Below are positions 1 through 60,346 of a DNA stretch of 60,346 nucleotides, one piece after another. The notes beneath the pieces are model-generated. The model was given only the letters and a program-made list of their open reading frames with translations, did no database searches and had not been told where the DNA came from. Positions within the stretch are counted from its first letter, which is position 1, and each line of letters begins with the position of its first letter. Made by a program: the position numbers and the translations under genes. Source of the stretch: a virus (Duplodnaviria > Heunggongvirae > Uroviricota > Caudoviricetes); the IMG/VR virus record IMGVR_UViG_3300045988_141393; one strand, written 5' to 3'.

Positions 1-193
1 CGCGTGGATGCCATTTATCGCACAAGATAGAGTGCATTTATCGCGCGGCGCATCATCATTTGTTGATATGCGAATGTATCCAATAAGCATATGTCTCCCT
101 TGTATGCTAAGGATACGATCCTAGAAGATGTCCTGTAAGGAAATAACAAACTGACTAAGTTAGTGGCGCATTAGATGTTATTTCTGGAGGGGT

Positions 194-520
194 ATGTTTG
201 CAGATTATGAAAATCTGGCTGTAGTAGTCATAACATCCCTACTAAGTGGAACCGGCGTATTCCTTCTCGGAGTTAGAGACGGGCGCATTTCTGCGTCCCT
301 GCTCAATCTTGCGAGTGAATTGTTTACTGCGGTAACAGCCGGGCTTGCGGGGTATGGGGTGGCGGTTAGCCAAGAATGGCCTGAAGGTATCATTTTCTGC
401 GTTGTTCTGATTGCCAGTAACAACGGTAGTGAAATTTTACAGGGCTTGAAGTCCAGAGCTAGTAACGTCTTGAATCTCTTAAGCGTAATAGCGAATGGGG
501 GAAAAGGTGGAGAGAAATAA
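194..520 (+). CDS. Small membrane protein, possible holin (LydA-like by size and position)
   Basis: 108 aa, hydrophobic segments; first gene of an operon whose order and sizes resemble the P1 lydA-lydB-darA region; synteny only. Confidence 0.3.
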   Translation: MFADYENLAVVVITSLLSGTGVFLLGVRDGRISASLLNLASELFTAVTAGLAGYGVAVSQEWPEGIIFCVVLIASNNGSEILQGLKSRASNVLNLLSVIANGGKGGEK

Positions 521-966
521 TGGGTAACTTTGGAAATTATTTCATTTTTATCATGGCATTTGTTGCCATCATTGACCGTTTCATTTTTCGTCGCAAGAGT
601 GTTGAGATTTTGAGTATTGGTGACGCTGTAGTGAAAGAATCTGCTATAGCATTTCCTGTTTCGCTACGTGTTAAGCGAAGCTGGGTCAGCAATGCTCAAA
701 TCGAATATTGGTTGCAAGACCTGAAAAATCCATCTGTGGTTATTTCAGGGAAAACGCGACCAGTTGACGCCTCAAAACGCGGTGAGAGAGAAGAGTATTT
801 GCTCATCGATACGAAATATCTTGAGCCAACGAAGTGGGATCTGAAAGTCACATTGACTAACGGTAACTGCCGACTGAATCCGCTTTATCGCATTTTCCCT
901 ATCAATGACTGCATAGAGCGCCAGTTTACGATCGAAAAGCGTAAAGGAGACTGGGATGTCAAATAA
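520..966 (+). CDS. Possible antiholin (LydB-like by size and position)
   Basis: 148 aa, start overlaps stop of upstream ORF; synteny only. Confidence 0.25.
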   Translation: MGNFGNYFIFIMAFVAIIDRFIFRRKSVEILSIGDAVVKESAIAFPVSLRVKRSWVSNAQIEYWLQDLKNPSVVISGKTRPVDASKRGEREEYLLIDTKYLEPTKWDLKVTLTNGNCRLNPLYRIFPINDCIERQFTIEKRKGDWDVK

Positions 967-1576
967 GAATAATTATGTTCTTCTTAATTATGATGAGTTA
1001 AACGAAAAGGGGCTGGCAAAACTCGTCAAAGAAATCAGCAAAGGTGGTTACAAGATAGCGAGGGTGATCCCTGCAAGTAATGGCAGGAAGAAAGATGGGA
1101 TCATGACGCGCACGTTTACCCTTATTGGTATTGATGAACAGACAATGGAAGTTCAGGTTAACGATACCGGTGATATATCTGGGATCAAACTGAATGGTAA
1201 AACAGTACCGTTCAAGCCAGTAAAAACAATGTCGGCTTTGGGGCAATCTCTTGCGGCTTTATTTAATCGCGGAGCAACTTCTTTCCAGAAGTCATTAGCT
1301 CGAAAACTTGCTCGTGCAGCAAAAAATATTGATGACGGAAATAAGAAGCGGCAGGGAGTTAAATCTAACGCTCAGAAATTAGCTGAAGCGAAAGAATCAC
1401 GTGATGCACTCCGTGAAGATATCGCTAATGCTAACGACAAACTGTCTAAACTCCAGAGCAAGTCAGACAAAGTAATACAAGATACGGGTAACGTTAAAGC
1501 TGCCTTGTCTCAGGAAGTAGCTAAGACACGTGCTCTTAAAGAAGAAATCGCGCGCCTGGAGGATGAGCATGATTAA
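956..1576 (+). CDS. Coiled-coil protein, Hdf-like position upstream of DarA-like gene
   Basis: 206 aa, K/E/A-rich coiled-coil C-terminus; synteny only. Confidence 0.3.
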   Translation: MSNKNNYVLLNYDELNEKGLAKLVKEISKGGYKIARVIPASNGRKKDGIMTRTFTLIGIDEQTMEVQVNDTGDISGIKLNGKTVPFKPVKTMSALGQSLAALFNRGATSFQKSLARKLARAAKNIDDGNKKRQGVKSNAQKLAEAKESRDALREDIANANDKLSKLQSKSDKVIQDTGNVKAALSQEVAKTRALKEEIARLEDEHD

Positions 1577-3506
1577 CAATCCTTTACGAATTAATATTCA
1601 GTCTACTTTTGCTGATACGATCCCCGGCTATGTGCCAAGTCGCTGGTCTTCAGAAGAATTAAGCGAAGATGACCTGATTTTTGAGGCGGCGACCTTAGAA
1701 GATATTGAGCTTGCCTATATGGGCAATGAAATACTGGTTGTGTCTGACGAAGCTATGTTTGAGTCCATAACTACAACCAGAATTCGGTTAGCTCAAACAA
1801 TGCGAGCTTTCGTCCGTGCGCTGAATCGTGGCCTGAATGGTACGAATATTATGGCAGGGACTGATGAAGCCGGGACCGATGAAAATGGACGTAATTGTAT
1901 TGGTGGTGCGATTATCGGTCGTGTGCGTCGGGTAGCTAATATCCCTGTTTTGACCGCGCAGATACCGCTTACTGACGGGCAGAGTACAAGCATAATTTTC
2001 CACTCTCCAACAGCTGACGGGGCAAAAATAAAGAGTAACGACGAGCTTGTTGCATTTCAGTTTTTACTTAATAAGCGTAACGTAACTCACGTTGTCGCCC
2101 CGATTGGTGGGAGAGATGTTTCTTTAAGCCAGGTATGCCAGGCGCTATCTAATTTGATTGAGCGTAACAGCGAAAAATTTAAGAAAGCAAAAGAGCGCCA
2201 GGACAAAATGAAGGCAGATATTGAGAGTTATCTCAATGAAGCAGATAAACTGGCAGAAGAACGGTCAATAATGATTGATCAGGTGGACGTTGCGCAACGT
2301 GGGCTGACTGAAAAGCGTGCTGCTCTTACGGAGATGCAAAAAAAACTTGATGCCCAGAAAGCTATCAATGAGGAGTTACAAGCAAAACGCGATAAATTGT
2401 TGTCTTCTAAAGGAGAAAAAACGAAAGAACGAGCGTTTAGTGACCAGCTGCGACATGTAAAACATAATCTTGCCATTGACGGAAAAACAGTGCTGGATAA
2501 TGGCGCTGAAGTTAATTATGTCACGTCCGGCAGTGACAATTTCGTTACGATAGTAGCACCTGAAGGTAAATTCAGTATTGATGCCAGTGCTGTCAAAGGA
2601 GGCAGTTTGGCAGATGCTGCAACCAAATTACTTAAAGCCTACCGAGAGCATAACGCAGAAAAATATAAAGTTGATTTGTTACCAGGCCAGCTGGAAGACT
2701 CCGAACCACCACAGACGGACCCCGAAACAAACCCAGTATCACAACCAGAGAGCCAAGATGTAGGTAAATACCACTATGCACTTCAATCTCGCCCGGCTGG
2801 TGTTGGTGCTGTTCCGGATGGAAATAAAGCCGTGCTTGATCGTCCTGACCAGGCTGATCAGTATTACGAATATGCTCGTCACGGTATCATTACGTATGAC
2901 CGTAAACTGACAGATGAAGAAGTCAGCCAGTACGAGTTGCTTTATCTTCCTGATGAAGATGAGCTGAAAGATTTTGCAGGCCAATTGGTTGCGTCCAGCA
3001 TGTCGAAACATATTGATGGCTATGTGGACCTGTTTGGCAGTGACCTGAAAACATTCAAGGCGCAAGTGAAAATTCTTTTCCGCAAAGCGTTTCCAAACGT
3101 GGCGTATCCACTTAGTGATGGGGAGAACCTTTTCATTATGGACGTGTATAACGCCCTTCAAAATCATTCAAGCGAAGTAAAAACAGAGAATGTGGTTGAG
3201 CCAGAATCACAACCACAACCACAACCACAACCAGCACCAGAACAGGAGTCGGAGCCAGAAGAAGCGGGTGAATCAGCAAGTGAAGCTGATCAGGAAGCAG
3301 ATAAAGCGCTGGAGTACCTGAAATCCGTGCCGGAGCAGTTTACATCCCGCGATCTGACGGTCATCAGTGCTGAACTTGATCATGTGCAGGAAGCAGCAAA
3401 CGCTCTAATCAGTGCAGGTCGATACGACGAGAACGAAGCCACTGTGGGTGCAGCAGTTGACTACCTGATCAATATTCTGGCTGAAATTCAGCAGGGAGGT
3501 GTTTAA
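1563..3506 (+). CDS. DarA-like internal head/antirestriction protein (putative)
   Basis: About 647 aa from ATG 1563 preceded by GGAGG; coiled-coil centre, in-frame (QP)n linker, acidic C-terminus; size and operon position match P1 DarA; not verified by alignment. Confidence 0.35.
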   Translation: MSMINNPLRINIQSTFADTIPGYVPSRWSSEELSEDDLIFEAATLEDIELAYMGNEILVVSDEAMFESITTTRIRLAQTMRAFVRALNRGLNGTNIMAGTDEAGTDENGRNCIGGAIIGRVRRVANIPVLTAQIPLTDGQSTSIIFHSPTADGAKIKSNDELVAFQFLLNKRNVTHVVAPIGGRDVSLSQVCQALSNLIERNSEKFKKAKERQDKMKADIESYLNEADKLAEERSIMIDQVDVAQRGLTEKRAALTEMQKKLDAQKAINEELQAKRDKLLSSKGEKTKERAFSDQLRHVKHNLAIDGKTVLDNGAEVNYVTSGSDNFVTIVAPEGKFSIDASAVKGGSLADAATKLLKAYREHNAEKYKVDLLPGQLEDSEPPQTDPETNPVSQPESQDVGKYHYALQSRPAGVGAVPDGNKAVLDRPDQADQYYEYARHGIITYDRKLTDEEVSQYELLYLPDEDELKDFAGQLVASSMSKHIDGYVDLFGSDLKTFKAQVKILFRKAFPNVAYPLSDGENLFIMDVYNALQNHSSEVKTENVVEPESQPQPQPQPAPEQESEPEEAGESASEADQEADKALEYLKSVPEQFTSRDLTVISAELDHVQEAANALISAGRYDENEATVGAAVDYLINILAEIQQGGV

Positions 3507-3874
3507 TGACCATCTCTGTTTTAGACCGCCTGAAATTAGGTAAAGAGCTATCAGATCTAATGCAGGCGCAGAAAACTGCGCCAGTATTGCAACGCGTCAC
3601 CATTGGTAAGCAGATTGTTGATGTGATGCTGAAATTGGGCCTGGGGACTGCCGCGCAACCGGCAGCGGAACCGCAACAACAGGCTGATCCTGTTGTAGAT
3701 GAAGTCCCTAAGATAGTGACTGACTTCCTGGGCGGTGTGTTCACAAAGTCCACACAAATGGAATTTATTGATGCGCTGCGTGGGATCTCAAACTATGTTG
3801 GCGAGTTCCTTACGTTGGAGCAGGCTAAAGAGCAGACCATAAGCTGGGTGAAAGCTAACGGTTATGCCGGGTAA
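3506..3874 (+). CDS. Small protein, DdrA-like position
   Basis: 122 aa, ATGA-type overlap with upstream stop; followed by hairpin. Confidence 0.3.
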   Translation: MTISVLDRLKLGKELSDLMQAQKTAPVLQRVTIGKQIVDVMLKLGLGTAAQPAAEPQQQADPVVDEVPKIVTDFLGGVFTKSTQMEFIDALRGISNYVGEFLTLEQAKEQTISWVKANGYAG

Positions 3875-3876
3875 TC

Positions 3877-3903
3877 AAAAGGGGCTGAAATGCCCCTTTC
3901 ACT
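3877..3903 (+). terminator. Hairpin terminator-like element
   Basis: AAAAGGGGC-tgaaat-GCCCCTTT stem-loop directly after CDS end. Confidence 0.35.
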
Positions 3904-3956
3904 TATCTGTTCTCACATAAATCACACACTTTTTACACTCACAGCTTTCTCTATAG

Positions 3957-5354
3957 TTGGAGTGTATTTTGAACAAATCAGTTACTTCTGCGCTTTCCGA
4001 GGCCGCAGATATTAACAGCGTCATTGCTCTGGTTTCTTCATTAGAGAGGAAAGAAACACGCCTGGGGCGAAGTAGCTACGTAGTCACCAGCAAAGGTGCA
4101 GAGGTAAAGACGGCTTTTAAGGTCGTTGACGCCAGCAGTCTGATCATTTCGAACAACCTTGACGGTGCGATTAACCCGGCCTTCCCGGAAGAACTCCAAC
4201 CACGAGATCGTACCCGGCTATCCAGCAAACTCCAGGTTAACCGTATTGCCTCCAATTTACGCCCGGCACAATTAACGGATTCCGGTATGAGCAGCCACGG
4301 AGCGCCTATAGTTGGTCCGGACAACGTTGTTGAATCCGGCAACGGAAGGAGTATGGGTATCTGGCGTGCCTATGAGCAAGGACAGGCGGATGAGTATCGC
4401 CAGTACCTGATCGACCATGCGAAAGAGTTTGGTCTGAATCCTGACGAAATTTCGCAAATGTCTATGCCCGTACTGGTGCGAGAAAGACTCACAGATGTAG
4501 ACCGCGCTCAATTTGCCCGCGATTCAAACATTAGTGATCTGCAAGAGATGGCAGCAAGTGAAAAAGCGTATGCGGATGCGCAATTTCTCACTGAGAGCGT
4601 CATGGCGCTATTTAATCCTTCAGATGATGGAAATCTGCTGGCGCGGTCCAATGATGCGTTTATTCGTGCGTTTTTGCGCGAAATTGGCGATACAGCGATG
4701 GCAGGCTTGCTTACTGCCGATGGGCGTCCCACGAAACAGCTTATCGATCGCATCCAGAATGCAATTTTTGCCAAAGCGTACAAGGATGAAAGGCTTGTTC
4801 GGCTGGTGTCGGAAGAGCCAGATCCGGAAATGCGTAATATCCTGACCGCATTAAATACGGCAGCCAGCGATTTTGCGCAAATGCAGTCGCTGTCTGGCGA
4901 CGCTCACCATGACGCAGTAACAGGCTTAGTGGACGGTATAGAGCAGGTTAATGGCCTGGATACACAGGCGATAGCAGCACTCCAGGAAGCAATTAATCTT
5001 GTTCGTGAAGCCAAAGACAACGGTCAGGCCGTTGAAGAAGTGATCGCCCAAAGGGGGTTATTCGGCGACAGTACACCGGAAGCTGAGGCATTGGCGCTAT
5101 TCATCGTAGCAAATAATCGCAGTGCGAAGCGTATGGGGGCAGCATTCAAAAAAATGGCGCAAAAAATCAACGACGAGCTGACTCATAAACAACAGGCATT
5201 GGGCGATATGTTCGGCGGTGGCGATGTTGATCTGCGTCGTATTTTGTCTGCTGTATCTGATGAAATTGAGGGTGAATTTGGCGAAGGGAAAGGTCTGAAC
5301 TTTGCTATGTTTGAAAATTCTACAGATCTAAATAATTGCCGTACGGAAAACTAA
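3957..5354 (+). CDS. Hypothetical protein (465 aa; start may be TTG 3969)
   Basis: Long ORF, uniform coding character, GGAG upstream of 3969. Confidence 0.35.
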   Translation: MECILNKSVTSALSEAADINSVIALVSSLERKETRLGRSSYVVTSKGAEVKTAFKVVDASSLIISNNLDGAINPAFPEELQPRDRTRLSSKLQVNRIASNLRPAQLTDSGMSSHGAPIVGPDNVVESGNGRSMGIWRAYEQGQADEYRQYLIDHAKEFGLNPDEISQMSMPVLVRERLTDVDRAQFARDSNISDLQEMAASEKAYADAQFLTESVMALFNPSDDGNLLARSNDAFIRAFLREIGDTAMAGLLTADGRPTKQLIDRIQNAIFAKAYKDERLVRLVSEEPDPEMRNILTALNTAASDFAQMQSLSGDAHHDAVTGLVDGIEQVNGLDTQAIAALQEAINLVREAKDNGQAVEEVIAQRGLFGDSTPEAEALALFIVANNRSAKRMGAAFKKMAQKINDELTHKQQALGDMFGGGDVDLRRILSAVSDEIEGEFGEGKGLNFAMFENSTDLNNCRTEN

Positions 5355-5418
5355 ACCAACCGCTGAAATCACATACTGATTATGCTGCCGCAAAACTGGA
5401 AACAATTTGCGGTGATTC

Positions 5419-7101
5419 ATGGCAACGAAAGACAAAAACAAAGGCTTTCTGTCAGCATTGAAGAAAGCCTTCAACGGTGGTGATGTTACGCCCGCCGATC
5501 CGGTCGTTTTTACGAGCGGGCATAGTGTCGTTGCTCGTTCCGGCCTGTCTGCTTTACGCCCAGGTATACTGGGGAGCAACAGCGATGGCATGACGAGTGC
5601 AGCAGATTCAATTTCTTTATCCTCTGAACTGCCCGGCGAGCGCCTGCAAAAGTACAACATCCTGGAAACGATGGCTAAAAGCCCGACTATCTCGACGGCT
5701 TTAAATATTCACATTGCACATGCGCTTGCGCCTTCAAAAAAAACCGGACAAGCATTCATCCTTTCGCCAAAGGATGGTTCCGATGCTGAGGCAGTAAGTA
5801 GATGTGAAGAGTTAACTGCTGATTTGGGGGCGATGATTAATGACGGACTTCCTTCATGGGCCATGATTATGGCGATCTTTGGGGTGTCTTATGTCCGCCC
5901 TTATGCTGAACAGGGCAGGGGGATAACAGGCATTGAGTCCAGTTATTACACTCTGCCACACTTCGTCCAGGAGTTTTATCGTGGTAGCCAGCTGGTAGGT
6001 TTCAGTGGTGATTACATCCTGGATACGCATAGTTTGCGCAGAGTAATAACCGAACCGTGGAATCTGGTTTCCATGAAAAATCCCTATTGGACGCCGCAGC
6101 ATAAAGTTATTCCGGTCAGCTACGGCACAAAAGGGTACTCACTGTTAAGTGAGCAGGCTGATAAGCCGTTAATGGAGACGCAGAATTACGGAACTTCATT
6201 CCTTGAATACAGCTATGAACCTTACCTGAATTTATGTGCTGCGCTCGCCGCGCTGAAATCAACGCGAAATAATGCAGCCAAAATTGACCGCCTGATTGCT
6301 CTTACGACGAACACACTGGACCCGGTTAATGCGGCGAACTATACGCGTGGCGTCAGCCAGGCATTGAAGCGACATAGTGACCTGGTGGCGCAAAGGTCGA
6401 TTAATGCCAACGCTATTCCGACGGTGCTTAACCACCTGATACCTGTTATGGGAGACGGGAAGAACGGTATCACTATTGATACGCAATCCATACCCGCAGA
6501 TATCAGTGGTATCGAAGACGTTATGTTTCACCTCCGGCAGCTTGCTGCAAGCCTAGGCATTGACGCAACAATGCTTGGCTGGGCTGATCAGATGAGTGGT
6601 GGACTTGGGGAAGGCGGTTGGCAGCAAACAGCTATCCAGGCCGCATTACGTGCGAACTGGATCAGACAGGCCGCGCAGCGAACTATTTATCGGCTTCATG
6701 ATATTCACCTCGCTTATAAATACGGGAAGGTTTACACCGAAAAAAACCGTCCTTATGACGTGCAATTCAACTCAATGAACACTGCTATCCAGGAAGAGGA
6801 AAACCGGGAACTGGATGCACGCGCCAACTTTGTTGCTGTCATCTCCCAAATTATGGACCAGATCCAGAACAACCCGAAACTGGCTGGTAGTGACGCGTTT
6901 ATGCGTTATCTGTTCACCGAGCAGTTGCACATCGACGATGACACTCTCAACACCATGATCAAAGAGTTTAAGGCGAATGAATCAGAGCAAAACAACGAGC
7001 ATGGTATGTACGAATCCGCGCCGTTGTCGTCCGGTGACGATCCGGAAAACTGGACGCCAGAACAGTTAATAAACTTTGCAAAATTTGTGATGAGCAATTA
7101 A
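5419..7101 (+). CDS. Hypothetical protein, possible portal (Prt-like position)
   Basis: 560 aa ORF after the Dar-like operon; portal assignment is by size and synteny with P1 only. Confidence 0.3.
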   Translation: MATKDKNKGFLSALKKAFNGGDVTPADPVVFTSGHSVVARSGLSALRPGILGSNSDGMTSAADSISLSSELPGERLQKYNILETMAKSPTISTALNIHIAHALAPSKKTGQAFILSPKDGSDAEAVSRCEELTADLGAMINDGLPSWAMIMAIFGVSYVRPYAEQGRGITGIESSYYTLPHFVQEFYRGSQLVGFSGDYILDTHSLRRVITEPWNLVSMKNPYWTPQHKVIPVSYGTKGYSLLSEQADKPLMETQNYGTSFLEYSYEPYLNLCAALAALKSTRNNAAKIDRLIALTTNTLDPVNAANYTRGVSQALKRHSDLVAQRSINANAIPTVLNHLIPVMGDGKNGITIDTQSIPADISGIEDVMFHLRQLAASLGIDATMLGWADQMSGGLGEGGWQQTAIQAALRANWIRQAAQRTIYRLHDIHLAYKYGKVYTEKNRPYDVQFNSMNTAIQEEENRELDARANFVAVISQIMDQIQNNPKLAGSDAFMRYLFTEQLHIDDDTLNTMIKEFKANESEQNNEHGMYESAPLSSGDDPENWTPEQLINFAKFVMSN

Positions 7102-7114
7102 CCGGAGGGAAATA

Positions 7115-8113
7115 ATGCAATCACTGAATACTGTTACGGATCGCTTCTCCCTGGTAGAGAAAATCCGCAAACACACACCGCAGAACAACCGAAATTATGT
7201 CATTCAGTCGGTACGAGACACATTCAACTCGCCAGAAACAAAAGAGCGTATCGCGCTGGGTGAGATGTATGGTTATTACGGTCATGGTCGCCGGGCGATG
7301 CACTATAACAAAACGAAAAGCCTGAACTTGCCGGAAGTCTCTGTTGTGATGGTAGATGGGAAGCCTGTTGTATTGGAGAACGTGCCGTCAAACAGGACTA
7401 TCGACATTTCGATTGACGACAACGGCATTGTTACGCATACGCAGGAAATACTGGATACAGACACCGGGCGTATTGTTCAGGGCATGATTAATTCTGGTGC
7501 TGGTGGTTGGTCGTGGGCTACATCTGGTCCAGATTCATCGGTATCCCTGGTAAAGTCTTTCCACGGCTTTGATTACGTAACTGTGCCTAACTATATCAGC
7601 CTCGACAAGAAAAGCCTGATGCTTGAATCAGCAGAAGAGCGCGATGCGGCTATTCATGCAGCACTTATCGAACAAGGTTTTACCGATAACGCTGCTACGG
7701 ATCTGGTTCACCACTTTTCAGCAATGAAAAATCAGCAAGCCATGCTCGAATCTGCACATCGTGAAGCCCTGGAATCAGAATTGATGCTCCTTGAAGTGGA
7801 AAACATACAGCTTCGAGATAAGCTGCGCGCTCAAACAGCGATGATGGAAAGCCAGGGGGAAAATGCAAAGCAATGCCGCCGGATTTTGCGTGACGCTATC
7901 CAGGAAATGCCTGTTTTTATCAGCGCAGAACAGCGCCGGGCGCTCTGCCGTATGCAGTCTGAAGATGATGCCCGCATAGTGGCTGCGATGCTTGAATCTC
8001 TTGGGGCAAATGCTACTTATGGCTTACCGGTATCAGGCAAGAAAGAACCAGAGTTATCACCGAAGGAGAACAAAAACACCACCCCGTTACTCTTCGTTTC
8101 TAGAAGGGGGTAA
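7115..8113 (+). CDS. Hypothetical protein, possible head-processing protease (Pro-like position)
   Basis: 332 aa ORF immediately after the putative portal; synteny only. Confidence 0.28.
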   Translation: MQSLNTVTDRFSLVEKIRKHTPQNNRNYVIQSVRDTFNSPETKERIALGEMYGYYGHGRRAMHYNKTKSLNLPEVSVVMVDGKPVVLENVPSNRTIDISIDDNGIVTHTQEILDTDTGRIVQGMINSGAGGWSWATSGPDSSVSLVKSFHGFDYVTVPNYISLDKKSLMLESAEERDAAIHAALIEQGFTDNAATDLVHHFSAMKNQQAMLESAHREALESELMLLEVENIQLRDKLRAQTAMMESQGENAKQCRRILRDAIQEMPVFISAEQRRALCRMQSEDDARIVAAMLESLGANATYGLPVSGKKEPELSPKENKNTTPLLFVSRRG

Positions 8114-8226
8114 CCGCCTTGTTAAGTTAAATTTCTAACATAGTGTATTTATATACACTGTTGATCCTGGTGGATGGGATCGAGTAGGATCGCGGTCACT
8201 GCTCCGGTAGCGACTGCCAAAAAAGC

Positions 8227-8253
8227 AAAAGCCGCTGAGAAGCGGCTTTTTGG
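8227..8253 (+). terminator. Rho-independent terminator
   Basis: AAGCCGCT-gaga-AGCGGCTT followed by TTTT. Confidence 0.5.
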
Positions 8254-8313
8254 GTGTATAAATCCACTGCCATAGATTTATACGGTAGATAGATTTTTTC
8301 ACGGAACTATCTG

Positions 8314-9276
8314 GTGAGTATTTTAAATTCAGTTTCAGTAACTTTCAACACTTCTGAGTATAAAAACAACACTGAATACCACAAAAAAATCAAAGGTCAT
8401 CAGTTGAGTTTTTTTGCTCGTCATAGCGGTCTTCTTTCCCCTTCACATAGCGCCATTATTGCCGAGTTCGCCAACCTGGCAGGGTCTACCGATGAATACA
8501 TGATCCGTCGCTCATATGCTGATATGTCCGAGATTACAGGACGCAGCATTTCTACTGTGCGCCGGGCATTTGCTGAAGCGACGAAGTGCGGAATGCTTGT
8601 TAAGCAACATCAGGTAGCGAATAACAATGCCCAGGTGTGTAACGTATATCGGTTTACGACACAATTTCTCCACTTCATTCATGTAGCAATGGAGATAGGG
8701 GGTAAGCAGGGCATCAAATTTGCCAACGCCACAAAGCTGGTTAAGCAGTTGATTTCAAAGGTTCGTTATTTTTTTGAAACTGGGAACCCCCTGTTCAAAT
8801 TGAACAAGTCCCCCCATGTTCAAAATGAACAGCCAATAGAAAATAAGAGTCACTCTATAGCCAAAAGAAGAGAAAGATCATGCGCGGTTCAGCCAAAGGC
8901 TTCACCAGCAAATAGTTCTCAAGCGGATAATGGGGGGCTGGATAAAAAACCAGTAATCAGGGAAGAACATACCAACCACTGCCTGGCGGCGGCAAAAGCG
9001 AGAGCTGCAAAGCGTCGTTCAGACGAGGGGCACGCAAAACGGCAGGCTCTGTATCGTACCGCTGAAAAGCTGGCAAAAAAATTTGCATGGATACGTAGTG
9101 CCGCTACCGCAGTGAATAAGCCTAAACAATCCAGTGCCCTGGATTTCTCAATGGATTATTCTGGCTCCCAGGGGTGTGCAACCATTGGTGAAGCCTTTGA
9201 CCTGATGAAACAGCGTGGCTATCGGTCTGAATTTGACCGTGAGGATTGGTCAATCCCGGCGGGCTTTAGGGGGTGA
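8314..9276 (+). CDS. Helix-turn-helix protein, possible replication or regulatory protein
   Basis: 320 aa; HTH-like segment TGRSISTVRRAFAEATKCGML; basic C-terminus. Confidence 0.35.
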   Translation: MSILNSVSVTFNTSEYKNNTEYHKKIKGHQLSFFARHSGLLSPSHSAIIAEFANLAGSTDEYMIRRSYADMSEITGRSISTVRRAFAEATKCGMLVKQHQVANNNAQVCNVYRFTTQFLHFIHVAMEIGGKQGIKFANATKLVKQLISKVRYFFETGNPLFKLNKSPHVQNEQPIENKSHSIAKRRERSCAVQPKASPANSSQADNGGLDKKPVIREEHTNHCLAAAKARAAKRRSDEGHAKRQALYRTAEKLAKKFAWIRSAATAVNKPKQSSALDFSMDYSGSQGCATIGEAFDLMKQRGYRSEFDREDWSIPAGFRG

Positions 9277-9330
9277 CCTGTGTGTCTACAAAACATCCCA
9301 ATGATCGGAAAATGCTCGTTCGATAATTTG

Positions 9331-9360
9331 TGTTAGAAAATTAATTTGCTGTTTCTAAAT
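9331..9360. promoter_or_regulatory. Inverted pair of the recurrent TGTTAGAAA / TTTCTAAA motif (candidate repressor operator) upstream of the first Icd/Ant module
   Basis: tgttagaaaa (9331..9340) and gtttctaaat (9351..9360) in inverted orientation. Confidence 0.4.
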
Positions 9361-9559
9361 CGGAATGTATGATCTGCATCATCGACTGAAGTCATCCATT
9401 GCTGAAATTTTTAGTTGATCTTCCATGTTTTCAGGCTTATATTCATGCCGTCGTAGCAAATTCTGCGACCAGGTTTGACAGCCTGAATGTTAGTGCGGAC
9501 AACCGCAGATTTCCGATATTGCGGTATTTTTGTGTCCGTAAACCGCGTTACGCCCGAAT

Positions 9560-9689
9560 TATGGTGGGGCGTGATGGGGAGGCTTCGGCCTGCTGGTTTC
9601 ACTAACGCCAGTCTGTCAACCCTGTCACGTCCTGCCACCTGTTTGACAGCGGGTAGCAGGTTGTTAAACCTGTTAGTGAGGCCGTAACT
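9560..9689 (+). ncRNA. Candidate c4-like antisense RNA / structured leader of Icd-Ant module 1
   Basis: Non-coding stretch directly upstream of icd-like ORF with hairpin CAGGTT-gtta-AACCTG, palindrome CTGTTTGACAG and complementary segments CACTAAC / GTTAGTG on the same strand. Confidence 0.3.
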
Positions 9690-9914
9690 ATGGTTAATGC
9701 CAATCCTTGCTCACGTCCTGAATTCATCTGGCGTTTCCACTCCCTGCAAAAACACTGCGATCACTTCGCAATTGCCGCAACCGAAAAAGAAGCCCGTTCT
9801 CTGATCCCTGATCAGCATGGTGTTCTTACTGGTCGTTTCTCTACTTCCCCACAACCAAACACTAATCCCTGGTATCGCAATATTACCAATCCCGGCATTG
9901 CGGAGGCACACTGA
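9690..9914 (+). CDS. icd: Icd-like protein (cell division inhibitor family), copy 1
   Basis: 74 aa; motif EFIWRFHS...AAT-EKEARSL; stop overlaps ATG of downstream Ant-like gene; paralogue at 47297..47512. Confidence 0.5.
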   Translation: MVNANPCSRPEFIWRFHSLQKHCDHFAIAATEKEARSLIPDQHGVLTGRFSTSPQPNTNPWYRNITNPGIAEAH

Positions 9915-10621
9915 TGGATATCTGCATTCTTGAAAAGCCATCAATGACCAGCATTGAGATCGCGGAGCTGGTGGGAAAACGTCATGACAATGTGAAGCGT
10001 ACCATTGAAACATTAGCCGAATCCGGCGTTATTGTTCGTCCTCAAATTGAGGATGAACCAAAAATAGATGTAATGGGGCGTTCTCGATTAATTCAGGTGT
10101 TCCGATTTAGCGACGAGCAAGGCAAACGAGACAGTATCATTGTCGTTGCGCAGCTCTCTCCGGAATTCACCGCCCGGCTGGTGGACCGCTGGCGCGAACT
10201 GGAAGAACAAGTACGCCAGCCGTTGACCGAAATAGAGATGATCGCCGCAATGGCTGCAAATGCAGTTCAGCAGCAAAAGCGGCTTCATGCTGTTGAGTCA
10301 AAGGTTAGCCAGGTCGCTGAAACCGTCGAGCAAATCAAGAAGGGCAATATGCCAGATGGTTACATTGGCTACCGCCAGCTGGCGGCGAAATGCGGCCTGA
10401 CTGAAGCCAAATGTCGCAACCTTGTCAACGCTTACCGGATTCCCACCGATACACATGAGTTTTTAACTCCAGAGGGGGTATTGTCGCGTCGTTCCATCGT
10501 GGCCTTATCTCCCTTCATGAATGCTTTTAACCGGATGATGTCGGAGGCTGAACACCGAGGAAAACGCTGGTATCACCCCAAAATGGGGCAATTCCAGGTG
10601 ATCGGTTGGGGAGGTGAGTGA
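9914..10621 (+). CDS. ant: Antirepressor (Ant / Rha-KilAC type), copy 1
   Basis: 235 aa; N-terminus MTSIEIAELVGKRHDNVKRTIETL; C-terminal block shared nearly verbatim with 47512..48453. Confidence 0.55.
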   Translation: MDICILEKPSMTSIEIAELVGKRHDNVKRTIETLAESGVIVRPQIEDEPKIDVMGRSRLIQVFRFSDEQGKRDSIIVVAQLSPEFTARLVDRWRELEEQVRQPLTEIEMIAAMAANAVQQQKRLHAVESKVSQVAETVEQIKKGNMPDGYIGYRQLAAKCGLTEAKCRNLVNAYRIPTDTHEFLTPEGVLSRRSIVALSPFMNAFNRMMSEAEHRGKRWYHPKMGQFQVIGWGGE

Positions 10622-10818
10622 TGGACATCATGCAGGCGGTAAAAAAAATCAGGGAAGGACAGGCTGAAGTGTGCCGCCGTAAAGCATGGAGTGTTGGTGT
10701 ATGGGCCTGGCCTGATAATTACTCTACTACCGGATGGTTTTGTATTAATGGACTCCAGATCCGGGAAGTTGATTTATCGACGGCTGATATAGTCGGTAAT
10801 GATTGGATCGTGACTTGA
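10618..10818 (+). CDS. DUF2829-like small protein (Tad2-type fold candidate)
   Basis: 66 aa; VCRRKAW ... DIVGNDWIVT; homologous to the C-terminal extension fused to the second Ant copy. Confidence 0.4.
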   Translation: MMDIMQAVKKIREGQAEVCRRKAWSVGVWAWPDNYSTTGWFCINGLQIREVDLSTADIVGNDWIVT

Positions 10819-10826
10819 AGCGTGAT

Positions 10827-10851
10827 GCCCCGGCCTGGCCGGGGCTTTTTT
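10827..10851. terminator. Bidirectional hairpin terminator between convergent genes
   Basis: GCCCCGG-cctgg-CCGGGGC followed by TTTTTT. Confidence 0.5.
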
Positions 10852-11336
10852 CATGCCTCATTAGTTGAGGTTGCTGCGTCTCCGACTGGTAACAGAGCGG
10901 TATTGTGTGGTTCGCCAGCAGGCCAGCGATAGCCAGACACTCTTGATGTTGGGAATGCGCGAATATTAACCGCATCCCCCTGGTTCCCACCCAAGACAAG
11001 CAGATCGCCATTGGCGCGGCGTCCGACAACGAAGCCTACGTGCCCACCGCCTACGCGGGTAAATACAACGATACATCCGTATGCCGGTGTATCTAATTTC
11101 TCGCCCCAATCCAGATAGGATTTTGCCGACTCAAATCTTGTTGAGCGGATGCCTACACGTTCCAGCATTGCACCGACAAATGCTGCGCACCACGGCGTTT
11201 CATCGTCTTTAATTCCGCCGCGCTTGATGTCGCGCCAGAACTGAACGATTTCAGGGTTGTGTTTAGCGCCTTTTATTTCAGTCAGGCCAATGTGCTTACG
11301 GGCTTCAATTAGCCAGCGAGGTTCAATGTTTGCCAT
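10851..11336 (-). CDS. Cell-wall hydrolase-like protein (TIGR02594-type signature)
   Basis: 161 aa; IGLTEIKGAKHNPEIVQFW ... PWCAAFV motif typical of this phage hydrolase family. Confidence 0.5.
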   Translation of the reverse strand: MANIEPRWLIEARKHIGLTEIKGAKHNPEIVQFWRDIKRGGIKDDETPWCAAFVGAMLERVGIRSTRFESAKSYLDWGEKLDTPAYGCIVVFTRVGGGHVGFVVGRRANGDLLVLGGNQGDAVNIRAFPTSRVSGYRWPAGEPHNTALLPVGDAATSTNEA

Positions 11337-11487
11337 ATTTTTCTCCCGGTAATGGGTTAATAAGTAGGCAAACTATGGGGAGTATGTGATTTTGACGGTA
11401 GTATCGTCCCCCTGAAAATAACATTCTCCATACCCTCTCAACCGTACCGCATAGCGGAATTTTTTACGGTTTAGAGGGGGAAATCCT

Positions 11488-14400
11488 TTGGACAAACTAC
11501 TTCATTCAATCAGTGAAGCCTCCAGCTTAGGCGAACTGATTGAAATTGTTAGTCGGTTGCATAAATTACGTGCTGTTGCGACCTTTGGCGTCAGGAAAGC
11601 CGATGGCGTCAGTATTCAGAAAACACGCCGGGCAGCAAACAATGCCGCAGTAAATCTTCTTAATTCCCTTCCGCCCGGCTTCGATGGGGCGAAATTAACT
11701 GACGAACAACGTCAGATTCTTGCCGGGTATACCGGTGAAGGCGGCCTGACAGATGGTGAGGGCAGCCAATACGAATACTACACGCCACAGTTTATGGCTG
11801 AAGGTATATGGGATCTGTTTGCTGACTACGGTATTGATGGCGGGCACGTACTGGAACCATCAGCGGGCACAGGTATTTTCCAGGAGACAAAACGGCAGGG
11901 CATGATAATGACCAGCGCCGAACTGTCTCCGATTTCCGGTCGAATAAACCAGCTTTTGCACCCGGAAGACGATGTGAATATCGGGGCGTTTGAGGCGCTG
12001 GCGGCGAAAGACGCAATGTATGATCACGCTGTAGGTAACGTACCGTTTGGTGAAGGGCGTTCCGGTGTCGCCGGGCTTGATCCGGCATATGCAAACGAGA
12101 AGAACGTTGGCAATTACTTTGTGCTGCGCACGATCGACAAGGTTAAGCCTGGTGGGCTTATCGTATTGGTGGTGCCGAATGGCATGACCGATGGTGCGAA
12201 ATATAAAAAATTGCGCGATAAAGTCAGCCGTAAAGCGGAATTTTTGGGCGCACATCGTATGCCTTCTGGTACGTTCAGCGAATCCGGTACAGATACCGTG
12301 GTGGACGTATGGGTATTGCGTAAACACCCGGAAACCTTCCTGGAGATGATCCCCGACACGGATGATTCAACACTCAAATCGGCAAACGTCCTTTGGGATA
12401 CCTTCCTCAAAGGAAAATGGTTTACAACCGAAGGGAAGCGATTTGTTTACGGCGACATGGAACGTACCAGCTTCCGCAATACCCTGGTGGTGAAAAAAGA
12501 CGGTCGTGTATCCAATGAGTCGATGAAAACCGCGCTATCTCGTCGCTTTGATAGTCGCATCAATTGGGATTTGCTCGGCGTAACTACTCAGGCATGGCAG
12601 GGCGCGAAAGTGGGCGATAAACGCCTTGTAGGCGGTATCTGGCATGAGTTTGATGGTCTGAAATGGGTTAAGGACACGACAACCAAATCCTCCGCGCTTG
12701 ATGTAAGTCGATATGGTGTTTCGACGTTTGGCGATCTGCAGATCGCGTTCCAGTCAACAAACGGGATTCTGGCTTTGTCATGGGACCAGATATCGGCGAT
12801 CGCGTCCGACTATCCATCGGTTGTCAGTGATGAAGTGGCAGCAATGATTCGCTTTGCTGGCAAGCAGCGAGAAAAAGACAGGGAGCGCGTTATGCGCGGT
12901 GCGCTGATAGGTCAGTTGATCAACAAGGCACTTGATTTGCGTAACCTGGGTGTGAACGTTGATGACAAACTGGCAGATGCATCCCGCCTGGCGGCAGCAG
13001 AAGTTGCGAAGTATGGACCACCGCACGCCATTAAGCTGAATGGGCTTGCTGAAGCTGGCGCTAAAAACTGGATGACGTTCACTGGCAATGTGAAACAGGA
13101 TGGTTCCACTTCTGACCTTCTGGCAGGGCGACTTGATGTAACGGATGGTGCTGCCGGTATTGACTTTACACGTCCTGAACAAGTGATAGCACATCTTTTC
13201 AGTGATGTAGCCCTTAATCCTATAACGCTGGGAGACTTTCGTGAGGCGTTTGCTGGTGAACTGCCAGAGGACGACGACGCGGCCCTTGAATACCTGGCGA
13301 AATTTGATGATATCGCTATTGATGGGTATGGCTGCCTGCTGCCGATGGACCGCGCCACCAGCGGCGATATTGCAACCAAAACAGCATTGCTGATGGGCTG
13401 GCGTGATGCGTCAACAGGTGAGCAGAAAGCGAACTTTGAGCGTCAGTTGGCGAAAATCGAAGAGAAACGTATTTTCACGCCACTAAATAAAGTCACCGTT
13501 AATCTGAATGCCCGCTGGCTGGATCGCCGCTTGATAAAAGAGTTCCTGGCAGAGCAGGGCTATGACGAGTTTAAGTACACTGAACCTGATCTGAAGGTCG
13601 TCGATGGCATTCTGGTATCTCCGGACGATTACGAAGGTAAGGACGGGGTATTTACCGGCTATCAGCTACGAACCGTAAACGGCAAAAACGGGAATGAGTT
13701 CAAGAAGGCCAACAATAAAGACGGCTTCCTGAACCAGTTAGAAAACTACCTGAACGGTGTTAAACCGCGTGGGCAGAACGCTAACGAGTACCTGGATAAA
13801 ATTGCTCAACTGGAAGTTAGTTTTAACGACTGGTTACGCACTCACCCGCAGGCTGATCAGATAGCCCGCGAGTATAACGACGCATTCAATGGTTTCATTC
13901 CGTTCACGCATTCTGACGCACCGCTTGGCCTGGAAGGGCTTAGTGGAAAGCGCATTCCTCTTACTTATCAGAATGAAGAAGTTCGGCGCTTGTCAGAAGA
14001 TGGGCGCGGCATCATGGGATTTGGTACCGGGCTGGGTAAAACCACGACCGCGCTTGCGCTTGAGGCGTATAACTTCGAAACAGGTCGCACTAAACGCACG
14101 TGTATTGTTGTTCCGAAGGCGGTTTATCAGAACTGGTATCACGAGGCACAGAGTTTCTACAGTGCTGATGCCTTCGCCAATATGATGTTTATCGGTTTGG
14201 ATGAAGTTCGTGATGACAGCGGAAATATTCTGACCGCGCCGGTGCTTGATGAAAATGGCGAACCACGCCTCGACAGTAACGGGCAGCCTCTTACCAGAAA
14301 TGTTGTGAAAGAGTCCGCCAGCGCCGTTATCGTTCAGCGCATGAACATGATCCCGTCGTCAAATTGGCGAACGGTCATCATGACAAAAGAACAATTCGCG

Positions 14401-17400
14401 TCTATCCCGCTACGAGAAAAAACCATCGAGGAGAACTCACAGCAAGCTGTCTTTAATGCTGTGGAAATGGGGCGTCTTGACCTGGCGTCCGGTAAACACC
14501 GTGATGCGCAGAAGAAGAACAAGATTAAGGATCAGGCCGCGAATACCGGTACAACGAAGAAGCAGAATATCCCGTACTTTGAGGATATGAACTTCGATAG
14601 CGTGATTGCCGACGAGGGGCATAACTACCGCAACTCCTTTAATGCCGGGCGTGAAGCGGGACAACTGGCATATTTGCCTAACCCGGCAGTATCCAAGATG
14701 GCCCGCGACATGGCTGTAAAAGCTGCGTACATGATGAAACGCAACAACGGGCGTGGTGTAGTCATGCTGACGGCAACTCCGCTGGTGAACAGTCCGATTG
14801 ATGCCTTCAACATGCTGTCTACTGTCATTCCGCAGGAAGAGTGGATGCGCATGGGCATCATTACGCCTGATGATTTCGTTCGTGTGTTTGGCAAAACAGC
14901 CACAGTTCAGGTCCAGAAAATTTCCGGGGAAGTGGAAGAGAAGCAGGGGCTGGTGGGCTTCCAGAACCTTGACGGCCTGCGTGGTATTTTCCATCGTTGG
15001 ACCACTCTGAAGACTGCTGCAGATGTCGGAGCAACGGTTAAAATTCCCGACATCATTGAGAACACCTTGCAGATCCCGATGACAGGGGAGCAGGAGACTG
15101 CTTATGAAGAGCTTCGTAAGCGTGCTCAGGAGTTAAGTCGCAATGATGAGCTGACAGTCGATGAAAACGGGCATATCACTAACGACAAACCGGATGATTT
15201 CATCTTCTCCATCATCCGTGACATGGACAAGGTTGCTATAGACCCGGATCTGTATGCCAGTGCGATTACATTCCAGTTCCCCGTTGAGCTTGCAGACCAG
15301 GTAAAAGCTATTGCTGATGCCTTGCCAAAAGTAGCTGGCGGTAAAGTGGCAGATGATGTTGATGAGGCCGAGGAAGACGGCGCTGGCGGGCTGGTCAGTA
15401 CGCGTACCAGCAAGGTAGTGAAGACCGCTTTTAGTGAACATCCGACGCATGTTGAAATACGTGCCAGCATTGAACTGGAAGCTGAAATACTTAAGGCCAT
15501 TGCGGCTGCCGGTATTGATATGCAGCAGGTATCGCACCCCATCCCGCCGAAGTATGCCGCGCTGATCGAAAATCTTCGTGAAGGTCTGAAGAACGGTAAG
15601 CAGATCGTCTTTATTGATGAAAAAGCCCAGCACCAGAAGCTGCGCCGTATTATCGCCAGTGCACTGCAAATGCCGGAGCAGGAGATTGGCATTATCAATG
15701 CGACGACAGTTAGCCAGGCTGGCGGCATCAAGCTGAAGAAGGTGAATAAGCCGACCGAACCTACTCCAAACAAAAACGGTGAATACAAAGAAGGGGCATG
15801 GGAAACCTACTACAGCAAACTTGCCCAATATGAGGATTATCTCTCAGCCAAAAATGATGCTGGCCTTGAGGGCATGGAAGGTATTGCCGCCGACTATAAC
15901 GAAGGTCGCACGCGCATCATAATCTGTAACAAGAAGGCTGAAGTAGGTATTAACCTGCACATCGGGACAACCGATATCCACCACCTGACACTACCCTGGA
16001 CACCAGCCAGTATCGACCAACGAAATGGGCGCGGTGCGCGCGTAGGTTCACCGCAAGAGAAGGTCAATGTTCACTACTATTGTGGCAAAGGCACATTCGA
16101 CGACTTCCGTCTGGATACGCTGAAACGTAAGAAAGACTGGATCAAGATGGTGATGACCTCCGACATGTCAGAGATCGCCAATGGTGATGCGGATGATGCT
16201 GATGAACGCGCCATTATGCTGGCGGCAAACCCGGAAGAACGCCGCGCAATCATGGCTCGCCAGGCTCAAGAGCGTGAAGAACGTCTGAAACTGAAAGCAC
16301 AGCGCGAGGCCAACAATGCTCTCGATATCTACCTGAAAGCGGCAAACGCCGCCGGAAAAGATATCGGCATGATGGAGACAGAACTGAAAAGCGCGATGGA
16401 ACAGATAGAGTATTACCAGCGCAATCTTGACGACCTGATAAAAGCGGGTACGAACAGGAATGGGCAAAAATACGCGCTTGAGCAGTTGAGTAGCTACAGA
16501 AAACGTGCGCGGGTGCTGAAGTTTGCGATCACCAGGGCAAAAGACGCGGATACCATAATGAAACGCTCTCGTGGTGATGTGGAGCGCGCTATTAAGTCTG
16601 GTGTGCTGGATATCAGTATCGATGTTATTCAGAACCCACAGGAATATATGCGCACTGACAAGAATATCCTGTTGCATAAAGGTAGTTATTACCGTGCAGT
16701 CATTGATGATCGCGAAACAACAGCGATTGTCCGGGTGGAAAAAATTGACGGTGAAAAAGCACAATACATCTGCCGTATCGCCTGGCTGGATAGAGCAAGT
16801 CGTTACGCTCGATCACCGGGGTCAATCGTTACATTGCCGTTTGACTCTGTGATTGAAGCGGTAACTTTTGAAGAGGGGGTAGCTGAATCGCGCGCAACGG
16901 CTGCGCGTGGTGTTCAGTGCCACCAGCTATCAACGTCACTTACTCGCGATCAGTTCTATGATGCTATTCGTAACGGAGTAATGAAGGTCACTACAGGCCA
17001 GCCTGGTAGAGCATGGGGCGGTGAACCAGGTATTAAATACTGGGCCTATCGCACCGATGATGGTCAGATCGCGCTGTCATCGACCTATGATGGCATGATA
17101 GGACAGAAAATCGGGCGTACATCGGATATTGCACCAGAGCAGTGGATTTACCCTGATATCAACAATGAGGCGCTGAAGCGTGAAGTGGCAAAAATACAAG
17201 CCAGTGATAATCCGCTGAATATCGTGGACGGAGAGGGATTCCTCCAGGCATTGTATGGGTATGATTACATCCAGGGAATGCAGGCATGGGGCGCACAAGC
17301 AACGATGGATGATGTTGCCCAGGAGTTCGAAAACTGGATGGCTGGGCGTGGTCTGTCAGGTCGCTCGCTTAATAAAGTCACTTCTGAAGATATTCTTAGC

Positions 17401-18324
17401 TTGTTCCGCAAACCGTCCGGAGAAGGTCTGGAATCATTCTGGAGGACCGTGCTGGCATACCGTTTATTCCAGGGCAGGATGAAAGCCTTTAGCAATATCG
17501 ATGATATTGAACGGATGTTTAATCAGGTCAAGATAGCGAAAATTAAGACGAAGATCGAAAAAACACGTTCTGCGCTGGTGGCCTGGCGCGATGCATTGTT
17601 TGAGCAATATAAATCACTCAGTGATGCAGATGGATGGGCGGCATTGGAACAGCTGGCGAATAATGGGGTAGATGGAGCGAAACTCGCCATTGTTCAGGCT
17701 GATAACCCCCTGGAATCACCGGCAGCACAGTGGATTAAGGTGGGGGCTGTCATCAATGCATTTGATGAAAAATACATTAGTAAGGACGATTTTGCTGATG
17801 CTGTTTCTGTTAATCGCCTGGTAGAAATGGCTACCCGCCGCGCCCGTGAGTTGAAAGACGGCGACTATGTGAATGAGTTGCCGGATACGCTCAAATCGGC
17901 AACGTGGCAGGACTATGTATCGCTGAAAAACGGCGGGGCCACTGAATCAGAGATCGCGGAAAGGCTTGAGCAGGCTGAAAGCAAAAGAGAAGAGCAGGCG
18001 GCAGTGGCTGAAGCCAGAGCTGATGAAGCGGCGAATGATGACTATATCATTGTGGTTAATGATAAGCCGATTCGCGCTAAGGCGCGTGTTCGCGGGCGCT
18101 GGTGGAGCGTCAGCGAGGACGTTGGCGCGGTTTATCTCATTGCCGACCAACCAGGTTCCTCGACAATACGGAACGCCAAAGACGCGATTAAGAAGATTGG
18201 CGGGCGTTTCTGGAATTTTGAAGCAAACCCGGTTGCTGATGTGAACTTTGACCGTCCTGCATGGATGGTATCTACGCGTTACTCGGTAGATGAACTGCGT
18301 AAAATAATCGCCGATGCGGCCTAA
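11488..18324 (+). CDS. darB: DarB-like giant antirestriction protein (N6-adenine methyltransferase + SF2 helicase domains)
   Basis: 2278 aa single ORF (TTG start after GAGGGGGA RBS); methyltransferase motif GNVPFG; helicase motifs GFGTGLGKTTTA, DEGHNYRN, QRNGRGAR; size and architecture match P1 DarB (about 2255 aa). Confidence 0.7.
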   Translation: MDKLLHSISEASSLGELIEIVSRLHKLRAVATFGVRKADGVSIQKTRRAANNAAVNLLNSLPPGFDGAKLTDEQRQILAGYTGEGGLTDGEGSQYEYYTPQFMAEGIWDLFADYGIDGGHVLEPSAGTGIFQETKRQGMIMTSAELSPISGRINQLLHPEDDVNIGAFEALAAKDAMYDHAVGNVPFGEGRSGVAGLDPAYANEKNVGNYFVLRTIDKVKPGGLIVLVVPNGMTDGAKYKKLRDKVSRKAEFLGAHRMPSGTFSESGTDTVVDVWVLRKHPETFLEMIPDTDDSTLKSANVLWDTFLKGKWFTTEGKRFVYGDMERTSFRNTLVVKKDGRVSNESMKTALSRRFDSRINWDLLGVTTQAWQGAKVGDKRLVGGIWHEFDGLKWVKDTTTKSSALDVSRYGVSTFGDLQIAFQSTNGILALSWDQISAIASDYPSVVSDEVAAMIRFAGKQREKDRERVMRGALIGQLINKALDLRNLGVNVDDKLADASRLAAAEVAKYGPPHAIKLNGLAEAGAKNWMTFTGNVKQDGSTSDLLAGRLDVTDGAAGIDFTRPEQVIAHLFSDVALNPITLGDFREAFAGELPEDDDAALEYLAKFDDIAIDGYGCLLPMDRATSGDIATKTALLMGWRDASTGEQKANFERQLAKIEEKRIFTPLNKVTVNLNARWLDRRLIKEFLAEQGYDEFKYTEPDLKVVDGILVSPDDYEGKDGVFTGYQLRTVNGKNGNEFKKANNKDGFLNQLENYLNGVKPRGQNANEYLDKIAQLEVSFNDWLRTHPQADQIAREYNDAFNGFIPFTHSDAPLGLEGLSGKRIPLTYQNEEVRRLSEDGRGIMGFGTGLGKTTTALALEAYNFETGRTKRTCIVVPKAVYQNWYHEAQSFYSADAFANMMFIGLDEVRDDSGNILTAPVLDENGEPRLDSNGQPLTRNVVKESASAVIVQRMNMIPSSNWRTVIMTKEQFASIPLREKTIEENSQQAVFNAVEMGRLDLASGKHRDAQKKNKIKDQAANTGTTKKQNIPYFEDMNFDSVIADEGHNYRNSFNAGREAGQLAYLPNPAVSKMARDMAVKAAYMMKRNNGRGVVMLTATPLVNSPIDAFNMLSTVIPQEEWMRMGIITPDDFVRVFGKTATVQVQKISGEVEEKQGLVGFQNLDGLRGIFHRWTTLKTAADVGATVKIPDIIENTLQIPMTGEQETAYEELRKRAQELSRNDELTVDENGHITNDKPDDFIFSIIRDMDKVAIDPDLYASAITFQFPVELADQVKAIADALPKVAGGKVADDVDEAEEDGAGGLVSTRTSKVVKTAFSEHPTHVEIRASIELEAEILKAIAAAGIDMQQVSHPIPPKYAALIENLREGLKNGKQIVFIDEKAQHQKLRRIIASALQMPEQEIGIINATTVSQAGGIKLKKVNKPTEPTPNKNGEYKEGAWETYYSKLAQYEDYLSAKNDAGLEGMEGIAADYNEGRTRIIICNKKAEVGINLHIGTTDIHHLTLPWTPASIDQRNGRGARVGSPQEKVNVHYYCGKGTFDDFRLDTLKRKKDWIKMVMTSDMSEIANGDADDADERAIMLAANPEERRAIMARQAQEREERLKLKAQREANNALDIYLKAANAAGKDIGMMETELKSAMEQIEYYQRNLDDLIKAGTNRNGQKYALEQLSSYRKRARVLKFAITRAKDADTIMKRSRGDVERAIKSGVLDISIDVIQNPQEYMRTDKNILLHKGSYYRAVIDDRETTAIVRVEKIDGEKAQYICRIAWLDRASRYARSPGSIVTLPFDSVIEAVTFEEGVAESRATAARGVQCHQLSTSLTRDQFYDAIRNGVMKVTTGQPGRAWGGEPGIKYWAYRTDDGQIALSSTYDGMIGQKIGRTSDIAPEQWIYPDINNEALKREVAKIQASDNPLNIVDGEGFLQALYGYDYIQGMQAWGAQATMDDVAQEFENWMAGRGLSGRSLNKVTSEDILSLFRKPSGEGLESFWRTVLAYRLFQGRMKAFSNIDDIERMFNQVKIAKIKTKIEKTRSALVAWRDALFEQYKSLSDADGWAALEQLANNGVDGAKLAIVQADNPLESPAAQWIKVGAVINAFDEKYISKDDFADAVSVNRLVEMATRRARELKDGDYVNELPDTLKSATWQDYVSLKNGGATESEIAERLEQAESKREEQAAVAEARADEAANDDYIIVVNDKPIRAKARVRGRWWSVSEDVGAVYLIADQPGSSTIRNAKDAIKKIGGRFWNFEANPVADVNFDRPAWMVSTRYSVDELRKIIADAA

Positions 18325-18360
18325 CAGATAAGGAGCGGCCCCAACCGGGGCCGAATTTGA

Positions 18361-18795
18361 ATGACGACATTAATTGACACTGTAAAACCGACGGAATCCT
18401 ACCTTGAGGACATTTTGCCGCAGGCGCTCAATGGCAGGAGTGAAGAAGAATACCTGACAGTTTATCTTGATGGCATGGTAGAAAGACTGAAGAAAAATCC
18501 ACAGCTTTATCACCTTTATGGGCCGTGGTGGCCTGCGCTTAAAACGTTATTGCTGGAGCGCGGCGACATATCATTTGGACAAGTTGTAGATAGTGATGTG
18601 GCAGAGATCTACAAAATGAGTCGCCCGGCGCTTACGGTTTTGGCTGGGCATCTGTATTCGAGCGATCGCCTGGGAAATGACGCGGTATACAATCCCGTTC
18701 ATGCTCTGGAAGTCGCACCTTATGCTGATGATACAGAGCCATACGTGTACATAAGTTACGACGAGTCTATAGAGAAATATCGAATCATGGGGTAG
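18361..18795 (+). CDS. Hypothetical protein
   Basis: 144 aa ORF. Confidence 0.35.
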   Translation: MTTLIDTVKPTESYLEDILPQALNGRSEEEYLTVYLDGMVERLKKNPQLYHLYGPWWPALKTLLLERGDISFGQVVDSDVAEIYKMSRPALTVLAGHLYSSDRLGNDAVYNPVHALEVAPYADDTEPYVYISYDESIEKYRIMG

Positions 18796-18797
18796 CC

Positions 18798-19058
18798 ATG
18801 CGAAAGAATCGTAGGTTTACGGTCGAAGACCTAAAGGAATATTCCATATCGAAGGGGTATATCCTTGAGTTCCACCGATACAAGAAGGTTTTTACGCTGC
18901 GAAAAGCAGAAAACCCTGCGAACTGGAGCTGGATATACTTTCCTCACACCGATGATAAGTTGGTAGAACTTGTTGATGATTTAACCTATGAAGGTTGGTT
19001 GATCGCAATCGACAAGACAATCAAAGAATTATCCGAACAGGATAAAATAACCCTTTAA
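18798..19058 (+). CDS. Hypothetical protein
   Basis: 86 aa ORF tightly following upstream gene. Confidence 0.3.
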   Translation: MRKNRRFTVEDLKEYSISKGYILEFHRYKKVFTLRKAENPANWSWIYFPHTDDKLVELVDDLTYEGWLIAIDKTIKELSEQDKITL

Positions 19059-19379
19059 AAATAACAGGTTGGGTAAATGCCATGCGATTTACCCTCCTTG
19101 TTGATTAAGGTCACTCTTTACTCTAAAAGCAAATCCGACCTGTTGCATATAGACCATCCTTGAGTAGTATCTCTCTTGTTTTACAAATCTAACGTTGTTG
19201 TTATTATTTCGCATATTTACTATCAATGGGTGTGTTAGAAAATAGCGCGAAAGAGAAGGCGTCGCAGTGAATATTCTGAAACATCCCCACATGCCGCAGC
19301 TCTTAGAGAACTGGAGAAAAACCCAGATCTAATCAAAAGGAACCATGAGCATTACGAGCAGGTTCGCGTCCTGGACTGG

Positions 19380-19688
19380 TTGTATCGCAATATGCGTTAT
19401 GTGTATGAGCATACTCACGCCACTCCAAACGGTGGCCTGCGAGGCATAAGGACGGCAATAAAAATGGTGGCAGAGGGCCAAAAGAAGGGATATCCCGATC
19501 TTTCTATAGACCTTGCTTGTGGGGGATACCACGGAATGCGCATTGAGATGAAACATGGGAGAAATCGCCTGACTCCCGAACAACTCGTCTGGATGACCCG
19601 CCTCACTGAAGCCGGTTACTACTGCTTTGAGGCGCGCAGTGCCGCTGAAGCCATAAAAGCTATCACGGAGTATGTTTGTCTTGATTAA
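19380..19688 (+). CDS. VRR-NUC-like nuclease domain protein
   Basis: About 100 aa; GYPDL ... GG-HGMRIEMK motif typical of VRR-NUC (PD-(D/E)xK) proteins; TTG or ATG start. Confidence 0.45.
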   Translation: MYRNMRYVYEHTHATPNGGLRGIRTAIKMVAEGQKKGYPDLSIDLACGGYHGMRIEMKHGRNRLTPEQLVWMTRLTEAGYYCFEARSAAEAIKAITEYVCLD

Positions 19689-19702
19689 ACGGAGAAATCG
19701 TT

Positions 19703-19903
19703 TTGCGTTTACTTAACGTGGCAGAACTTATCCCTGCAGGAACTAATGCTATCGCTCGTCGTCGCTCATGGCAGCAGGCTCTATGTATTGAGATCTCGAA
19801 ACGTATCAATGGAAGTTTTGAAGCTCGCAATATTGTTACTGGCGATAAGGTTCACATAACCCCGGAAAGTGCAAGCGCTGATGATTGGGAGTTTGTACAT
19901 TGA
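19703..19903 (+). CDS. DUF2829-like small protein
   Basis: 66 aa; IARRRSW ... ADDWEFVH. Confidence 0.4.
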   Translation: MRLLNVAELIPAGTNAIARRRSWQQALCIEISKRINGSFEARNIVTGDKVHITPESASADDWEFVH

Positions 19904-20199
19904 GCAAAAAATATTATGTGAGTCTGGCGTTCGCTGACGATGCGGGGAGGACGCGGAGTATCACGTTGAGCACACCGGTTAAGGCTGTGACAGCGCCGTT
20001 AATCCGTGAAGCTCTCAGAGAGCTGGAATTGGGTGAAAACTCGGCACTGTTGTCGGTTAGTTGGTTAGGGAAAATGTCAGAGAAACAATACGTGGATGGA
20101 GTTACCCCAATAACAGTAATGAGGCTACTTTCATTGCTGCAATGGGCCATCGTACCTGTATTTATCGCGTATCTTATTTATCAGGCTGCAACACAGTAA
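19885..20199 (+). CDS. Hypothetical protein with C-terminal transmembrane helix
   Basis: 104 aa; hydrophobic C-terminus LLSLLQWAIVPVFIAYLIY. Confidence 0.3.
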   Translation: MGVCTLSKKYYVSLAFADDAGRTRSITLSTPVKAVTAPLIREALRELELGENSALLSVSWLGKMSEKQYVDGVTPITVMRLLSLLQWAIVPVFIAYLIYQAATQ

Positions 20200-20207
20200 T
20201 TGCATAA

Positions 20208-20232
20208 AAACCCGCCAATTAGCGGGTTTTTT
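20208..20232 (+). terminator. Rho-independent terminator
   Basis: AAACCCGC-caatta-GCGGGTTT followed by TTTT. Confidence 0.55.
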
Positions 20233-20274
20233 GTTTATTGCATCTTCCGGTACCGCCATCAAACTAATAAAATA

Positions 20275-20284
20275 TGTTAGAAAA
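20275..20284. promoter_or_regulatory. Recurrent TGTTAGAAA motif upstream of 20298 gene
   Basis: tgttagaaaa 14 bp upstream of ORF. Confidence 0.35.
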
Positions 20285-20297
20285 CTAATTTAACAAA

Positions 20298-21521
20298 GTG
20301 ACGGGAACAGCAATGAGTCAACACACTGATACTTCTAATCTGGAAATTATCTCGACAGCAATTGAAACGCTGCGCACACAAATCGCTCTTATACAGAAAC
20401 GGAATCCGGGTGATGACCTGTCAAAGCGACTGCACGAGAGTGTCATTGCCACTACAGATAACCTGGTGGCGGAAATCAACAAGCTGCTTGATGATGGGGC
20501 AGTTGATTACAATAAGCTGGTGGATCAGTTTGAGGAATACCAACAAGCCGTTAATGATGGCTTGATCCGTTTTTCACAAGTCACAGGCGTATCAGCGACA
20601 GTTGAAAGCCTGGGTGATGCAGTTAATCAATTTGCCGCGAATATGCGTAATGAGATCGGCAATCTGGAAGCGCGTCTTGAACAGGCAAATACACTGCGTA
20701 AATCTGCCGAAGCCGATTTGAACCGTTACAAAAAAGACTATCCGCCCAGCCTGACAAAGCGGCTGGATGTTGCGGAGAAGGATAACCGCGCGCTGAAAAG
20801 AGAGCGCCGGGAACTAAAAGAGCGTTTAACCAAGCTCAATCAGCAATGCATTGATTATCAAGGCGAAGGCGTCACACTGCGTAAAAAGTTGGCTACAGCG
20901 CAGAGCATTATCGAAACATTAAAGCGAGAGTGCTCACAGCTTGGTCACGATCTGAACCGTGCTTGTGGCATGGGACAAAGACCAGAGACATTTCCACTCA
21001 TGTATGATGGAAGGGATGCCATTGCCTACATCCATGAGTATCCGCACGGCCTGGTTGCGGAAACAGGGCAGCGTGGCGAAGCACTGTTGACGGCTAATTA
21101 CCATCAACAAATCAGAACCAATCGCCTGTTAACGATGGATGTGATCCCATCGGTATGGGGAACGCCGCTTTACTATCGCCTGCCGGGCTTCGAAAAGGAC
21201 TGGAATACCGACATAGACGAATGTCTCGCAGATAAAATTATGGCGTACCTGGAGACGGATTTTCCGCGCTTATATCGCCGGATTATGGACTCTAAGGATG
21301 CGCCAATCGATGAATTAAAAATGCGTCCGGAGACGCTGGAGGCAATCAAGCAGACGGAGTTTGATACTGTATTCAGTGTGGCCTGCATTCCAAGCTGTTT
21401 CCATGAAAGCATCCCGTTCATGCAAGGAGATCGTCGTCAGGAAATCATTGACGCTTGCCGGGTATGGGCGAACGAATGGGATAAGAAGAATGGGGGTGTA
21501 GAAGATCTTTATGGGAAATAA
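20298..21521 (+). CDS. Hypothetical protein with N-terminal coiled coil
   Basis: 407 aa ORF. Confidence 0.4.
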   Translation: MTGTAMSQHTDTSNLEIISTAIETLRTQIALIQKRNPGDDLSKRLHESVIATTDNLVAEINKLLDDGAVDYNKLVDQFEEYQQAVNDGLIRFSQVTGVSATVESLGDAVNQFAANMRNEIGNLEARLEQANTLRKSAEADLNRYKKDYPPSLTKRLDVAEKDNRALKRERRELKERLTKLNQQCIDYQGEGVTLRKKLATAQSIIETLKRECSQLGHDLNRACGMGQRPETFPLMYDGRDAIAYIHEYPHGLVAETGQRGEALLTANYHQQIRTNRLLTMDVIPSVWGTPLYYRLPGFEKDWNTDIDECLADKIMAYLETDFPRLYRRIMDSKDAPIDELKMRPETLEAIKQTEFDTVFSVACIPSCFHESIPFMQGDRRQEIIDACRVWANEWDKKNGGVEDLYGK

Positions 21522-22099
21522 TGTGTTAGAAATCTAAAATCACAATTCGAATGTATTGATTGTGGAGATAACTTAACATAGAATTTTCCTTGCTGGTGGG
21601 CAGTACCCACGTTTCGCTTGCTGGGCTTGATAGTCACTTATTGGTTATTGTTCGCCCACCAGCATTTAACAAATTAAAGTGTTAGAAAAGTATGGTAATG
21701 CAAGAGCACGCTTTGGCACCGTGCAGGCCAAAGTTCAGCAGGTTTAGTGCGGAAAGTGGTTTCAGAGAGAGCACTTTGCGGAGTAAACGACAATACATGT
21801 TGAGCCACGGAAGGTCTTTTTAAGGTGTTCATTGATGATGGTCCGGCAGAGAGTAACGGTACATGCTGCATCTAATCATCAATGCACATCTTCAACATTA
21901 AGGAGGCATAGGGATTTTTGTGGCGGTTACCTTTTGCCCTGAGTCTCCTTAATGTTGCGGTAATGCACCTATGCGGATGTGGCCTTGCATTGTGTCTTGA
22001 AAGAATGGGGTAAGGCCGGGGATATCCCCAGGGGGAGGCACCCCCGCTGCAACGAACAGCCACAGACGGCAGTCGAGTGATGGAAACGTGTAAAGACTT

Positions 22100-22295
22100 T
22101 AAACCTCGTTACGGCTGGCGTGGCAAACGCGACAACCGAGACAGAGCGGTGACGGGCGGAGAGAGTGCCGCATCAAGAAAGAAGCCGACTTGTGATCCCT
22201 TTCTGCGGGCATTTGAAAGTGAATCCAGCTCAGGCAGTCGGCTTCTTTCTTGTGTGAGATGTAGCGTATTTGCCCATCTTCGGGTGGGCTTTTTT
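22100..22295 (+). ncRNA. Candidate structured small RNA ending in a Rho-independent terminator
   Basis: Perfect 17-bp inverted repeat (22174..22190 / 22236..22252) and terminator GCCCA-tcttcg-GGTGGGC-TTTTTT (22272..22295); no convincing ORF. Confidence 0.25.
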
Positions 22296-22755
22296 AGGGT
22301 TTTCGTCATGGTTAGCGACTTTGCGGCGGTTTAGAAACCGACCATTAAAGTAAATGCAAACGATGATCTGATGATGGTAGCGGCCTAAGAAGCCAGACGC
22401 CACGGGGTATGAGTCGTCCCCCGTCAAAAAATCGACCGCAGAGTGTCCCCGTCTGTGTATTAGGGAACGGGGAGGCATAACAGGCAAGGGCGCTGGTGTG
22501 ATTAACCAGATGAATGAGAAGGGTCAGGTCTTTCTGGTCAGCGCCCTTACCTGTTACGTCCCTCCCGCGTAACAGCCATTGATTAATGGCTTTCTGGGAT
22601 AACATCCTACTACGGGTATATCCCGTCATGCTGAAGGCGCTAATCACGCTGGAAGCCAGGGTTGTGCATCCCCTGTTACCGAATTGCAGCCAGGGCGCGG
22701 TGCGCCGAAAAGCATACGGAGGTGGAAGCCCTCGCCGGAGACGTACCCGGCAAGT

Positions 22756-22832
22756 GATGGTGTAGCTCAGTAGGATAGAGCAGCAGCCTTCTAAGCTGTC
22801 GGTCGGTGGTTCGAATCCACCCACCATCGCCA
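22756..22832 (+). tRNA. tRNA-Arg (anticodon UCU)
   Basis: Manual cloverleaf: acceptor GATGGTG/CACCATC, D GCTC/GAGC, anticodon loop CUUCUAA, T-loop TTCGAAT, 3' CCA encoded. Confidence 0.8.
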
Positions 22833-22837
22833 ATTTA

Positions 22838-22924
22838 GGGGAGTTAGTCCGTAGGGGTAGCGGGGTAGACTGTAAATCTACTGTCATTGCGACTCGGGTG
22901 GTTCGACTCCATCACTCCCCACCA
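22838..22924 (+). tRNA. tRNA-Tyr (anticodon GUA), long variable arm
   Basis: Acceptor GGGGAGT/ACTCCCC, anticodon stem GTAGA/TCTAC with loop CTGTAAA, T-loop TTCGACT, CCA encoded. Confidence 0.7.
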
Positions 22925-22928
22925 AATT

Positions 22929-23004
22929 GCCGGTTTAGCTCAGTTGGTAGAGCGCCTGCCTTGTAAGCAGGATGTCAGCGGTTCGAGTCCGTTAACCGGC
23001 ACCA
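22929..23004 (+). tRNA. tRNA-Thr (anticodon UGU)
   Basis: Acceptor GCCGGTT/AACCGGC, anticodon stem CCTGC/GCAGG loop CTTGTAA, T-loop TTCGAGT, CCA encoded. Confidence 0.8.
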
Positions 23005-23406
23005 ACACAACAGGTAAGGGCATTCTCCCTTATGGGGCTTGGCTTAAATGCATCGAGTGCTCTTACCGTTGTGATGAAGTGCAGCTCTTTGAAGCAACCA
23101 GAAGATAAGCATCTGGCTTCACAACATAAACCGCAGGAACGACCAATAAACGGTAGTCCGTATGGAGAACACCCCGTTGAGGAAGAGGCCTGGCCGGAAC
23201 CGTAACCGGCACCACAACGTTGAGAACACTGGCGTAACGGGGTCATATCCCAATCTATGAATAAATGTTGCGTTGCAGCGTGACAACCAGTGTTCTCAAC
23301 ATTGTGGTGAATGCACAGGCTGATGTGCCGCAACTACAGTAGTGCGCGCTTTGCGGGGCTTGCTACAACCCTGTGTCGGAGTTCAGCACCGACCATCACA
23401 ATCACT

Positions 23407-23493
23407 GGAGAGTAGGGAGCATGGTGCTCAAGCGGTCTTGAAAACCGTCCCATTGCGCAAGCGATGATGGTTCGATTCCATTACTCTCCGCCA
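23407..23493 (+). tRNA. tRNA-Ser (anticodon UGA) candidate, class II
   Basis: Acceptor GGAGAGT/ACTCTCC, anticodon stem GCGGT/ACCGT loop CTTGAAA, 17-nt variable arm, T-loop TTCGATT, CCA encoded; short D-loop makes it less certain. Confidence 0.55.
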
Positions 23494-23756
23494 GTGCAAC
23501 GTTAAGAGTATTTGGCTAATTAAGCGAATGCCGGAAGCAGAACCGGATCACCAAATGCGTACAGGCGTCATCGCCGCCCAGCCAGCCAAGTGCTCTTACC
23601 ATTGCGGTGAATGCGGCTAAGCGCACGCGGAACAGTTAAAACAATCCTCCTTAGTGGTTAAGTCAAACATCCCGGCGTTAATTGTTAACTGGTTAACGTC
23701 ACCTGGAGGCACCAGGCACCGCAGCTTTTTTATTCGGTAAATAATGGAGTGAGAGG

Positions 23757-23993
23757 ATGCAGAACAATCCGAACAAATGTCGAACGCTATGGGTGCGGTT
23801 ATATATTTATGTCGTCCTCTGTTTGATTGTGTCACTGGTTCTGTATGTTTGGCTTTTGCCAAATATGATCTCATCTGACAGCACAATACTTGTATTGTTG
23901 GGAGTCCTTCTCGCGCTCATTTACCCGGCTTTTGCAGTAGTCTTTTTTCGTGAAAAAACCAGGAAATTGATTAATGAAAAAAACGTTGATTAG
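23757..23993 (+). CDS. Small membrane protein
   Basis: 78 aa with two hydrophobic helices; overlaps start of downstream SPFH gene. Confidence 0.3.
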   Translation: MQNNPNKCRTLWVRLYIYVVLCLIVSLVLYVWLLPNMISSDSTILVLLGVLLALIYPAFAVVFFREKTRKLINEKNVD

Positions 23994-24801
23994 TGCAGCG
24001 ATTATTTTTGGTTCTTTATGTCTGACCGGATGCGATCGGGTAGAGCCAGGTAACGTAGGGATCAAAGTAAATAAGCTGGGGGATGATAAAGGTATCGGTG
24101 AAGTAGTTGGCGTTGGTCGCTACTGGACAGGCTTGAATACTGAAGTTTATATCTTCCCGACCTTTAAGCAAATGAAGACATACGATGAGCCGTTCAGCTT
24201 CCAGATGAGCGACGGAACAACCATTGGTTACCACATCGGCGTAGCCTACAAGGTTGATCCAGCAAAAGTCACAACGGTATTTCAGACCTATCGCAAAGGT
24301 GTAGATGATATTACTGATACCGATCTACGCCAGAAGGTTGCAGATGCTCTGAACCGGTTAGCCAGCAAAATGACCACCGACAAATTTATCGACGGTGGCA
24401 AATCTGAATTGCTTGATGCAGCCCTTAAAGACATTCAGGAAGAAATGACGCCCATCGGTATTCAGGTAATGAGCCTCTCATATGTGGGCAAGCCGGAGTA
24501 CCCGCCAACCGTTATCGACAGCATTAATGCCAAAGTCACGGCGAACCAGAAAACTCTGCAACGCGAGCAGGAAGTCAAGCAACGCGAAGCAGAAGCCAAC
24601 ATGCTGCGCGCAGAAGCTGCTGGACAGGCCGATGCCATTCGCACAAAAGCCCAAGCTGAAGCTGATGCCATTCGTTTACGCGGTGAGGCTCTGCGCCAGA
24701 ACCCCGGCGTTATGGAGTTGGAAGCGATCAACAAATGGAACGGAACGCTACCGCAGTATATGACCAGTAATACCGCTGTTCCGTTTGTTCCGGTGAAATA
24801 A
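23974..24801 (+). CDS. SPFH/band-7 domain lipoprotein
   Basis: 275 aa; signal peptide with lipobox LCLTGC; coiled-coil A/E/Q-rich C-terminus typical of prohibitin/HflC-like proteins. Confidence 0.5.
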   Translation: MKKTLISAAIIFGSLCLTGCDRVEPGNVGIKVNKLGDDKGIGEVVGVGRYWTGLNTEVYIFPTFKQMKTYDEPFSFQMSDGTTIGYHIGVAYKVDPAKVTTVFQTYRKGVDDITDTDLRQKVADALNRLASKMTTDKFIDGGKSELLDAALKDIQEEMTPIGIQVMSLSYVGKPEYPPTVIDSINAKVTANQKTLQREQEVKQREAEANMLRAEAAGQADAIRTKAQAEADAIRLRGEALRQNPGVMELEAINKWNGTLPQYMTSNTAVPFVPVK

Positions 24802-24955
24802 CCAAATAGATAACATGATGGAATTTTGGACGTTTGCCGACAAGAACCCTTGGTGGACATTTTTATTTCTGCTGGTGGTTGCATATGGGGTCGAGCAAGC
24901 AGCAAAAGCCTTACGCGGTCCTGGCAAAAAGCGTAAGCGGAATTAACAGTAATCT

Positions 24956-25031
24956 GGCCCTTTAGCTCAGTGGTTAGAGCTGGCGACTCATAATCGCACG
25001 GTCACCGGTTCAAGTCCGGTAGGGGCCACCA
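24956..25031 (+). tRNA. tRNA with CAU anticodon (Ile2 lysidine-type or elongator Met)
   Basis: Acceptor GGCCCTT/AGGGGCC, anticodon loop CTCATAA, T-loop TTCAAGT, CCA encoded; resembles enterobacterial ileX-type tRNA. Confidence 0.7.
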
Positions 25032-25485
25032 TATTTGGTTGTAACACGGCGTCTGGCACATGCGTCGTTAGCGGTCTGGTGACGTTAAAGGGGTATCTTT
25101 GACTCTTGCTCAGGCAAACGGACCAGGTAGCCGGAATGTGCAAGCCCCGATAACAGTGGCGGACCGAGGACTCACCATCCTGGCGATTCGGTGTGACAGC
25201 CGGAAGAGCACGGCGCACAACAGGAAAAGGCGTTAAATTAGCGTGAGCGCCGTTTCCGTTGTGGAAATTGCGGCTATGCGCTCGTGACGAAGCCATTTTT
25301 ATTCACTACGTTCTGATAAGTGACGTCGCCAGGAGTGGCTAACCTGGCAGGTGGAGGCACCACCGCCACAACTCCTTTCAATTCATCATATAGCCGCTCA
25401 GGCTGTACCCCTTAATTAATACGAATTTACGACATCACTACCGGCACTTCCGGGGGATAGTCGCGCGTGTAAAAAAGGAGACGTT

Positions 25486-26061
25486 ATGTTAATGGCGAAC
25501 GATAACGCATATGCAGAAGAAGATCTCATTTTGAGTGACTTCATAGGGAAGCGGGAACGCTGGACCCAAAAGCGAGAGGAACTTTACGCCTCATTAGTTC
25601 GCAAAGGCGTCAATATCGAAACCGCACAGAGCGGCGATATGACAGTGGTAAGCGTTGGATTGCACGGTGTAAGCGTGTCAGCAATCAATCATGAGCCATA
25701 CGTTGCGTTATCCGAGTCAATGGTAAGGTTAGTTAAGTTCCTGAAGTACACAGAAGCGAATAATGTAATCATTGGCAAAAAGAATATCCCTTTTTCCTCG
25801 GCTTTTTACTGGATGATGAAAGGGCTTGATGCCCGGCGGACATCATGGCCTAAAGGGAGCTATATATCGATGTTCCGTGGCAGCATTGGCAGCAAAGAAA
25901 AGCTCTTCGAATTCTTGCCGGAAGAGGCATTCGATATTGTGGAAGGGTGCGATGTGATGGTGATGCCTCGCCTGGTAATGATGAATGGGGATTTACAGGC
26001 GCAGACAGACTGGTTTGCAACTGGTGTGGATATTATCGCGACTGACTGGGAGGCTTTCTGA
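25486..26061 (+). CDS. Protein with C-terminal DUF2829-like domain
   Basis: 191 aa; DARRTSW ... DIIATDWEAF. Confidence 0.4.
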   Translation: MLMANDNAYAEEDLILSDFIGKRERWTQKREELYASLVRKGVNIETAQSGDMTVVSVGLHGVSVSAINHEPYVALSESMVRLVKFLKYTEANNVIIGKKNIPFSSAFYWMMKGLDARRTSWPKGSYISMFRGSIGSKEKLFEFLPEEAFDIVEGCDVMVMPRLVMMNGDLQAQTDWFATGVDIIATDWEAF

Positions 26062-26453
26062 TGTACGGGACTACCAAATTAAGCACTCAACAGGCCACCA
26101 ATATGGAGTGGTCTATCGCTAACTGTAAGATCGTGTCATGCAATGCCACGCGTACTGATGTGGGCCATAAAAGCACTATAACAGGCTATCTAGTAATGAC
26201 CACCAGGGGGATGAGGGTTAGATTTCGCTGGAAAGCAGAGCAAGTAACGCCATTCAGAGAGCCATCAATGCCGCTGCAGGTTGAGCAGGATTATCTATGT
26301 TTACCAGAAATAGATGGAGGAATGCTGGTGGAGTCTGATGGTAGTAAGGCTGATTTTGAAGCCAATTTGAAGCTGGCACAGGCCGTAATCAATAGTTATC
26401 GCGGAAAGTGGATCGCAAAAGTGAAACATGTTGTTCGTTTGTCTCGCTGGTAG
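26061..26453 (+). CDS. Hypothetical protein
   Basis: 130 aa, ATGA overlap with upstream gene. Confidence 0.35.
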   Translation: MYGTTKLSTQQATNMEWSIANCKIVSCNATRTDVGHKSTITGYLVMTTRGMRVRFRWKAEQVTPFREPSMPLQVEQDYLCLPEIDGGMLVESDGSKADFEANLKLAQAVINSYRGKWIAKVKHVVRLSRW

Positions 26454-26561
26454 CGTTAGGTATTTAATATTAATTATCTAATATAATCATCTTTTTACCA
26501 GTCTATACAGTTTTAACATTCTCATTATCATCCCCTCGGTCATTTCCTGCCCGGGGGATTA

Positions 26562-26954
26562 ATGGAACAAATCAGCAGCGCAGAAATTGCGGATATCATG
26601 ATCAGGGCTGACTGCTATCTGACAGTCACTGAAATTACCACTCTCGCCAAAGAAAAATACCCTCATCTCCATGTTTCACGAGTAAGTGTAACTAACATCA
26701 TTCGTCATTTTGTTCGTTCAAGCAGGGCAATCTGTGAGCTGGATGATCGTGTGTATCCACGAAAATACTGGCTACATGGTCTGAACGGATATCAGTTCAA
26801 GGTGCGCGGGCGCACGCCTGAATACGGTAGCTTACTGGTTAAAAACTGTAGCAGGAAATCAGTCGAACAGGCGCGAAAAGAGCAACGAGAGCTGGTGGAC
26901 ATGGCGAATAAGCTGTGGAATGCCGCCGTTAAAAAGCGTGGTGTTGCTTTATGA
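26562..26954 (+). CDS. Hypothetical protein (Lpa-like position upstream of terminase genes)
   Basis: 130 aa; position equivalent to the P1 late activator gene; synteny only. Confidence 0.3.
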   Translation: MEQISSAEIADIMIRADCYLTVTEITTLAKEKYPHLHVSRVSVTNIIRHFVRSSRAICELDDRVYPRKYWLHGLNGYQFKVRGRTPEYGSLLVKNCSRKSVEQARKEQRELVDMANKLWNAAVKKRGVAL

Positions 26955-28315
26955 GTCTGGTTAATTGGGAGGAGCACCGCGCCCGCTTTATAGCGTTGCG
27001 TGAAGAAAAAGGGATCACTGTAAAGGAATACTGTGAGGAGCATGGCCTTAGCTTCAATACAGCCAGAAAGCATCTCAATATGAAAAAAAATGAGGTGCGG
27101 TCGCAGGTAAAGACAACAAAAAAAAGCACCAAATCACCTGAAAAAAAACGGGCGGGAAGAGCAACAAAAAAGCTGGAAGAGGGTGCAGAAAAAACAAAAT
27201 TTACAGAAATTGACAATTCGCAGGGCGCAGGTTCTTTCCGAAGTATGCCGAGAAAGAAAACTTCGGATCATGAAAATAATGCAAATAATAACAATGAGAT
27301 AAAAGAATCTGTCAGGAGATCATTGCGCGAAAAAATGGCGAAAATGATCCCCGAAGAAGATAAAAGCGCCCCAAAAATTGAGGGATCTTCAGCAATGATC
27401 CCTGGCGGTGCTGTGCAACGTGCCACATTGCCCACTACGAATGTGGCTCGCGACATGATGAAGAACGGCGCAGAAGAACACCTGCGGTTAGCAATTCAAA
27501 TGGCGCAAGAGCGCGCACTTCAGTATCAAAGCATTGTTGATCAGGAGGCCGAACGTCTACAGGCGGAAATAGACGCCTTGGGCGATAAAGAGCCAGAAGG
27601 AATGCACCCTGGGCAGCGCCTTCTCGGTCTAATCAGTGACGCGGCCTACTACATGAATGATTTTATCAGTAGGTTGGCAGCTATATATCAGTCCGAACAA
27701 AAGCTGCGACAGGGGGATGAAAAGCTTCGTCAGAGCGCTCGCCAGCAAGCATTCAAAGAGGCTGAGGCCAGAGAAAAACTCGAATTAGCACGCCTACAGG
27801 CCGAACAGCGTGGCAAAGAGATTGAATATCGCATTGGCGCTGACGCACGCGCTGCCAGAGTTATCGCCGCCGCTATACGTATGCGTGAGCGCGAGGAACT
27901 GGATGATATCGGTGTTGCTGAATACATCGAGCGCCAGGGGGTCAGCGTCCCGGCTATCCTCGCGGCGCGCGCGGCGAAAGCTATCACTCTTCTCGAACCA
28001 CCTGTTTCTGACGTCAATGATGTTGATGATGAACAGCTGGACAAAGAGGCAAGGGAGTTTGCAACGCTTCAGGCTAACCATCCGCAATGGCTGGCAGAGC
28101 GCCGGGCGGATGTGGCAACCATTGTTGAAGAATTGGGGTGCGGAGATTACGACCGCAATGGCGAGCGTAAAGCTGGAGAATTCGAGGCCAACGACGAAGA
28201 GCTGGATATTGACCCTTCGGCAACGGCTGAAATTTACGGTGATTATGATGCATCTGATGCAGGGTATGACGCCGGAGATGATGATATCGCGATAGAACCG
28301 CCGGAGGATGATTAA
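26951..28315 (+). CDS. Terminase small subunit-like protein (PacA-like)
   Basis: 454 aa; N-terminal HTH-like region, very acidic C-terminus, immediately upstream of ATPase-bearing terminase; contains GATC cluster. Confidence 0.4.
   Translation: MSLVNWEEHRARFIALREEKGITVKEYCEEHGLSFNTARKHLNMKKNEVRSQVKTTKKSTKSPEKKRAGRATKKLEEGAEKTKFTEIDNSQGAGSFRSMPRKKTSDHENNANNNNEIKESVRRSLREKMAKMIPEEDKSAPKIEGSSAMIPGGAVQRATLPTTNVARDMMKNGAEEHLRLAIQMAQERALQYQSIVDQEAERLQAEIDALGDKEPEGMHPGQRLLGLISDAAYYMNDFISRLAAIYQSEQKLRQGDEKLRQSARQQAFKEAEAREKLELARLQAEQRGKEIEYRIGADARAARVIAAAIRMREREELDDIGVAEYIERQGVSVPAILAARAAKAITLLEPPVSDVNDVDDEQLDKEAREFATLQANHPQWLAERRADVATIVEELGCGDYDRNGERKAGEFEANDEELDIDPSATAEIYGDYDASDAGYDAGDDDIAIEPPEDD
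27266..27544. repeat. GATC-rich cluster, candidate pac site
   Basis: Six GATC in about 280 bp (27266, 27318, 27346, 27384, 27397, 27539), several as TGATCC/TGATCA, inside the PacA-like gene. Confidence 0.35.
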
Positions 28316-29823
28316 TGGCTGGCGGGCGCAAGATTAAATGCGTCACCAGCGATCCACGCTGGCGCGATATGGTAATCAAATACCGCTACAACTTTACCCA
28401 GGCTGTTGTCGATATTTTTGGGATGTTCCCCTCCCACCAGCAGCAGCAGATCATTCAGTCAGTGCAGGAAACGGGGAGTAGGACGACCGTCACGTCCGGA
28501 CACGGAACGGGGAAGTCGTCCCTTACCGCGATGTTGCTGTTGATTTTTATGATCCTGTTCCCCGATGCCCGTGTCATCATTGTTGCTAACAAGATAGGCC
28601 AGGTAAAAACAGGCGTATTCAAATACGTTAAACAGTATTGGGCGAATGCAGTTAAGCGTCATGGGTGGTTGCAGACCTATTTTGTCCTCTCTGACACCAT
28701 GTTTTATGAGCGCTCCCGTAAGGGGATTTGGGAAGTTCTCTGCAAAGGTTATCGACTCGGCAACGAAGAAGCGCTGGCGGGGGAACACGCGGCACATTTG
28801 CTTCTAATTCTGGACGAAGCATCTGGTATATCTGATAAGGCGATCGGCGTAATGACCGGTGCTCTTACTGAAGAAGATAACCGGATGTTGATGCTATCCC
28901 AGCCAACAAGGCCAAGTGGTTATTTCTACGATTCGCACCATTCTCAAGCAAAAACCCCAGACAACCCGAAAGGGATCTGGACAGCAATTGTTCTTAACTC
29001 GGAAGAATCACCGTTCGTCACACCACAATTCATCAAGCAGAAGCTTCTGGAATATGGCGGGCGCGATTCTATTGAGTACATGGTCAAGGTGCTTGGTCAG
29101 TTCCCACGAGAAATTAACGGCTATTTGCTTGGTCGTGATGAATGCGATCGCGCTGCTCGCCGCAAGGTGTTGTTGGAGAAAAACTGGGGATGGGTGGCAA
29201 CGGCTGACGTTGGTAATGGGCGAGATAAGTCGGTCCTCAACATCTGCAAAGTATCTGGTCACAGGGATAAGCGGCGCGTTGTTAACTTTAAGGTAATGGA
29301 GATGCCTGGCACTATGGACCCATTGGCCTTTGCTGACTTCATATATAACGAATGTACGCCGGAAAAATACCCGAATATAACAATCGCGGTTGATGCTGAT
29401 GGTTTTGGTTCTGATACGTGTGCGCAGTTGGTGCGTCGTGGTGCGAACCCGGTACGTATTCGGTGGGGAAAACCCATGTTTGCGAACAAAGACAGGGAGC
29501 GATTTGTTAATCAGCGTGCCTACGCAAATATTATGGCGCGAGATGCCATAAAGTCAGGGCGTATGCGGATAGACAGTGACCCTAAAACGGCAGAGCAAGC
29601 GTCAAAAATCCCCTTTTTACTGAATGAAGAAGGGAAAATGGCGATGATGCGCAAAGAGCACATGCGGCAAAAGCTAAACATCAAATCGCCTGACCGATGG
29701 GATACCTACTGCTTCACTATGCTGGTGGACTATGTGCCTGCTAATGAAGATATTGGTGCCGAAATGGCAACTTTCCGAGATCAGGTTCTGGCGGATATCG
29801 AAATGCCGGATCTGGATATATAA
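28315..29823 (+). CDS. Terminase large subunit (PacB-like ATPase-nuclease)
   Basis: 502 aa; Walker A SGHGTGKSS, Walker B HLLLILDEASG, C-terminal acidic AVDADG nuclease-like motif. Confidence 0.55.
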   Translation: MAGGRKIKCVTSDPRWRDMVIKYRYNFTQAVVDIFGMFPSHQQQQIIQSVQETGSRTTVTSGHGTGKSSLTAMLLLIFMILFPDARVIIVANKIGQVKTGVFKYVKQYWANAVKRHGWLQTYFVLSDTMFYERSRKGIWEVLCKGYRLGNEEALAGEHAAHLLLILDEASGISDKAIGVMTGALTEEDNRMLMLSQPTRPSGYFYDSHHSQAKTPDNPKGIWTAIVLNSEESPFVTPQFIKQKLLEYGGRDSIEYMVKVLGQFPREINGYLLGRDECDRAARRKVLLEKNWGWVATADVGNGRDKSVLNICKVSGHRDKRRVVNFKVMEMPGTMDPLAFADFIYNECTPEKYPNITIAVDADGFGSDTCAQLVRRGANPVRIRWGKPMFANKDRERFVNQRAYANIMARDAIKSGRMRIDSDPKTAEQASKIPFLLNEEGKMAMMRKEHMRQKLNIKSPDRWDTYCFTMLVDYVPANEDIGAEMATFRDQVLADIEMPDLDI

Positions 29824-29824
29824 A

Positions 29825-29841
29825 GCCCCGCGATGCGGGGC
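29825..29841. terminator. Hairpin between convergent genes
   Basis: GCCCCGC-gat-GCGGGGC. Confidence 0.35.
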
Positions 29842-29850
29842 CGGTTGTGA

Positions 29851-30888
29851 TTACCAGAGCTTCGCGGCGTACTGCGTTTGGGGGAATGTGTATCCGTAAC
29901 GTTCTTCGATTGCTTTGCCGTATTTTTTACGAGCTTCATTCAGTTTAATGCCGGTCAGGTCGTCTCCAGAGGCCATCATTACGTCTAACAATTCCAGATC
30001 CATTTTATCCAGCCTTGCCATTGCTTCACGTGATGTACGTATCTTACGTTCAATGATATGGCGAATAGCCGGATCGGCATCCTCCAGCATCTTAGCGGAT
30101 TTCTGCTTAAGGCTTTCATTGCGAATATCGATGTTCCTTAAGATGTACGACTTCGCAACGTAGCTTGGCTGGTGTTTTTCCAGGTCACGAACACGATATA
30201 AGTTAAAATCGCCGAGAAGGCTGCAAGGTACCGATTCGACGCCAGAATAAATTGTAATGCTCCGGCGTTCACCAACATTATTGACAACGGGGATCGTTGT
30301 CTTCGGTAGTCTTGCGAAAACCAATGCGCCATGTGCGCCAACTCTAAAGCGAGAAAGGGCATTGCTGCCTTCGATGTTTGTTGTCAGCACAACATCTGTA
30401 TATGCCTCTTTACGCGCCCGGTAGATCTCGCCTTCAGGCTCAGCTTCAAAGAAGCGCTGTTCTTCTTCAAGAGCACCTACGATTTGAGAAAAAACCCTAT
30501 TTTTCAGGCTTTTCTTTATGATTTTGTCGTATTTTTTTAGCAATTGTTCACGTGTAAATGTACGTGTTGTTGTAGCGCTTTGCACAACGACATGCGTGCT
30601 TTGATTGGTGTCCTCAATGATGAATGGGATCGGAGAATATACAGACTCAACAATGTTCGACGCTTTGCCGTCGGCATCGCGGCACATGTCAACGAAGGCT
30701 TTCCATTCAGCAAGACATTTTTCAGCTTCTTCTAATATGTTTTGGTCATGCGTTAATGCAACATGGCGGAATTCCTCGCCAGCATAACTGGTATCATGGA
30801 AAACAGAGTTTGCGACCACCAGCTCTTTCCACCGTTCAGCGGTTTGCAGGAACCGTTTGTACTCTTTCTCGATCGACTTCTTACTCAT
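29851..30888 (-). CDS. Hypothetical protein in the immunity-repressor (C1) position
   Basis: 345 aa, AGGA RBS; lies between terminase genes and lox-Cre as c1 does in P1; recurrent operator-like motif 20 bp upstream of its start; identity not verified. Confidence 0.3.
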   Translation of the reverse strand: MSKKSIEKEYKRFLQTAERWKELVVANSVFHDTSYAGEEFRHVALTHDQNILEEAEKCLAEWKAFVDMCRDADGKASNIVESVYSPIPFIIEDTNQSTHVVVQSATTTRTFTREQLLKKYDKIIKKSLKNRVFSQIVGALEEEQRFFEAEPEGEIYRARKEAYTDVVLTTNIEGSNALSRFRVGAHGALVFARLPKTTIPVVNNVGERRSITIYSGVESVPCSLLGDFNLYRVRDLEKHQPSYVAKSYILRNIDIRNESLKQKSAKMLEDADPAIRHIIERKIRTSREAMARLDKMDLELLDVMMASGDDLTGIKLNEARKKYGKAIEERYGYTFPQTQYAAKLW

Positions 30889-30906
30889 TATTCCTACTCG
30901 ATTTAG

Positions 30907-30916
30907 TTTTCTAACA
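30907..30916. promoter_or_regulatory. Recurrent TTTCTAACA motif in promoter region of C1-position gene
   Basis: ttttctaaca immediately upstream of the minus-strand start at 30888. Confidence 0.4.
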
Positions 30917-31097
30917 TAAAATTACTATGACAAATTTATGTCGAATAACAGAGTGAGTAAAGGATCGAACTGTGATTTTTTGTCATCAATTTTAGAAAAC
31001 CAACCGTAGAAACCACACTTCGCAAATTAAAGACCATGAAGGCAACGTGTTACTGGTCATCATCAATCTATGATGGATTTAAAAAAATCGGCATTTT

Positions 31098-31131
31098 ATA
31101 ACTTTAAATAATTGGCATTATTTAAAGTTAA
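31098..31131. other. lox-like site (13-bp inverted repeats flanking 8-bp spacer)
   Basis: ATAACTTTAAATA-ATTGGCAT-TATTTAAAGTTAA; arms match 12/13; shares ATAACTT...ATA with loxP arms; 150 bp upstream of cre-like gene. Confidence 0.55.
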
Positions 31132-31282
31132 GCTATAATCATGGGTGGATGATCAGTGTTGACATCACTGAAAATACGTGCCTCGAATCAAAGGTTTGAA
31201 TCTTGAAAATTAACTTATAGCTACCCTGTCATTTTTATATTTTTCGCGTAGCGTCATCTGTATATAGAGGTTAAATAGTTTC

Positions 31283-32311
31283 ATGAGTGAATTAATTATC
31301 TCTGGCAGTTCCGGTGGTTTTCTGCGCAACATTGGCAAAGAGTACCAGGAAGCCGCAGAAAACTTTATGCGGTTCATGAATGACCAGGGAGCTTATGCGC
31401 CGAATACTCTGCGCGACCTCCGTTTGGTGTTTCATTCCTGGGCGCGCTGGTGTCACGCTCGCCAGCTTGCCTGGTTTCCGATCTCACCAGAAATGGCCCG
31501 CGAGTATTTTCTTCAGCTGCATGATGCCGATCTGGCTTCGACCACCATTGATAAGCACTACGCCATGCTGAACATGCTGCTTTCGCATTGTGGCCTTCCG
31601 CCACTTTCGGATGATAAAAGTGTTTCTCTGGCTATGCGGCGCATCCGGCGCGAAGCGGCAACTGAAAAAGGCGAACGAACAGGCCAGGCTATACCGCTGC
31701 GGTGGGACGATCTGAAACTGCTCGACGTCCTGTTGTCCAGGTCAGAACGGCTGGTGGATCTGCGCAACCGGGCTTTTCTCTTTGTTGCATACAATACGCT
31801 GATGCGTATGTCGGAAATCTCGCGTATTCGTGTAGGAGATCTGGACCAAACAGGTGACACTGTCACGCTACATATTTCACACACGAAGACAATAACGACC
31901 GCCGCCGGGCTTGATAAGGTGCTTTCCCGTCGCACTACCGCTGTGCTGAATGACTGGCTGGATGTTTCCGGGCTTCGCGAACATCCTGACGCAGTGCTGT
32001 TCCCGCCGATACACCGTAGCAATAAGGCCAGGATCACGACAACGCCCCTTACTGCACCTGCAATGGAGAAAATATTCAGCGACGCCTGGGTGTTGCTGAA
32101 TAAAAGAGATGCTACGCCAAACAAAGGAAGATACCGGACGTGGACCGGGCATAGTGCACGCGTCGGGGCCGCTATTGATATGGCTGGAAAGCAGGTGTCT
32201 ATGGTGGAGATCATGCAGGAAGGAACCTGGAAGAAACCGGAAACACTTATGCGGTATCTTCGCCGTGGCGGCGTGTCTGTGGGGGCTAATAGCCGCCTGA
32301 TGGATTCGTAA
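31283..32311 (+). CDS. cre: Cre-like tyrosine site-specific recombinase
   Basis: 342 aa (P1 Cre is 343); blocks WARWCHARQLAWFP, RNRAFLFVAYNTLMRMSEISRIRVGDLD, WTGHSARVGAAIDMA, IMQEGTWKKPETLMRYLR parallel Cre. Confidence 0.8.
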   Translation: MSELIISGSSGGFLRNIGKEYQEAAENFMRFMNDQGAYAPNTLRDLRLVFHSWARWCHARQLAWFPISPEMAREYFLQLHDADLASTTIDKHYAMLNMLLSHCGLPPLSDDKSVSLAMRRIRREAATEKGERTGQAIPLRWDDLKLLDVLLSRSERLVDLRNRAFLFVAYNTLMRMSEISRIRVGDLDQTGDTVTLHISHTKTITTAAGLDKVLSRRTTAVLNDWLDVSGLREHPDAVLFPPIHRSNKARITTTPLTAPAMEKIFSDAWVLLNKRDATPNKGRYRTWTGHSARVGAAIDMAGKQVSMVEIMQEGTWKKPETLMRYLRRGGVSVGANSRLMDS

Positions 32312-32384
32312 ATTAAATTTCTAACACATCTTTTTAGATTAACGTCTTTGCTGTAAAGTACCCTCGCCTATTTAGGAGGGTGCT

Positions 32385-32729
32385 TTGCAGAGTCAAATCA
32401 CGGAATCAAGACGCTTCAAGGTGGATGGTTACACCGTAACCTTCGCCGCTGGTGTTAAGAACAGTCATGCTGTCGTTGTGTTCGGCATCATGACCGGGCT
32501 TGAGGCCGTCCCTGTGTTTACCCTCGAAAAAAACTGGCGAAATCTGGAGGAAGCAGAAAGCTACGTCCGGAAAGTAACCATCATTGCCGCCGAAAAACTC
32601 CTGGCCCACTATCAGGAAAATTATCGCACTATGGTCGAGAAGATTAATCTCGCTTTCACTCGCCCCACTACCGGCTTTATTGCACCGGATACTAATGCAG
32701 GTCGATATCCGGCAAGGGGGCGTCGGTGA
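32385..32729 (+). CDS. Hypothetical protein
   Basis: 114 aa ORF. Confidence 0.3.
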   Translation: MQSQITESRRFKVDGYTVTFAAGVKNSHAVVVFGIMTGLEAVPVFTLEKNWRNLEEAESYVRKVTIIAAEKLLAHYQENYRTMVEKINLAFTRPTTGFIAPDTNAGRYPARGRR

Positions 32730-33202
32730 AAACTTATTACCCATCTCTGAATTGTTACCCGTCTTCCTATCCAGAATTGTCCGGGAAGCTGTTAGCTCTA
32801 TTAGCTAAAGCACCTACGGAATGGTTTAAGCCAGTCGTTATCAATCCACACTTCCTGGATTACGGATCTGTTCGCACTCGTAACGAACTCAAAAACCTAC
32901 TGGCGCATGGATTCATTCGACACCGTGCCGGGAAAGGCTATCAGTTAGCGATTGCGCCAGAAGAGGCCGTGCGGCTATTCGCATATCGTGACAGCCAGAC
33001 AAAAGCTCGGGTAATAGCTCAAATACTTCATAACGGCAGCACCTATGCCCGCCAGTTTGGCGGCGACACGTCGCAGTTCTTGCGGGCGGTGCGATCGCTG
33101 GAGGAGCAAGGAGTTATTGAAAGTTCCTGTCTTCCTGTTCCTACCGTTCCACATATCAAACGTCGGGTTTACACCTTCACGCAGAGAGCTAAAAAACAAT
33201 GA
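32726..33202 (+). CDS. Hypothetical protein
   Basis: 158 aa, overlapping stop/start with neighbours. Confidence 0.3.
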   Translation: MKTYYPSLNCYPSSYPELSGKLLALLAKAPTEWFKPVVINPHFLDYGSVRTRNELKNLLAHGFIRHRAGKGYQLAIAPEEAVRLFAYRDSQTKARVIAQILHNGSTYARQFGGDTSQFLRAVRSLEEQGVIESSCLPVPTVPHIKRRVYTFTQRAKKQ

Positions 33203-33693
33203 TTTACGTAAAAGTGAAACGCCTACATCCGGCAGCAAAACTTCCAGCTTATGCCACCTCCGGATCGGCGGCGATGGATTTTGAGGCTGTTGAAATAAAA
33301 CCATGCGTCGATAGCAATGGTGCAATTTCCTCAAGCTGGTGGGTGTATACCGGACTGGCTATGGAGATCCCGCCCGGCTGGTGTCTGAAACTCTATCCGC
33401 GATCAGGATTGGGCTGCAAAAAACATACTCGCCTGGCTAACTGCGTAGGAATTATCGACTCCGATTATCGCGGCGAAATCATGGCAAAACTGATTACTGA
33501 TCCAGGCGGGGAAGGCGTTTGTCTCAAGCCTGGAATGGCTGTCATGCAAGGAATTTTTGAGCGTGTTGAACAAGTCTCACTAGTCGAGGTTGAGGAACTC
33601 AACGAAACGGAGCGTGGTGCTGGTGGCTTTGGTAGCACATCGGAAGGCCGCGTTGAAATCAAGCGTACACCGCTTCAGTACGCAAAGTTTTAA
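33199..33693 (+). CDS. dut: dUTPase
   Basis: 164 aa; motifs AMDF, RSGL, IIDSDYRGE, RGAGGFGSTS. Confidence 0.65.
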   Translation: MIYVKVKRLHPAAKLPAYATSGSAAMDFEAVEIKPCVDSNGAISSSWWVYTGLAMEIPPGWCLKLYPRSGLGCKKHTRLANCVGIIDSDYRGEIMAKLITDPGGEGVCLKPGMAVMQGIFERVEQVSLVEVEELNETERGAGGFGSTSEGRVEIKRTPLQYAKF

Positions 33694-33707
33694 GTAGAGG
33701 AAGGATT

Positions 33708-34370
33708 ATGGCCAGCACTTTTCAGGTGTTCCCCAAATACAAATGCCACAGCATCATTCGGGCATCGAAAATCAAAGATATTGTTATTGTCGGCAAAGCT
33801 TATGCGCCAATTTTTGGCAGCATCGAAGTCGTGGAGCCAAAAGGAATGACGCTTCGTGTTGATGGTGTGTTCTTGGAAAAGTTCCGACCGCAAATAGGAG
33901 GATATCTCGTCACTGCTGAAAATGGTTATCTGGTCTATGTGCCAGAGAAAGCATTTGAAAAATGCTATAGCCGGGTTAACGACGCCTCCGAAAATGGGGT
34001 ATCGCTCAGCATTGAAGGTCACAATGGGGTGACATTCATTACAGCCAGGGACGTAACTATTTCTGCTGGCGGTATCGCTACTCTACAAGAAGAAATCGAC
34101 CTTGAAGCAGCCGACTTTTCTGACGCGCTGATGTGGATGAAGGATGGCAAGAAAGTTGCTCGACGCGGGTGGAACGGCGAAGACCAATTCTGCTGGCTGG
34201 TTCCTGAAGGACAGTACCCGGCACGAATGGAAGCCATTAAGGGATATTTCCCCGGCGACCTCGTTCCGTATGGTGCTTATTTCGCCTTAAAAAATGCACA
34301 AGGTGTAGTTGTTCCGTGGGTGCCTTCAGTTGGCGACCTGCTGGCCTGTGACTGGTTTGTTGTGGAGTGA
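33708..34370 (+). CDS. Protein with C-terminal DUF2829-like domain (Tad2-type candidate)
   Basis: 220 aa; ALMWMKDGKKVARRGWNG ... LLACDWFVVE. Confidence 0.45.
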   Translation: MASTFQVFPKYKCHSIIRASKIKDIVIVGKAYAPIFGSIEVVEPKGMTLRVDGVFLEKFRPQIGGYLVTAENGYLVYVPEKAFEKCYSRVNDASENGVSLSIEGHNGVTFITARDVTISAGGIATLQEEIDLEAADFSDALMWMKDGKKVARRGWNGEDQFCWLVPEGQYPARMEAIKGYFPGDLVPYGAYFALKNAQGVVVPWVPSVGDLLACDWFVVE

Positions 34371-34376
34371 TTTGAC

Positions 34377-35144
34377 ATGGAAAGCACTAAAACAATTCAA
34401 TACCGCTTGCGTAATGGCCTGCTGGTGGCTGTTAACGCCGACATGTCACTGCCGTTTGACACGATTGAACGCACTATCATGACGTATCTCGGCTTTAATG
34501 AAGAGCTGAATGAAGAGCATGGCGTAGCTATATGGAGTGATGCAGACAGCGGCGTTCGTCGTTACATCACCGCCAGGGGCAAAGACTACTCTCTGGAAGA
34601 ACTGTTTGCCCTTGCGCAGTCTTTCGAATGTGTAGCATTAGACCTGTTTAATGATCCTGCTATAGCGCAACGACTTATACGCGAGCTTGGGCTATCCGTT
34701 ACACCAATTATCTTTAAAAATGGCAGCCTGACTGGCACATGGCGCGTAGAACGCATCTCAAACTACCTTCCATATAACCGACAGTTAAATGGAGTAATCT
34801 CCGGCGTTAATCAGCCCGTAGCGTGTGAAAATGTAAACCTGGTTGTCGCTGTTTTGGCAACCGCATGTCGTGTTATCGGTTTGGCTAAACAGGCATTTAT
34901 TCATTTCCCAAATGGTGCAGAAGGTAGCGCAGAGATTATCGCGTGTGATTTCGAATTTACCTGGATGCTACGCGAATATCTGGACCAAACAGTATTCCGT
35001 GCCGAAGAACTGGATATGTATATCACGTCAACGATTCCAGACGATGTGCGAGCTGAAGCAATCGCTACAGCCAGGGCGAAATGCCGTGCGGCGATTGCAG
35101 AACAGGCCAAAGAAGAAGTTAAGGAAGTGGCAGATGGCGACTAA
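34377..35144 (+). CDS. Hypothetical protein
   Basis: 255 aa ORF. Confidence 0.35.
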   Translation: MESTKTIQYRLRNGLLVAVNADMSLPFDTIERTIMTYLGFNEELNEEHGVAIWSDADSGVRRYITARGKDYSLEELFALAQSFECVALDLFNDPAIAQRLIRELGLSVTPIIFKNGSLTGTWRVERISNYLPYNRQLNGVISGVNQPVACENVNLVVAVLATACRVIGLAKQAFIHFPNGAEGSAEIIACDFEFTWMLREYLDQTVFRAEELDMYITSTIPDDVRAEAIATARAKCRAAIAEQAKEEVKEVADGD

Positions 35145-36228
35145 GAGCAATATTTATAAAGATCCGCGCTGGCTGTCGCTGGTGGAGAAATATAAAGACA
35201 ATTGGGTACTGGCAGCAAAAGAATTGTTTGATATTGATTTAAGCCACCAGCAACAACAAATTGTTGAAGCTATACAGCCCAACAATGCAAAAGCTACTGT
35301 CACCACTCCGTATGGGATCGGACGACCGCAAGTGCTTGCTGTTATTAGTACCCTTTATACGATTATGTATCCTGATTCCCGGACAGTAATTGTTTATCCA
35401 AAATCAAATGCTTGCAAAAGAGGAATTGTTGCATATGTGTGGCAATGTTGGGAGGCATTACTGAAAAAACAACCTTTTATCATTGAGTATTTTAAGGTCG
35501 GTGATAGCGGTCTGATGTTCAATGAATTTTGGGGAATGTGCTTTTGTAACTACCGCCTTAACTATGAAGATAGCATTGCAGGTCACTACGCCGACCATCT
35601 TTTATTCATTATTGTGGATTCCGCACATATCAGCGATCGGGCATACAGCATTGTGTGGGCAAGCATGACTAGTGGTGATTCACGCATATTGCTCACTTCA
35701 ATTCCGTCACCAGAGGAAATAGGCTTTTTTTATGATTCACATCATGGACGTGCTTTAGCTGAAGATAATACGAGTGGTGTATATAAAGCCATTAAGCTGA
35801 GTGCGGAGGATTCACCATTTATTACCCAAGAATATCTTGATCATTTTGCCGAAAGGTATGGCGGGCGAAATAGTGATGACTATCGTCGTATGATTCTTGG
35901 TGAGTTCCCTGGTATTAGGGAGGCTGTTCTTGAATCAGATATGCCGAAGACAATGCGCTTTTCGATGCCTGATGGTAGTGAATGGACAATGCCATTACGA
36001 GTGATAGCCCGGCATCATGCGCAGCACCACGCCAAAAAACATGGCGTCACGACATTAGAATGGTTGAAATCGCACACTATTCCACTCTTCACTGCAGATC
36101 ACAATGCTATCGTTGAGTGGGCAAAAACAATTCCGTGGGAGCATGTCGCTGAATATGCTCACATGCTAAAACCGCCGAAAGACAGGCACGAAATTAGCTG
36201 GCTGACAGCCGAAAAAATCATTGAATGA
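35134..36228 (+). CDS. Terminase-large-subunit paralogue with degenerate ATPase motifs
   Basis: 364 aa from ATG 35134; shares DPRW, SHQQQQI, FYDSHH, SPF-T, YGGR, LG-FP blocks with 28315..29823 but Walker A is TPYGIGRPQ and Walker B is LLFIIVDSAH; no nuclease-like C-terminus. Confidence 0.45.
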   Translation: MATKSNIYKDPRWLSLVEKYKDNWVLAAKELFDIDLSHQQQQIVEAIQPNNAKATVTTPYGIGRPQVLAVISTLYTIMYPDSRTVIVYPKSNACKRGIVAYVWQCWEALLKKQPFIIEYFKVGDSGLMFNEFWGMCFCNYRLNYEDSIAGHYADHLLFIIVDSAHISDRAYSIVWASMTSGDSRILLTSIPSPEEIGFFYDSHHGRALAEDNTSGVYKAIKLSAEDSPFITQEYLDHFAERYGGRNSDDYRRMILGEFPGIREAVLESDMPKTMRFSMPDGSEWTMPLRVIARHHAQHHAKKHGVTTLEWLKSHTIPLFTADHNAIVEWAKTIPWEHVAEYAHMLKPPKDRHEISWLTAEKIIE

Positions 36229-36235
36229 TATCAAC

Positions 36236-36266
36236 AAAAAGCCCGCCTGGTCTGGCGGGCTTCTTT
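36236..36266. terminator. Bidirectional terminator between convergent genes
   Basis: AAGCCCGCC-tggtc-TGGCGGGCTT followed by T-rich run. Confidence 0.5.
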
Positions 36267-36273
36267 ATGCGCC

Positions 36274-36663
36274 TTAAATCACAGGTCTATAATCAAACTC
36301 CCCACTTCGGGCATCATTGATGACATGAGTGATCACACCAAAAACAGCATTACTGCCCGTGTATCCATCGTCATCTACTGGTAACGCCTCTTTCTTCCCG
36401 GTGCTTAAATCCTCCAGGTGCTGGCGCGGATACTTCCTGTATCTCTTTATGCGATATTCACCCTCCATAGCGCATATAAGCAGTGAACCATCAACCGGAG
36501 TAAGTGAGGAATCAACCACCAGCAAAGCACCTTGCAATATTCCCTCACGGTGATGGCTGTCTGCCGCCCGCATGAAGTAGGTCGCGGAAGGATGTCTGAT
36601 TAGTTGCTGATCAAGAGAAATGCGGCTCTCTGCATAATCCGCCGCAGGAGAAGGGAAGCCCAT
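36274..36663 (-). CDS. humD: UmuD'-like protein (HumD-like, pre-truncated UmuD homologue)
   Basis: 129 aa starting MGFPSPAADY...; aligns to UmuD from residue about 24 onward; LexA box directly upstream. Confidence 0.7.
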   Translation of the reverse strand: MGFPSPAADYAESRISLDQQLIRHPSATYFMRAADSHHREGILQGALLVVDSSLTPVDGSLLICAMEGEYRIKRYRKYPRQHLEDLSTGKKEALPVDDDGYTGSNAVFGVITHVINDARSGEFDYRPVI

Positions 36664-36681
36664 AGCGTTTTACCTCAATGA

Positions 36682-36701
36682 TACTGTTTATTCATACAGT
36701 A
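36682..36701. promoter_or_regulatory. LexA (SOS) box
   Basis: TACTGTTTATTCATACAGTA = CTGT-N8-ACAG, 19 bp upstream of humD-like start. Confidence 0.6.
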
Positions 36702-36786
36702 TACATTGAAAAGGCATAGTTTGTGAAAGCGGGGTTTGTAGGCGCGCCACGCTGGGGGCTAATCACATTTCTCCCCCATCTTGCCG

Positions 36787-37038
36787 TTATTTTTTTGGTG
36801 CATCCTCGTTCTGATACACCGGATCGCTCCCTTTTGGCAACTGGAGGCTTAACTGCCGGTAGTGCCGTAGCCGTTCCATGAAATAGGCGCGCAGGTTTTC
36901 CGGTTGCTCACGGGCCACCTGCTCTGCAATCACAGGTATATTCAGCCGTTCTTTGTAAGCAACGCCGCTGGCGGCAAGGTCTACGTTCACCTTGTCTCGC
37001 TCTTCCTGGCTTTTAGCTGCTATATTTCGATCTGACAC
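36787..37038 (-). CDS. Hypothetical small protein
   Basis: 83 aa ORF upstream of humD-like gene. Confidence 0.35.
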
Positions 37039-37070
37039 AAGAAACCTCCCGGAGTTAGTGGATCAGGCAC

Positions 37071-37421
37071 ATGCACAATAACGTTCTCAATGTTAGCCGT
37101 TCAATTCAGACAATCAGAGACTGCACCAGTGTGGTGGCATCAATCCCATTGCGAAATAGCATAGACGAACTGCAAATTCGGGTATTGAATCTGAATCAGG
37201 CTAACAAGCAATTGCGCTTTATTTTGACGCTGAAAAGTGAAACAGAGGGGATAAAGCACAGCGTAAAAGTGTTTTCTGAGGCCATTCTGCTTAATGGGAA
37301 GCTCCGGCATCTGGTAAGGCCAGAACGTCAATATCCTGACGTCCTGGGTCGTGAAAAATACCTTCTTTCCGAAGTTCAAGATAAGGTGATCGATTTCGTT
37401 AAATCTCATCCCCTGCATTGA
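37071..37421 (+). CDS. Hypothetical protein (strand ambiguous; antisense alternative 37140..37418)
   Basis: 116 aa ATG-initiated ORF; fully overlapped by a 92-aa antisense ORF. Confidence 0.25.
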   Translation: MHNNVLNVSRSIQTIRDCTSVVASIPLRNSIDELQIRVLNLNQANKQLRFILTLKSETEGIKHSVKVFSEAILLNGKLRHLVRPERQYPDVLGREKYLLSEVQDKVIDFVKSHPLH

Positions 37422-37460
37422 GAGCAGGTGTTCCTCTTTGTAACAAAGATGCCACCAGCA

Positions 37461-37727
37461 TTATGGTTCGCATTTCCAAATGGTGTTCTGAACGCCCGTA
37501 CCGGGCGCGAGATGGGGATTAGCGTTCGCGCTATGCTGATATACGGCTTTAGACTTCCCATATTGCTGACAGGCTTTATCTGCGGTTTTTTGCAGACTAT
37601 CCAGCCCATACCAGCCATCTGACTGGATGCTTACCTTTTCACCGTCGTTGTATTGCACCATTGCACACCCAGACACTGCCAGCATCGCACCGACAATAAC
37701 GCTTTTCCATAAAACTCTATGCAACAT
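37461..37727 (-). CDS. Small lipoprotein
   Basis: About 88 aa from ATG 37727; signal peptide with lipobox LAVSGC; GAGGGGA RBS. Confidence 0.4.
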   Translation of the reverse strand: MLHRVLWKSVIVGAMLAVSGCAMVQYNDGEKVSIQSDGWYGLDSLQKTADKACQQYGKSKAVYQHSANANPHLAPGTGVQNTIWKCEP

Positions 37728-37772
37728 ATACAAAAATCCCCTCTGTGAATTGAGGGGATTTTAGCATGGTGA

Positions 37773-38507
37773 TCAGATATCGGCTTTATTCGGAATTTTA
37801 TCAGCCACCAGCGGCAATAAAGCCTTCGCCATTTCATGAACCAACATGGCATCAATGACGCCTAGCGTATGGCCCGGCTTAATCTTTAATGCGGCCTCAA
37901 GATAGCCTCTTTCCAGAGTGGTTTTTACGCTTTTCTTGGGCGATTGTTGGGAACTATCCGGAAAATCCGGATGGTTGCCAGCCTCATAAGCTACCCGCAA
38001 CCAGTGCATGAATGTTTCAGTAGACACACAACCGCAGTCCAAGTCGATTTTTTCGCGTTGTTGCCCCAGCCATTGCTCAAAATTTAACTTATTGGATGCT
38101 TCAAGAGCCTCTTCGTATTGTTTGCGCGAAATTATTTCCGTGTATTCCTCGCGATCAAGGTTACTTATCGGAAGCCTGACCTCAAGGCAAAAATTGCGCC
38201 CACGCGGGCTTTTCGCTGGATCAGAGCCAAAAGCAAAGAAACCATATGATGGTTCACAGCAGTCCTCTCTAACCATGCGACAATCGAGCACATCATCAGG
38301 CCACCCTCCACGCTTTGGCAGCTCCTGCACCAACAAGTCAATCAGCTTTATACTCTCACCGTCTTTGCAGGTTGCTAACGCTATTTGGGCAAGCTCCAAT
38401 ACCTCATCTGCCGTGTATCCAGCGCCGTGTCCATACATTTCGATGCGTGCAATAATCTCTGATATGCGAAATTTAGTGATTTTAGTCATAGTTTTATTTC
38501 CTTGCAT
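37773..38507 (-). CDS. Hypothetical protein
   Basis: 244 aa ORF. Confidence 0.4.
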   Translation of the reverse strand: MQGNKTMTKITKFRISEIIARIEMYGHGAGYTADEVLELAQIALATCKDGESIKLIDLLVQELPKRGGWPDDVLDCRMVREDCCEPSYGFFAFGSDPAKSPRGRNFCLEVRLPISNLDREEYTEIISRKQYEEALEASNKLNFEQWLGQQREKIDLDCGCVSTETFMHWLRVAYEAGNHPDFPDSSQQSPKKSVKTTLERGYLEAALKIKPGHTLGVIDAMLVHEMAKALLPLVADKIPNKADI

Positions 38508-38695
38508 GGTTCGCCTTTACGGCATACGGCTACACGGTCATTTCTTACATTAACCACTGTCACCGTTCCGTCATCACATTGAATAACGATGAAAGGGTGT
38601 TCATTCTCTTTTGTGCAATGTTGCTGTTCTCCAGCCATTGCAGCCGGAGGAGCAAATAGCGCCAGAACAAATGCCAACCTTAAAAAATGCTTCAT
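38486..38695 (-). CDS. Small secreted Cys-containing protein
   Basis: 69 aa; N-terminal signal peptide MKHFLRLAFVLALFAPPAAMA. Confidence 0.3.
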   Translation of the reverse strand: MKHFLRLAFVLALFAPPAAMAGEQQHCTKENEHPFIVIQCDDGTVTVVNVRNDRVAVCRKGEPCKEIKL

Positions 38696-38950
38696 TTGGC
38701 CTTATCCGTTATCAAAATTGGAATATCCGTTATCACGAGCGTGATATCCGTTATGAAGTGGGGAATAAGACCACTTACCAATACCCTCCGCCTGACTCAA
38801 AGTTGGCGATAAGCCAGGCTGCGAAAAGAGTAACCCCGCTCCAAAAACCACACCCCACCGTACCCCATTTAACACCACCAGCTAATAAAATAAATAAACC
38901 GCAAAGGCATACAAACAAAAAAGTAATCCAAAATTTCTTTCTGTTTTTCA

Positions 38951-39244
38951 TTATGGTTGACTCCAGTTATCTTCAATAGCAATGCTCAATCTTTGTAACC
39001 ATTCTGCTAATTTCAGCATTGCTTCTCTTTCGCTTAAACCACACGGAAACTCATCAAGCGATATTGTTGGCTTGAAGTTTCCCAAATTATCCATTTCGAC
39101 GGTCAGATTTTGCTCCAGCACGGTATTCCTTACGCGGCTATTGTGCCGAAGCAAATATACTGAACGTGATTTATTGGTTTTGTGGTCGAGCTGATATTCG
39201 GTAAGTATCATCTGGCTTCCGCCATGATTATTACCGCGCCACAT
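38951..39244 (-). CDS. Hypothetical protein
   Basis: 97 aa ORF. Confidence 0.3.
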   Translation of the reverse strand: MWRGNNHGGSQMILTEYQLDHKTNKSRSVYLLRHNSRVRNTVLEQNLTVEMDNLGNFKPTISLDEFPCGLSEREAMLKLAEWLQRLSIAIEDNWSQP

Positions 39245-39267
39245 AATTACTCCGTGTTAATTGAAAT

Positions 39268-39549
39268 TTAGCTATTAATCTTCACTTTTATCGCGAACAC
39301 CTTTACCGGTTTATCACCGAAGTGTGGATGTGTGATTGTTTTTATTTCATATCCGTTATACGGGACGTCAATTCTGCGACTGAAGTCGTCGCGCTTCGGA
39401 TATCCCTTTGTGATAATCAGGCGGTCATATTCCCGGAACATGATTCGCTTATTCCAGTAGTCATTACACAGGCGATACTCTTCCGTTTTCTCTCCGCGAA
39501 TCATGGCATCGAAAAATTCACCTTTAACGGCAAGTTGCAGGTTAGCCAC
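39268..39549 (-). CDS. ASCH/PUA-like domain protein
   Basis: About 93 aa from GTG 39549 preceded by AGGAGG; LAVKGEFFDAMIRGEKTEEYR resembles ASCH-type small proteins. Confidence 0.4.
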   Translation of the reverse strand: MANLQLAVKGEFFDAMIRGEKTEEYRLCNDYWNKRIMFREYDRLIITKGYPKRDDFSRRIDVPYNGYEIKTITHPHFGDKPVKVFAIKVKINS

Positions 39550-40237
39550 GGTTAACCTCCTGCGGCGGTTCTGGTAGAGGCATCCAGTGTGATGGTATCC
39601 ACGACGCACCAGGAATTATCCACCCATCATTAGCGTCAGGATGCCCAGGGATGTAAGTCGCCCATTTCATTCGCCAGTCACCTTTCCTGTCAAACTCCCT
39701 GGCAACAAGAACGGCTGTTTTGCTATCCGGCATTCGCTCACTACAGCTTATCCAACCATCCGGAGTTACCGGAGAGTTGCCAGCCAGTCTACGCAAAACA
39801 GCCTTAACAGCCTCAATACGCTCATCATCGCAACTTTCTGCAGTATCTATGCGGTCGAGCATGATGATGGCGTTATCAATATCAGGATTGCCGGTCCACT
39901 CATTACCGCGATTGGATTCGGCAGCCTGGTTGCACATAATCTCAGGCGTAAGCTCTTTGTAAGCATAAGCAAGAGGCTCTGATGCATTATCCGGCACAAC
40001 CGACGCAGGCGCGGCAGCATAAACAGGAATAACGTCCGCTTGCTCTTTATTGCTTTCATCCGTTAAAGCCCAGAATAATTTCCCGGCAGGATGTTTGAAA
40101 ATATAAGCAACTGGATCTGCTTCCAGCGATGCCAGTGCAATTTCATAAGCCCGGCGTTCAATATTGTCTCGAACGTCCAGGCTGCTGATACGCTCTTTGA
40201 TTTCTTTAATCAGTTCTTTGTCGGTGAAAGTGGTCAT
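39542..40237 (-). CDS. DUF551 domain protein
   Basis: 231 aa from ATG 40237 preceded by AAGGAGAG; C-terminal signature WIPSHWMPLPEPP. Confidence 0.5.
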   Translation of the reverse strand: MTTFTDKELIKEIKERISSLDVRDNIERRAYEIALASLEADPVAYIFKHPAGKLFWALTDESNKEQADVIPVYAAAPASVVPDNASEPLAYAYKELTPEIMCNQAAESNRGNEWTGNPDIDNAIIMLDRIDTAESCDDERIEAVKAVLRRLAGNSPVTPDGWISCSERMPDSKTAVLVAREFDRKGDWRMKWATYIPGHPDANDGWIIPGASWIPSHWMPLPEPPQEVNRG

Positions 40238-40238
40238 A

Positions 40239-40427
40239 TCACTCTCCTTTAGTGCGAAAGTGGTTTTTCCAGCGGTTTTGCGCCGCGCTGGGCTTTTTGC
40301 AAAAACCACAATCCATCATCCCGTAATATTTCATCAACCCCATCCGTCGGTTGCTGAGTCTCACCCACTGCCAGACGCCAGGAGCGTTTCTACGAACTAA
40401 CAGAATCTTTGCTTTACGGTTTTTCAT
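40239..40427 (-). CDS. Small basic protein (MKNRKAK family, copy B)
   Basis: 62 aa; ATGA-coupled to upstream paralogue. Confidence 0.3.
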   Translation of the reverse strand: MKNRKAKILLVRRNAPGVWQWVRLSNRRMGLMKYYGMMDCGFCKKPSAAQNRWKNHFRTKGE

Positions 40428-40600
40428 CTTACAGCGTACCCTTTCTTCCGCCTGTTCTGTGACGCAGTAGGCTTACGCTTTGCGGCAAAAGCCACCTGAC
40501 CAAATGGATGGAGTACCGCTATCTTATGGTTGCTAATAACCAGCTCCACCACACGCACAGGTCGCTGTAAAAAAAGTCGTTTTGCCTTACGGTTTTTCAT
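40424..40600 (-). CDS. Small basic protein (MKNRKAK family, copy A); not in ORF track
   Basis: 58 aa read by eye: MKNRKAKRLFLQRPVRVVELVISNHKIAVLHPFGQVAFAAKRKPTASQNRRKKGYAVR; overlaps neighbours by ATGA. Confidence 0.3.
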   Translation of the reverse strand: MKNRKAKRLFLQRPVRVVELVISNHKIAVLHPFGQVAFAAKRKPTASQNRRKKGYAVR

Positions 40601-40773
40601 CGCTTTGCTCTCCTGCGTCTCTTTGCTGCTCGTCGTGCCGCTGCAATACCGGTATGGCGGCGCTTTGGTGCCGGGATGATGTTGTCAGCCATCAGGACAT
40701 ACGGCTTTGCAATTAGCGCAGAAGCCCAAAAACGAGTCGGGTACGGTAACAAGCCGATACATGCCACACGCAT
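40597..40773 (-). CDS. Small protein with hydrophobic N-terminus and poly-basic C-terminus; not in ORF track
   Basis: 58 aa read by eye: MRVACIGLLPYPTRFWASALIAKPYVLMADNIIPAPKRRHTGIAAARRAAKRRRRAKR; TAATG overlap with upstream gene. Confidence 0.25.
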   Translation of the reverse strand: MRVACIGLLPYPTRFWASALIAKPYVLMADNIIPAPKRRHTGIAAARRAAKRRRRAKR

Positions 40774-41408
40774 TACTCACCTCCTTTGATGCGAATGCCT
40801 GCGGCGCGGATTGCATCGATGACTTCAGAAACTTTGTATGCCATTACCGTTTGGTAATCATCGTTAAAATCTGTTCGATGAAGCATACTGCTACGTTCCG
40901 GGAGCAGTATTTCCCGCGCTTCCAGTTCTGCTATGCGCTTCTCTGCGGATTCCAGCGCCGCAACCAATTCGTCTACATTTCCGGCAGCTTGCAGTGCGTA
41001 ATCGGTAATAGCCATCTCATGATCAATTTCAGTACCGTTCTCATTCGTTGAGGTGATAGCAAAATAATCAGAGTCGATTTCGTTATCAGCTAAGTGGCGT
41101 AGCGTATCGGCAACAAGCCGGCCGTTTTCGATTAGCAGCTTCCCTACCGTTAGAGCAATATCCTCGTTCTCCTGGTCGCGGCGTTTTATGTATTGCAGGT
41201 TTCTTTCCCGTTCATCCAGTAGTGCCAGCACGGTTTCTGGTCCGGCCAGAAATTTGAAGGCGTTGAGCGCATCAATATCCACACCGTAATCTTTAAGTTC
41301 CTGTTCACTTAACAAATCATCATCAGCTGGCAACATTAACAGGCGTTCCATTGCTGGAATTGCACGTTCCGCCGCCTCACGCAGTGCCTGGTAATTAATT
41401 TTGCTCAC
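40773..41408 (-). CDS. Ead/Ea22-like prophage protein (tentative)
   Basis: 211 aa acidic protein of the kind found in lambdoid early regions. Confidence 0.35.
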   Translation of the reverse strand: MSKINYQALREAAERAIPAMERLLMLPADDDLLSEQELKDYGVDIDALNAFKFLAGPETVLALLDERERNLQYIKRRDQENEDIALTVGKLLIENGRLVADTLRHLADNEIDSDYFAITSTNENGTEIDHEMAITDYALQAAGNVDELVAALESAEKRIAELEAREILLPERSSMLHRTDFNDDYQTVMAYKVSEVIDAIRAAGIRIKGGE

Positions 41409-41694
41409 TGGTTGCCTCCGCTTTCCACGTTTTCAGACTTTCACCACAGAACGGGCAAAATGAAACCCGAATCGGCGATTTAGAAAACTCGCCTGACCGA
41501 AGCATGATCAGATCTTGTGAATGAATTAATTCATGGTTATAGATTTTGTATTTCAGCAGACCTTTTCGCGTCGTGTATTCAGCATCCTGCTCCAGAGATT
41601 GCGCCAGCGCCGCGCACGGTTCTATTTTTCTGTCATTAATCAAACAAGTGGAGATTCTGCACTTTGCAGCTCCGTCACCGTTACCTTGACTCAT
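41395..41694 (-). CDS. Small zinc-ribbon-like protein
   Basis: 99 aa; Cys pairs C..C ... CPFCG. Confidence 0.35.
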   Translation of the reverse strand: MSQGNGDGAAKCRISTCLINDRKIEPCAALAQSLEQDAEYTTRKGLLKYKIYNHELIHSQDLIMLRSGEFSKSPIRVSFCPFCGESLKTWKAEATSEQN

Positions 41695-41707
41695 TGCGTT
41701 GTTTCCA

Positions 41708-42703
41708 TCAGTTATTGAACGTGATCACTCCGCGCTCAATGGCGAAGTCGAAAAGCTGGTTAGCGGCTACGTAAAGGCGGATGCCATGTGCTTTTTCCCA
41801 TGCCCGGACATCGTTTTCTGCGCTTCTGGCGCAGTCATCGCAAAGAGGAACAGCCCAGCGGTCGTGTTCGTTTAACGAGCGGGCGCGGTACATGAATGGG
41901 TGGTTAACTTTGCCACCGCATCCGATGCACGGACGAGAAACCACAAACCGGAGATAAGCCGGGCTTTTACCGAGGACCGCTTTTGGTCGGCGCATATAAA
42001 GCAGGCCGGAATCCTCATCTACAGACAGGTTGACGATCTGCTCTGCGGTTATGTCCACCAGCTCGCGGGTACTGTGCTCCCAGGTGATATCTGATTCTTT
42101 CAGCGTACCGGTAGGGATTTCAGTTTTTGGCTGACAAAATGCAATGCGACCGGCTTCATCTGGCAGCTCATCTTTCAGATTCCGGCGAATGGCCCAAAAA
42201 GTGAGTTCAACCATGCTCAGATCGCGTTCTGGCGGTAGTTTTAACTCGCTCGCAGCCCAGTTCATAACCCAGTTGGCACGATTCAGGGATAACTGGTCGT
42301 CCAGCTTGCTGTACCCCTTCATCATGTATTCCGCATCATGCTTCCAGCACAGGCGAACGGCAGAGCCGTTATAGAAATGAGTGGTTAGCTGGTGGCTGCA
42401 ATCGCGCTTATCGTGCGCCTGGCAATCGTGGATATTGGAACTTACCCAATGAACAAGCGAATCTTCACCGCCCAACGCGTTAAATACGCGCTCGCTTTGA
42501 AAAAACGGTTTCAGGGACTGGTTGGCAACCAGCGAATAATTCAGATCCACTACGCCATCTGGCGTGTTTTCAGCCTGTTCACGCGGAAGTGGGGAGATAA
42601 TGAAACGGCGACCTACGCCAATGTAGTTACTGGTGGGCTTGTCTACCGGAAAGACAGCCACACCAGCTCCGTTTACGAAATGAGGTGTGATTATTGCACT
42701 CAT
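41708..42703 (-). CDS. DUF968-like protein with C-terminal Cys/His cluster (HNH-like)
   Basis: 331 aa; CIGCGG ... H ... C..C cluster near C-terminus. Confidence 0.4.
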   Translation of the reverse strand: MSAIITPHFVNGAGVAVFPVDKPTSNYIGVGRRFIISPLPREQAENTPDGVVDLNYSLVANQSLKPFFQSERVFNALGGEDSLVHWVSSNIHDCQAHDKRDCSHQLTTHFYNGSAVRLCWKHDAEYMMKGYSKLDDQLSLNRANWVMNWAASELKLPPERDLSMVELTFWAIRRNLKDELPDEAGRIAFCQPKTEIPTGTLKESDITWEHSTRELVDITAEQIVNLSVDEDSGLLYMRRPKAVLGKSPAYLRFVVSRPCIGCGGKVNHPFMYRARSLNEHDRWAVPLCDDCARSAENDVRAWEKAHGIRLYVAANQLFDFAIERGVITFNN

Positions 42704-42745
42704 AATGTATACCGACTCTGTTTTGTTCCGAGCGGTAAAATAATA

Positions 42746-42776
42746 TGTTAGAAAACTAAAATCAATGTTCTAACAC
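42746..42776. promoter_or_regulatory. Inverted pair of recurrent motif (candidate operator) upstream of DUF968 gene
   Basis: tgttagaaaa (42746..42755) and tgttctaaca (42767..42776). Confidence 0.4.
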
Positions 42777-42800
42777 ATTTTGAGTGCGTAAATGATTTGA

Positions 42801-43493
42801 TCAGACTTTAAGCTGTCCTCCCTTCACCTGCATTAGCGTCAGGTTTCCGCAAAATACGGCACCAGTGTCGATATACTGCTGATTCCAGAATGTCTTCGGG
42901 CTTTTCACCGGAGTGTGACCAAAGATAAAACGATCTGCGCCCGAAATTTCGCCACCAATATCATCCATCGAATCACTGATACGCTCGCGCGCCCAGACAA
43001 CGTTGAAAAGCGGCACCTCCTTACCGAATTGGTATTCATTATCCGGATAGTCGGCATGGGCTATAACGATAGTTTCATTCCCGGTGTTCAGCTCAATGAT
43101 ATAGGGCAGACGTCTTACCAGCTCCACCAGCGCCCTGGCTAATATTTCCCGATCAGCGTCCAGCATGAAGAACCATTGACCGCCATTCATTAGCCAGTTA
43201 TTCACATTGCCTGCGGGACTTAACGCATCGATCATTAATCGCTCGTGGTTTCCCATAACCGACCGAAACCAGGGCATCTGCAATAGCTCCAGGCATTCAA
43301 CATTTTCGGCGCCGCGATCGATAAGGTCGCCAACCGATATCAGTAAATCCTGTGTCGGGTCAAAATCCACACGATGGAGTTCATTCATAAGTAGGGTGTA
43401 GCAACCGTGCAAATCACCAACAACCCATATGTTTCTGTAGCCTGAACCATCAATACGGCTATATAAATTCACTTCATGCAGAGCCTGGATCAT
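42801..43493 (-). CDS. Ser/Thr protein phosphatase (lambda PPase-type metallophosphoesterase)
   Basis: 230 aa from ATG 43493; motifs GDLHG, GDLIDRG, GNHE. Confidence 0.65.
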
Positions 43494-43801
43494 GCGGCAA
43501 CCTTCTCCCGCAGCCAGATACAAACTGGACCATCTTCAGTGTCATGAATAGAGCCAACAAACCAGCCTTCACCCTCTGGTCGCTCCGGTTCCCAGGCGGC
43601 AATATCGGGACCAGCTGCGTCCAGATCAAAATCATCTTCATCCATACTGCGAATAGTCCACTGAAGATTATTTTCCTTCATCCAGGCGTCAAATTCCTCA
43701 GTGGATATATATTCACGACCTGCGCAAAACTTTTCATACTCCGGATGTGTCCAGCAGCCATATTCATCACGTTCTACCGGCATTTCTTTAATGATGCTCA
43801 C
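43490..43801 (-). CDS. Hypothetical protein
   Basis: 103 aa; ATGA overlap with downstream phosphatase gene. Confidence 0.35.
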
Positions 43802-44022
43802 TCTTCATCCTCCAAGTCGGCAACGGCATCCATCACATCCGAACCGCGAATAACCTCAAAAGCACGGCAGGCCATTTCAAACACCTGTTGTTCTTGCGGA
43901 TGCGGTGACTCCCAATACTTAAAACCAGGTCGATGCTCGTAACCCATCATGGAATAAAAATCGCCAGCAAGTTCAATCGCGGCATCAACAAGTTCGCGAT
44001 TTGTCATCGTCTGTTCTGTCAT
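43798..44022 (-). CDS. Hypothetical protein
   Basis: 74 aa ORF in overlapping gene chain. Confidence 0.3.
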   Translation of the reverse strand: MTEQTMTNRELVDAAIELAGDFYSMMGYEHRPGFKYWESPHPQEQQVFEMACRAFEVIRGSDVMDAVADLEDEE

Positions 44023-44294
44023 TTGGTTTTCTCCTGTCTGAACATCACTATCATCAGGTCGCCTTTTGTCGCTATCCTCGCTGTTGTGCCTGGTTCAATG
44101 CGGCTAAGTTCAAATGCGTCATAGAACGCTTCTAATGCCTTCTGGCGTAGTTCCTGTTTGCGCCGTTTTTTCCACTGTTTTAGGAAAATGGAACCCAGCC
44201 ATCGCCATGTGCGGGACATGATGTAAAGCCAACCGAGAAGTGCCAGACCGGAATTTAGGAGCGTATCGATCGTTATTGTCGTGTCGATATTCAC
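44019..44294 (-). CDS. Small membrane protein
   Basis: 91 aa with hydrophobic helix. Confidence 0.3.
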   Translation of the reverse strand: MNIDTTITIDTLLNSGLALLGWLYIMSRTWRWLGSIFLKQWKKRRKQELRQKALEAFYDAFELSRIEPGTTARIATKGDLMIVMFRQEKTK

Positions 44295-44707
44295 TTGCTG
44301 ATTCCTCTTCGAAGCTCATCGGCAAAGTCAGTTGCATGTTCACCGAGTAGTTTCCAGTTATCGCGTATATCAGATGCAAGCGACTGTTCGGATTTTGAGT
44401 TACATTTCTGTGCAAACATCTCCAATCCCTGCGCCCGGACTTCAGCCAGGAAAGCGTCGGTGGCTGGCGTTTCGATATCGTTAATTTCAGGAAGAATCTC
44501 TTCCCATGTGGCGATATCGCCATTCAAATGCCATCCGGCAATTCCACTGGAGTTATCCGCAACACTGCGAACGGCTTCAATAGTTTCATGCATTGCCGCA
44601 TTCTCCGCCGCCAGCGCCGCGCGCTCTTTCTCAAGTCGGGAAATTTCCGTTACATACTCAGCGTTACGCTCTGCCAGTTGTGCGGGCGTTAAACCTTCAG
44701 ACTTCAT
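44291..44707 (-). CDS. Hypothetical protein
   Basis: 138 aa ORF. Confidence 0.35.
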   Translation of the reverse strand: MKSEGLTPAQLAERNAEYVTEISRLEKERAALAAENAAMHETIEAVRSVADNSSGIAGWHLNGDIATWEEILPEINDIETPATDAFLAEVRAQGLEMFAQKCNSKSEQSLASDIRDNWKLLGEHATDFADELRRGISK

Positions 44708-45014
44708 TCACTCTCCTTTCGAAATAAACGTACTGATTAATCATTCCCAGGGGCATTTCGAGTTTTTCTGCGATCTCACGGCGGGGAACACCACACTGAT
44801 GAAGCTGCCGCGCCAGTTCTATATCGCTCTGCCGGTATTTGGCTGACTGGTGAAAGTCTCCTTTCAGAATCATGCTGATCCGCAGTTGCCGCGCTTTAGT
44901 CCTGACTGCGCCACCGGTACGTCCGATCAGTCTCCCAATAGTCTCGACTGTCATAGTCCCGGCGCACTGGCGGAGTATCATGATTTCCGCCCTTCCCCAT
45001 CCCCGCCAGCTCAC
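44697..45014 (-). CDS. Small HTH-containing protein
   Basis: 105 aa; HTH-like segment VPRREIAEKLEMPLGMINQYV. Confidence 0.35.
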   Translation of the reverse strand: MSWRGWGRAEIMILRQCAGTMTVETIGRLIGRTGGAVRTKARQLRISMILKGDFHQSAKYRQSDIELARQLHQCGVPRREIAEKLEMPLGMINQYVYFERRVNEV

Positions 45015-45634
45015 GCCGACATCCTCTGAGACATAAACTCCACAAAACGAACTGCATCTTCAGAAACAACGCCGCATGACTTCAGATAATTCATTGCGTC
45101 ATTAGGTAGCGGATTAGTTGGTTCGGCATTTGCCAGGGATTGAGATAAACGCGTGATTAATTTGACCATTCTCCGCTGTCGGAGGTTGTATCCTTCGGCT
45201 AAAGACAGGTAACTGGAAAGGGTATTGCTTAAGCGAGCGCGAAGCTGATCCGTGCCGTGACATTCAATAGCAACATCACGTAACGCATCGACCAGTTCGC
45301 GGTAAATATGCGCTGCCATTCTGCAATCTGTGTCAGATGGCGCTTCATAAATTACCGTCAGCTCCAGTTTTTCAGCCAGGGCGTGTTCTGCTCGTGCTCC
45401 TGCGGACGCTTCCCAGCCCTTAAGCAGATAGATAGCATCAGCAGAACGCACCATTGCCAGGCAAATATCCATGTATTCACTCTGACAAAGGCCACCAGGT
45501 AACACAGCTGGATTCAGAACGATATGCCCTTCAGCCATCAGCTCGCTCGCTTTCGCATTAAACGCCGCACGGTTGTAATCTGGATAACCAGTCATCGGCC
45601 CCGCGATGTAAATTTTCAAAACTCGTTTCACCAT
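45011..45634 (-). CDS. DUF4406 (nucleoside 2-deoxyribosyltransferase-like) domain protein
   Basis: 207 aa from ATG 45634; KIYIAGPMTGYPDYNRAAF ... AIYLLKGWEASAGARAEHALA. Confidence 0.5.
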   Translation of the reverse strand: MVKRVLKIYIAGPMTGYPDYNRAAFNAKASELMAEGHIVLNPAVLPGGLCQSEYMDICLAMVRSADAIYLLKGWEASAGARAEHALAEKLELTVIYEAPSDTDCRMAAHIYRELVDALRDVAIECHGTDQLRARLSNTLSSYLSLAEGYNLRQRRMVKLITRLSQSLANAEPTNPLPNDAMNYLKSCGVVSEDAVRFVEFMSQRMSA

Positions 45635-45789
45635 CAAAATTTCCCCAGAATCGTGACGCAAAACATAAGCACTGCGAAAAGCTCAATACCAAGCTCAAGT
45701 AGCGCCAACGCCCCGAAAAACAACACATAGAACAGGCCAATCTCATTCACAGATGGCTGGTGGATCGCACTTAAAGCTATAAGCATCAT
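45634..45789 (-). CDS. Small hydrophobic membrane peptide; not in ORF track
   Basis: 51 aa read by eye (MMLIALSAIHQ...VLMFCVTILGKF), GGAGGA RBS, stop overlaps start of DUF4406 gene. Confidence 0.3.
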   Translation of the reverse strand: MMLIALSAIHQPSVNEIGLFYVLFFGALALLELGIELFAVLMFCVTILGKF

Positions 45790-45828
45790 GTCCTCCAAAC
45801 ATTTATCAGTGATGATATTAATGTTTTG

Positions 45829-45838
45829 TGTTAGAAAA
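45829..45838. promoter_or_regulatory. Recurrent TGTTAGAAA motif upstream of ref-like gene
   Basis: tgttagaaaa about 70 bp upstream of 45907. Confidence 0.4.
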
Positions 45839-45906
45839 TCAATTTTGAATATCTAACTGTTTTGATCAATCATAGAAAAATCGTTGAAAAGTAAGAGACT
45901 GCCATC

Positions 45907-46485
45907 ATGCAGAAACAGAGTTATTGGGAGAAACAGAGACAAAAAGCCATGCAAAAATTGGCTGACCCGGCCTGGCGAGAGGAACAAAGGGCAAAGCGCC
46001 TTCAACAAGCTCAACGCCAGCAGCAGCGAGCGAGAGAAAAAGCCGCATCGCCTGAATATCGGCAAAAGAAAATTGAAAAAGCAAAGCAATATGAACAGCG
46101 GAGAAAAGATAAAGCTGTATCCGCTCCGCCCAAGAAAACACGCACGTCACGCGGCCTGAAAGGCAGATCACTCACAGCCGATGAACGCCGGATACAGACC
46201 GCTATCGGTACTCTCCCCTGCATTGCCTGCCATATTCACGGGCAACATAGCCCAGTGGTATCCCTGCACCATATCTTCGGGAGAACGGCAGAGAACGCGC
46301 ATAAATATGTCCTCCCTTTGTGTAAATGGCACCACCAGTACGCAGCGCCAGCCGAGGTCCGAGAACAATATCCCTGGCTGGTCCCGGTTCATGCTGACGG
46401 AAAAATAGGCGGAAAAGCAGATTTCATGCGGCACAATGCCGATGAAATGGCGTTGTATCAGATGGCGATTGAATTGATAAATTAG
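45907..46485 (+). CDS. ref: Ref-like HNH endonuclease (recombination enhancement function family)
   Basis: 192 aa; basic low-complexity N-terminus followed by HNH core CIACHIHGQH ... HHIFG ... CKWHH. Confidence 0.6.
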   Translation: MQKQSYWEKQRQKAMQKLADPAWREEQRAKRLQQAQRQQQRAREKAASPEYRQKKIEKAKQYEQRRKDKAVSAPPKKTRTSRGLKGRSLTADERRIQTAIGTLPCIACHIHGQHSPVVSLHHIFGRTAENAHKYVLPLCKWHHQYAAPAEVREQYPWLVPVHADGKIGGKADFMRHNADEMALYQMAIELIN

Positions 46486-46816
46486 TTTTCTAACATTTTA
46501 AGTTGAATTGAAAAATGCTCCGATGTACATTCACTACCGATTGGCACACCGGTCAACTTTTTGAGACAAACTATTTAGTTTTTCGTATGATTGCCGCCGC
46601 CATACCAATGGCGGTGCAATATAGGTGGCTGAAAAGCCCCCGTTGACTCACGGTGTTCCAGCCTTTATTGCGCCGCCACCAGACCGTGGAACAGTCGATG
46701 GCGGCTCCGAAAGCAAGGAGTCACTACACTATGAACAGCTACTGTCTTTTCCCATCACTCGTTGTCCGCCACTCACGCGATAATCTGCATTCTTTACTCG
46801 CGCTGGGGGTGTCAAA

Positions 46817-46984
46817 ATGACCGTTCGCTACCTCAACTTTCAAATCCAGAACATCACTGGCGGTTGCTATGACTGGTTTGTCGCTCTCGGAAAAGAAGTG
46901 ATCACCGGGAAGCTGGATGAAGTGAAAGCTAAAGCAATGGCCTACGCCTGCAAGCAAGCCCGGAAGAAATCCGCCAAAGCATAA
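46817..46984 (+). CDS. Small hypothetical protein; not in ORF track
   Basis: 55 aa read by eye (MTVRYLNFQIQNITGGCYDWFVALGKEV...), followed by hairpins and terminator. Confidence 0.25.
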   Translation: MTVRYLNFQIQNITGGCYDWFVALGKEVITGKLDEVKAKAMAYACKQARKKSAKA

Positions 46985-47087
46985 AATACTGACTGTTGCG
47001 CCCTGGCATTATCGTGGGGTATATTTCTACGGCACCTTAGAAAAACGGGTGCCGGGATTGGAACCCCGGATAATGCAAAAGGCGACA

Positions 47088-47111
47088 CAGACGCCGAAAG
47101 CGTCTTTTTTT
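47088..47111 (+). terminator. Rho-independent terminator
   Basis: GACGC-cgaaa-GCGTC followed by TTTTTTT. Confidence 0.55.
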
Positions 47112-47149
47112 GTGTCATGCCATCGCACAGCCATACGTAGCGTTTAGCT

Positions 47150-47296
47150 CAGAGATCAATGGTAGTGCTGGCTGGGCTGCCGAAAGGCAGGCCGGTTCCC
47201 TTTTGCGCCGGTAGTTCCAACCCAGTCAGTGCTACCGCCATTGAGATTGGAACCTCACGCGGTAGCTCCTTAAATTAGCAAAAGGAGGCTGCCATT
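47150..47296 (+). ncRNA. Candidate c4-like antisense RNA / structured leader of Icd-Ant module 2
   Basis: Interleaved complementary segments GTTCCAA / TTGGAAC and GCTACCGC / GCGGTAGC upstream of the icd-like start. Confidence 0.3.
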
Positions 47297-47512
47297 ATGG
47301 CTACTACCCCTACCCCAACTCATTCTGAATTTATCTGGCGTTTCTATTCCTGCCAAAAACACCTGTATATCTGCGTCATGGCTGCAACCGAAGCAGAAGC
47401 GCGCTCATACCTTCCCGAAGAACCCTGCATTTTTGCTGCTCGCTTCACTCTTGATGCGATGGAGATCCTCAATTACTGGAATCTGCCAATGAACTGCGTG
47501 GAGGTGCACTGA
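47297..47512 (+). CDS. icd: Icd-like protein, copy 2
   Basis: 71 aa; EFIWRFYS ... AAT-EAEARSYLP; same stop/start overlap with downstream Ant. Confidence 0.5.
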   Translation: MATTPTPTHSEFIWRFYSCQKHLYICVMAATEAEARSYLPEEPCIFAARFTLDAMEILNYWNLPMNCVEVH

Positions 47513-48453
47513 TGAATCTGTCCATCTCTCAAAAAGCGACAATGACCAGTATTGAGATCGCGGAACTGGTAGGAAGTCGCCCAGATAGTGTGAAGAGAAC
47601 TATCGAAACACTGGCTAAAAAGAGTGTGATCCAATTTCCACAATCTGTGGAAATTGAAAATAAACAATCAGTTGGCCCTCGTCGATTTTCCAAGGCTTAC
47701 ATCTTTGAAGGCGAACAAGGCAAGCGTGACAGTATCATTGTCGTCGCACAGCTTTCTCCCGAATTTACCGCCCGGCTGGTGGACCGCTGGCGCGAACTGG
47801 AGAATGCCCGGGTACAGTTAAAATCAAAAGCCGAAATTCTGGCTGAAATGGCGCAAATGCATCTTGAGCATGAACGCCGGATCAACGCCGTTAATGCCCA
47901 GGTAGCCGAAGTATCGGCACAAGTGTCCAAAGTCGCTGAAACCGTCGAGCAAATCAAGAAAGGCAATATGCCGGAAGGCTACATTGGCTACCGCCAGCTG
48001 GCGGCGAAATGTGGCCTGACTGAAGCCAAATGCCGCAACCTTGTCAACGCTTACCGGATTCCCACCGATACGCATGAGTTTTTAACTCCAGATGGTTTGC
48101 TTGCGAGACGCTCCATTGTGGCCCTGGCCCCCTTCCGGAAAGCCTTTAAGCAGGTGATGTCGGAGGCAGAACCACGCAATAAACGCTGGTATCATCCAAA
48201 GATGGGGATGTTTCAGGCAATCCACCATCCTGTGCCTGAAAGCCCAAAGGATAATCTGTCACTACATACCGTCAGAGAGAAGATCAGGACTGGATACGCA
48301 ACAGTGTGTCGTCGTTCTTCCTGGCCTGAAGGTATATGGGTGTGGCCCGAAGGTGGATCACGAAAGCACTGGCGCACTATCCGGGACGGGAAAATCCATG
48401 CTATTGATTTAGCGCCAGAGGATATTGTTGCTACGGACTGGATTGTTAGTTAA
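47512..48453 (+). CDS. ant: Antirepressor (Ant) fused to C-terminal DUF2829-like domain, copy 2
   Basis: 313 aa; Ant blocks shared with copy 1; residues from about 255 onward carry VCRRSSW ... DIVATDWIVS. Confidence 0.55.
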   Translation: MNLSISQKATMTSIEIAELVGSRPDSVKRTIETLAKKSVIQFPQSVEIENKQSVGPRRFSKAYIFEGEQGKRDSIIVVAQLSPEFTARLVDRWRELENARVQLKSKAEILAEMAQMHLEHERRINAVNAQVAEVSAQVSKVAETVEQIKKGNMPEGYIGYRQLAAKCGLTEAKCRNLVNAYRIPTDTHEFLTPDGLLARRSIVALAPFRKAFKQVMSEAEPRNKRWYHPKMGMFQAIHHPVPESPKDNLSLHTVREKIRTGYATVCRRSSWPEGIWVWPEGGSRKHWRTIRDGKIHAIDLAPEDIVATDWIVS

Positions 48454-48462
48454 TTACTGTTG

Positions 48463-48483
48463 CCCCGGCCTGTCCGGGGCTTT
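48463..48483 (+). terminator. Rho-independent terminator
   Basis: GCCCCGG-cctgt-CCGGGGC followed by TTT. Confidence 0.5.
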
Positions 48484-48512
48484 AACTACTAAATAACCGG
48501 ATTCTCCGCACG

Positions 48513-48797
48513 ATGAAGAAAATAGATTTCACTTACTCTGCTGCCACAATCCAGCGACGTTTCCGTCTCATAAGGGAAGTGGAACTATCAAAAAACTGGT
48601 ATCAAATTCTACTGGATGAAGAGTTTTCACTGATGGTTATAGCAGAAAAATTGGCTATGCCGAATGACCGGCACAAGGTCATAGCCAGCCTGGATCTGGT
48701 GACAAACAGATACTGGGAATCCGAGGAACTACTTGAAGTTGGCTTGATACGCGAGATGATAGAACAGGCTGTTCCCCTCCACTTACAGCAACCATAA
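48513..48797 (+). CDS. Hypothetical protein
   Basis: 94 aa ORF. Confidence 0.3.
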   Translation: MKKIDFTYSAATIQRRFRLIREVELSKNWYQILLDEEFSLMVIAEKLAMPNDRHKVIASLDLVTNRYWESEELLEVGLIREMIEQAVPLHLQQP

Positions 48798-48933
48798 TTG
48801 AAAGGTCTTAACGATAGTCTGCCACGAATAGTTACTTTCACTGCCTAAAGTTATTTAATTGCATTACAAAGTGTAAATTAGTAACATTAGAATCTCACAC
48901 AGCACTATAACTATATGTTTTTTATGTAAAAGG

Positions 48934-49293
48934 ATGATAATCGTGGCTACTAAAATTAAACTTGAAAACCCTCAAACTGGCGAATCAATCACCGGTTTTT
49001 ATGGTTTTTCCTGGACTACATTCTTGTTTGGTGCTTTTCCAGCTTTGTTCAGGAAAGACTTTATAACTTTTATTGGGGTATTCGTAGTGATGCTGATACT
49101 GGCATTCCTCACAGCCGGAATTGGCCCGTGGATTGCCTCATTTATCTGGGCGTTCATGTATAATAAATATTTCACCGTAAATAAGATAAAACAAGGCTTC
49201 ATTTTTGCTGGTTCTCACACAGAAAATGAGTTGGCTGCTAGCAAGCTAGGATTGTCATTAAATCAAAACAACTGCAAAACTATTACCGAGTAA
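48934..49293 (+). CDS. Small integral membrane protein (AT-rich cassette)
   Basis: 119 aa; two or three hydrophobic helices; lower GC than flanks. Confidence 0.35.
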   Translation: MIIVATKIKLENPQTGESITGFYGFSWTTFLFGAFPALFRKDFITFIGVFVVMLILAFLTAGIGPWIASFIWAFMYNKYFTVNKIKQGFIFAGSHTENELAASKLGLSLNQNNCKTITE

Positions 49294-49332
49294 AGCCAAA
49301 AAGCAGGCTTAATAGTAAGCCTGCTATATCAA

Positions 49333-50154
49333 TCACGAATCTCTCTGACAATTCAGAAACATAAACGCCCGCTTGTCTGTTAAATCCGTAACATAATACT
49401 CTCTCATGCCTGTAGGTTTTATTCTACGAGCATATACAAACTTATGAACTGGTTGTTTTTCCCCATAACTTACATCAGTCCTAAATTCATCAACCACGCT
49501 ACCATCTTTTTCGACTTCCTTTCTCACCAGCTTATTTTCTAATGCTGGCTTTGATTCGTCCATGCCACTAAAAGCATCCTGGCCTGTACTATTGCCTCGA
49601 TTTCCGCGCGGCAAATCCCATGAGAAATAAGTGCCATAGTCAGTAATCACACGATCCCAGACTCCAGTATCCCCCATATAGTTAGAGCGCTTTCCATTGT
49701 AGGTTACAGCCACTTTACAGGAGTACGTTTCTTCATTCCCTCCAGCCTTACTCGCTGTGGTTGCAGGGATATTTTGGATAGATGCGCTTACGTCATCTTG
49801 CGTTAACTCCTCAACTGGAGCAAATTCATATATGGGGGTGCCGAGGCTATTTAAATATAACTTATATCTAACCCTAAGCGCACTTCCATCTGAGAATTCA
49901 TACGTTCCCAGGCATTGGAGCTTATTTTTTTCTCTTATCTCATTGATCTGATTATAAGCATCGATTACAGAAATTGCTTCCTGATCGTCCTTCAGCAGTT
50001 CATTATAATCATCGATTAACATCTGCCTAGTTTTAGGGGAATTGCAGTCAATTTTGCTAAAATCATAAGCAAAGGTGAGTGTGGGGACAAAAAGAGCAAC
50101 AACAGTAGCTAGTATTGTTGAGGAAAATCTTTTTCCATTTTTTATAAAAAACAT
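49333..50154 (-). CDS. Secreted hypothetical protein (AT-rich cassette)
   Basis: 273 aa from ATG 50154; signal peptide MFFIKNGKRFSSTILATVVALFVPTLTFA; lower GC than flanks. Confidence 0.4.
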   Translation of the reverse strand: MFFIKNGKRFSSTILATVVALFVPTLTFAYDFSKIDCNSPKTRQMLIDDYNELLKDDQEAISVIDAYNQINEIREKNKLQCLGTYEFSDGSALRVRYKLYLNSLGTPIYEFAPVEELTQDDVSASIQNIPATTASKAGGNEETYSCKVAVTYNGKRSNYMGDTGVWDRVITDYGTYFSWDLPRGNRGNSTGQDAFSGMDESKPALENKLVRKEVEKDGSVVDEFRTDVSYGEKQPVHKFVYARRIKPTGMREYYVTDLTDKRAFMFLNCQRDS

Positions 50155-50447
50155 TTCATTAACTCCATACCTTACCATCTTTGCCGCGAGCGCGGTCCCT
50201 AAAACCCTTAACTTCACTGCACCGTCCTTCATGCAATCAAAATGACTTTTATGTTATAAAAATAATCAGCCAAATCAACATGATTTAGGCCAAATTTCTG
50301 TCAAAAAATAAAATCCACAAAAAGTGGTTGACACTATTTTGGAAATCACAAACTGCACATAATCCATCGCGCTAACGGCTCCCGTTGAAGGTTCTTTTGA
50401 CGATTAACTTTCAGCCGAAGCGCGGTAGGGAGTCATAACGCCAAAGC

Positions 50448-50472
50448 AGGCCGCCATGTGCGGCCTTTTTTT
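50448..50472 (+). terminator. Rho-independent terminator (possible 3' end of a short non-coding transcript)
   Basis: AGGCCGC-catgt-GCGGCCT followed by TTTTTTT, 28 bp upstream of the 50500 gene start. Confidence 0.4.
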
Positions 50473-50499
50473 GTATCCGTCATCCGTGGAGGAAGGACA

Positions 50500-51153
50500 A
50501 TGGAAAAGATCGCAATATTCAGCCTGACCACCAGCAAGCCTCAAATGCTCACTGCAATACTGAAAGACGGTGCTCTCATTATTAACGAAGTAAAACCCCT
50601 TCCCGCGTCAGCATTGGAGCAAAAGCAAAAAATTCCTCCAGCTATAGCAGCCCTGCGGAAAAGCAAATTTAAGGTACTGGTAGACGAAATTACGCCAACG
50701 ATCTCCGCTGGCACCGGAGCAAGCCAGGTGACTCTCAAGACCCGTCATGCCGATGGCAGAGCAGCAATCATCGTCGGGATGGAAAGATACAGAGAGTTAA
50801 AACTCCAGAAGCTATTATCCCTGCCGCAAAATAACAAAGGTGCTTTCGAAATCCCCGACTCTATCGTTGATACCGAATACAACGGTAACGGAGAAGAAGT
50901 CTACAGGGTGAACTGGCAGGATATCAGGCCGGAACATATTCTGATGATCCTGTGTTGCTACGCTACCGTATACCACAACGTTGCCAGTGCGGATTACGTA
51001 GAGCAGATGACCGGTACAGTCGAGAAAGAGCAAAAAACAGGCATACTCACTTCGTTCCTTTCCATTATTGGGCATGAAAAAGTTGAAGCAGGCACCTCCC
51101 AGGCAAAGTCACTGGCTGGGAAAGAAGTTGATGAAGATACCGTGATACTTTGA
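50500..51153 (+). CDS. Hypothetical protein
   Basis: 217 aa from ATG 50500 with GGAGG RBS. Confidence 0.4.
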   Translation: MEKIAIFSLTTSKPQMLTAILKDGALIINEVKPLPASALEQKQKIPPAIAALRKSKFKVLVDEITPTISAGTGASQVTLKTRHADGRAAIIVGMERYRELKLQKLLSLPQNNKGAFEIPDSIVDTEYNGNGEEVYRVNWQDIRPEHILMILCCYATVYHNVASADYVEQMTGTVEKEQKTGILTSFLSIIGHEKVEAGTSQAKSLAGKEVDEDTVIL

Positions 51154-51489
51154 TCACATTAGTAGCTTTGTTAACTCCCTCAATACCAGGTAGAAGAGTA
51201 ACAAAAACACTGACGTGGACACCTGCTTAGTTAAAGAGGCACTAATGAATTTATTCAATAAATCAATCAGCTTATTAAAAGTATTCATCTTGTCGAATCC
51301 CTTCGATCTGTAGATAACAACCAGCTCACTATCGAGCTGGTCCATGCCTTAAGTTTAATGAAAGTCACTTGTTGACAATCAATAAATTCCAGAACAACGA
51401 ACTAACTCTGTTCATCCGAATAGTGCTTGCACTTTGCCCTCTCCGCGTGTACTGTGTATACACAGGATACAGGCACGGATGAAGTTATT

Positions 51490-51771
51490 TTGATTAAGTC
51501 ATTTCGCCATAAAGGGCTTGAACGATTTTTCAAGACAGGATCAACAGCAGGCATTCAAGCTAAACATGCGATTAAGCTACGCATTCAATTGACTGCTCTT
51601 AATGCAGCTAAACGCCCGGACGATATGTCTGCGCCGGGATGGGAATTGCACCCACTAAAGGGGGCAGACCTTAAAGGTCACTGGGCAATATCAGTAAACG
51701 GTAACTGGCGACTTACCTTCCGATTTGAAGGCGAAGACGCAATTCTTGTTGACTATCAGGATTATCATTGA
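51490..51771 (+). CDS. higB: HigB-type toxin (RelE/ParE superfamily killer protein)
   Basis: About 93 aa; [13 protein letters not shown] ... [40 protein letters not shown] matches killer-protein family; start uncertain (TTG 51490); palindrome CTGTGTATACACAG in leader. Confidence 0.65.
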
Positions 51772-51779
51772 GGAACACT

Positions 51780-52061
51780 ATGAGTCGTATGCATAATCCC
51801 GCGCATCCTGGCGCGGTTCTTCGTGAGTATCTGGGAGACATATCAGTCACAGATGCAGCTGCCGCATTAGGCATTACTCGCACGGCGCTTTCTCGGATTC
51901 TGAACGAGAAAGCAGGGATTTCTGCTGATATGGCGCTTCGTCTGGAATCTGCTCTGGGAACCAGTGCCGAGATGTGGACTGGTATGCAATCCCAGTATGA
52001 GCTTTGGGTCGCTTCACAAACCGCTCGCCCAAATATCCGCCCGTTATTTTTCCACGCTTAA
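51780..52061 (+). CDS. higA: HigA-type HTH antitoxin
   Basis: 93 aa; [10 protein letters not shown] ... [31 protein letters not shown] ... [12 protein letters not shown]. Confidence 0.65.
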
Positions 52062-52152
52062 TTTCACAGCGTCACCCGCCCTGGTGACGCTGCTTTCTCG
52101 CATTTCACATCCTCCATAAAGTTTCCCCAGGTTATGACTGAGGAGCTTTGTT

Positions 52153-52482
52153 ATGGGCTATAGCAGACTCGACGATAGGTACATTGAAGACGATATTTTT
52201 CGTGCACTGTTCCACCAGGAGATGATTAAACGGGTATCGGAATATCACCCGGATAATTTCCAGTACACGATAAAAATTGATGAAGTCTATCGTTCAGACC
52301 TGGCTGCCTACCGGGCGTATGGGAACGCCGATTTGCGCTGGGTATTCCGGGTGCTGGTGGGCCATGAGTCAGAAATGGAAGAAATGCCCGCCGGGACCAC
52401 GTTAACTCTTCCTGATGTGGCATGGCTGAGGAACAAGATCCGTGATTACGCGAGCGCGGAACCGGAGATAGAAAATGCCTGA
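52153..52482 (+). CDS. Hypothetical protein
   Basis: 109 aa ORF. Confidence 0.35.
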   Translation: MGYSRLDDRYIEDDIFRALFHQEMIKRVSEYHPDNFQYTIKIDEVYRSDLAAYRAYGNADLRWVFRVLVGHESEMEEMPAGTTLTLPDVAWLRNKIRDYASAEPEIENA

Positions 52483-53671
52483 TTTCCTGAAAAACCAGGA
52501 CGGGCGCTATATCACTGACGGCCTGTCCTCTAAGGACTTCACGCGTTTATTCGACCTTATCAGGAAAGAACAAACCCGTAAGCGCCGACAAGCTCACCGG
52601 ACGCTGACGCCAGGTAGACTGAGGAACAAATCCGCCGAAGATATTCTCAAGTTAGGGAAGAAAAAAGGCGGCACGTTCTTCACGCGAGACGACCTGAAAG
52701 GTTTCGAAAAGCTACGGAGTAAAACGCGCGAAAAATATGACAGTAAGACGGCAGGCATCACATACGCCCAGCTGGTGGCATCCAGCCAGGCTATCGATAT
52801 TAAGCGTGCAAATAACGCCGTGGATGACGGATCTGGTATCAAAAGAGCTACACCCGTATCTCTTCGCCACAATGTGATTAATATCCGCGTAGAAGCATCG
52901 GATATATCCGTCCACCAGCACCATATCGTCCGTATACGCTTTGAAGAATGGGATCAGATGGTCGATGACATCGCAGAAGACGATAAATCAGCTCTGAAAA
53001 TCACTAAATCACTGTGCGCCGGGCGGGTGTCTTTCGATTGTGACTGTGGTCGTCATCAATACTGGTATCGTTACATCGCTACTGCGGGTAACTTTGCCCT
53101 GGCCCCGCCAAAAGAATACGCCTATCCAAAAGTTCGTAACCCTAAGCTACAAGGCGTCGCCTGTAAACACGTGATCCACTCAATGACGCGGTTACAGTCC
53201 GCCAGTTGGCAAATGAGTATTGCTCGTGCGTTACAAAAGGCCGCAACGCAAATTGCATTTGGTGACGATCGCCGCCGTACAACTAAACACTTCTCAAAAG
53301 AAGACGAGAAGGAGTTTAATCGCAATCGTAGCAGTAAAACGAACGTTGAAGCCGCCAAACGCGAATGGAGGCTCTATCAGAAACGCCAGGCCGCTTTAAG
53401 CACAAAACTGGCAAAGGACAACGGGAAGATTGACAAGCTACGTGACCAGCTGACCAGGGCCAGAAAGTTGTCAGACGCACAGAAAAAACGGGCAGCAGCA
53501 AAAGAAGCAGCCTTGCAACGTGAGAAACAGAAAAACAAGGAGCTTCAGCAACGCCTTGCCGATCAATTCGCACTGAAGAAGCAAGCGTTCATTGATGCAC
53601 TGGTCATGGCAGGAACGTCACCTGAGCAAGCTGAAAAAATGTTTATGGAGTACGTGAAGAAAGGTTCTTGA
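52475..53671 (+). CDS. Hypothetical protein with SWIM-like zinc-finger motif
   Basis: 398 aa; CxC...CxH arrangement FDCDCGRHQYWY ... ACKHVIH; basic coiled-coil C-terminus. Confidence 0.4.
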   Translation: MPDFLKNQDGRYITDGLSSKDFTRLFDLIRKEQTRKRRQAHRTLTPGRLRNKSAEDILKLGKKKGGTFFTRDDLKGFEKLRSKTREKYDSKTAGITYAQLVASSQAIDIKRANNAVDDGSGIKRATPVSLRHNVINIRVEASDISVHQHHIVRIRFEEWDQMVDDIAEDDKSALKITKSLCAGRVSFDCDCGRHQYWYRYIATAGNFALAPPKEYAYPKVRNPKLQGVACKHVIHSMTRLQSASWQMSIARALQKAATQIAFGDDRRRTTKHFSKEDEKEFNRNRSSKTNVEAAKREWRLYQKRQAALSTKLAKDNGKIDKLRDQLTRARKLSDAQKKRAAAKEAALQREKQKNKELQQRLADQFALKKQAFIDALVMAGTSPEQAEKMFMEYVKKGS

Positions 53672-53705
53672 TTGACAACACAGGCGGTCATACAGACCGC
53701 CAAAC

Positions 53706-54065
53706 TCATACACCAACCAGGCTTTCAAGAGGAATGCCAAACTGGGAATGTAAACGACGAATCATAGGTAACGTTAAATTTCGTGTCCCATTTAGCACTT
53801 CGTAAACACGATTTGACTTACCAATCGCCGGTTCCAGATCCTTCACGGTCAGCCCTTGCTGTTCCATACGGAATTTAATGGCTTCAATAGGTGATGGTGG
53901 CTCAATTGGGTAATGCTTTTTCTCGTACTCTTCAATGAGCAGGCACATTACTTCAAAGAAATCGCCTTCCGGTGTGTTCATTTCCGGTTCGTTATCGAAC
54001 ATCGGTTCGACCGCACGCAGTGCGGCCTCATAATCTTGTTCTGTACGGATAGGTTTAATGTTCAT
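53706..54065 (-). CDS. higA: HigA-type antitoxin (second, unrelated module)
   Basis: 119 aa; ... QGLTVKDLEPAIGKSNRVYEVLNGTRNLTLPMIRRLHSQFGIPLESL typical of HigA C-terminal HTH. Confidence 0.6.
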   Translation of the reverse strand: MNIKPIRTEQDYEAALRAVEPMFDNEPEMNTPEGDFFEVMCLLIEEYEKKHYPIEPPSPIEAIKFRMEQQGLTVKDLEPAIGKSNRVYEVLNGTRNLTLPMIRRLHSQFGIPLESLVGV

Positions 54066-54068
54066 GAT

Positions 54069-54371
54069 TTACTCCAGTTCTATTGTATCAGCTTCAATGG
54101 CATCGTATTCCTTATGTGTTCCAATAAACTTAACGAACATCCATCCTCGCTGATAAGCAATTGCGACAATTAACCTGTAATCATTTCCCTTAATATTGAA
54201 CACCACGCGCCTGTTTTTAAGGATGCTGGCTGTCCGGTACTGTTCTTTGATCTCAGCCGGATTTTTCCAGTCAGCCTTTGTTGCTTCATCAACCCATGCC
54301 TTTAATGGCTGTTCTGCATCGGGATTCTTCGCCCAGAAATCCCTTAGTGTTTTTACCGAAATTATTTTCAT
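54069..54371 (-). CDS. higB: HigB-type toxin (second module)
   Basis: About 100 aa from ATG 54371; MKIISVKTLRDFWAKNP ... FIGTHKEYD resembles HigB toxin family; encoded upstream of its antitoxin. Confidence 0.6.
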   Translation of the reverse strand: MKIISVKTLRDFWAKNPDAEQPLKAWVDEATKADWKNPAEIKEQYRTASILKNRRVVFNIKGNDYRLIVAIAYQRGWMFVKFIGTHKEYDAIEADTIELE

Positions 54372-54516
54372 CACAGATTCCTTCTCGCTGAAAGTATAGT
54401 AGTCCCAATATGGGACAATGTAAAGCACTTTAGTCCCATGTTGGGATATGAATTGAAATCACAATCTCCAGACAATGCACCCTCGATACCTGATAAATCG
54501 ACCTTTGAGGATGCTT

Positions 54517-55308
54517 ATGGGCCGTTTTGACGAATGGTTTGCTGACGATGCAAACCTGGCAAGTAAGGAGTCAGAACATGACAGCACGCAGAGAGAAACG
54601 CCAGCGACGGTTGAAGCGGATGCAGGAAGCGCGCCGGAACATGGCAATGCCGGACCGGATTCATTCAGCATTCTGGAAGAGCAATCCACCGCCGAAGCTG
54701 ATAGCCATGATAATTTTGCTGATAGCAACGGTGGCCTTACTCCGGACGCTGGCGAATCAGATATAGCCATACTTCCACCTTCCCTGGCTGGCAGAGAACC
54801 GACTCCACAGTTAAAAGCACGCTATAACGGGCATAAAGCCTTTAATGACCAAATCCGCGCAGACTGGATGCTGATTATTGAATCCAGCCCAGACGCGTTT
54901 CAGGCTCTCTTATATCGACCAGATGTTGGCACATATGGGGTAGTCAGCGACGAAACAGGAGAAGAGTCATTCACTGAACTGGATAACAACCAACGCGAAC
55001 TGACTTACCAGGAACCTGAAATCGTTTATGTGCTGGATAACCCTGACGGGCGTGACTCTTTCCATGCGATTGACGCAGACGGTGAGCAGGATGGCTTAAC
55101 CGATGATGTTCTGATTCTGCGTATTGCAGCAAATAACGTCCCCGTCGGCTCAATTCTTGAATGGAATGAAGAGATGGTAAACGGCGTAGCCCGCCGCTGG
55201 TGGTACGTGCACCGTATTTTTAGCTACGGCACACAGCATGTTGGTTCGCTTTACTACTGCATACCTGCCAGGAATTTTGATACGACTCAAAACGGAGTGA
55301 TCGAATGA
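54517..55308 (+). CDS. Acidic hypothetical protein
   Basis: 263 aa from ATG 54517 with GAGGA RBS. Confidence 0.35.
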   Translation: MGRFDEWFADDANLASKESEHDSTQRETPATVEADAGSAPEHGNAGPDSFSILEEQSTAEADSHDNFADSNGGLTPDAGESDIAILPPSLAGREPTPQLKARYNGHKAFNDQIRADWMLIIESSPDAFQALLYRPDVGTYGVVSDETGEESFTELDNNQRELTYQEPEIVYVLDNPDGRDSFHAIDADGEQDGLTDDVLILRIAANNVPVGSILEWNEEMVNGVARRWWYVHRIFSYGTQHVGSLYYCIPARNFDTTQNGVIE

Positions 55309-56072
55309 CTTCAAATAAAACCCTCCTGGCGCGAACAGGTGAATGGCAAACCTCACGCACAGGAAAATTCCAGACCACGGGCTTTGAAAACGTGGATAAC
55401 GCGTTTGCGACGCTAATCAGCAACATTTTTTCTGATATCTTACTTGTGGCCCCCGCGCCGGAAGAAAAACGCTTTGCGTCATTCCTGAATCGTCCACCAG
55501 CAGAGCGTGTCTATGTGGCCCGTTTCGACAATGCGATCGAGTTTCTTAAAGCAGTTCGTCGCGCAAATGCCGGGCAAGGGAGAAAACCTGAAAACCAGAA
55601 CATTAACCGGGATGCTCTCCCCCTGGTCAATATCTCACGCACTATGGATATCAATTATATCAACGATGATCAGCAGATTGACCGCAAAAAAGTAGCCAGT
55701 TTTTGCGAACCGGATACCGGAATGCCTTTAGCAGAACTGGAATACACCCAGGCCATTCTGACGTATGACGTTACGTTAATGGCAACTGATAAAGCGACCA
55801 TGAGTCTGATGTGTAATTCGCTGGGCGCACGGCTTCGCCTGATGACAGGTACACAATTTGAAGCAACCACTCACCTTGTTCGTGTCCCGGTCCCGCTGAT
55901 TTGCTCGATACAGGATGCCAAAGAAGTCGGCTTTACGGATGTTTCAGCACCAATTGGAGAAGAGCGTATTTATGCCACACAAGCGCCGATAAGTGTGATT
56001 GCAGACGTGATCACAGCATGGGAGTTGGACGCAAAACGTATTATTACCGAAACCTCGATATCTATGGGGTGA
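55305..56072 (+). CDS. Hypothetical protein (possible virion/baseplate component)
   Basis: 255 aa ORF, ATGA overlap with neighbours. Confidence 0.35.
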   Translation: MTSNKTLLARTGEWQTSRTGKFQTTGFENVDNAFATLISNIFSDILLVAPAPEEKRFASFLNRPPAERVYVARFDNAIEFLKAVRRANAGQGRKPENQNINRDALPLVNISRTMDINYINDDQQIDRKKVASFCEPDTGMPLAELEYTQAILTYDVTLMATDKATMSLMCNSLGARLRLMTGTQFEATTHLVRVPVPLICSIQDAKEVGFTDVSAPIGEERIYATQAPISVIADVITAWELDAKRIITETSISMG

Positions 56073-56075
56073 TAA

Positions 56076-57056
56076 GTGGCCCAGGAGTTACAACAATATT
56101 TTCTACAGTCAGTGCTCATTAACGATAACAAAGTGCCACGAGACTGGATTTTTACCGCAGTATATGTAGAAAAAACCAGCCTCAAAGCCCCTTTGCTAAA
56201 ACTGGAAATTCATGACGCTACCGGCACCGTAATTGATGACTGGAAAGCCAAATACGGTGCATCGCTGGTGGCTGAAATGGGCGATCCAAACGGTAATGCA
56301 GGCACTTTTAAAACAGATTTCTTTGTTACGTCTGCAATGCTGGCTGGTGATGTTGTTACCGTTATTGCTGTCAGTGAAGACGTGCGCAGGTTTAAGATCC
56401 CCTCCCCGCGCACAAATTTACATACCAACAAAACACCAGACGCTATATTCAAGGCATATTCCGGCAAGCTTAAAATTACCAGCAGCGTGCTAAAACGCGC
56501 AGTTACATATCATCTGAATGCCGGTGACAAACCGTCAAAAATGCTCTCGCAGATAGCGCGAGACAAAGGTGCATTATGTTGGGTATGCCGTGGGGAATTT
56601 AACTTTTACACCCTGGCTGATCTGATGAAGCAAACGCCATCATTTACCTACGAGGGGAATAACCCTAAAGCAGAATACACTTTGTCCAAAATGCGCCTAC
56701 TCCAACAGGAACATGCGACAACAGCAAAGAATCAATATCGTTTTGTTGGGTATTCCATGACCGATGGCTACGTCGAATATGGCGATAGCTCACTCCCAGT
56801 GCGTTATATATCCGACTCTGATATGGAAACTCTTCGCAATATGCAGCTGTCTCTCGTCCCCAAAATGGATATAGAAGTCGCAGGCAATCCGGATATAAAA
56901 CCGGGAATGGTAATAGAGATTATCGTATACCGCTATGACCAGGAAAACCGCATTGATGAATCAATGCCCCGCAAGCTGATAGTAAAAAATGTTGCGCACT
57001 TTGAAGACCGCGTAGGCTACACAACACGAATGATATTAGGAGTGCCGAACAAATGA
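56076..57056 (+). CDS. Hypothetical protein (possible baseplate component)
   Basis: 326 aa ORF directly upstream of spike-like gene. Confidence 0.35.
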   Translation: MAQELQQYFLQSVLINDNKVPRDWIFTAVYVEKTSLKAPLLKLEIHDATGTVIDDWKAKYGASLVAEMGDPNGNAGTFKTDFFVTSAMLAGDVVTVIAVSEDVRRFKIPSPRTNLHTNKTPDAIFKAYSGKLKITSSVLKRAVTYHLNAGDKPSKMLSQIARDKGALCWVCRGEFNFYTLADLMKQTPSFTYEGNNPKAEYTLSKMRLLQQEHATTAKNQYRFVGYSMTDGYVEYGDSSLPVRYISDSDMETLRNMQLSLVPKMDIEVAGNPDIKPGMVIEIIVYRYDQENRIDESMPRKLIVKNVAHFEDRVGYTTRMILGVPNK

Positions 57057-57706
57057 AGCGTAGAGCGCAAATTGTTGGAACTGTGCACCCGGCAGGGCTT
57101 ATGCGTGCTCAGGTCCGTGTTTTACCAGACTGGAATGGCGTTCCTGATGACGATCTACCCTGGGCAGAATACCTGTTACCCATAGGTAACGCGTTTGTAC
57201 CTACAGTAAAAGGCGACCTGGTATGGGTAGAGTTTCCTTATCTGGATGTTAATGGTCGAATTGATACCAGACGCCCAATGATAGTTGGCGCAGCTCAGGA
57301 TGCGCCTGGCGGAGTACCAAACGTCGCGCCGGAGGCGTCAGGCAATGGTAGCGGCTGGACGCCACCAGAAGTAGACGGAGCGCCTCCCCGCCCGCAATTT
57401 TCGGCGACAAAAGATTTCGTGATTCACCGCAACAATGTGCTCGAAGTGCGAACGGCTGGCGGTGGATATGAAATAGCGAATACGGCAGCAGGCTCAAGGA
57501 TTGGAATGAATGAATCAGGGCAGATATACATCATTGGTCCGGCTGATGTAGTAGTGAATGCGGGAGGGAGTGTTAACGTCAAATCAGCCGATAACATCAG
57601 CGTTAATGGCAAAAACATTACTGTGACAGCCGACGAAAATATTGATTTCAAGGCTGGAGGCACCTTCCAGGCTATCGCAAGCAACTTTGATTTCAAGAAG
57701 GGATAG
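57053..57706 (+). CDS. Baseplate central spike protein (gpV-like)
   Basis: 217 aa; N-terminal IVGTVHPAGLMRAQVRVLPDWNGVPDDDLPWAEYL ... GDLVWVEFPYLDVNG resembles gpV OB-fold; Gly/Asn-rich beta-helix-like C-terminus. Confidence 0.45.
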   Translation: MKRRAQIVGTVHPAGLMRAQVRVLPDWNGVPDDDLPWAEYLLPIGNAFVPTVKGDLVWVEFPYLDVNGRIDTRRPMIVGAAQDAPGGVPNVAPEASGNGSGWTPPEVDGAPPRPQFSATKDFVIHRNNVLEVRTAGGGYEIANTAAGSRIGMNESGQIYIIGPADVVVNAGGSVNVKSADNISVNGKNITVTADENIDFKAGGTFQAIASNFDFKKG

Positions 57707-57722
57707 AAAACACATCCAATTG

Positions 57723-57753
57723 TGTTAGATAATTGAATAGAATTTTCTAACAC
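57723..57753. promoter_or_regulatory. Inverted pair of recurrent motif (candidate operator) upstream of rdgC-like gene
   Basis: tgttagat (57723..57730) and ttttctaaca (57744..57753). Confidence 0.4.
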
Positions 57754-57765
57754 AATTGGTGAAAC

Positions 57766-58671
57766 ATGAGATCAGTCGCTTTCAAAAACATCTTCATCTA
57801 TCGTCTTTCACGTGAAGTTAACTGGAGTGCCGCAGAAGTATCCGATGCTCTTAGCAAATTCGTGTTTACTCCTTGCGGTTCTCAGGACACAGCTAAAGTC
57901 GGTTGGACACCTGTTCTTGGTGACAACCTCACCCATGAATACCAGGGTTTTCTGCTAATACAGCATAAGCGAGAAGAAAAAATTCTCCCCTCGCAGGTGC
58001 TCAAGGAAGAGTTGCAGAAAAAAGTCCTGAAACTCGAAGAAGAGCAAGCCCGCAAGCTGAAGAAAACGGAAAGAGACAGTCTTAAAGATGAAGTCCTGCA
58101 TTCACTTTTGCCTCGCGCGTTCACGAGAAAATCACTCGCCAAAATCCTGATCGACCGCAGCAACCATCTGGTATTCGTTGAGGCAAGCAGCGCCAAAAAG
58201 GCAGAGGACCAGCTGGCTTTATTGCGAAAGTCGCTCGGCAGCCTGCCTGTCATTCCATTCACACCACGCGAACCGCTGGAAATTACAATGACCGAGTGGT
58301 TTAAAAGCGGCTTCCCTGCCGGATTTACAGCAGGTGAAGACGCCACATTAAAGGGTCTGCTCGATAATGGTGGTGCCGTTCGCTGCAACAAAGTTGATCT
58401 ACAGTCCGACGAGATTATGTCTCACATTGAGGCGGGGAAAGTAGCTACGACCGTTGCAATTAACTGGATGGACCGTGCGTCGTTCAGAGTCAACGATGAT
58501 ATGAGTATCAAAGCCCTGACATTCTGTGATGATCTCTATGACCAGAACGACGATATCGACCGGGAGGATGTAGCACAACGATTTGATGCTGATTTCGTGC
58601 TCTTTACGGGCGAATTATCTGCACTGTTTAACGCGCTGGTGGAGGCCATTGGCGGTGAAGCAGAACGATAA
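57766..58671 (+). CDS. rdgC: RdgC-like recombination-associated protein (HrdC-like)
   Basis: 301 aa; near-collinear similarity to RdgC including [69 protein letters not shown]. Confidence 0.75.
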
Positions 58672-58687
58672 TAACCGACCGCTTGTT

Positions 58688-59335
58688 GTGAGTCTTTGTG
58701 ATTTCACGGGGAAAATGGTCGCCCCCTGGCTGGAGCATGGTATAGATGCTGTTATCGTCGATCCACAACACGCAAAGACCACAGATGAGCTGATGCAATC
58801 AGGCGCAGTTCTGACACGTATCAGTGCGATTATCGATAGTGATGAAGTTTATGCTTTTCTCCGAAATAATTTACAACGTATTGTGTTTTTAGCTGGTTTT
58901 CCGCCGTGCACGGACCTTGCTGTTTCCGGTGCGCGCTGGTTTGCACATAAGGCTGACAAAGATCCGGTTTTCCAGTTCAAAGCGATGCAAGTCGTCTGGC
59001 AGTGTTACGACATTGCAAAGATGATTGGTTGCCCGTACATGATTGAAAACCCGGTCAGCCAAATATCGACATTCTGGCGTAAACCTGATCACATCTTCCA
59101 TCCTTACCACTTCACTGCATATTGCAAGGAAGACAATTACACCAAAAAAACATGCCTCTGGAGCGGGCAGGGCTTTGTCATGCCTGATGCCCTAATGGAC
59201 GAATCATTAGGCAAGCCAGATAACAGAATCCATACCGCGCCACCTGGGCCTGAAAGGGCTAATTTTCGAAGTGCTACTCCGAATGGATTCGCAAAAGCAG
59301 TTTTCGAAGCAAATAAGGGGGTGCTCTATGAGTAA
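58688..59335 (+). CDS. Divergent C5-cytosine methyltransferase-like protein
   Basis: About 215 aa from GTG 58688; motif IV-like GFPPCTDLAVSGA and motif VI-like MIENP; too short for a canonical C5-MTase; start uncertain. Confidence 0.35.
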   Translation: MSLCDFTGKMVAPWLEHGIDAVIVDPQHAKTTDELMQSGAVLTRISAIIDSDEVYAFLRNNLQRIVFLAGFPPCTDLAVSGARWFAHKADKDPVFQFKAMQVVWQCYDIAKMIGCPYMIENPVSQISTFWRKPDHIFHPYHFTAYCKEDNYTKKTCLWSGQGFVMPDALMDESLGKPDNRIHTAPPGPERANFRSATPNGFAKAVFEANKGVLYE

Positions 59336-60233
59336 ATCTCTAGTAAGCACAGCCATAGAAAGACATGATTCGATGGCGGAAATTAGCTATATGCGCACCA
59401 TTCGGACTCCGGATGAATACGAGCGTCCGATCTTCAAATGGGTAGGCGGTAAATTTTCAGAGTTGCCTATAGTGCTTGAGCATCTACCACACGGTAAGCG
59501 GTTAATAGAACCATTCGTTGGTGGCGGTTCCGTATTTACGAATGCAGGATTTCGCCACAACCTGCTTAATGATATTAACGGTGACTTGATTAACTTCTAT
59601 CAGACATTGCAGCGAGAAAGACATTCTCTAGTCACGCTGTCATATAGTTTTTTCCAAAATTACAACAACGCTGACGCTTACCTCGAAGTGCGTGAGGCAT
59701 TTAACAGAGGAAAGTATGACCAACTACATCATGCTGCTGCCTTTTTGTACCTTAATCGGCACTGTTTTAATGGCGTAACACGGTACAACCAAAATGGCGA
59801 GTTCAACGTAGGGTATGGTAAATACAAAGCGCCCTACTTCCCACATGCAGAGATGGAGGCATTTTTGGCTGATGACGTACTCAAAAACACTTCCTTTGTA
59901 TCAGGTGACTTTGCTGGCGTCATCGAGGCGGCTGGTGAAGGCGATGTGATTTTTTGCGATCCGCCGTATGAACCGCTGCCGGATACAGAAGGGTTTACCA
60001 GTTATTCAGGAAATAGCTTCCGTTTCGACGAACAGAAACGGCTGGTATCTCTATTGGTGGAAGCCCACCAGCGCGGCGCTAAGGTAGTGATTACAAATAG
60101 TGGTGCTCCAAACATCCGTGAACTATATGAAGGAAACGGGTTTAAAGTACATCATATGGCAGCCAGACGGTCGGTTTCCTGCAAGGCGTCAACACGTGTA
60201 GTTGCTAACGATATAATTGCAATAATGAAGTAA
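59328..60233 (+). CDS. dam: N6-adenine DNA methyltransferase (Dam family)
   Basis: 301 aa from ATG 59328; KWVGGKF ... EPFVGGGSV and catalytic DPPY (FCDPPYEP). Confidence 0.75.
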   Translation: MSKSLVSTAIERHDSMAEISYMRTIRTPDEYERPIFKWVGGKFSELPIVLEHLPHGKRLIEPFVGGGSVFTNAGFRHNLLNDINGDLINFYQTLQRERHSLVTLSYSFFQNYNNADAYLEVREAFNRGKYDQLHHAAAFLYLNRHCFNGVTRYNQNGEFNVGYGKYKAPYFPHAEMEAFLADDVLKNTSFVSGDFAGVIEAAGEGDVIFCDPPYEPLPDTEGFTSYSGNSFRFDEQKRLVSLLVEAHQRGAKVVITNSGAPNIRELYEGNGFKVHHMAARRSVSCKASTRVVANDIIAIMK

Positions 60234-60234
60234 A

Positions 60235-60265
60235 AAACGCCGCAGTAGCGGCGTTTACTTTTTCA
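60235..60265 (+). terminator. Rho-independent terminator
   Basis: AAACGCCGC-agta-GCGGCGTTT followed by T-rich run. Confidence 0.5.
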
Positions 60266-60346
60266 TGTGGCGAAATACCTATTAACCTAACTTCGCCCAG
60301 GTATCACGCAGCCCAACGGTGCGGTTAAATACCGGTTTTTCCGCCG

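What the first reader, a model, noticed from the sequence alone, without database searches (positions are those of the whole stretch)
31098..32311. lox-like site and Cre-like recombinase
A 34-bp element ATAACTTTAAATA-ATTGGCAT-TATTTAAAGTTAA (13-bp arms matching 12/13, 8-bp asymmetric spacer) lies 150 bp upstream of a 342-aa recombinase with Cre-like sequence blocks. Its arms share ATAACTT and terminal ATA with loxP but differ in the centre, so this would be a heterospecific lox variant.
Basis: partly seen in the sequence, partly recalled or inferred. Interest (0 to 1): 0.5.

Follow-up and report, generated by a model that had tools for sequence, protein, structure and literature searches.

The report
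Known Dre recombinase and rox site
This is the already described Dre recombinase and its rox target site from a D6-like phage-plasmid of E. coli, a Cre/loxP cousin that has been a routine genome-engineering tool since 2004, so the finding is real but ordinary.

Summary
Window 31099-31130 is a perfect inverted repeat, TAACTTTAAATAAT-TGGC-ATTATTTAAAGTTA. It lies 152 bp upstream of a 342-aa tyrosine recombinase gene (31283-32311). The site matches the annotated rox site of phage D6 at 32/32 positions. The protein is 341/342 identical to D6 Dre (E302G), with 26 of 27 nucleotide differences synonymous. It aligns end to end with P1 Cre at 40.5% identity. All catalytic residues are kept (R175, E178, K202, H290, R293, W316, Y325). 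So are the three residues published as switching Cre from loxP to rox (R44, P259, K263).

The context is the P1/D6 module pacA-pacB-c1-rox-dre. About 112 PLSDB plasmids and 155 of 5,426 complete E. coli genomes carry a Dre-type copy. By analogy with P1, its likely role is circularising injected DNA and resolving plasmid dimers.

A side observation is more interesting. Sequence relatedness among D6-like plasmids switches at rox: the window is D6-type to the left and another lineage to the right, with the break bounded to 31108-31143. Natural arm and core variants of rox also exist.

The parts
31099..31130 (.). rox, the 32-bp recombination target of Dre (14-bp arm, 4-bp core, 14-bp arm)
   Evidence: 32/32 identical to the misc_recomb 'rox' feature of phage D6 AY753669 4909-4940. 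It is the only such palindrome in the window. Both arms are invariant in relatives whose Dre is only 70-90% identical.
31099..31112 (+). left (c1-side) 14-bp arm TAACTTTAAATAAT, binding site for one Dre monomer
   Evidence: Perfect reverse complement of 31117-31130. A natural variant with A to G at 31107 occurs in L013/L014 and is linked to a divergent c1-side flank.
31113..31116 (+). asymmetric 4-bp core TGGC, which gives the site its direction; it sits within the 8-bp loxP-equivalent crossover region 31111-31118 (ATTGGCAT)
   Evidence: PMC4777119 maps positions 1-8 and shows that positions 2 and 7 govern compatibility. Natural cores TAGT, TAGC and GGGG are seen in relatives.
31117..31130 (+). 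right (dre-side) 14-bp arm ATTATTTAAAGTTA
   Evidence: invariant in every relative examined.
31112..31139 (+). sigma-70 promoter-like site TTGGCA-16-TATAAT (11/12) pointing at dre, with its -35 hexamer over the rox core; function not shown
   Evidence: it is the only match of 11/12 or better in the window, but shuffles give a mean of 1.1, so the count is not above chance. The -10 hexamer is kept in 7 of 8 relatives.
31267..31270 (+). GAGG, a possible ribosome-binding site 12 nt before the dre ATG
   Evidence: Read directly from the sequence. The surrounding TATAGAGGT is invariant in 8 relatives.
31283..32311 (+). dre, a Cre-family tyrosine site-specific recombinase of 342 aa (natural allele E302G)
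   Evidence: 341/342 identical to D6 Dre AAV84949, with 27 nt differences of which 26 are synonymous. Best PDB matches are all Cre, E = 9e-69. Pfam Phage_integrase, E = 6e-16. Catalytic residues R175, E178, K202, H290, R293, W316, Y325 and specificity residues R44, P259, K263 are all present. The exact allele occurs on 6 metagenome contigs.
29851..30888 (-). c1 repressor gene, the left neighbour of rox (context)
   Evidence: 346/346 positions (345 aa plus the stop codon) identical to D6 C1. The D6 annotation calls it 'phage repressor protein'. PF27008 Phage_P7_repressor_C1 is on record for the same protein.
26951..29823 (+). pacA (26951-28315) and pacB (28315-29823) terminase genes (context); the window's densest GATC cluster, at about 27231-27430 inside pacA, is the candidate pac site
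   Evidence: D6 annotation; ORFs; GATC cluster. The cluster lies about 3.7-3.85 kb before rox, compared with 3,994 bp from pac to lox in P1.

Best explanation
This is the Dre/rox site-specific recombination system of a D6-like P1-type phage-plasmid of E. coli.

Mechanism. By homology to Cre, and from published Dre experiments, one Dre monomer binds each 14-bp arm of rox. Two rox sites are synapsed by a Dre tetramer. Tyr325, assisted by R175, K202, H290, R293 and W316, cleaves and exchanges one pair of strands and then the other, through a Holliday intermediate within the central ATTGGCAT region. No cofactors or energy are needed. The asymmetric core TGGC fixes the outcome: excision or resolution between direct repeats, inversion between inverted repeats.

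Specificity. Preference for rox over loxP comes from the three arm positions that differ (TAA versus CGT). These are read by R44, P259 and K263, the counterparts of Cre K43, R259 and G263.

Role in the element. This part is inferred from the conserved P1 architecture pacA-pacB-c1-site-recombinase. The system would (i) circularise injected, terminally redundant linear DNA when rox lies in the redundancy, and (ii) resolve plasmid-prophage dimers so that each daughter cell inherits a copy.

The single difference from D6 Dre, E302G, is probably neutral.
For: Identity to D6:
- The site is 32/32 identical to the annotated D6 rox, and the protein is 341/342 identical to D6 Dre.

Cre-family features:
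- End-to-end alignment to Cre structures, E = 9e-69.
- 40.5% identity to P1 Cre with all catalytic residues conserved, at the same positions given in PMC4777119.
- The rox-type specificity residues R44, P259 and K263 are present and invariant, even in a relative only 70% identical that keeps both arms exactly. Their role is published in PMC4957104 and PMC7438526.

Selection:
- Against D6, 27 nt changes give 1 aa change. Against L006, 209 nt changes give 35 aa changes, none at contact or catalytic positions.

Context:
- Same gene order as D6 and P1, with a similar distance from the candidate pac site to the recombination site. The site has the same orientation relative to the recombinase gene, with CAT at the gene-proximal end of the central 8 bp in both loxP and rox.
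- The P1 record annotates cre as 'cyclization recombinase'. Multimer resolution by the Cre homologue of D6-like plasmids is stated in PMC6799933 and, for P1, in PMC10879196.
- 154 of 159 copies in complete E. coli genomes are on plasmids.
- rox sits next to a Dre gene in 20 of 23 IMG/VR contigs. The other three loci are too short to tell.
Against: - Nothing here measures activity of this allele. G302 is found only in this window and its metagenome twins among about 30 relatives examined, where the residue is E or D. A loss or change of activity cannot be formally excluded, although Cre has R at the aligned position, so the position tolerates different residues.
- The biological roles, cyclisation and dimer resolution, are inferred from P1. 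As far as I could read, they have not been shown for D6-like elements. The primary papers by Sauer & McDermott (2004) and Gilcrease & Casjens (2018) are not held in the library.
Confidence: 0.95

Rival explanations
1. A previously undescribed heterospecific lox variant with its own new Cre-like enzyme, which is the novelty the first reader implied.
For: The arms share ATAACTT and the terminal ATA with loxP but differ at three central positions, and the central region differs as well.
Against: The site and enzyme are identical, or 341/342 identical, to the published and annotated D6 rox and Dre.
Confidence: 0.01
2. The recombinase is a phage integrase, and the palindrome is the core of an attP used to integrate the element into the host chromosome.
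For: Pfam and PHROGs label it generically as 'integrase'. Five of 159 copies in complete E. coli genomes lie on chromosomes. PMC10879196 speculates that P1-like elements may integrate through Cre-lox.
Against: 154 of 159 copies are on plasmids of about 90 kb. The site is a simple symmetric 32-bp target with no arm-type sites, and no second copy or half-site exists in the window. The closest characterised relatives, Cre and Dre, act on simple sites without accessory factors.
Confidence: 0.03
3. This copy is a disabled or altered-specificity allele because of E302G.
For: G302 is private to this lineage. All other relatives examined have E or D at this position.
Against: The aligned Cre residue is R301, so the position varies across the family (E, D, G and R), and it is not among the published contact or catalytic residues. 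The rox site next to the gene is unchanged. The allele occurs on 6 independent contigs from at least 2 samples. The nearest plasmid (ETEC1732) differs from the window's dre by this one nucleotide only.
Confidence: 0.04
4. The palindrome is mainly a transcription signal, either a promoter/operator for dre or a terminator for c1, and is not used for recombination in this element.
For: An 11/12 sigma-70 match has its -35 hexamer in the core and its -10 hexamer 3 bp after the right arm, pointing at dre. A look-alike hairpin in a Clostridia MAG has no recombinase nearby and resembles a terminator.
Against: D6 Dre is reported to recombine this very sequence in bacteria, and also in mammalian cells. 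The promoter count is not above chance. A regulatory role would add to recombination, not replace it.
Confidence: 0.02

Closest known systems
Dre recombinase / rox site of Escherichia phage D6 (GenBank AY753669, MF356679; Sauer & McDermott 2004)
   Same: The rox site is 32/32 identical and the protein 341/342 identical. The rox-to-ATG distance is the same (152 bp), the neighbours are the same (pacA, pacB, c1 | rox | dre, orf2, orf3, dut), and the c1 protein is identical.
   Different: One residue differs (E302G). There are 27 nucleotide differences in dre. Identity to D6 is about 97% to the right of rox and about 100% to the left, so the dre side comes from a different D6-like lineage. Further downstream, D6's pdcA/doc/phd region is replaced by other genes.
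Cre recombinase / loxP of phage P1
   Same: Same family and same catalytic residues, with an end-to-end alignment at 40.5% identity. The genomic position (after pacAB and c1) and the site orientation are the same. The target is a simple site of 32-34 bp. The inferred roles, cyclisation and dimer resolution, are the same.
   Different: Each arm differs at 3 of 13 positions (TAA versus CGT). The asymmetric core is 4 bp instead of 8 bp. The specificity residues are R44, P259 and K263 instead of K43, R259 and G263. No cross-recombination is reported (PMC7438526). P1 has coi/imcBA and cra between c1 and cre, which are missing here.
Panto/pox (Pantoea sp. aB), Vika/vox, VCre/VloxP, Nigri/nox: other Cre-like recombination systems
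   Same: All are simple-site Cre-type tyrosine recombinases found beside their own palindromic targets. Panto and Dre cross-recombine rox and pox, and their arms differ by one nucleotide (PMC4957104).
   Different: According to that paper, Panto is only about 52% identical to Dre. I did not compare these sequences here.

Membership tests
Dre/rox (phage D6 type) | The target site is the 32-bp rox sequence TAACTTTAAATAAT-TGGC/GCCA-ATTATTTAAAGTTA | tested here: met
   32/32 identical to the annotated rox of AY753669.
Dre/rox (phage D6 type) | The protein is orthologous to Dre (AAV84949) | tested here: met
   341/342 identical and the same length; the only change is E302G.
Dre/rox (phage D6 type) | rox-selective specificity residues are present at the positions of Cre 43, 259 and 263 (R, P, K) | tested here: met
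   R44, P259 and K263 are present and invariant in all relatives. The residue list comes from PMC4957104 and PMC7438526.
Dre/rox (phage D6 type) | Recombines rox x rox without accessory factors and does not recombine loxP | not testable with these tools
   Published for D6 Dre (PMC4777119, PMC4957104, PMC7438526). Not measured for the G302 allele.
Dre/rox (phage D6 type) | Resides in a D6-like P1-type phage-plasmid, between c1 and orf2, downstream of pacAB | tested here: met
   Gene order and identities. The nearest records are E. coli and Salmonella plasmids of about 90 kb.
Cre-type tyrosine site-specific recombinases | Catalytic residues R-E-K-H-R-W-Y (Cre R173, E176, K201, H289, R292, W315, Y324) | tested here: met
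   R175, E178, K202, H290, R293, W316 and Y325 by global alignment with P1 Cre.
Cre-type tyrosine site-specific recombinases | Two-domain architecture that aligns over the whole length with Cre | tested here: met
   phmmer aligns query 22-341 with Cre 21-340, E = 9e-69. Pfam Phage_integrase plus a sub-threshold SAM-like N-terminal domain. This is sequence evidence only; no structure was predicted.
loxP site | 13-bp arms ATAACTTCGTATA and 8-bp spacer ATGTATGC/GCATACAT | tested here: not met
   The arms differ at positions 8-10 (TAA versus CGT), and the central 8 bp is ATTGGCAT versus GCATACAT in the gene direction. The site is lox-like but is not loxP.
XerC/XerD chromosome-dimer resolvases | NCBIfam equivalog score above the cutoff | tested here: not met
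   Scores of 21-28 bits against cutoffs of 279-335.

The most novel reading that the evidence does not exclude
rox may act in nature as a hinge for exchanging modules between co-resident, heteroimmune D6-like phage-plasmids. Dre-mediated intermolecular crossover in the rox core would join the pac-c1 (immunity) side of one lineage to the dre side of another. The window would be such a recombinant.

The evidence is as follows. The window is about 100% D6-type to the left of rox. To the right it is about 100% identical to a different lineage (L013). The switch is bounded to 31108-31143. Half-site variants travel with their own flank. Natural core variants (TAGT, TAGC, GGGG) could then define which elements can exchange with which.

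Homologous recombination, or simple divergence of the immunity module, could give the same pattern.
Probability: 0.35. Interest if true: 0.35.

Novelty: already known. Interest (0 to 1): 0.1.

Why it matters
As a discovery it matters little. Dre/rox has been known since 2004 and is a standard partner of Cre/loxP in mouse, zebrafish, worm and bacterial genetics.

This analysis adds three minor things:
- A natural Dre allele (E302G) beside an unchanged rox.
- Natural support for the published specificity code: both arms and residues R44, P259 and K263 stay fixed while the protein diverges to 70% identity.
- A small catalogue of natural rox variants: one left-arm variant and three core variants. 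Some of them may be ready-made heterotypic sites for engineering.

If the mosaic break at rox is confirmed at population scale, it would show a Cre-type site acting as a natural cassette-exchange point in phage-plasmid evolution.

Tried and rejected
- **Primary papers not held.** Sauer & McDermott 2004 (doi and PMC534624) and Gilcrease & Casjens 2018 (PMC5800970) could not be read. I relied on the GenBank annotation and on later open-access papers that restate their findings.
- **Extra rox copies or half-sites in the window.** None found with up to 3 mismatches for the full site or up to 2 for an arm.
- **Chromosomal copies as evidence of integration.** Five places are reported, but none appeared in the 60-row spread listing. 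Not pursued.
- **Promoter overlapping rox.** It is the only match of 11/12 or better in 60 kb, but shuffles yield 1.1 on average, so it is not significant by count. I kept it as a hypothesis only.
- **Dam-regulated promoter as in P1 cre.** The GATC at 31150 is absent from D6 and from some relatives, so it is not a conserved feature.
- **The single genome-contig hit, in a Clostridia MAG.** It is an AT-rich hairpin flanked by A and T runs with no Dre nearby. I take it as a chance look-alike or a terminator.
- **XerC/D membership.** Rejected on score.
- **Structure prediction.** Not run, because sequence identity to Dre and Cre already settles the fold.

Full report
**Observation**

A 342-aa ORF runs 31283-32311 on the + strand.

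Read without the loxP template, the element is a perfect 14-bp inverted repeat. The arms are TAACTTTAAATAAT (31099-31112) and ATTATTTAAAGTTA (31117-31130), around the asymmetric core TGGC at 31113-31116. The conserved unit is therefore 32 bp.

The repeat is the only perfect short-spacer inverted repeat with arms of 12 bp or more in the 60-kb window, against a mean of 0.07 in dinucleotide-preserving shuffles. There is no second copy and no isolated half-site.

**What it is**

Megablast of 31000-32400 against phage records finds Escherichia phage D6 at 96.8% identity. The features under the match are annotated 'dre: tyrosine recombinase' and 'region of crossover (rox) site for Dre recombinase'.

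- The window's 31099-31130 is identical at 32/32 positions to the D6 rox feature (AY753669 4909-4940).
- The protein differs from D6 Dre at one position, E302G. There are 27 nucleotide differences in 1,029, so 26 are synonymous.
- The distance from rox to the ATG is 152 bp in the window, in D6 and in six plasmid relatives.

Against solved structures, every hit is P1 Cre or an engineered Cre. The best has E = 9e-69 and aligns residues 22-341 with Cre 21-340. Global identity to P1 Cre is 40.5%.

The Cre catalytic residues R173, E176, K201, H289, R292, W315 and Y324 correspond to R175, E178, K202, H290, R293, W316 and Y325 here. PMC4777119 gives the same numbers for Dre.

Pfam gives only the generic Phage_integrase family. 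XerC/XerD models score far below their cutoffs.

**Literature**

PMC4777119 states that rox has 14-bp inverted repeats and a 4-bp asymmetric spacer, citing Sauer & McDermott 2004. It also shows that the bases flanking the 4-bp core, positions 2 and 7 of a loxP-style 8-bp region, control compatibility. This supports an 8-bp functional crossover region with cleavage at positions equivalent to loxP.

PMC7438526 states that Cre and Dre share 41% identity, that their half-sites differ at 3 of 13 bp, and that neither enzyme acts on the other's site.

PMC4957104 reports that swapping Cre K43, R259 and G263 for the Dre residues (R, P, K) confers rox selectivity.

I confirmed that the window's protein has R44, P259 and K263. 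It also has A258, E262, S266, R285, H244, R245, D45 and K91, the residues named in the Dre/rox model.

**Natural variation as a test**

I fetched plasmid relatives whose Dre is 307-341/342 identical, and IMG/VR contigs that include one with Dre only 239/342 (70%) identical.

- Both 14-bp arms are exact in all of them except L013 and L014. The plasmids were fetched by sequence similarity, so their arms are an independent test. The IMG/VR contigs, including the 70% relative, were found by searching for the exact arms.
- None of the 54 variable protein columns falls on a catalytic or listed contact position.
- Position 302 is E in most, D in the 70% relative, G here, and R in Cre. It is a variable position, and G302 is most likely neutral. 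That is an inference.
- The G302 allele is real and not a sequencing error. The exact protein is encoded on 6 metagenome contigs, including ENA ERZ27256602 and JGI 3300029885. E. coli plasmid NZ_CP122828 differs from the window's dre by that single nucleotide.

**Context and likely role**

The gene order is pacA (26951-28315), pacB (28315-29823), c1 on the minus strand (29851-30888), rox, dre, two small ORFs, then dut. This is the D6 order. It is also the P1 order, except that P1 has coi/imcBA and cra in addition.

The densest GATC cluster in the window lies inside pacA at about 27231-27430. The Dam-methylated pac site of P1 also lies inside pacA. The cluster is about 3.7-3.85 kb before rox, compared with 3,994 bp from pac to lox in P1.

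Read in the direction of the recombinase gene, loxP is ...GCATACAT... and rox is ...ATTGGCAT.... Both end in CAT, so the two sites have the same polarity relative to their genes.

Dre-type copies occur in 155 of 5,426 complete E. coli genomes, and 154 of the 159 places are on plasmids. They also occur in 192 PLSDB plasmids, about 112 of them in the close D6-like group.

From this conserved architecture, and from the established roles of P1 Cre, I infer two roles here: circularisation of injected terminally redundant DNA, and dimer resolution of the plasmid prophage. The P1 roles rest on the 'cyclization recombinase' annotation and on multimer resolution as cited in PMC10879196 and PMC6799933. 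The chemistry is shown for D6 Dre in the literature. The biological roles in D6-like elements are inferred.

**Side findings**

1. *Relatedness switches at rox.*
   - Against D6, the window is 99-100% identical per 100-bp bin to the left of rox, but only 92-100% (about 97%) to the right.
   - Against plasmid L013 (NZ_CP069886), it is 74-95% identical to the left, and 51% in the last 100 bp before rox. To the right it is 98-100% identical for 2.8 kb.
   - Base by base, the exchange point is bounded by 31107 and 31144, an interval that contains the rox core.
   - L013 and L014 carry the arm variant TAACTTTAGATAAT on the side of their divergent flank, as expected if crossover occurs in the core.
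   - The best PLSDB matches for the 499 bp to the left and the 499 bp to the right are different sets of plasmids.
   - In a spread sample, 24 of 40 records begin to match within 18 bp of the left edge of rox.
   - This fits Dre-mediated exchange between co-resident elements. Homologous recombination or divergence of the immunity module cannot be excluded.

2. *Natural core variants exist.* They are TAGT (S. Typhi pK91), TAGC (with the 70% Dre) and GGGG.

3. *A promoter-like site overlaps rox.* An 11/12 sigma-70 match, TTGGCA-16-TATAAT at 31112-31139, has its -35 hexamer in the rox core and points at dre. This suggests autoregulation. However, a match of 11/12 or better is expected about once per shuffled window, so it remains a hypothesis.

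**Verdict**

The object is the already known Dre/rox system in a D6-like phage-plasmid, carrying a probably neutral natural allele. Novelty: already known. Interest: low.

Noticed in passing
window 31108-31143 (junction); flanks 29500-31098 and 31131-34000; compared with L001, L013, L014: Sequence relatedness switches at rox. To the left the window is about 100% D6-type and only 51-95% like plasmid NZ_CP069886. To the right it is 98-100% like that plasmid and about 97% like D6. The best PLSDB matches for the two flanks are different plasmid sets. This suggests natural exchange at the rox core, though homologous recombination is not excluded.
   Followed up: partly
L013 and L014 near position 1605 (rox left arm); L007 (S. 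Typhi pK91); L020 3706-3737; L027 12405-12436: Natural rox variants exist: left arm TAACTTTAGATAAT paired with a wild-type right arm, and cores TAGT, TAGC and GGGG instead of TGGC. They may be natural heterotypic sites. L020's Dre is only 70% identical, yet it keeps both arms and all specificity residues.
   Followed up: partly
window 31112-31139 (+): A near-consensus sigma-70 promoter-like site, TTGGCA-16-TATAAT, has its -35 hexamer on the rox core and points at dre. Bound Dre would occlude it, which could give autoregulation. It is the only match of 11/12 or better in the window, but the count is not above chance. An invariant TTGACA at about 31159-31164 is also conserved in all 8 relatives.
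   Followed up: partly
window 33708-34370 (+): A 220-aa ORF just after dut carries a Tad2-like (Thoeris anti-defence 2, DUF2829) domain at residues 136-219, Pfam E = 2.7e-22. The D6 counterpart is shorter: 147 aa, annotated as matching only the C-terminal half of an SJ46 protein.
   Followed up: no
window 35134-36228 (+): A 364-aa paralogue of the large terminase PacB. It is 37% identical over 258 aa of the ATPase domain (E = 3e-61), but the Walker A motif is degenerate (GHGTGKS becomes PYGIGRP) and the Walker B motif is altered. It belongs to phrog_5902, of unknown function. D6 aligns to only 54% of the surrounding 4 kb (33600-37600), so this region differs from D6's. It may be a catalytically dead terminase-like accessory protein.
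   Followed up: partly
L038 6381-6412 (OZ007016.1, uncultured Clostridia MAG chromosome): Both rox arms match exactly around a TAAT core, flanked by A6 and T6 runs, with no Dre homologue within 8 kb. It is most likely a chance AT-rich hairpin or terminator and not a recombination site.
   Followed up: partly
window 27231-27430 (inside pacA): The densest GATC cluster in the window, with 5 sites in 170 bp. It is positioned like the Dam-regulated pac site of P1 and is a candidate pac site about 3.7-3.85 kb before rox.
   Followed up: no
E. coli complete genomes: Five of 159 Dre-type copies are reported on chromosomes and not on plasmids. I did not locate them, so I cannot say whether they are integrated phage-plasmids and whether their junctions involve rox.
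   Followed up: no

What the first reader, a model, noticed from the sequence alone, without database searches (positions are those of the whole stretch)
35134..36228. Terminase large-subunit paralogue with degenerate Walker A/B motifs beside dUTPase
The protein from 35134 is clearly homologous to the N-terminal ATPase half of the PacB-like terminase at 28315..29823 (shared DPRW, SHQQQQI, FYDSHH, SPF-T, YGGR, LG-FP blocks). Its Walker A is TPYGIGRPQ versus SGHGTGKSS, and its Walker B is LLFIIVDSAH versus LLLILDEASG. It also lacks the acidic nuclease-like C-terminus. It sits in the cre-proximal accessory block next to dUTPase and a DUF2829-like gene rather than with packaging genes. A catalytically dead terminase copy could be a decoy for terminase-sensing immunity (for example Avs-type STAND sensors), a packaging regulator, or a decayed duplicate.
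Basis: partly seen in the sequence, partly recalled or inferred. Interest (0 to 1): 0.65.

Follow-up and report, generated by a model that had tools for sequence, protein, structure and literature searches.

The report
Catalytically dead terminase paralogue, accessory gene
A phage-plasmid related to phage D6 carries a second, well-conserved copy of the ATPase half of its DNA-packaging enzyme that has lost its catalytic residues and gained a small domain of unknown function, so it probably works by binding a partner, possibly in phage-host conflict.

Summary
ORF 35134-36228 (364 aa) is 37% identical over 258 residues (E 9e-56) to the ATPase half of PacB (28315-29823).

- **Motif loss:** The Walker A Lys and Ser are Arg and Pro. 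The Walker B Asp-Glu is Val-Asp.
- **C-terminus:** The nuclease half is replaced by a ~95-aa domain with no Pfam family or solved structural match. That domain occurs mostly as a stand-alone small protein in early regions of temperate phages.
- **Not a pseudogene:** It matches PHROG 5902 (function unknown). 163 of 790 matching plasmid records hold a full-length copy, and dN/dS is 0.06-0.31.
- **Age:** The paralogues form one clade, sister to all the gammaproteobacterial PacB proteins compared, so this is not a recent copy of the resident pacB.
- **Consistent loss:** Every family member examined lacks the catalytic Lys and an intact Asp-Glu pair, each with different substitutions. This includes a Klebsiella protein with the two domains in reverse order and two ATPase-domain-only variants.
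- **Context:** The gene follows isaA with an 11-nt overlap, inside a mobile Tad2-like/isaA module, and outside the packaging operon.

It is most likely a non-catalytic terminase mimic that acts by binding. Counter-defence is my preferred role, but that is inference. I found no publication describing it.

The parts
35134..36228 (+). CDS of the PacB-like pseudo-ATPase paralogue (364 aa plus stop); PHROG 5902
   Evidence: ORF and translation. BLASTP to PacB gives E 9e-56. phrog_5902 matches full length at E 2.5e-163.
35134..35919 (+). N-terminal domain (residues 1-262): terminase large-subunit ATPase fold, homologous to PacB residues 1-268
   Evidence: In the AF2 model, residues 11-190 have 10-residue block-mean pLDDT of about 56-93, mostly above 70. 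The top Foldseek PDB matches are terminase ATPase domains (2o0h, 4znl, 5oeb, 8dgc_E).
35305..35331 (+). Degenerate Walker A (T58-Q66, TPYGIGRPQ). Arg64 replaces the P-loop Lys and Pro65 replaces Ser/Thr.
   Evidence: Alignment A4: six true PacB/TerL proteins all have G-x-GTGK[ST]. Seven of the nine family members examined are in A4; none of the nine has the Lys.
35599..35628 (+). Degenerate Walker B (L156-H165, LLFIIVDSAH). Val161 is at the Asp position and Asp162 at the catalytic Glu position.
   Evidence: Alignment A4: true PacB proteins all have [IL][ILV]DEA. Paralogues have VD, VN, MD, AE, TE, IN, PK, PN or DN.
35935..36225 (+). C-terminal ~95-aa domain (residues 268-364). It belongs to an unnamed family of mostly stand-alone small proteins with consensus MPDGSxWxVPVxxIAxxRAxxYA...EDTxPLF...DWAxNNMxWxDV.
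35121..35127 (+). Shine-Dalgarno sequence AAGGAAG, 6 nt upstream of the ATG. It lies inside the 3' end of isaA, which suggests translational coupling.
   Evidence: Read directly from the sequence. The isaA stop is at 35144.
34377..35144 (+). isaA-like gene (255 aa, PHROG 2326, function unknown). It is the upstream partner in every isaA-linked locus examined.
   Evidence: The same gene pair with overlapping ends is seen in L002, L088, L089 and L090.
33708..34370 (+). Tad2-like (DUF2829) gene, the first gene of the mobile module Tad2-like/isaA/paralogue
   Evidence: Pfam PF11195 at 2.7e-22. Solved Tad2 structures 9eib and 8v3e match at E about 1e-19.
36236..36268 (.). Bidirectional intrinsic terminator, AAAAAGCCCGCC-TGGTCT-GGCGGGCTTCTTTAT, between the paralogue stop and the convergent humD gene
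28315..29823 (+). Resident functional PacB terminase, used as comparator (intact GHGTGKS and LILDEA motifs plus the C-terminal half)

Best explanation
**What is shown.** The gene encodes a pseudoenzyme. It has a terminase large-subunit (PacB-type) ATPase-fold domain that has lost the P-loop Lys/Ser and the Walker B Asp-Glu. It has no nuclease domain. It is fused to a ~95-aa domain that otherwise occurs as a stand-alone protein in early regions of temperate phages. It is an optional cargo gene of P1/D6-type phage-plasmids and is kept under purifying selection. It is apparently translationally coupled to isaA, and it is transcribed with early or plasmid-state genes rather than with the late packaging genes.

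**What is inferred.** It cannot plausibly hydrolyse ATP or cut DNA, so it probably acts by binding a partner that normally contacts the terminase ATPase domain. My preferred role is counter-defence: made before the true terminase, it occupies or titrates a host factor that recognises the terminase ATPase fold, such as an Avs-type STAND sensor. The fast-evolving N-domain would be the arms-race interface. The conserved small domain, perhaps together with IsaA, would provide a second activity or prevent productive sensor assembly.

**Confidence split.** I put about 0.8 on 'non-catalytic, selected, binding-type accessory protein' and about 0.3 on the counter-defence role specifically.
For: **Homology and fold.**

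**Catalytic residues lost throughout the family.** The substitutions differ between members: at the Lys position R, Q, H, E, T or C; at the Asp-Glu pair VD, VN, MD, AE, TE, IN, PK, PN or DN.

**Purifying selection.**
- Window vs L090: dN/dS 0.07.
- L002 vs L089: 0.20.
- Window vs L088: 0.31 for the N-domain and 0.06 for the C-domain.

**Prevalence.** 163 full-length copies among 790 matching PLSDB plasmid records. 36 of 103 complete E. coli genomes carrying D6-type isaA also hold the window-type paralogue with at least 80% of the isaA-paralogue query covered.

**Age.** The paralogues form one clade, sister to PacB of P1, D6-type, JK004, Aeromonas and Photobacterium elements.

**The two domains are linked.** The same two domains occur fused in the opposite order in Klebsiella protein P0169.

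**Not needed for packaging.** P1 and D6 lack the gene. In P1, isaA is non-essential while pacA and pacB are essential (PMC10695390).

**Early or non-late expression context.**
- Window: a gap-free gene string cre-orf-orf-dut-Tad2-like-isaA-paralogue, then a terminator.
- P1-type locus L002: a C1 operator with one mismatch upstream of ssb, then ssb-isaA-paralogue, then a terminator.

**Anti-defence neighbourhood.** A Tad2-like gene lies next to isaA. Tad2 is reported in 93% of D6-like and 56% of P1-like phage-plasmids (preprint 10.1101/2025.09.12.675607). In P1-type elements the dar anti-restriction operon is adjacent.

**The ATPase domain can be an Avs interface.** AlphaFold-Multimer predicted that the ATPase domain contacts KpAvs2, and the full terminase co-purified with KpAvs2 (PMC11564622).
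Against: There is no direct functional evidence.

- PADLOC, Pfam and NCBIfam give no match, and I found no known anti-defence homologue.
- An Avs sensor that binds a mimic might be expected to fire rather than be blocked. SeAvs3 also contacts the terminase nuclease domain and active sites (my recollection of Gao et al. 2022, not tested here), and this protein lacks both.
- The stand-alone small domain sits among recombination and replication genes (RecT, exonuclease, Gam, RdgC, SSB, DnaB). The paralogue itself sits near ssb, ref, dut and humD. A role in DNA metabolism fits that context equally well.
- The first P1 C1-operator search found no match in the window, so the timing of expression here is only inferred from gene order.
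- Loss of ATP binding is inferred from sequence, not measured. The upstream Q-motif (SHQQQQ) is retained.
Confidence: 0.35

Rival explanations
1. Inter-phage competition or superinfection exclusion. The dead ATPase domain acts as a dominant-negative subunit. It binds the small terminase (PacA-type), the portal, or terminase oligomers of incoming or co-resident P1-like phages and blocks their packaging, while sparing the resident PacA/PacB.
For: - The N-terminal segment shared with PacB (DPRW..LV.KY, Q-motif) is well kept.
- It is an accessory gene with presence/absence polymorphism in a known variable region of P1-like phage-plasmids (PMC6906374 and PMC9603915).
- The N-domain diversifies into subtypes 41-52% identical.
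- In D6-type elements it lies downstream of cre, so it may be expressed in the plasmid state.
Against: - In P1-type elements it lies in the C1-operator-controlled ssb operon. It would then be repressed in lysogens, when exclusion is needed.
- It is only 30-38% identical to any PacB compared, so co-assembly is uncertain.
- PADLOC gives no match.
Confidence: 0.2
2. Early DNA-metabolism or DNA-end factor. The ATPase-dead terminase fold and the small domain bind DNA or a recombination/repair protein (for example RecBCD, SSB or Ref) to protect or process phage DNA early in infection.
For: - Neighbours of the paralogue are ssb (P1-type), ref (Citrobacter variant), dut, humD and hot.
- The stand-alone small domain lies among RecT, exonuclease, Gam, RdgC, SSB, DnaB and methylase genes in 80 viral contigs.
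- Some small-domain proteins are fused to a DUF1351 coiled-coil or to a Lar-like zinc ribbon.
Against: - No neighbour of the small domain is conserved; the best is present in 16 of 80 loci.
- The small domain has no conserved catalytic-type residues; its invariant positions are mostly hydrophobic.
- Isolated terminase ATPase domains bind DNA weakly (general knowledge).
Confidence: 0.15
3. Regulator of the phage's own packaging. The protein binds PacA or pac DNA and delays or tunes pac cleavage.
For: It is homologous to the PacB N-terminal half, including the extreme N-terminus. It is likely expressed earlier than the late genes.
Against: - It is absent from P1 and D6 (no copy in the listed P7 matches either) and from about two-thirds to four-fifths of relatives, which package normally.
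- It occupies three different variable loci rather than the pac operon.
Confidence: 0.08
4. Decaying duplicate or pseudogene with no function.
For: Catalytic residues are lost. Truncated copies exist: P0007 (266 aa), P0017 (cut by a Tn3-family transposase), and a Shigella copy covering 91% of the query.
Against: - dN/dS is 0.06-0.31.
- Intact full-length ORFs are present in 163 plasmid records.
- The clade is old, and paralogues keep 41-52% identity in the ATPase domain without frameshifts.
- The domain fusion is found in two different orders.
Confidence: 0.03

Closest known systems
PacB, terminase large subunit of P1/D6-type phages (resident copy at 28315-29823)
   Same: The N-terminal ATPase-fold domain is homologous (37% identity, E 9e-56). 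The N-terminal helices, Q-motif, S-x-P motif III region, FYDSHH and YGGR blocks are shared.
   Different: - No Walker A Lys/Ser, no Walker B Asp-Glu and no C-terminal nuclease half.
- Carries an unrelated ~95-aa C-terminal domain.
- Not next to pacA.
- Optional rather than essential.
- Forms a separate clade outside all the gammaproteobacterial PacB proteins compared.
Structurally characterised terminase ATPase domains (T4 gp17 2o0h, P74-26 4znl, D6E 5oeb, PhiV-1 terminase in the Avs3 complex 8dgc)
   Same: These are the best structural matches of the AF2 model (Foldseek E 7e-7 to 2e-5).
   Different: Sequence identity is only 11-17%. Those proteins are active motors with intact P-loops. The model is only moderate overall (pLDDT 64), with low confidence for residues 190-270.
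PHROG 5902 and PHROG 17928 (function unknown)
   Same: The whole protein matches phrog_5902 end to end. The C-terminal domain matches the C-terminus of phrog_17928, for example Xanthomonas phage CP2 ORF36.
   Different: Neither family has any annotation, so membership gives no functional information. Phrog_17928 proteins carry a long coiled-coil/DUF1351 N-terminus instead of a terminase-like domain.
Ksap2 of phage Bas60 (PMC11564622)
   Different: Ksap2 is a small protein that activates KpAvs2, so it is a trigger and not an inhibitor. No sequence relationship to the present protein was shown or tested.
Neighbouring anti-defence genes of P1/D6 phage-plasmids (Tad2, Dar system)
   Same: They share the accessory neighbourhood. 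A Tad2-like gene is one gene upstream (separated by isaA), and the dar operon is adjacent in P1-type loci.
   Different: There is no homology. The association is positional only.

Membership tests
Functional terminase large subunit (TerL/PacB) | N-terminal ASCE/RecA-like ATPase fold homologous to TerL | tested here: met
   BLASTP to PacB gives E 9e-56. The top Foldseek PDB matches are terminase ATPase domains.
Functional terminase large subunit (TerL/PacB) | Walker A P-loop with Lys followed by Ser/Thr (G-x-GTGK[ST] in PacB-type proteins) | tested here: not met
   The sequence is TPYGIGRPQ, with Arg64-Pro65 at the Lys-Ser positions. All six true PacB/TerL proteins in alignment A4 have GK[ST].
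Functional terminase large subunit (TerL/PacB) | Walker B hhhhDE with catalytic Glu | tested here: not met
   The sequence is FIIVDS, with Val161-Asp162 at the Asp-Glu positions. True PacB proteins all have [IL][ILV]DEA.
Functional terminase large subunit (TerL/PacB) | C-terminal RNase H-like nuclease domain | tested here: not met
   The protein is 364 aa against 502 aa. Nothing aligns with PacB residues 265-502. Residues 268-364 belong to a different small-domain family with a helical fold and no nuclease match.
Functional terminase large subunit (TerL/PacB) | Encoded next to the small terminase in the packaging module, and essential | tested here: not met
   It lies about 5.3 kb from pacA-pacB, after isaA. 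It is absent from P1 and D6 and from most relatives.
PHROG 5902 | Full-length match to the family profile | tested here: met
   E 2.5e-163, residues 4-363 against profile positions 2-358 of 359.
Unnamed 'MPDGS-W' small-domain family (stand-alone ~100-aa phage proteins; C-terminus of PHROG 17928) | Match to the family profile, including the invariant Ala, Trp, Trp and the T-x-P-x-F motif | tested here: met
   phmmer found 194 representatives at E <= 1e-3. Alignment A2 shows the invariant positions. The A2 profile hits the window ORF at E 2e-31. The AF2 model has pLDDT 92.
Known anti-phage defence system proteins (PADLOC-DB v2) | Match to any defence-system profile | tested here: not met
   No family at E <= 0.1 for the paralogue, IsaA or the Tad2-like protein.
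Inhibitor or decoy of terminase-sensing Avs1-3 | Binds the Avs sensor domain and suppresses activation by the true terminase | not testable with these tools
The only support is the TerL fold, the likely early expression context and the anti-defence neighbourhood.

The most novel reading that the evidence does not exclude
The protein is a phage-encoded molecular mimic of the terminase ATPase domain. Made early, it binds terminase-sensing NLR-like immune receptors (Avs1-3 type) without allowing them to assemble. That would shield the real terminase when it appears later. It would be an example of a phage counteracting pattern-recognition immunity with a dead copy of the recognised protein itself; I found no such case described.
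Probability: 0.15. Interest if true: 0.85.

Novelty: new variant of a known kind. Interest (0 to 1): 0.55.

Why it matters
Terminase large subunits are regarded as single-copy, essential packaging enzymes. They are also a main molecular pattern sensed by bacterial Avs immunity.

This locus shows a selected, catalytically dead copy of the terminase ATPase domain that moves as optional cargo among clinically common P1/D6-type phage-plasmids of Escherichia, Salmonella, Shigella, Klebsiella, Citrobacter and Leclercia. That implies the terminase fold has been re-used for a non-packaging job.

If that job is immune evasion or inter-phage interference, it would add a new mechanistic class (mimicry of a sensed core protein). 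It would also give a first functional handle on IsaA and on a widespread unnamed small phage domain. The hypothesis can be tested directly with existing Avs expression strains and P1 genetics.

Tried and rejected
**Ideas tested and rejected**
- P1 IsaB is a remnant of the paralogue cut by IS1. Rejected: no similarity. In P1, isaA homology simply ends where the paralogue would start.
- IsaA is a PacA (small terminase) paralogue, which would make isaA-paralogue a duplicated pac operon. Rejected at the sequence level.
- The stand-alone small domain usually sits next to a terminase-like gene. Rejected: 1 of 80 viral loci, and that one looks like a real terminase. No conserved neighbour was found.

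**Searches with no result**
- Pfam, NCBIfam and PADLOC gave nothing for the paralogue or IsaA.
- PDB sequence searches gave nothing meaningful for the paralogue, the small-domain profile or IsaA.
- The first P1 C1-operator search found no match in the window. A P1 late-promoter-like motif occurred at chance level.
- Literature searches for a dead terminase paralogue or decoy found nothing relevant.

- The afdb50 library was unavailable.
- The search for related loci with the 31-sequence alignment failed. A subset alignment worked.
- The genomic context of the intact permuted protein P0169 could not be fetched.
Full report
**1. Observation**

The window is a D6-like member of the P1 family of phage-plasmids. 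Parts of 33000-37000 are 96% identical to phage D6.

ORF 35134-36228 encodes 364 aa. A Shine-Dalgarno sequence, AAGGAAG, lies 6 nt before the ATG. A clean bidirectional terminator follows the stop codon.

BLASTP against the resident PacB (28315-29823, 502 aa) gives 37% identity over 258 residues and E = 9e-56.

- **Walker A:** Arg64-Pro65 occupy the P-loop Lys-Ser positions.
- **Walker B:** Val161-Asp162 occupy the Asp-Glu positions.

Nothing aligns with PacB residues 265-502.

One positional correction is needed. The immediate upstream gene is an isaA-like gene (34377-35144), which overlaps the paralogue start by 11 nt. The Tad2-like/DUF2829 gene and the dUTPase lie one and two genes further upstream.

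**2. The N-terminal domain**

An AF2 model has an overall pLDDT of 64. Most of residues 11-190 are modelled with moderate to high confidence. Its best PDB matches are the ATPase domains of T4 gp17, P74-26, D6E and Sf6 terminases, and the PhiV-1 terminase from the Avs3 complex.

I aligned six true PacB/TerL proteins with the paralogues. The true proteins came from the window, P1, Cronobacter phage JK004, an Aeromonas plasmid, a Photobacterium plasmid and Xanthomonas phage Rb1.
- All six true enzymes have G-x-GTGK[ST] and [IL][ILV]DEA.
- No paralogue has the Lys or an intact Asp-Glu pair.

The replacements differ from one paralogue to another:
- **Walker A:** GIGRPQ, GIGRAP, GIGQKT, GIGHKS, GIGETS, GTGTTT, GIGCKH, GMGRSR.
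- **Walker B pair:** VD, VN, TE, AE, MD, IN, PK, PN, DN.

This is the pattern expected when constraint on catalysis was lost long ago while the fold stayed under selection.

**3. The C-terminal domain**

Residues about 268-364 are a separate domain, not leftover sequence.

A search of 1.84 billion representative proteins found 194 relatives at E <= 1e-3. Most are stand-alone proteins of 95-125 aa. They share a clear consensus and have invariant Ala, Trp and Trp positions.

In 80 viral contigs, the stand-alone form lies in the early region of temperate phages. Its neighbours include integrase, S24 repressor, RecT, exonuclease, Gam, RdgC, SSB, DnaB and methylase genes. No partner is conserved, and a terminase-like gene is nearby in only one locus.

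The domain is sometimes fused to a DUF1351 coiled-coil protein or to a Lar-like zinc ribbon.

**4. The family and its distribution**

The whole protein matches PHROG 5902 (function unknown) end to end.

Prevalence:
- **PLSDB plasmids:** 790 records match, mostly through pacB. Of these, 163 hold a full-length copy: 34 at >= 95% identity, 10 at 60-80%, and the rest at about 52%.
- **Complete E. coli genomes:** 103 of 5,426 carry D6-type isaA, always on plasmids. Thirty-six of them hold the window-type paralogue with at least 80% of the isaA-paralogue query covered. In the isaA-only records listed, homology stops at window position about 35117.

Phage D6 itself lacks the gene and has pdcA-doc-phd there instead. 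Canonical P1 has IS1 plus the unrelated isaB at the equivalent place.

A 52%-identical copy sits between isaA and hxr in P1-type elements. This is the known variable region isaA-IS1-isaB, also called RD-2 (PMC6906374 and PMC9603915).

Further variants:
- **Klebsiella michiganensis P0169 (366 aa):** the small domain comes first and the dead ATPase domain second. A copy of it is cut by a Tn3-family transposase.
- **Citrobacter freundii plasmid:** a 263-aa ATPase-domain-only version located after ref.
- **Leclercia adecarboxylata plasmid:** a 237-aa ATPase-domain-only version.

**5. Selection and history**

dN/dS values:

| Comparison | Region | dN/dS |
|---|---|---|
| Window vs L090 | whole gene | 0.07 |
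| L002 vs L089 | whole gene | 0.20 |
| Window vs L088 | N-domain | 0.31 |
| Window vs L088 | C-domain | 0.06 |

In the window vs L088 comparison the N-domain is 51% identical with dS of 1.4. The C-domain is 97% identical with dS of 0.2. The gene is therefore mosaic, with a recombination junction near residue 255.

A neighbour-joining tree of the ATPase domains places all paralogues in one clade. That clade is sister to the whole set of gammaproteobacterial PacB proteins. The duplication is old, or the paralogues evolve much faster. Either way this is not a recent copy of the resident pacB. The 'decayed duplicate' reading is rejected.

**6. Context and expression**

In the window, the genes run without gaps from a promoter-like site at 31112. 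The order is cre, two small ORFs, dut, Tad2-like, isaA and the paralogue, followed by the terminator at about 36240-36268.

In the P1-type locus there is a C1 operator with one mismatch just upstream of ssb. Next come ssb, isaA and the paralogue, and then a strong terminator. This suggests early expression on derepression, rather than the late expression of packaging genes.

The Tad2-like gene has a C-terminal domain matching solved Tad2 structures at E about 1e-19. Tad2 is reported in 93% of D6-like and 56% of P1-like phage-plasmids (preprint 10.1101/2025.09.12.675607). In P1-type loci the dar anti-restriction operon is the next transcription unit.

CRISPRi mapping found isaA non-essential and pacA/pacB essential in P1 (PMC10695390).

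**7. Mechanism**

Shown:
- A terminase ATPase fold without catalytic residues or nuclease domain.
- Fusion to a small early-phage domain.
- Optional but selected, and mobile between variable loci.
- Paired with isaA in the isaA-linked loci.

Inferred: it works by binding rather than by catalysis.

The role I consider most likely is counter-defence by mimicry of the terminase ATPase domain. For KpAvs2, AlphaFold-Multimer predicted that domain as the contact with the sensor, and the full terminase co-purified with KpAvs2 (PMC11564622). I give this about 0.3.

The main weakness is that a mimic might trigger the sensor rather than block it.

Rivals:
- Dominant-negative interference with the terminase of competing P1-like phages (about 0.2).
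- An early DNA-metabolism or DNA-end factor (about 0.15).
- A regulator of the phage's own packaging (about 0.08, disfavoured because the gene is optional).
- A pseudogene (about 0.03).

**8. Novelty**

The family already exists as an unannotated PHROG and as 'hypothetical protein', or wrongly as 'terminase large subunit', in public records. One example is a 438-aa mis-started version, P0002.

I found no paper that describes a catalytically dead terminase paralogue, its domain fusion or its link to isaA. I rate it a new variant of a known kind. It is well documented at the sequence level and functionally open.

Noticed in passing
window 33708-34370 (+): This is a two-domain Tad2-like protein. 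The C-terminal residues 132-220 match solved anti-Thoeris Tad2 structures (9eib, 8v3e) at E about 1e-19, and also AcrIIA7. The N-terminal ~130 residues are a separate domain of unknown function (phrog_11049). D6 carries a shorter version (147 aa) and SJ46 a longer one (281 aa).
   Followed up: partly
window 36229-36273, compared with L001, L088 and L090: The phd-doc addiction module found between this locus and humD in D6 and other D6-like plasmids is absent here. D6 has pdcA-doc-phd-orf109 and no paralogue. L088 and L090 have paralogue-doc-phd. In the window the paralogue is followed directly by a terminator and humD.
   Followed up: partly
window 35935-36225; proteins P0011-P0158: The ~95-aa 'MPDGS-W' domain is an unnamed and apparently undescribed family with 194 representative clusters. 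It is mostly found as stand-alone small proteins in early regions of temperate phages. It is occasionally fused to a DUF1351 coiled-coil (for example Xanthomonas phage CP2 ORF36, phrog_17928) or to a Lar-like zinc ribbon (P0055).
   Followed up: partly
L087 6001-8384 (Klebsiella michiganensis contig): A permuted homologue, with the small domain first and the dead ATPase domain second, is truncated by a Tn3-family transposase gene. The intact 366-aa form is P0169. The neighbourhood includes AbiH and RecA-dependent nuclease genes.
   Followed up: partly
L096 4474-5265 (Citrobacter freundii plasmid NZ_CP114569.1): A 263-aa paralogue with the ATPase domain only lies directly after a Ref-family nuclease gene and before mat. 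Its motifs are Walker A GIGCKH and Walker B FICPNA. This is a third genomic location for the family. A similar 237-aa protein, P0173, is on a Leclercia adecarboxylata plasmid.
   Followed up: partly
window 34843-35133 (+): The reading frame stays open upstream of the true start, overlapping isaA in another frame. This produces a mis-started 438-aa public entry named 'Terminase large subunit' (P0002). The Shine-Dalgarno sequence and the starts of homologues support the ATG at 35134.
   Followed up: yes
window about 35117; L003 (P1 21569-24132): Homology with D6-like plasmids that lack the paralogue ends about 17 nt before the paralogue start. In canonical P1, isaA homology likewise ends where the paralogue starts in IS1-free relatives, and IS1 plus the unrelated isaB occupy the place. 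The gene behaves as a discrete insertion/deletion cassette at the 3' end of isaA.
   Followed up: yes
window 35400-35799: G+C content dips to 0.40 inside the paralogue, against 0.48-0.51 in the flanking genes. This agrees with published remarks that variable regions of P1-like phage-plasmids are low in G+C.
   Followed up: no
window vs L088, around residue 255 of the paralogue (window about 35895): There is a mosaic junction. Upstream of it the two alleles are 51% identical with dS of 1.4. Downstream they are 97% identical with dS of 0.2. This indicates recent recombination that swaps N-domain subtypes onto a common C-terminal domain.
   Followed up: partly

Follow-up and report, generated by a model that had tools for sequence, protein, structure and literature searches.

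Three short open reading frames, ORF1, ORF2 and ORF3, fill the space between an Ead/Ea22-like gene and a DUF551 gene in a Caudoviricetes genome. Are such small, overlapping frames genes at all and, if they are, how are they related to each other and what do their products do? The window, that is the whole stretch of DNA analysed here (IMG/VR record IMGVR_UViG_3300045988_141393), has 60,346 nucleotides, and ORF1-ORF3 belong in it to a run of same-strand genes, one long operon (Table 1). An earlier note, made from the sequence alone, had reported the three minus-strand frames, the TAATG and ATGA links between them and the identity of both flanking genes. Positions, lengths, sequences and links of the frames could all be read directly from the DNA, the overlaps turned out to be kept in every locus examined, and the flanking genes were confirmed by Pfam profiles.

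Table 1. Positions of the three ORFs, their neighbours and their junctions in the window
Feature	Position	Strand	Length	Description
ORF1	40597..40773	minus	58 aa	phrog_13831 member
ORF2	40424..40600	minus	58 aa	K family, upstream-position subtype of phrog_1380
ORF3	40239..40427	minus	62 aa	K family, main subtype of phrog_1380
Ead/Ea22-like gene (upstream neighbour, same operon)	40773..41408	minus	211 aa	PF13935, E 9e-26
DUF551 gene (downstream neighbour)	39542..40237	minus	231 aa from ATG at 40237	PF04448, E 1.1e-20
Ea22-like/ORF1 junction	40771..40786	minus		Shine-Dalgarno AAGGAGGTG (40786..40778), then TAATG, in which the Ea22-like stop TAA (40775..40773) and the ORF1 ATG (40773..40771) have one base in common
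ORF1/ORF2 junction	40597..40600	minus		ATGA: ORF2 start and ORF1 stop
ORF2/ORF3 junction	40424..40427	minus		ATGA: ORF3 start and ORF2 stop; weak Shine-Dalgarno
ORF3/DUF551 junction	40235..40249	minus		Shine-Dalgarno AAGGAG (40249..40244), ORF3 stop TGA (40241..40239), one spacer base, DUF551 ATG (40237..40235)

The element that carries these frames is recognizable from its closest relatives. A 10-kb slice around the ORFs is best matched by non-mobilizable E. coli plasmids of 89-93 kb (86% coverage, 95% identity); phage D6 (57%) and RCS47, which is P1-like, come next. The window thus represents a D6/P1-like phage-plasmid of E. coli. An equivalent block of small genes adjoins ea22 in the Shiga-toxin (Stx) phages 933W and VT2-Sakai, in phiV10, TL-2011b and others, and the 801-nt region with these genes finds a match in 1792 of 5426 complete E. 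coli genomes, about a third of them.

The products of all three frames are as strongly basic as had been claimed, with net charges of +14 (ORF1), +15 (ORF2) and +14 (ORF3) and isoelectric points of 11.3-12 (12.0 for ORF1). ORF2 starts with MKNRKAKRLFLQRP and has the layout MKNRKAK...ISNHK...ASQNRRKKGYAVR; ORF3 starts with MKNRKAKILLVRRN and reads MKNRKAK...LSNRR...KPSAAQNRWKNHFRTKGE. ORF1 is built differently: it begins with MRVACIGLLPYPTRFW, its N-terminal half is moderately hydrophobic and proline-rich, and it ends with the arginine-rich tail AAARRAAKRRRRAKR, 11 of the C-terminal 19 residues being Arg or Lys. The hydrophobic N-terminus ascribed to ORF1 in the earlier note therefore exists in a moderate form, without making a clear membrane protein of it. 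The best 19-residue Kyte-Doolittle means are 1.24 for ORF1, 0.96 for ORF2 and 0.21 for ORF3, and none of these qualifies as a membrane span. We consider it improbable that ORF1 is a small membrane-associated protein with its N-terminal half in or on the inner membrane and its basic tail on the cytoplasmic side. Aliphatic and aromatic residues abound in the first 36 positions, and a positively charged tail fits the positive-inside rule; however, a value of about 1.6 is usual for a transmembrane helix, the hydrophobic segment is broken by Pro, Arg and Lys, AlphaFold2 (AF2) places no confident helix there, and the sole PDB match of ORF1 is a light-harvesting alpha chain with E 1.3.

Each of the three reading frames is under purifying selection. 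Homologous DNA for this analysis came from 80 viral contigs, ten annotated phages and assembly contigs. In the family of ORF2 and ORF3, called here the K family, pS exceeds pN in all informative pairs among 16 diverse copies. The K genes of phages Sasha and HK225 give pS 0.95 and pN 0.25 in the annotated frame, in contrast to pS 0.30-0.36 and pN 0.41-0.42 after a shift of the codon alignment by one base or two. ORF2 compared with the HEMP4 copy gives pS 0.71 and pN 0.24, and it is separated from the TL-2011b copy by four synonymous changes and one non-synonymous change. For each invariant residue of the family, 2-5 different synonymous codons are in use (AGC, AGT and TCA for Ser27, five each for Arg29 and Arg30, four for Gly38), so that conservation of the K family acts at the level of protein and not of DNA.

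The same signature was obtained for ORF1. Its divergent pairs have pS 0.44-0.59 and pN 0.11-0.26 in the annotated frame only, and the excess of substitutions falls on the third codon position. Between the ORF1 copy of the window and copy L101, 7, 8 and 20 substitutions occupy the first, second and third codon positions, with pS 0.44 and pN 0.12 in frame against pS 0.13-0.16 and pN 0.21-0.22 in the shifted frames. The 933W-type copy has lost seven codons (21 nt) in frame, and in other copies the start is swapped from ATG to GTG, the same base change turning the upstream stop TAA into TAG.

ORF1, ORF2 and ORF3 are thus very probably real genes. The opposite reading takes them for chance frames or recently spread DNA and sees the real Stx-phage gene in the 155-aa VT2-Sap08 frame (phrog_12350). 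It draws on existing annotation, in which other frames were chosen (933W L0068, VT2-Sap08) or one or two of the three ORFs were skipped in RefSeq records. This reading is hardly credible: the coding signature is confined to the ORF1 and K frames, and the frame extending ORF3 upstream has pS equal to or below pN and is closed by stops in the window. Recent spread is ruled out because homologues have diverged to 50-60% amino acid identity with saturated synonymous sites. The VT2-Sap08 frame, which is one of the shifted frames devoid of coding signal, is best explained as an ORF3 that was extended too far.

Small ORFs that are often skipped or mis-framed are thereby provided with clean gene evidence, and a number of annotations become correctable: 933W L0068, VT2-Sap08 and the RefSeq records in which one or two of the three genes are missing. 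RM12581 lacks ORF2, RCS47 lacks ORF1 and ORF3, TL-2011b has ORF2 only, and the original 933W record is without ORF1 and ORF3. The genes had been described as missed by the ORF track of the window, which holds insofar as two of the three fall below a 60-aa cut-off; each of them is nevertheless annotated in some public record. ORF2 appears in RCS47 as YP_009624945.1, which is, like WP_000797279.1 and WP_001261538.1, a RefSeq entry named "hypothetical protein". In NCBI and UniRef the products are called hypothetical, uncharacterised or prophage proteins. The exact ORF1 and ORF2 proteins are each present on at least 1000 public contigs; the exact ORF3 protein is found on 60, and a one-residue variant of it on at least 1000.

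The three genes fall into two families. ORF1 matches the phrog_13831 HMM over its whole length (E 1.1e-41, residues 1-58 on profile positions 1-58) and forms a family separate from that of ORF2 and ORF3. Both of the latter match phrog_1380, ORF3 with E 2.1e-40 (residues 1-62 on profile positions 1-62) and ORF2 with E 6.5e-23 (residues 1-58 on profile positions 1-60). Besides the common start MKNRKAK, 54 of their residues can be aligned with 37% identity (E 5e-10). ORF2 and ORF3 are therefore true but ancient paralogues. Their description as tandem duplicates is borne out for an old duplication and fails for a recent one: pS between the two genes is 0.72 (pN 0.44), which puts synonymous sites near saturation and marks the duplication as old, and the ORF2 and ORF3 types each form a conserved sub-lineage of their own. 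The window proteins are direct members of phrog_1380 and phrog_13831, from which they do not differ materially. This membership is silent on mechanism, as neither family carries a functional annotation. The closest annotated counterpart of the whole set is gp49/gp50/gp51 of phiV10, where an ORF1 gene and two K genes follow in the same order and the record notes the resemblance of p50 and p51. The genes already figure in public catalogues, are nothing unusual in the accessory region of a phage, and do not amount to a new kind of system.

The K family is narrow: at E <= 0.001, no more than 47 representative clusters came out of an exhaustive profile search of 1.84 billion proteins. A scan of species-representative genomes returned a single 228-bp contig. 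Relatives of the window genes are frequent among Stx and lambdoid phages and in some lytic phages of enterobacteria. Comparison with relatives and a tblastn search against phage genomes, both proposed in the earlier note, revealed frames kept from Stx phages to lytic phages of Salmonella and E. coli: ORF3 matches 146 phage records, among them lytic Sashavirus, Nonanavirus and Vequintavirinae phages, and the homologues in Sasha, D6, HK225 and Av-05 are 50-60% identical to it. Sasha and AVIO78A, both lytic, have K genes behind ParB-like genes, HK225 has them in its nin region, and they are also present in Av-05, a member of the Vequintavirinae.

Conservation within K proteins is concentrated in three motifs: N-terminal NRKAK, central (R/K)(V/I)SN(R/H)(R/K) and C-terminal SAAQNRWKNH. 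In the form NRKAK, SN(R/H)(R/K) and (A/S)QNR(W/R)K they are common to distant members of phrog_1380, and all three are present in both ORF2 and ORF3. A partitioned analysis gave pN 0.01-0.14 against pS 0.45-1.0 for the motifs; the linkers between them, variable in both length and sequence, have pN 0.30-0.55 and a pN/pS ratio of about 0.4-1, close to neutral. The C-terminal tail depends on what follows it: it ends ...KKGYAVR* before another K gene and ...RTKGE* before other genes, and the codons of the latter ending spell the AAGGAG Shine-Dalgarno sequence of the next gene. With Shine-Dalgarno sequences embedded in tail codons, part of the conservation of the ends is due to the signals at the junctions.

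Such tails could suggest that translation alone matters, with the three frames acting as a relay that takes over ribosomes at the Ea22-like gene, leads them to DUF551 and keeps the mRNA covered, while the peptides themselves are functionless. Downstream Shine-Dalgarno sequences in upstream tail codons, tails that track the type of the downstream junction, nearly unconstrained linkers and frameshifted variants (P0128, P0042, P0045) all agree with a relay. We consider it quite improbable even so, since the three motifs hold their low pN despite saturated synonymous sites and varied codons, and since they are kept in the unrelated contexts of Sasha, AVIO78A, HK225 and Av-05. Moreover, many loci are without ORF1 or ORF2, so that a fixed relay is not required.

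The genuine genes that we favour instead have a layout that suggests coupling. The four junctions are TAATG, ATGA, ATGA and TGAnATG, and no sigma-70-like promoter was found in a scan of positions 39000..42000, in which terminator-like sites occurred at chance level only; Rfam gave no match at E <= 1 in 38000..43000. The ORF2 Shine-Dalgarno sequence AGGAG lies within the codons of the basic tail of ORF1, and that of DUF551 is encoded by the C-terminal codons of ORF3 (TKGE). A longer, GTG-initiated DUF551 ORF reaches 40309 and overlaps ORF3; it is probably not the true start, and the ATG at 40237 has its Shine-Dalgarno sequence upstream. Calculated energies of pairing between Shine-Dalgarno and anti-Shine-Dalgarno sequences are -12.9 kcal/mol for ORF1, -7.4 for ORF2, -4.5 for ORF3 and -9.1 for DUF551.

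A survey of architectures in 84 loci revealed several arrangements, always with the 4-base overlap: ORF1-ORF2-ORF3; ORF1-ORF3; ORF1 started by GTG or truncated at its N-terminus, followed by one or more K genes; and ORF3 directly after Ea22, as in D6. The 4-base overlap of ORF1 and ORF2 is found in all loci with this pair, about 40 loci that have both ORF2 and ORF3 retain the overlap of these two, and the Ea22-like/ORF1 junction GGAGGTG(A/C)GTA(A/G)TG is kept in most relatives. An intact K gene directly follows ORF1 in all five loci retrieved through ORF1, and K genes often occur without ORF1. In phage operons, stop codons often overlap starts in this way, and by themselves such overlaps do not prove coupling. 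The weak Shine-Dalgarno sequence of ORF3, combined with its conserved ATGA, makes termination-reinitiation plausible, and the arrangement of start, stop and Shine-Dalgarno signals points to coupled translation of ORF1-ORF3 as likely. A predicted RNA hairpin over the ORF1 start (-22.9 kcal/mol, z -2.15 in the window) was considered and dismissed, as it is not conserved in divergent relatives.

In Stx phages, ea22 is followed by a variable set of early genes transcribed from pL (PMC8614690). The number and kind of genes in this exo-xis block vary between lambda, 933W and Phi24B, and duplications are present (PMC8614690). Candidate protein partners of early accessory-region products have come from yeast two-hybrid assays, and an influence on the lysis-lysogeny decision is reported for Orf63, Orf61, Ea8.5 and Ea22 (PMC8614690). 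In phages 933W and VT2-Sakai the genes described here adjoin ea22, in a block with a reported effect on the induction of prophages. The lambdoid exo-xis proteins (lambda Ea8.5, Orf63, Orf61, Orf60a and Orf73) occupy the same niche, beside ea22 in the early leftward operon, and are, with about 55-95 residues, of a size similar to that of ORF1-ORF3. No sequence relation between the two sets was found in PDB and Pfam profile searches, however, and the exo-xis small proteins reside in lambdoid prophages, whereas the block in the window resides in a P1/D6-like phage-plasmid. The exo-xis literature, including PMC8614690, does not name or discuss ORF1-ORF3; likewise, a literature search by sequence or locus tag brought no mention of them, and their peptides are not among the entries of the Sakai RIBO-seq supplements.

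On these grounds we propose that ORF1-ORF3 are genuine, separately evolving genes of an accessory early block of the 'ea / exo-xis' type, common to lambdoid and Stx phages and carried here by a D6/P1-like E. coli phage-plasmid. Coupled translation would produce their proteins and would matter most for ORF3, whose own Shine-Dalgarno sequence is weak. The basic motifs would then most likely bind a polyanion, either RNA or DNA or an acidic surface of a host protein, in early modulation of the host; polyanion binding is what a net charge of +14 to +15 in about 60 residues suggests. Genuine early accessory genes, coupled translation and polyanion binding together are the best explanation as a whole, and we hold this combination to be somewhat more probable than its failure.

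Which polyanion is meant is a separate matter. Nucleic-acid binding, to which amino acid composition points, may be the actual activity, and we offer it as a tentative possibility that we would not presume. Support for it did not come from Pfam, NCBIfam, PADLOC, PDB profile, fold or literature searches: Pfam and NCBIfam gave no meaningful match, PADLOC defence-system HMMs no match to ORF1, ORF2 or ORF3 at E <= 1, profile searches of PDB with alignments A2, A4 and A5 nothing significant, and fold searches with the AF2 models no credible match. The models themselves are of low confidence (pLDDT 66.8 and 62.9), and hydrophobic periodicity gives the centre of the K family a beta-like character, contradicting the central helix of AF2 and suggesting a beta-hairpin plus a helix as the alternative. 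A match of zf-C2H2_jaz to ORF3 (E 0.11) was rejected, as the Cys and His involved are not conserved in the family.

The same searches bear on the rival reading that the proteins would target a host or phage protein as early host-modulating inhibitors, with the three motifs serving as short linear binding motifs. Short conserved motifs connected by fast-evolving linkers of variable length are typically seen where proteins are bound through such motifs, profile and fold searches detected no domain for nucleic-acid binding, and the location in an early accessory region is shared with the products that are reported to affect lysis-lysogeny. A net charge of +14 or +15 in about 60 residues is, on the other hand, beyond that of most protein-protein inhibitors, and we judge this reading rather unlikely.

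Polyanion binding, the reading we prefer, can be set against known basic proteins. K proteins share with homeodomain and Myb/SANT domains a length of about 60 residues and an N-terminal basic arm, and QNRWKNH(L) recalls recognition helices; the homeodomain 'WFQNRR' and the Myb 'RWHNHL' are motifs of such helices. Both assignments were tried and abandoned. For the homeodomain, hhalign gave 0.35% against Antennapedia, and PF00046 had no match at E <= 10 in 17 members. For Myb/SANT, hhalign gave 11.6% against c-Myb R2R3 with only the six-residue RWxNH motif aligned, and Pfam Myb_DNA-bind_6 matched one of 17 members weakly (E 0.0057), below its curated threshold. Homeodomain and Myb/SANT are, furthermore, three-helix domains, in contrast to the beta-like centre of the K family, and fold searches gave no structural match.

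ORF1 can be compared with the arginine-rich-motif (ARM) peptides that bind RNA, examples of which are the N-terminal parts of lambda N and HK022 Nun. The ORF1 tail is predicted to form a basic helix (residues 40-57, pLDDT about 70) and resembles these peptides in composition only; like them, ORF1 comes from a phage early operon. Unlike them, ORF1 has no antiterminator context, and its tail is acidic in a widespread frameshift variant. The variant, which has an acidic sequence in place of the basic tail, is indexed in 106 assembly-collection blocks, so that resident prophages, at least, can do without the basic tail.

A more specific version of the proposal would see in the K family a miniature nucleic-acid binder that presents three Asn-Arg basic motifs on a fast-evolving scaffold, perhaps as a hetero-pair of ORF2 and ORF3 acting together with the arginine-rich helix of ORF1, and that modulates early expression or the lysis-lysogeny decision and induction. 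We regard it as unlikely and speculative; if it were true, such a binder would be of a previously undescribed kind, set in Stx phages and E. coli phage-plasmids. Whatever the target, the K family is an uncharacterised but well-defined family of Stx phages, and its defined motifs make it tractable for experiments.

Some minor observations concern unusual forms of K genes and of their start. Tandem ORF2-ORF2 arrays, hinted at by orphan ORF2 contigs of 228-240 bp in draft assemblies, are found in none of the 5,426 complete E. coli genomes. Fusions of the K domain were considered as a clue to function and rejected, as the longer proteins (P0174 and others) have no second known domain; most of them look like products of deletion or frameshift. 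Finally, an ORF of the window at 38775..38951 begins with MKNRKK, a coincidence, because its start uses different codons and continues into a hydrophobic protein.

The window is a D6/P1-like phage-plasmid in which a lambdoid-type 'ea' accessory block (within 36000..46000) encodes a DUF968/HNH-like protein, Ead_Ea22, the three small ORFs, DUF551 and an ASCH-like protein. The same small-gene cassette thus occurs not only in phage-plasmids but also in some lytic phages and in integrated prophages of the Stx/lambdoid type. Its annotation in public records is inconsistent: a different subset of ORF1-ORF3 is called in each of RCS47, RM12581, TL-2011b and 933W, and in RM12581 a small gene downstream is marked as frameshifted by PGAP.

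Some gene calls are over-extended (see table). The Stx phage gene VT2-Sap08 is best read as ORF3 with an over-extended start; the 93 codons at its N-terminus cross ORF1 in a frame without a coding signature. The longest-ORF extension of the DUF551 gene, beginning at GTG 40309, would share the 3' third of ORF3, read in a different frame, while ATG 40237 is preceded by AAGGAG and is the likelier start. Over-extension of the same kind explains the annotations 933W L0068 and VT2-Sap07.

Alternative gene calls around the cassette and further small ORFs of the operon
Feature	Location	Strand	Remarks
VT2-Sap08, 155 aa	VT2-Sakai 3762..4229; also in 933W		basis of phrog_12350
DUF551 longest-ORF extension	window 40237..40309	-	GTG start at 40309
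Small ORF, 58 aa	window 38775..38951	-	very hydrophobic, starts MKNRKK; same operon, downstream of ORF1-ORF3
Small ORF, 69 aa	window 38486..38695	-	signal-peptide-like N-terminus; same operon, downstream of ORF1-ORF3

The resemblance between the MKNRKK start of the first of the two downstream ORFs and that of the K family (ORF2, ORF3 and relatives) is coincidental, because the codons differ. In the database protein P0153, a K-type N-terminus is fused to the C-terminal half of the second downstream protein, a fusion that probably arose by deletion.

Frameshifts are found in relatives of both ORF1 and ORF3. In the ORF1 variant P0128 (loci L099 and L100; also P0123 and P0124), a 1-nt deletion converts the basic tail to ...HRHDEQQRNAGEQNDEKP and creates a 14-nt overlap with the start of the K-family gene; this variant is indexed in 106 blocks of the assembly collection, complete chromosomes among them. 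The ORF3 relatives P0042 and P0045, each known from single Logan contigs, are double frameshifts, in which the middle of ORF3 is read in an alternative frame (…AVGETQQPTDGV…DDGLWF…), corresponding to the 39-aa frame at 40249..40368 of the window, and the normal frame is resumed before KPSAAQNRWKNH.

ORF2 also occurs on orphan contigs, represented by a 228-bp contig (L103) of an 'Acinetobacter idrijaensis' draft and by cluster P0046. They are made up of a single ORF2 unit of 174 bp, with its initial 54 nt duplicated as the final 54 nt of the contig, as expected of a collapsed tandem ORF2 array or of a graph cycle. No ORF2-to-ORF2 junction was found in 5,426 complete E. coli genomes. The Acinetobacter label of the 228-bp contig probably reflects contamination.

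Follow-up and report, generated by a model that had tools for sequence, protein, structure and literature searches.

Within about 3 kb of a 60,346-nucleotide stretch of caudoviral DNA (IMG/VR record IMGVR_UViG_3300045988_141393, referred to as the window), two gene pairs resembling HigB/HigA toxin-antitoxin systems are encoded on opposite strands. Their presence raises the questions of whether both are intact and independent modules, on what kind of element they reside, and whether they serve plasmid addiction, phage defence or only their own persistence.

Two HigBA operons of different families

The first pair had been described as a RelE/ParE-type killer protein with an HTH antitoxin at 51490..52061 of the plus strand, and the open reading frames are indeed present there in toxin-first order and are assigned to HigBA by profile searches. 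The toxin gene higB1 (51490-51771, +) starts with a TTG codon, at a position occupied by ATG in more distant homologues, and codes for a 93-aa HigB of the Rts1 type with a predicted role as mRNA endonuclease. It matches PF05015 over profile positions 1-91 of 91 (76.4 bits at a cut-off of 27, E=2.4e-21) as well as the HigB structure of PDB entry 4MCT (4MCT_B, E=2e-22). A full-length alignment to Rts1 HigB yields 42% identity and places His54, Lys57, Arg74, Asp91, Tyr92, and His93 of HigB1 at the positions of His54, Lys57, Arg73, Asp90, Tyr91, and His92, respectively, of which His54, Asp90, Tyr91, and His92 were shown to be critical in the Rts1 enzyme (PMC5027501). As judged from this alignment, HigB1 retains the complete set of catalytic residues. 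The downstream gene higA1 (51780-52061, +), whose preferred start is the ATG at 51780, with GAGGAA in front of it, and not a TTG at 51768, belongs to the same operon and is separated from higB1 by a gap of 8 nt that contains the GAGGAA motif. Its product, a predicted antitoxin and repressor of 93 aa with a single HTH_3 domain, matches PF01381, the TIGR02607 equivalog (98.4 bits, cut-off 47.7), and HigA/GraA-type antitoxins of the PDB (E=1e-13 to 1e-8). The same two genes are called by RefSeq/PGAP in the 99%-identical plasmid CP099081.1. A stem-loop (CAGCGTCACC/GGTGACGCUG) followed by CUUUCUCGC lies directly 3' of higA1 at the cassette edge (52067-52092, +; RNA fold of -18.7 kcal/mol, z = -5.7) and is likely a partial terminator.

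This pair resembles the HigBA system of plasmid Rts1 from Proteus vulgaris (4MCT/4MCX) in being plasmid-borne, in its gene order, in the length of the toxin (92-93 aa) and its conserved catalytic residues, in the short HigA with only one HTH domain, and in a candidate dyad operator over the -10 element. It differs from Rts1 in the TTG start and in the phage-plasmid nature of the host replicon, and HigA1 is closer to the Pseudomonas GraA/HigA protein (6F8S_A, E=3e-13) than to Rts1 HigA (E=1.5e-8).

The second pair, on the minus strand, had been assigned to a different HigB/HigA family, which is borne out by a PF09907 toxin and an antitoxin related to HigA of Escherichia coli K-12. Both genes are found where they had been described, again with the toxin first and with only 3 nt between the higB2 stop codon and the higA2 ATG. 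The predicted toxin HigB2 (54371-54069, -; 100 aa) matches PF09907 over profile positions 1-74 of 74 (117.4 bits, cut-off 27, E=3.3e-34) and the K-12 toxin structures 5IFG_A/5YCL_B (E=1e-7), and HigB2 shares the FN..GN and THKEYD motifs with K-12 HigB without change. The antitoxin HigA2 (54065-53706, -; 119 aa) consists of a predicted toxin-binding N-terminal part and a C-terminal HTH_3 domain (PF01381 at residues 63-115), and residues 6-112 match the K-12 HigA structures 5IFG_B/5YCL_A (E=2e-8). A GC-rich hairpin between higA2 and the convergent gene 25 (53683-53701; folds of -14.3 kcal/mol on the plus and -15.4 kcal/mol on the minus strand, z = -5.4 and -3.8) is a candidate for a bidirectional terminator. 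Stx and H-19B phages also carry HigB2-like genes (42% identity) in their immunity regions.

Pair 2 therefore has its counterpart in K-12 HigB-HigA (YgjN-YgjM; 5IFG, 5YCL), with which it shares gene order, toxin family and motifs, the domain arrangement of the antitoxin, and two operators, those of pair 2 being candidates. It is distinguished from that system by a toxin identity of only ~28%, by a shorter antitoxin (119 versus 138 aa), and by its location on plasmids and phage-plasmids instead of a chromosome. Each of the best 120 homologues of HigA2 in a search of 5.8 billion proteins is a stand-alone protein with a length of 113-134 aa, which indicates that the two-gene form is the norm and that HigA2 is not a shortened form of fused longer relatives. 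Note that the HigA2 family is not plasmid-specific, since close relatives are also found on chromosome-sized contigs in other Enterobacterales.

The two pairs had been called unrelated, which holds for their sequences: BLASTP of toxin against toxin and of antitoxin against antitoxin returned no alignment, and the proteins belong to different Pfam families. Because of this lack of relatedness, no cross-neutralisation and an additive action of the modules would be expected. Strong purifying selection acts on all four of them (dN/dS 0.03-0.11 across the genes), with values of ~0.05-0.07 for higB1, 0.05-0.11 for higA1, and 0.03-0.07 for higB2. By their sequences, both operons appear to be intact and independent type II toxin-antitoxin units of the HigBA type, each with candidate operators at a promoter of its own.

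Promoters and candidate operators

A putative, weak sigma-70 promoter of higBA1 is located at 51427-51455 (+), consisting of TTGCAC (51427-51432), a 17-nt spacer, and TACTGT (51450-51455). It was not called in a consensus promoter scan because only 6 of 12 positions match. In the homologues from Escherichia, TA.TGT does not vary and TTGCA(C/T) is retained. The preliminary description had reported a perfect 14-bp palindrome in this leader as a likely operator; the palindrome exists, but its actual coordinates are 51452-51465, shifted downstream by 10 nt from the 51442..51455 given there. This core, CTGTGTATACACAG, is unique in the window, overlaps the likely -10 element and lies 25 nt upstream of higB1, and it forms part of a larger dyad at 51447-51470 with the extended arms GTGTACTGTGTA and TACACAGGATAC. 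On its own, a palindrome of this length is statistically unremarkable across the window, which contains 8 perfect palindromes of 14 bp or longer against 4.2 expected from dinucleotide shuffles. It carries weight because of its position upstream of higB1 and because distant homologues retain the dyad: at ~70-74% nucleotide identity, the homologues from Salmonella (GTATAGTGTTTA/TATACACTATAC) and Arsenophonus (TTGTATACTGTATA/TATACAGTACGCAA) show altered sequences at the same position with the symmetry kept, and a third homologue keeps it only in part; in the Pantoea homologue, which aligns at the site, a repeat scan detected no dyad. This persistence of symmetry at the same place makes it plausible that the dyad represents the HigA1 operator, in line with the original proposal. 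Rts1 HigBA has two operators, O1 at -35 and O2 at -10, whereas pair 1 shows one clear dyad, and near its -35 element only a weak 5+2+5 repeat (AGTGCttGCACT) occurs, which is not conserved. A 9-bp inverted repeat farther upstream, AAGTCACTT at 51362 on the left border of the slot that holds pair 1, was considered as a late-promoter box of the P1 Lpa type and dropped: it occurs twice in the window, as expected by chance, and its one-mismatch copies follow no pattern. A scan of 50400-55000 against Rfam gave no RNA family at E<=1.

For higBA2, a promoter matching the consensus at 9 of 12 positions and conserved in homologues was found at 54424-54396 (-), with -35 TTTACA (54424-54419), a spacer of 17 nt, and -10 TACTAT (54401-54396). 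Two dyad sites sharing the motif TCCCAnnnnGGGA, overlooked in the first reading, are associated with it, a proximal one between the -35 and -10 elements (GTCCCAATATGGGAC, 54402-54416) and a distal one just upstream of -35 (GTCCCATGTTGGGA, 54433-54446), which is 31 bp away from the first and lies inside a 25-nt direct repeat. The motif occurs nowhere else in the 60 kb (0.38 occurrences expected; the observed count was reached in 0 of 100 shuffles), and both sites are kept in homologues from IncF and IncX4 plasmids and from Pantoea, in which the coding DNA is only ~74% identical. These features suggest that the two sites are conserved HigA2 operators, with TCCCAnnnnGGGA as the probable recognition sequence.

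Accessory slots of a D6-like phage-plasmid

The element had initially been set beside P1, but sequence comparison identifies it as a D6-like phage-plasmid, belonging to subgroup 2 of the P1 group. The window covers 60 of the ~91 kb of the element and is 94-98% identical to CP099081.1 in a mosaic fashion; the two are not the same molecule. Both cassettes occupy swap-prone slots flanking the baseplate/tail genes 26 and 25 of the plasmid prophage. Slot 1, between mat and 26 (51372-52095, +), is filled by pair 1, and D6 as well as many relatives carry a ~55-bp hairpin in place of the cassette; in comparison to D6 and CP149812, the shared backbone stops at ...AAAGTCACTTGT and restarts at TTTCTCGCATTTCACA, and the megablast match to D6 begins at 52090 of the window. 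Slot 2, between 25 and 7 (53672-54455, -), is filled by pair 2, and in five aligned relatives that differ in their cargo the backbone restarts at AAATCACAATCTCC. The cargo of this slot varies between higBA of the D6 type, pair 2, AlpA, and a 'stationary phase growth adaptation protein'.

In D6 itself (MF356679.1), the same slot contains the orf70/orf71 higBA genes, the 'D6 addiction module', which are oriented like pair 2. Their toxin belongs to PF05015, like that of pair 1 (33% identity to HigB1 and 30% to HigA1 for the two proteins), and the module has no relation to pair 2. Neither pair 1 nor higB2 occurs in D6, where only an orphan higA2 (orf72) is left. Among ~133 related plasmids in PLSDB, the D6-type higBA occupies slot 2 in 91 and pair 2 is present in ~18, which adds up to ~109 with a HigBA module in this slot; pair 1 is found in 17 and both pairs together in 3. 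A survey of 5,426 complete E. coli genomes detected pair 1 in 34 and pair 2 in 19, always on plasmids and never on chromosomes, and pair 1 also occurs amid IS debris on plasmids of 130-240 kb. Pair 2 is a minority alternative to the D6-type higBA in slot 2, and pair 1 a rarer extra module that is shared with large non-phage plasmids.

Addiction, defence, and competition

The two operons probably serve to stabilise the prophage plasmid by post-segregational killing. By analogy to the Rts1 and K-12 systems, each HigB would be a ribosome-dependent mRNA endonuclease, and each HigA would bind and neutralise its own toxin, while HigA dimers would repress their own promoters via the dyads, at a single site over -10 in pair 1 and at two sites bracketing -35 in pair 2. 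In a daughter cell that fails to inherit the prophage as a low-copy plasmid, decay of the labile antitoxin would leave the toxin to arrest or kill the cell, and this elimination of plasmid-free cells would stabilise the prophage in the population. In the Rts1 system, repression by HigA is known to be exerted at two dyad operators, which overlap the -35 and -10 elements (PMC12266136), post-segregational killing by Rts1 higBA was observed in single-cell and curing assays (PMC10899753), and higBA has already been treated as the addiction system of the D6 lineage (PMC6799933). Support comes from the restriction of both pairs to plasmids in E. coli, from the frequency of HigBA modules in slot 2 (~109 of ~133), and from the lack of detectable phd/doc genes; the weak promoter hexamers of pair 1 and its one clear dyad, compared to two in Rts1, speak against it, as does the presence of close HigA2 relatives on chromosome-sized contigs. 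Since the window represents only part of the element, the HigBA modules could be redundant with further addiction or partition systems, and ParM/ParR are present in the nearest relative.

The presumed role in addiction of a low-copy plasmid prophage is the feature shared with phd-doc of P1. Doc is a Fic-fold kinase of EF-Tu, and the phd-doc operon is antitoxin-first and codes for proteins unrelated to HigBA. A tblastn search of the window and CP099081.1 with approximate phd/doc queries gave no match better than E=0.47. The earlier suggestion that the HigBA pairs replace or supplement phd/doc fits to the extent that phd/doc is undetectable in the window and in the nearest complete relative, but HigBA is normal cargo of the D6 lineage and not a special replacement.

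The role in abortive infection that had also been raised in the first reading is speculative, and it appears rather unlikely that the main function of one or both cassettes is to shield the lysogen from superinfecting phages in this way, in which the infection would halt host transcription or degrade HigA and HigB would then cut ribosome-bound mRNAs. Such a role is suggested by the strong matches of HigB2 to part A of PADLOC system PD-Lambda-2 (PDLC03979, E=1e-41) and of HigA2 to the N-terminal HTH part of part B (PD-Lambda-2_B, E=7e-43, 119 of 402 positions). PD-lambda-2 has been validated in experiments as a defence of the Abi type against lambda-vir (PMC9519451). The moron-like prophage slots, in which defence cargo is common, and the occurrence of HigB2-like genes in phage immunity regions point in the same direction. 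However, PD-lambda-2 defence requires a P4-antitoxin-like part C, and part B of the system includes an ImmA/IrrE peptidase domain (PMC9519451), neither of which is present in the window. Part B comprises ~400 aa with an HTH and a C-terminal peptidase, whereas HigA2 ends at residue 119, is followed by the candidate terminator and convergent gene 25, and has only stand-alone proteins among its best 120 relatives; no third gene is present in the pair-2 cassette, the slot ending at 53672. In addition, B is toxic and A rescues in PD-lambda-2, the reverse of canonical HigBA. Because of the missing peptidase domain and part C and the reversed roles of A and B, pair 2 is not a PD-lambda-2 member. An orf73-like gene of 244 aa that follows higA2 in D6, OY754373, and CP137859, which is absent from the window, was rejected as the missing peptidase half, as it gave no peptidase or PD-lambda-2 match in Pfam and PADLOC and only weak coiled-coil-like matches. 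Pair 1 has no PADLOC match at all, and the strictly plasmid-borne occurrence of both pairs in E. coli also argues against a main role in defence.

Still less support can be given to the view that the modules are selfish cargo, hard to lose and engaged in plasmid-plasmid competition or anti-addiction without benefit to prophage or host, which we consider improbable. The two slots assort independently and the contents of slot 2 turn over, pair 1 recurs among the IS debris of large plasmids, and in many relatives the D6-type higBA is accompanied by an orphan higA2 or by its 198-bp remnant, as expected for a leftover of one toxin-antitoxin module replacing another. Yet the orphan higA2 of D6 lies behind a terminator without an obvious ribosome-binding site and most copies are truncated, which looks like decay rather than maintained anti-addiction. 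The strong purifying selection on the toxins is equally expected under addiction, with which competition overlaps and which it does not exclude. A broader proposal appears quite improbable as well, namely that the gaps flanking 26 and 25 are dedicated exchange slots, each ending at a shared TCACAnnCTCCA element, in which HigBA modules are swapped time and again, with pair 2, as a minimal two-gene relative of PD-lambda-2, acting in superinfection exclusion by abortive infection and the retained orphan higA2 copies conferring immunity to killing by rival D6-like plasmids; if true, the HigBA locus would be a site of a toxin-antitoxin arms race and not simple addiction cargo.

Viewed as probable addiction modules, the HigBA genes are ordinary and already annotated cargo, identical or near-identical proteins being listed as HigB and HigA in RefSeq. 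Beyond a correct annotation of the element, with two unrelated HigBA modules, no detectable phd/doc, and slots of variable content, their significance is small; they may be of use in typing D6-like phage-plasmids, in predicting how difficult these are to cure, and in choosing cassettes for toxin-antitoxin or phage-defence assays.

Two toxin-antitoxin operons and their families

The raw sequence and its ORFs confirm the two gene pairs proposed in the preliminary description at their places, and the same four genes are called by RefSeq/PGAP in the 99%-identical plasmid CP099081.1. Pair 1 is encoded on the plus strand and consists of the toxin gene higB1 (51490-51771; 93 aa, TTG start) and the antitoxin gene higA1 (51780-52061), for which the ATG at 51780 is the best start, preceded by a GAGGAA that overlaps the higB1 stop codon. 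HigB1 matches PF05015 from end to end (E=2e-21 in a Pfam profile search) as well as the crystal-structure sequences of HigB from the Proteus vulgaris plasmid Rts1 (E=2e-22; 42% identity). The residues critical in Rts1 HigB, namely His54, Asp90, Tyr91, and His92, plus Arg73 and Lys57 (PMC5027501), are all retained in the alignment as H54, D91, Y92, H93, R74, and K57 of HigB1. HigA1 passes the NCBIfam equivalog TIGR02607 (98 bits vs. a cut-off of 48) and is similar to solved HigA/GraA antitoxins, as judged from a structure-sequence search.

Pair 2 is encoded on the minus strand by higB2 (54371-54069; 100 aa) and higA2 (54065-53706; 119 aa), the ATG of which lies 3 nt past the higB2 stop codon. 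HigB2 belongs to another Pfam family than HigB1 (PF09907, E=3e-34) and is alignable with HigB of E. coli K-12 (5IFG/5YCL; E=1e-7), with which it shares the invariant motifs FN..GN and THKEYD. K-12 HigA aligns to residues 6-112 of HigA2, which carries its HTH at the C-terminus. Because BLASTP aligns neither the toxins nor the antitoxins across the pairs, calling the two pairs unrelated was right at the sequence level. All four genes show dN/dS values of 0.03-0.11 against homologues from other replicons, comparisons in which synonymous sites are near or at saturation, and are kept up as working genes.

Candidate operators and terminators

The perfect 14-bp palindrome CTGTGTATACACAG, suggested as a likely operator of pair 1, exists and occurs only once in the window, although its true position is 51452-51465, 10 nt downstream of the one initially assigned. 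It lies 25 nt upstream of higB1 and overlaps the -10 element of a weak putative promoter (TTGCAC, 17 nt, TACTGT), which was not called in a consensus promoter scan. Perfect 14-bp palindromes as such are not rare in the window (8 observed vs. 4.2 expected); one of them, CCGCCAGCTGGCGG, occurs twice, at 10372-10385 and 47991-48004, and Icd-like genes are annotated in roughly corresponding areas of CP099081.1. Dyads of altered sequence and preserved symmetry are found at the equivalent place in the pair-1 homologues of a Salmonella megaplasmid (GTATAGTGTTTA/TATACACTATAC) and an Arsenophonus plasmid (TTGTATACTGTATA/TATACAGTACGCAA), the coding DNA of which is only 70-74% identical; in the Pantoea homologue the region is alignable and a repeat scan finds no dyad. 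Conservation of a dyad in position and symmetry is what an operator would be expected to show, and O2, an operator of Rts1 hig (PMC12266136), is a parallel of the candidate site.

The consensus scan places a promoter of pair 2 on the minus strand (TTTACA-17-TACTAT), which is associated with two candidate operators not noticed in the preliminary description, a proximal one between -35 and -10 (GTCCCAATATGGGAC) and a distal one immediately upstream of -35 (GTCCCATGTTGGGA). These dyads are spaced by 31 bp, and their motif TCCCAnnnnGGGA is confined to these two sites within the 60 kb (0.38 copies expected; observed count reached in 0 of 100 shuffles). Both sites are kept in the IncF, IncX4, and Pantoea homologues. 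Each of the two operons is directly followed by a stable hairpin.

Accessory slots of a D6-like element and their turnover

The host element had been compared with P1, yet D6 is the only phage with nucleotide similarity to the window, and the element is not P1 but D6-like. The closest records are non-mobilisable plasmids of about 90 kb from Escherichia, Salmonella, and Shigella (replicon cluster 1704, with ParM/ParR), which are D6-like phage-plasmids, known as subgroup 2 of the P1 group (PMC10879196). The edge of the window (about 60282-60346) contains the end of glnS for glutaminyl-tRNA synthetase, which is plasmid-borne in CP099081.1 (74914-76575); glnS on D6-like prophages has been remarked before (PMC6799933).

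The flanking genes of both pairs are D6 homologues of P1 mat, 26, 25, 7, 24, 6, and 5. Pair 1 occupies the gap between mat and 26, where D6 and many relatives contain only a hairpin of about 55 bp; the backbone common to the relatives stops at ...AAAGTCACTTGT and restarts at TTTCTCGCATTTCACA. Convergent with mat lies a short hydrophobic ORF (44-63 aa; 51154-51345, minus strand, ending ...FLLLFYLVLRELTKLLM), which corresponds to D6 orf77, has no family match and was found conserved in every D6-like plasmid examined. Pair 2 occupies the gap between 25 and 7, the cargo of which differs in other plasmids: D6-type higBA (orf70/71 of phage D6, with a PF05015 toxin sharing only 33% identity with HigB1), an AlpA-like regulator, an additional gene of 244 aa, or a "stationary phase growth adaptation protein". 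In CP122510.1, a run of GCAAGT hexamer repeats adjoins the AlpA-like gene in this slot (about 6330-6400).

The right-hand edges of both slots, upstream of genes 26 and 7, carry TCACAnnCTCCA (52105-52116 and 54459-54470), further copies of which are located at 50346, 11378 (minus strand), 11419, and 59089. With at most one mismatch it is present in 9 copies vs. 3.45 expected (0 of 100 shuffles), several of them upstream of co-oriented genes including mat. TCACAnnCTCCA may represent a D6-type late-promoter element, which would account for the end of cargo variation at this point.

Among the PLSDB records, about 133 contain the 26/25 backbone and 91 D6-type higBA, while higB2 is found in 21, 18 of them D6-like (at least 97.8% identity) and three other P1-like plasmids (85%), in which pair 2 sits near c1. 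Pair 1 is present in 17 phage-plasmids and in seven plasmids of 215-242 kb (87% identity), there amid IS debris; only CP099081.1, OY754373.1, and CP137859.1 contain both pairs. Of 5,426 complete genomes of E. coli, 34 contain pair 1 and 19 higB2, every copy being plasmid-borne and none chromosomal. The phage collection contains no close relative of HigB1 or HigB2 (best identities 42-45%). Mostly unannotated HigB2-like genes (42% identity) are located in the immunity region of lambdoid, Stx-converting phages, e.g., in AF034975.3 (H-19B; 4142-4438) and NC_049923.1 (6059-6355).

Next to the D6-type module, many D6-type plasmids retain higA2 as an orphan gene or as a remnant. Phage D6 itself retains a full-length orphan (orf72, 6404-6763) beyond the terminator of the D6 higBA, and about 84 PLSDB plasmids contain only a 198-bp 5' remnant (e.g., CP022228.3, 1801-1998). 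This higA2 decay series suggests that D6-type higBA displaced a pair-2-type module in the slot between 25 and 7.

Possible abortive infection or probable plasmid addiction

Abortive infection, also considered in the preliminary description, is possible but unsupported. In PADLOC, which finds no match for pair 1, HigB2 strongly matches PD-Lambda-2_A (E=1e-41) and HigA2 strongly matches positions 1-119 of the 402-position profile PD-Lambda-2_B (E=7e-43). The validated Abi system PD-lambda-2 comprises three genes; part B has a C-terminal ImmA/IrrE peptidase and part C is required for defence (PMC9519451). Pair 2 contains neither this peptidase nor part C, all 120 closest relatives of HigA2 are stand-alone, and the extra gene downstream in some relatives was searched and is not a peptidase. 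Thus, pair 2 shares homology with parts of PD-lambda-2 without being a member of the system.

Plasmid addiction is the best-supported reading for both pairs. Rts1 higBA, the family prototype, causes post-segregational killing by experiment (PMC10899753), and higBA has already been named as addiction system of the D6 lineage, some members of which also contain phd-doc (PMC6799933). No phd/doc is detectable in the window, 60 kb of an element of about 91 kb, or in the nearest complete relative, CP099081.1, and D6 has none in the position equivalent to P1. Upstream of lpa-pacAB, the place of phd-doc in P1, two ORFs are found in the window (23757-24801), one of 78 aa that includes hydrophobic stretches and one of 275 aa; D6 has tRNA genes and tciA/B there. 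The core of the earlier interpretation holds with three adjustments, the palindrome coordinate, the D6-like host element and the added operator pair. Both pairs are ordinary, already annotated modules. Beyond their sequence-level membership, we infer toxicity, neutralisation, DNA binding, and stabilisation for both: they would act as classical autoregulated type II addiction modules and stabilise the low-copy prophage plasmid through post-segregational killing.
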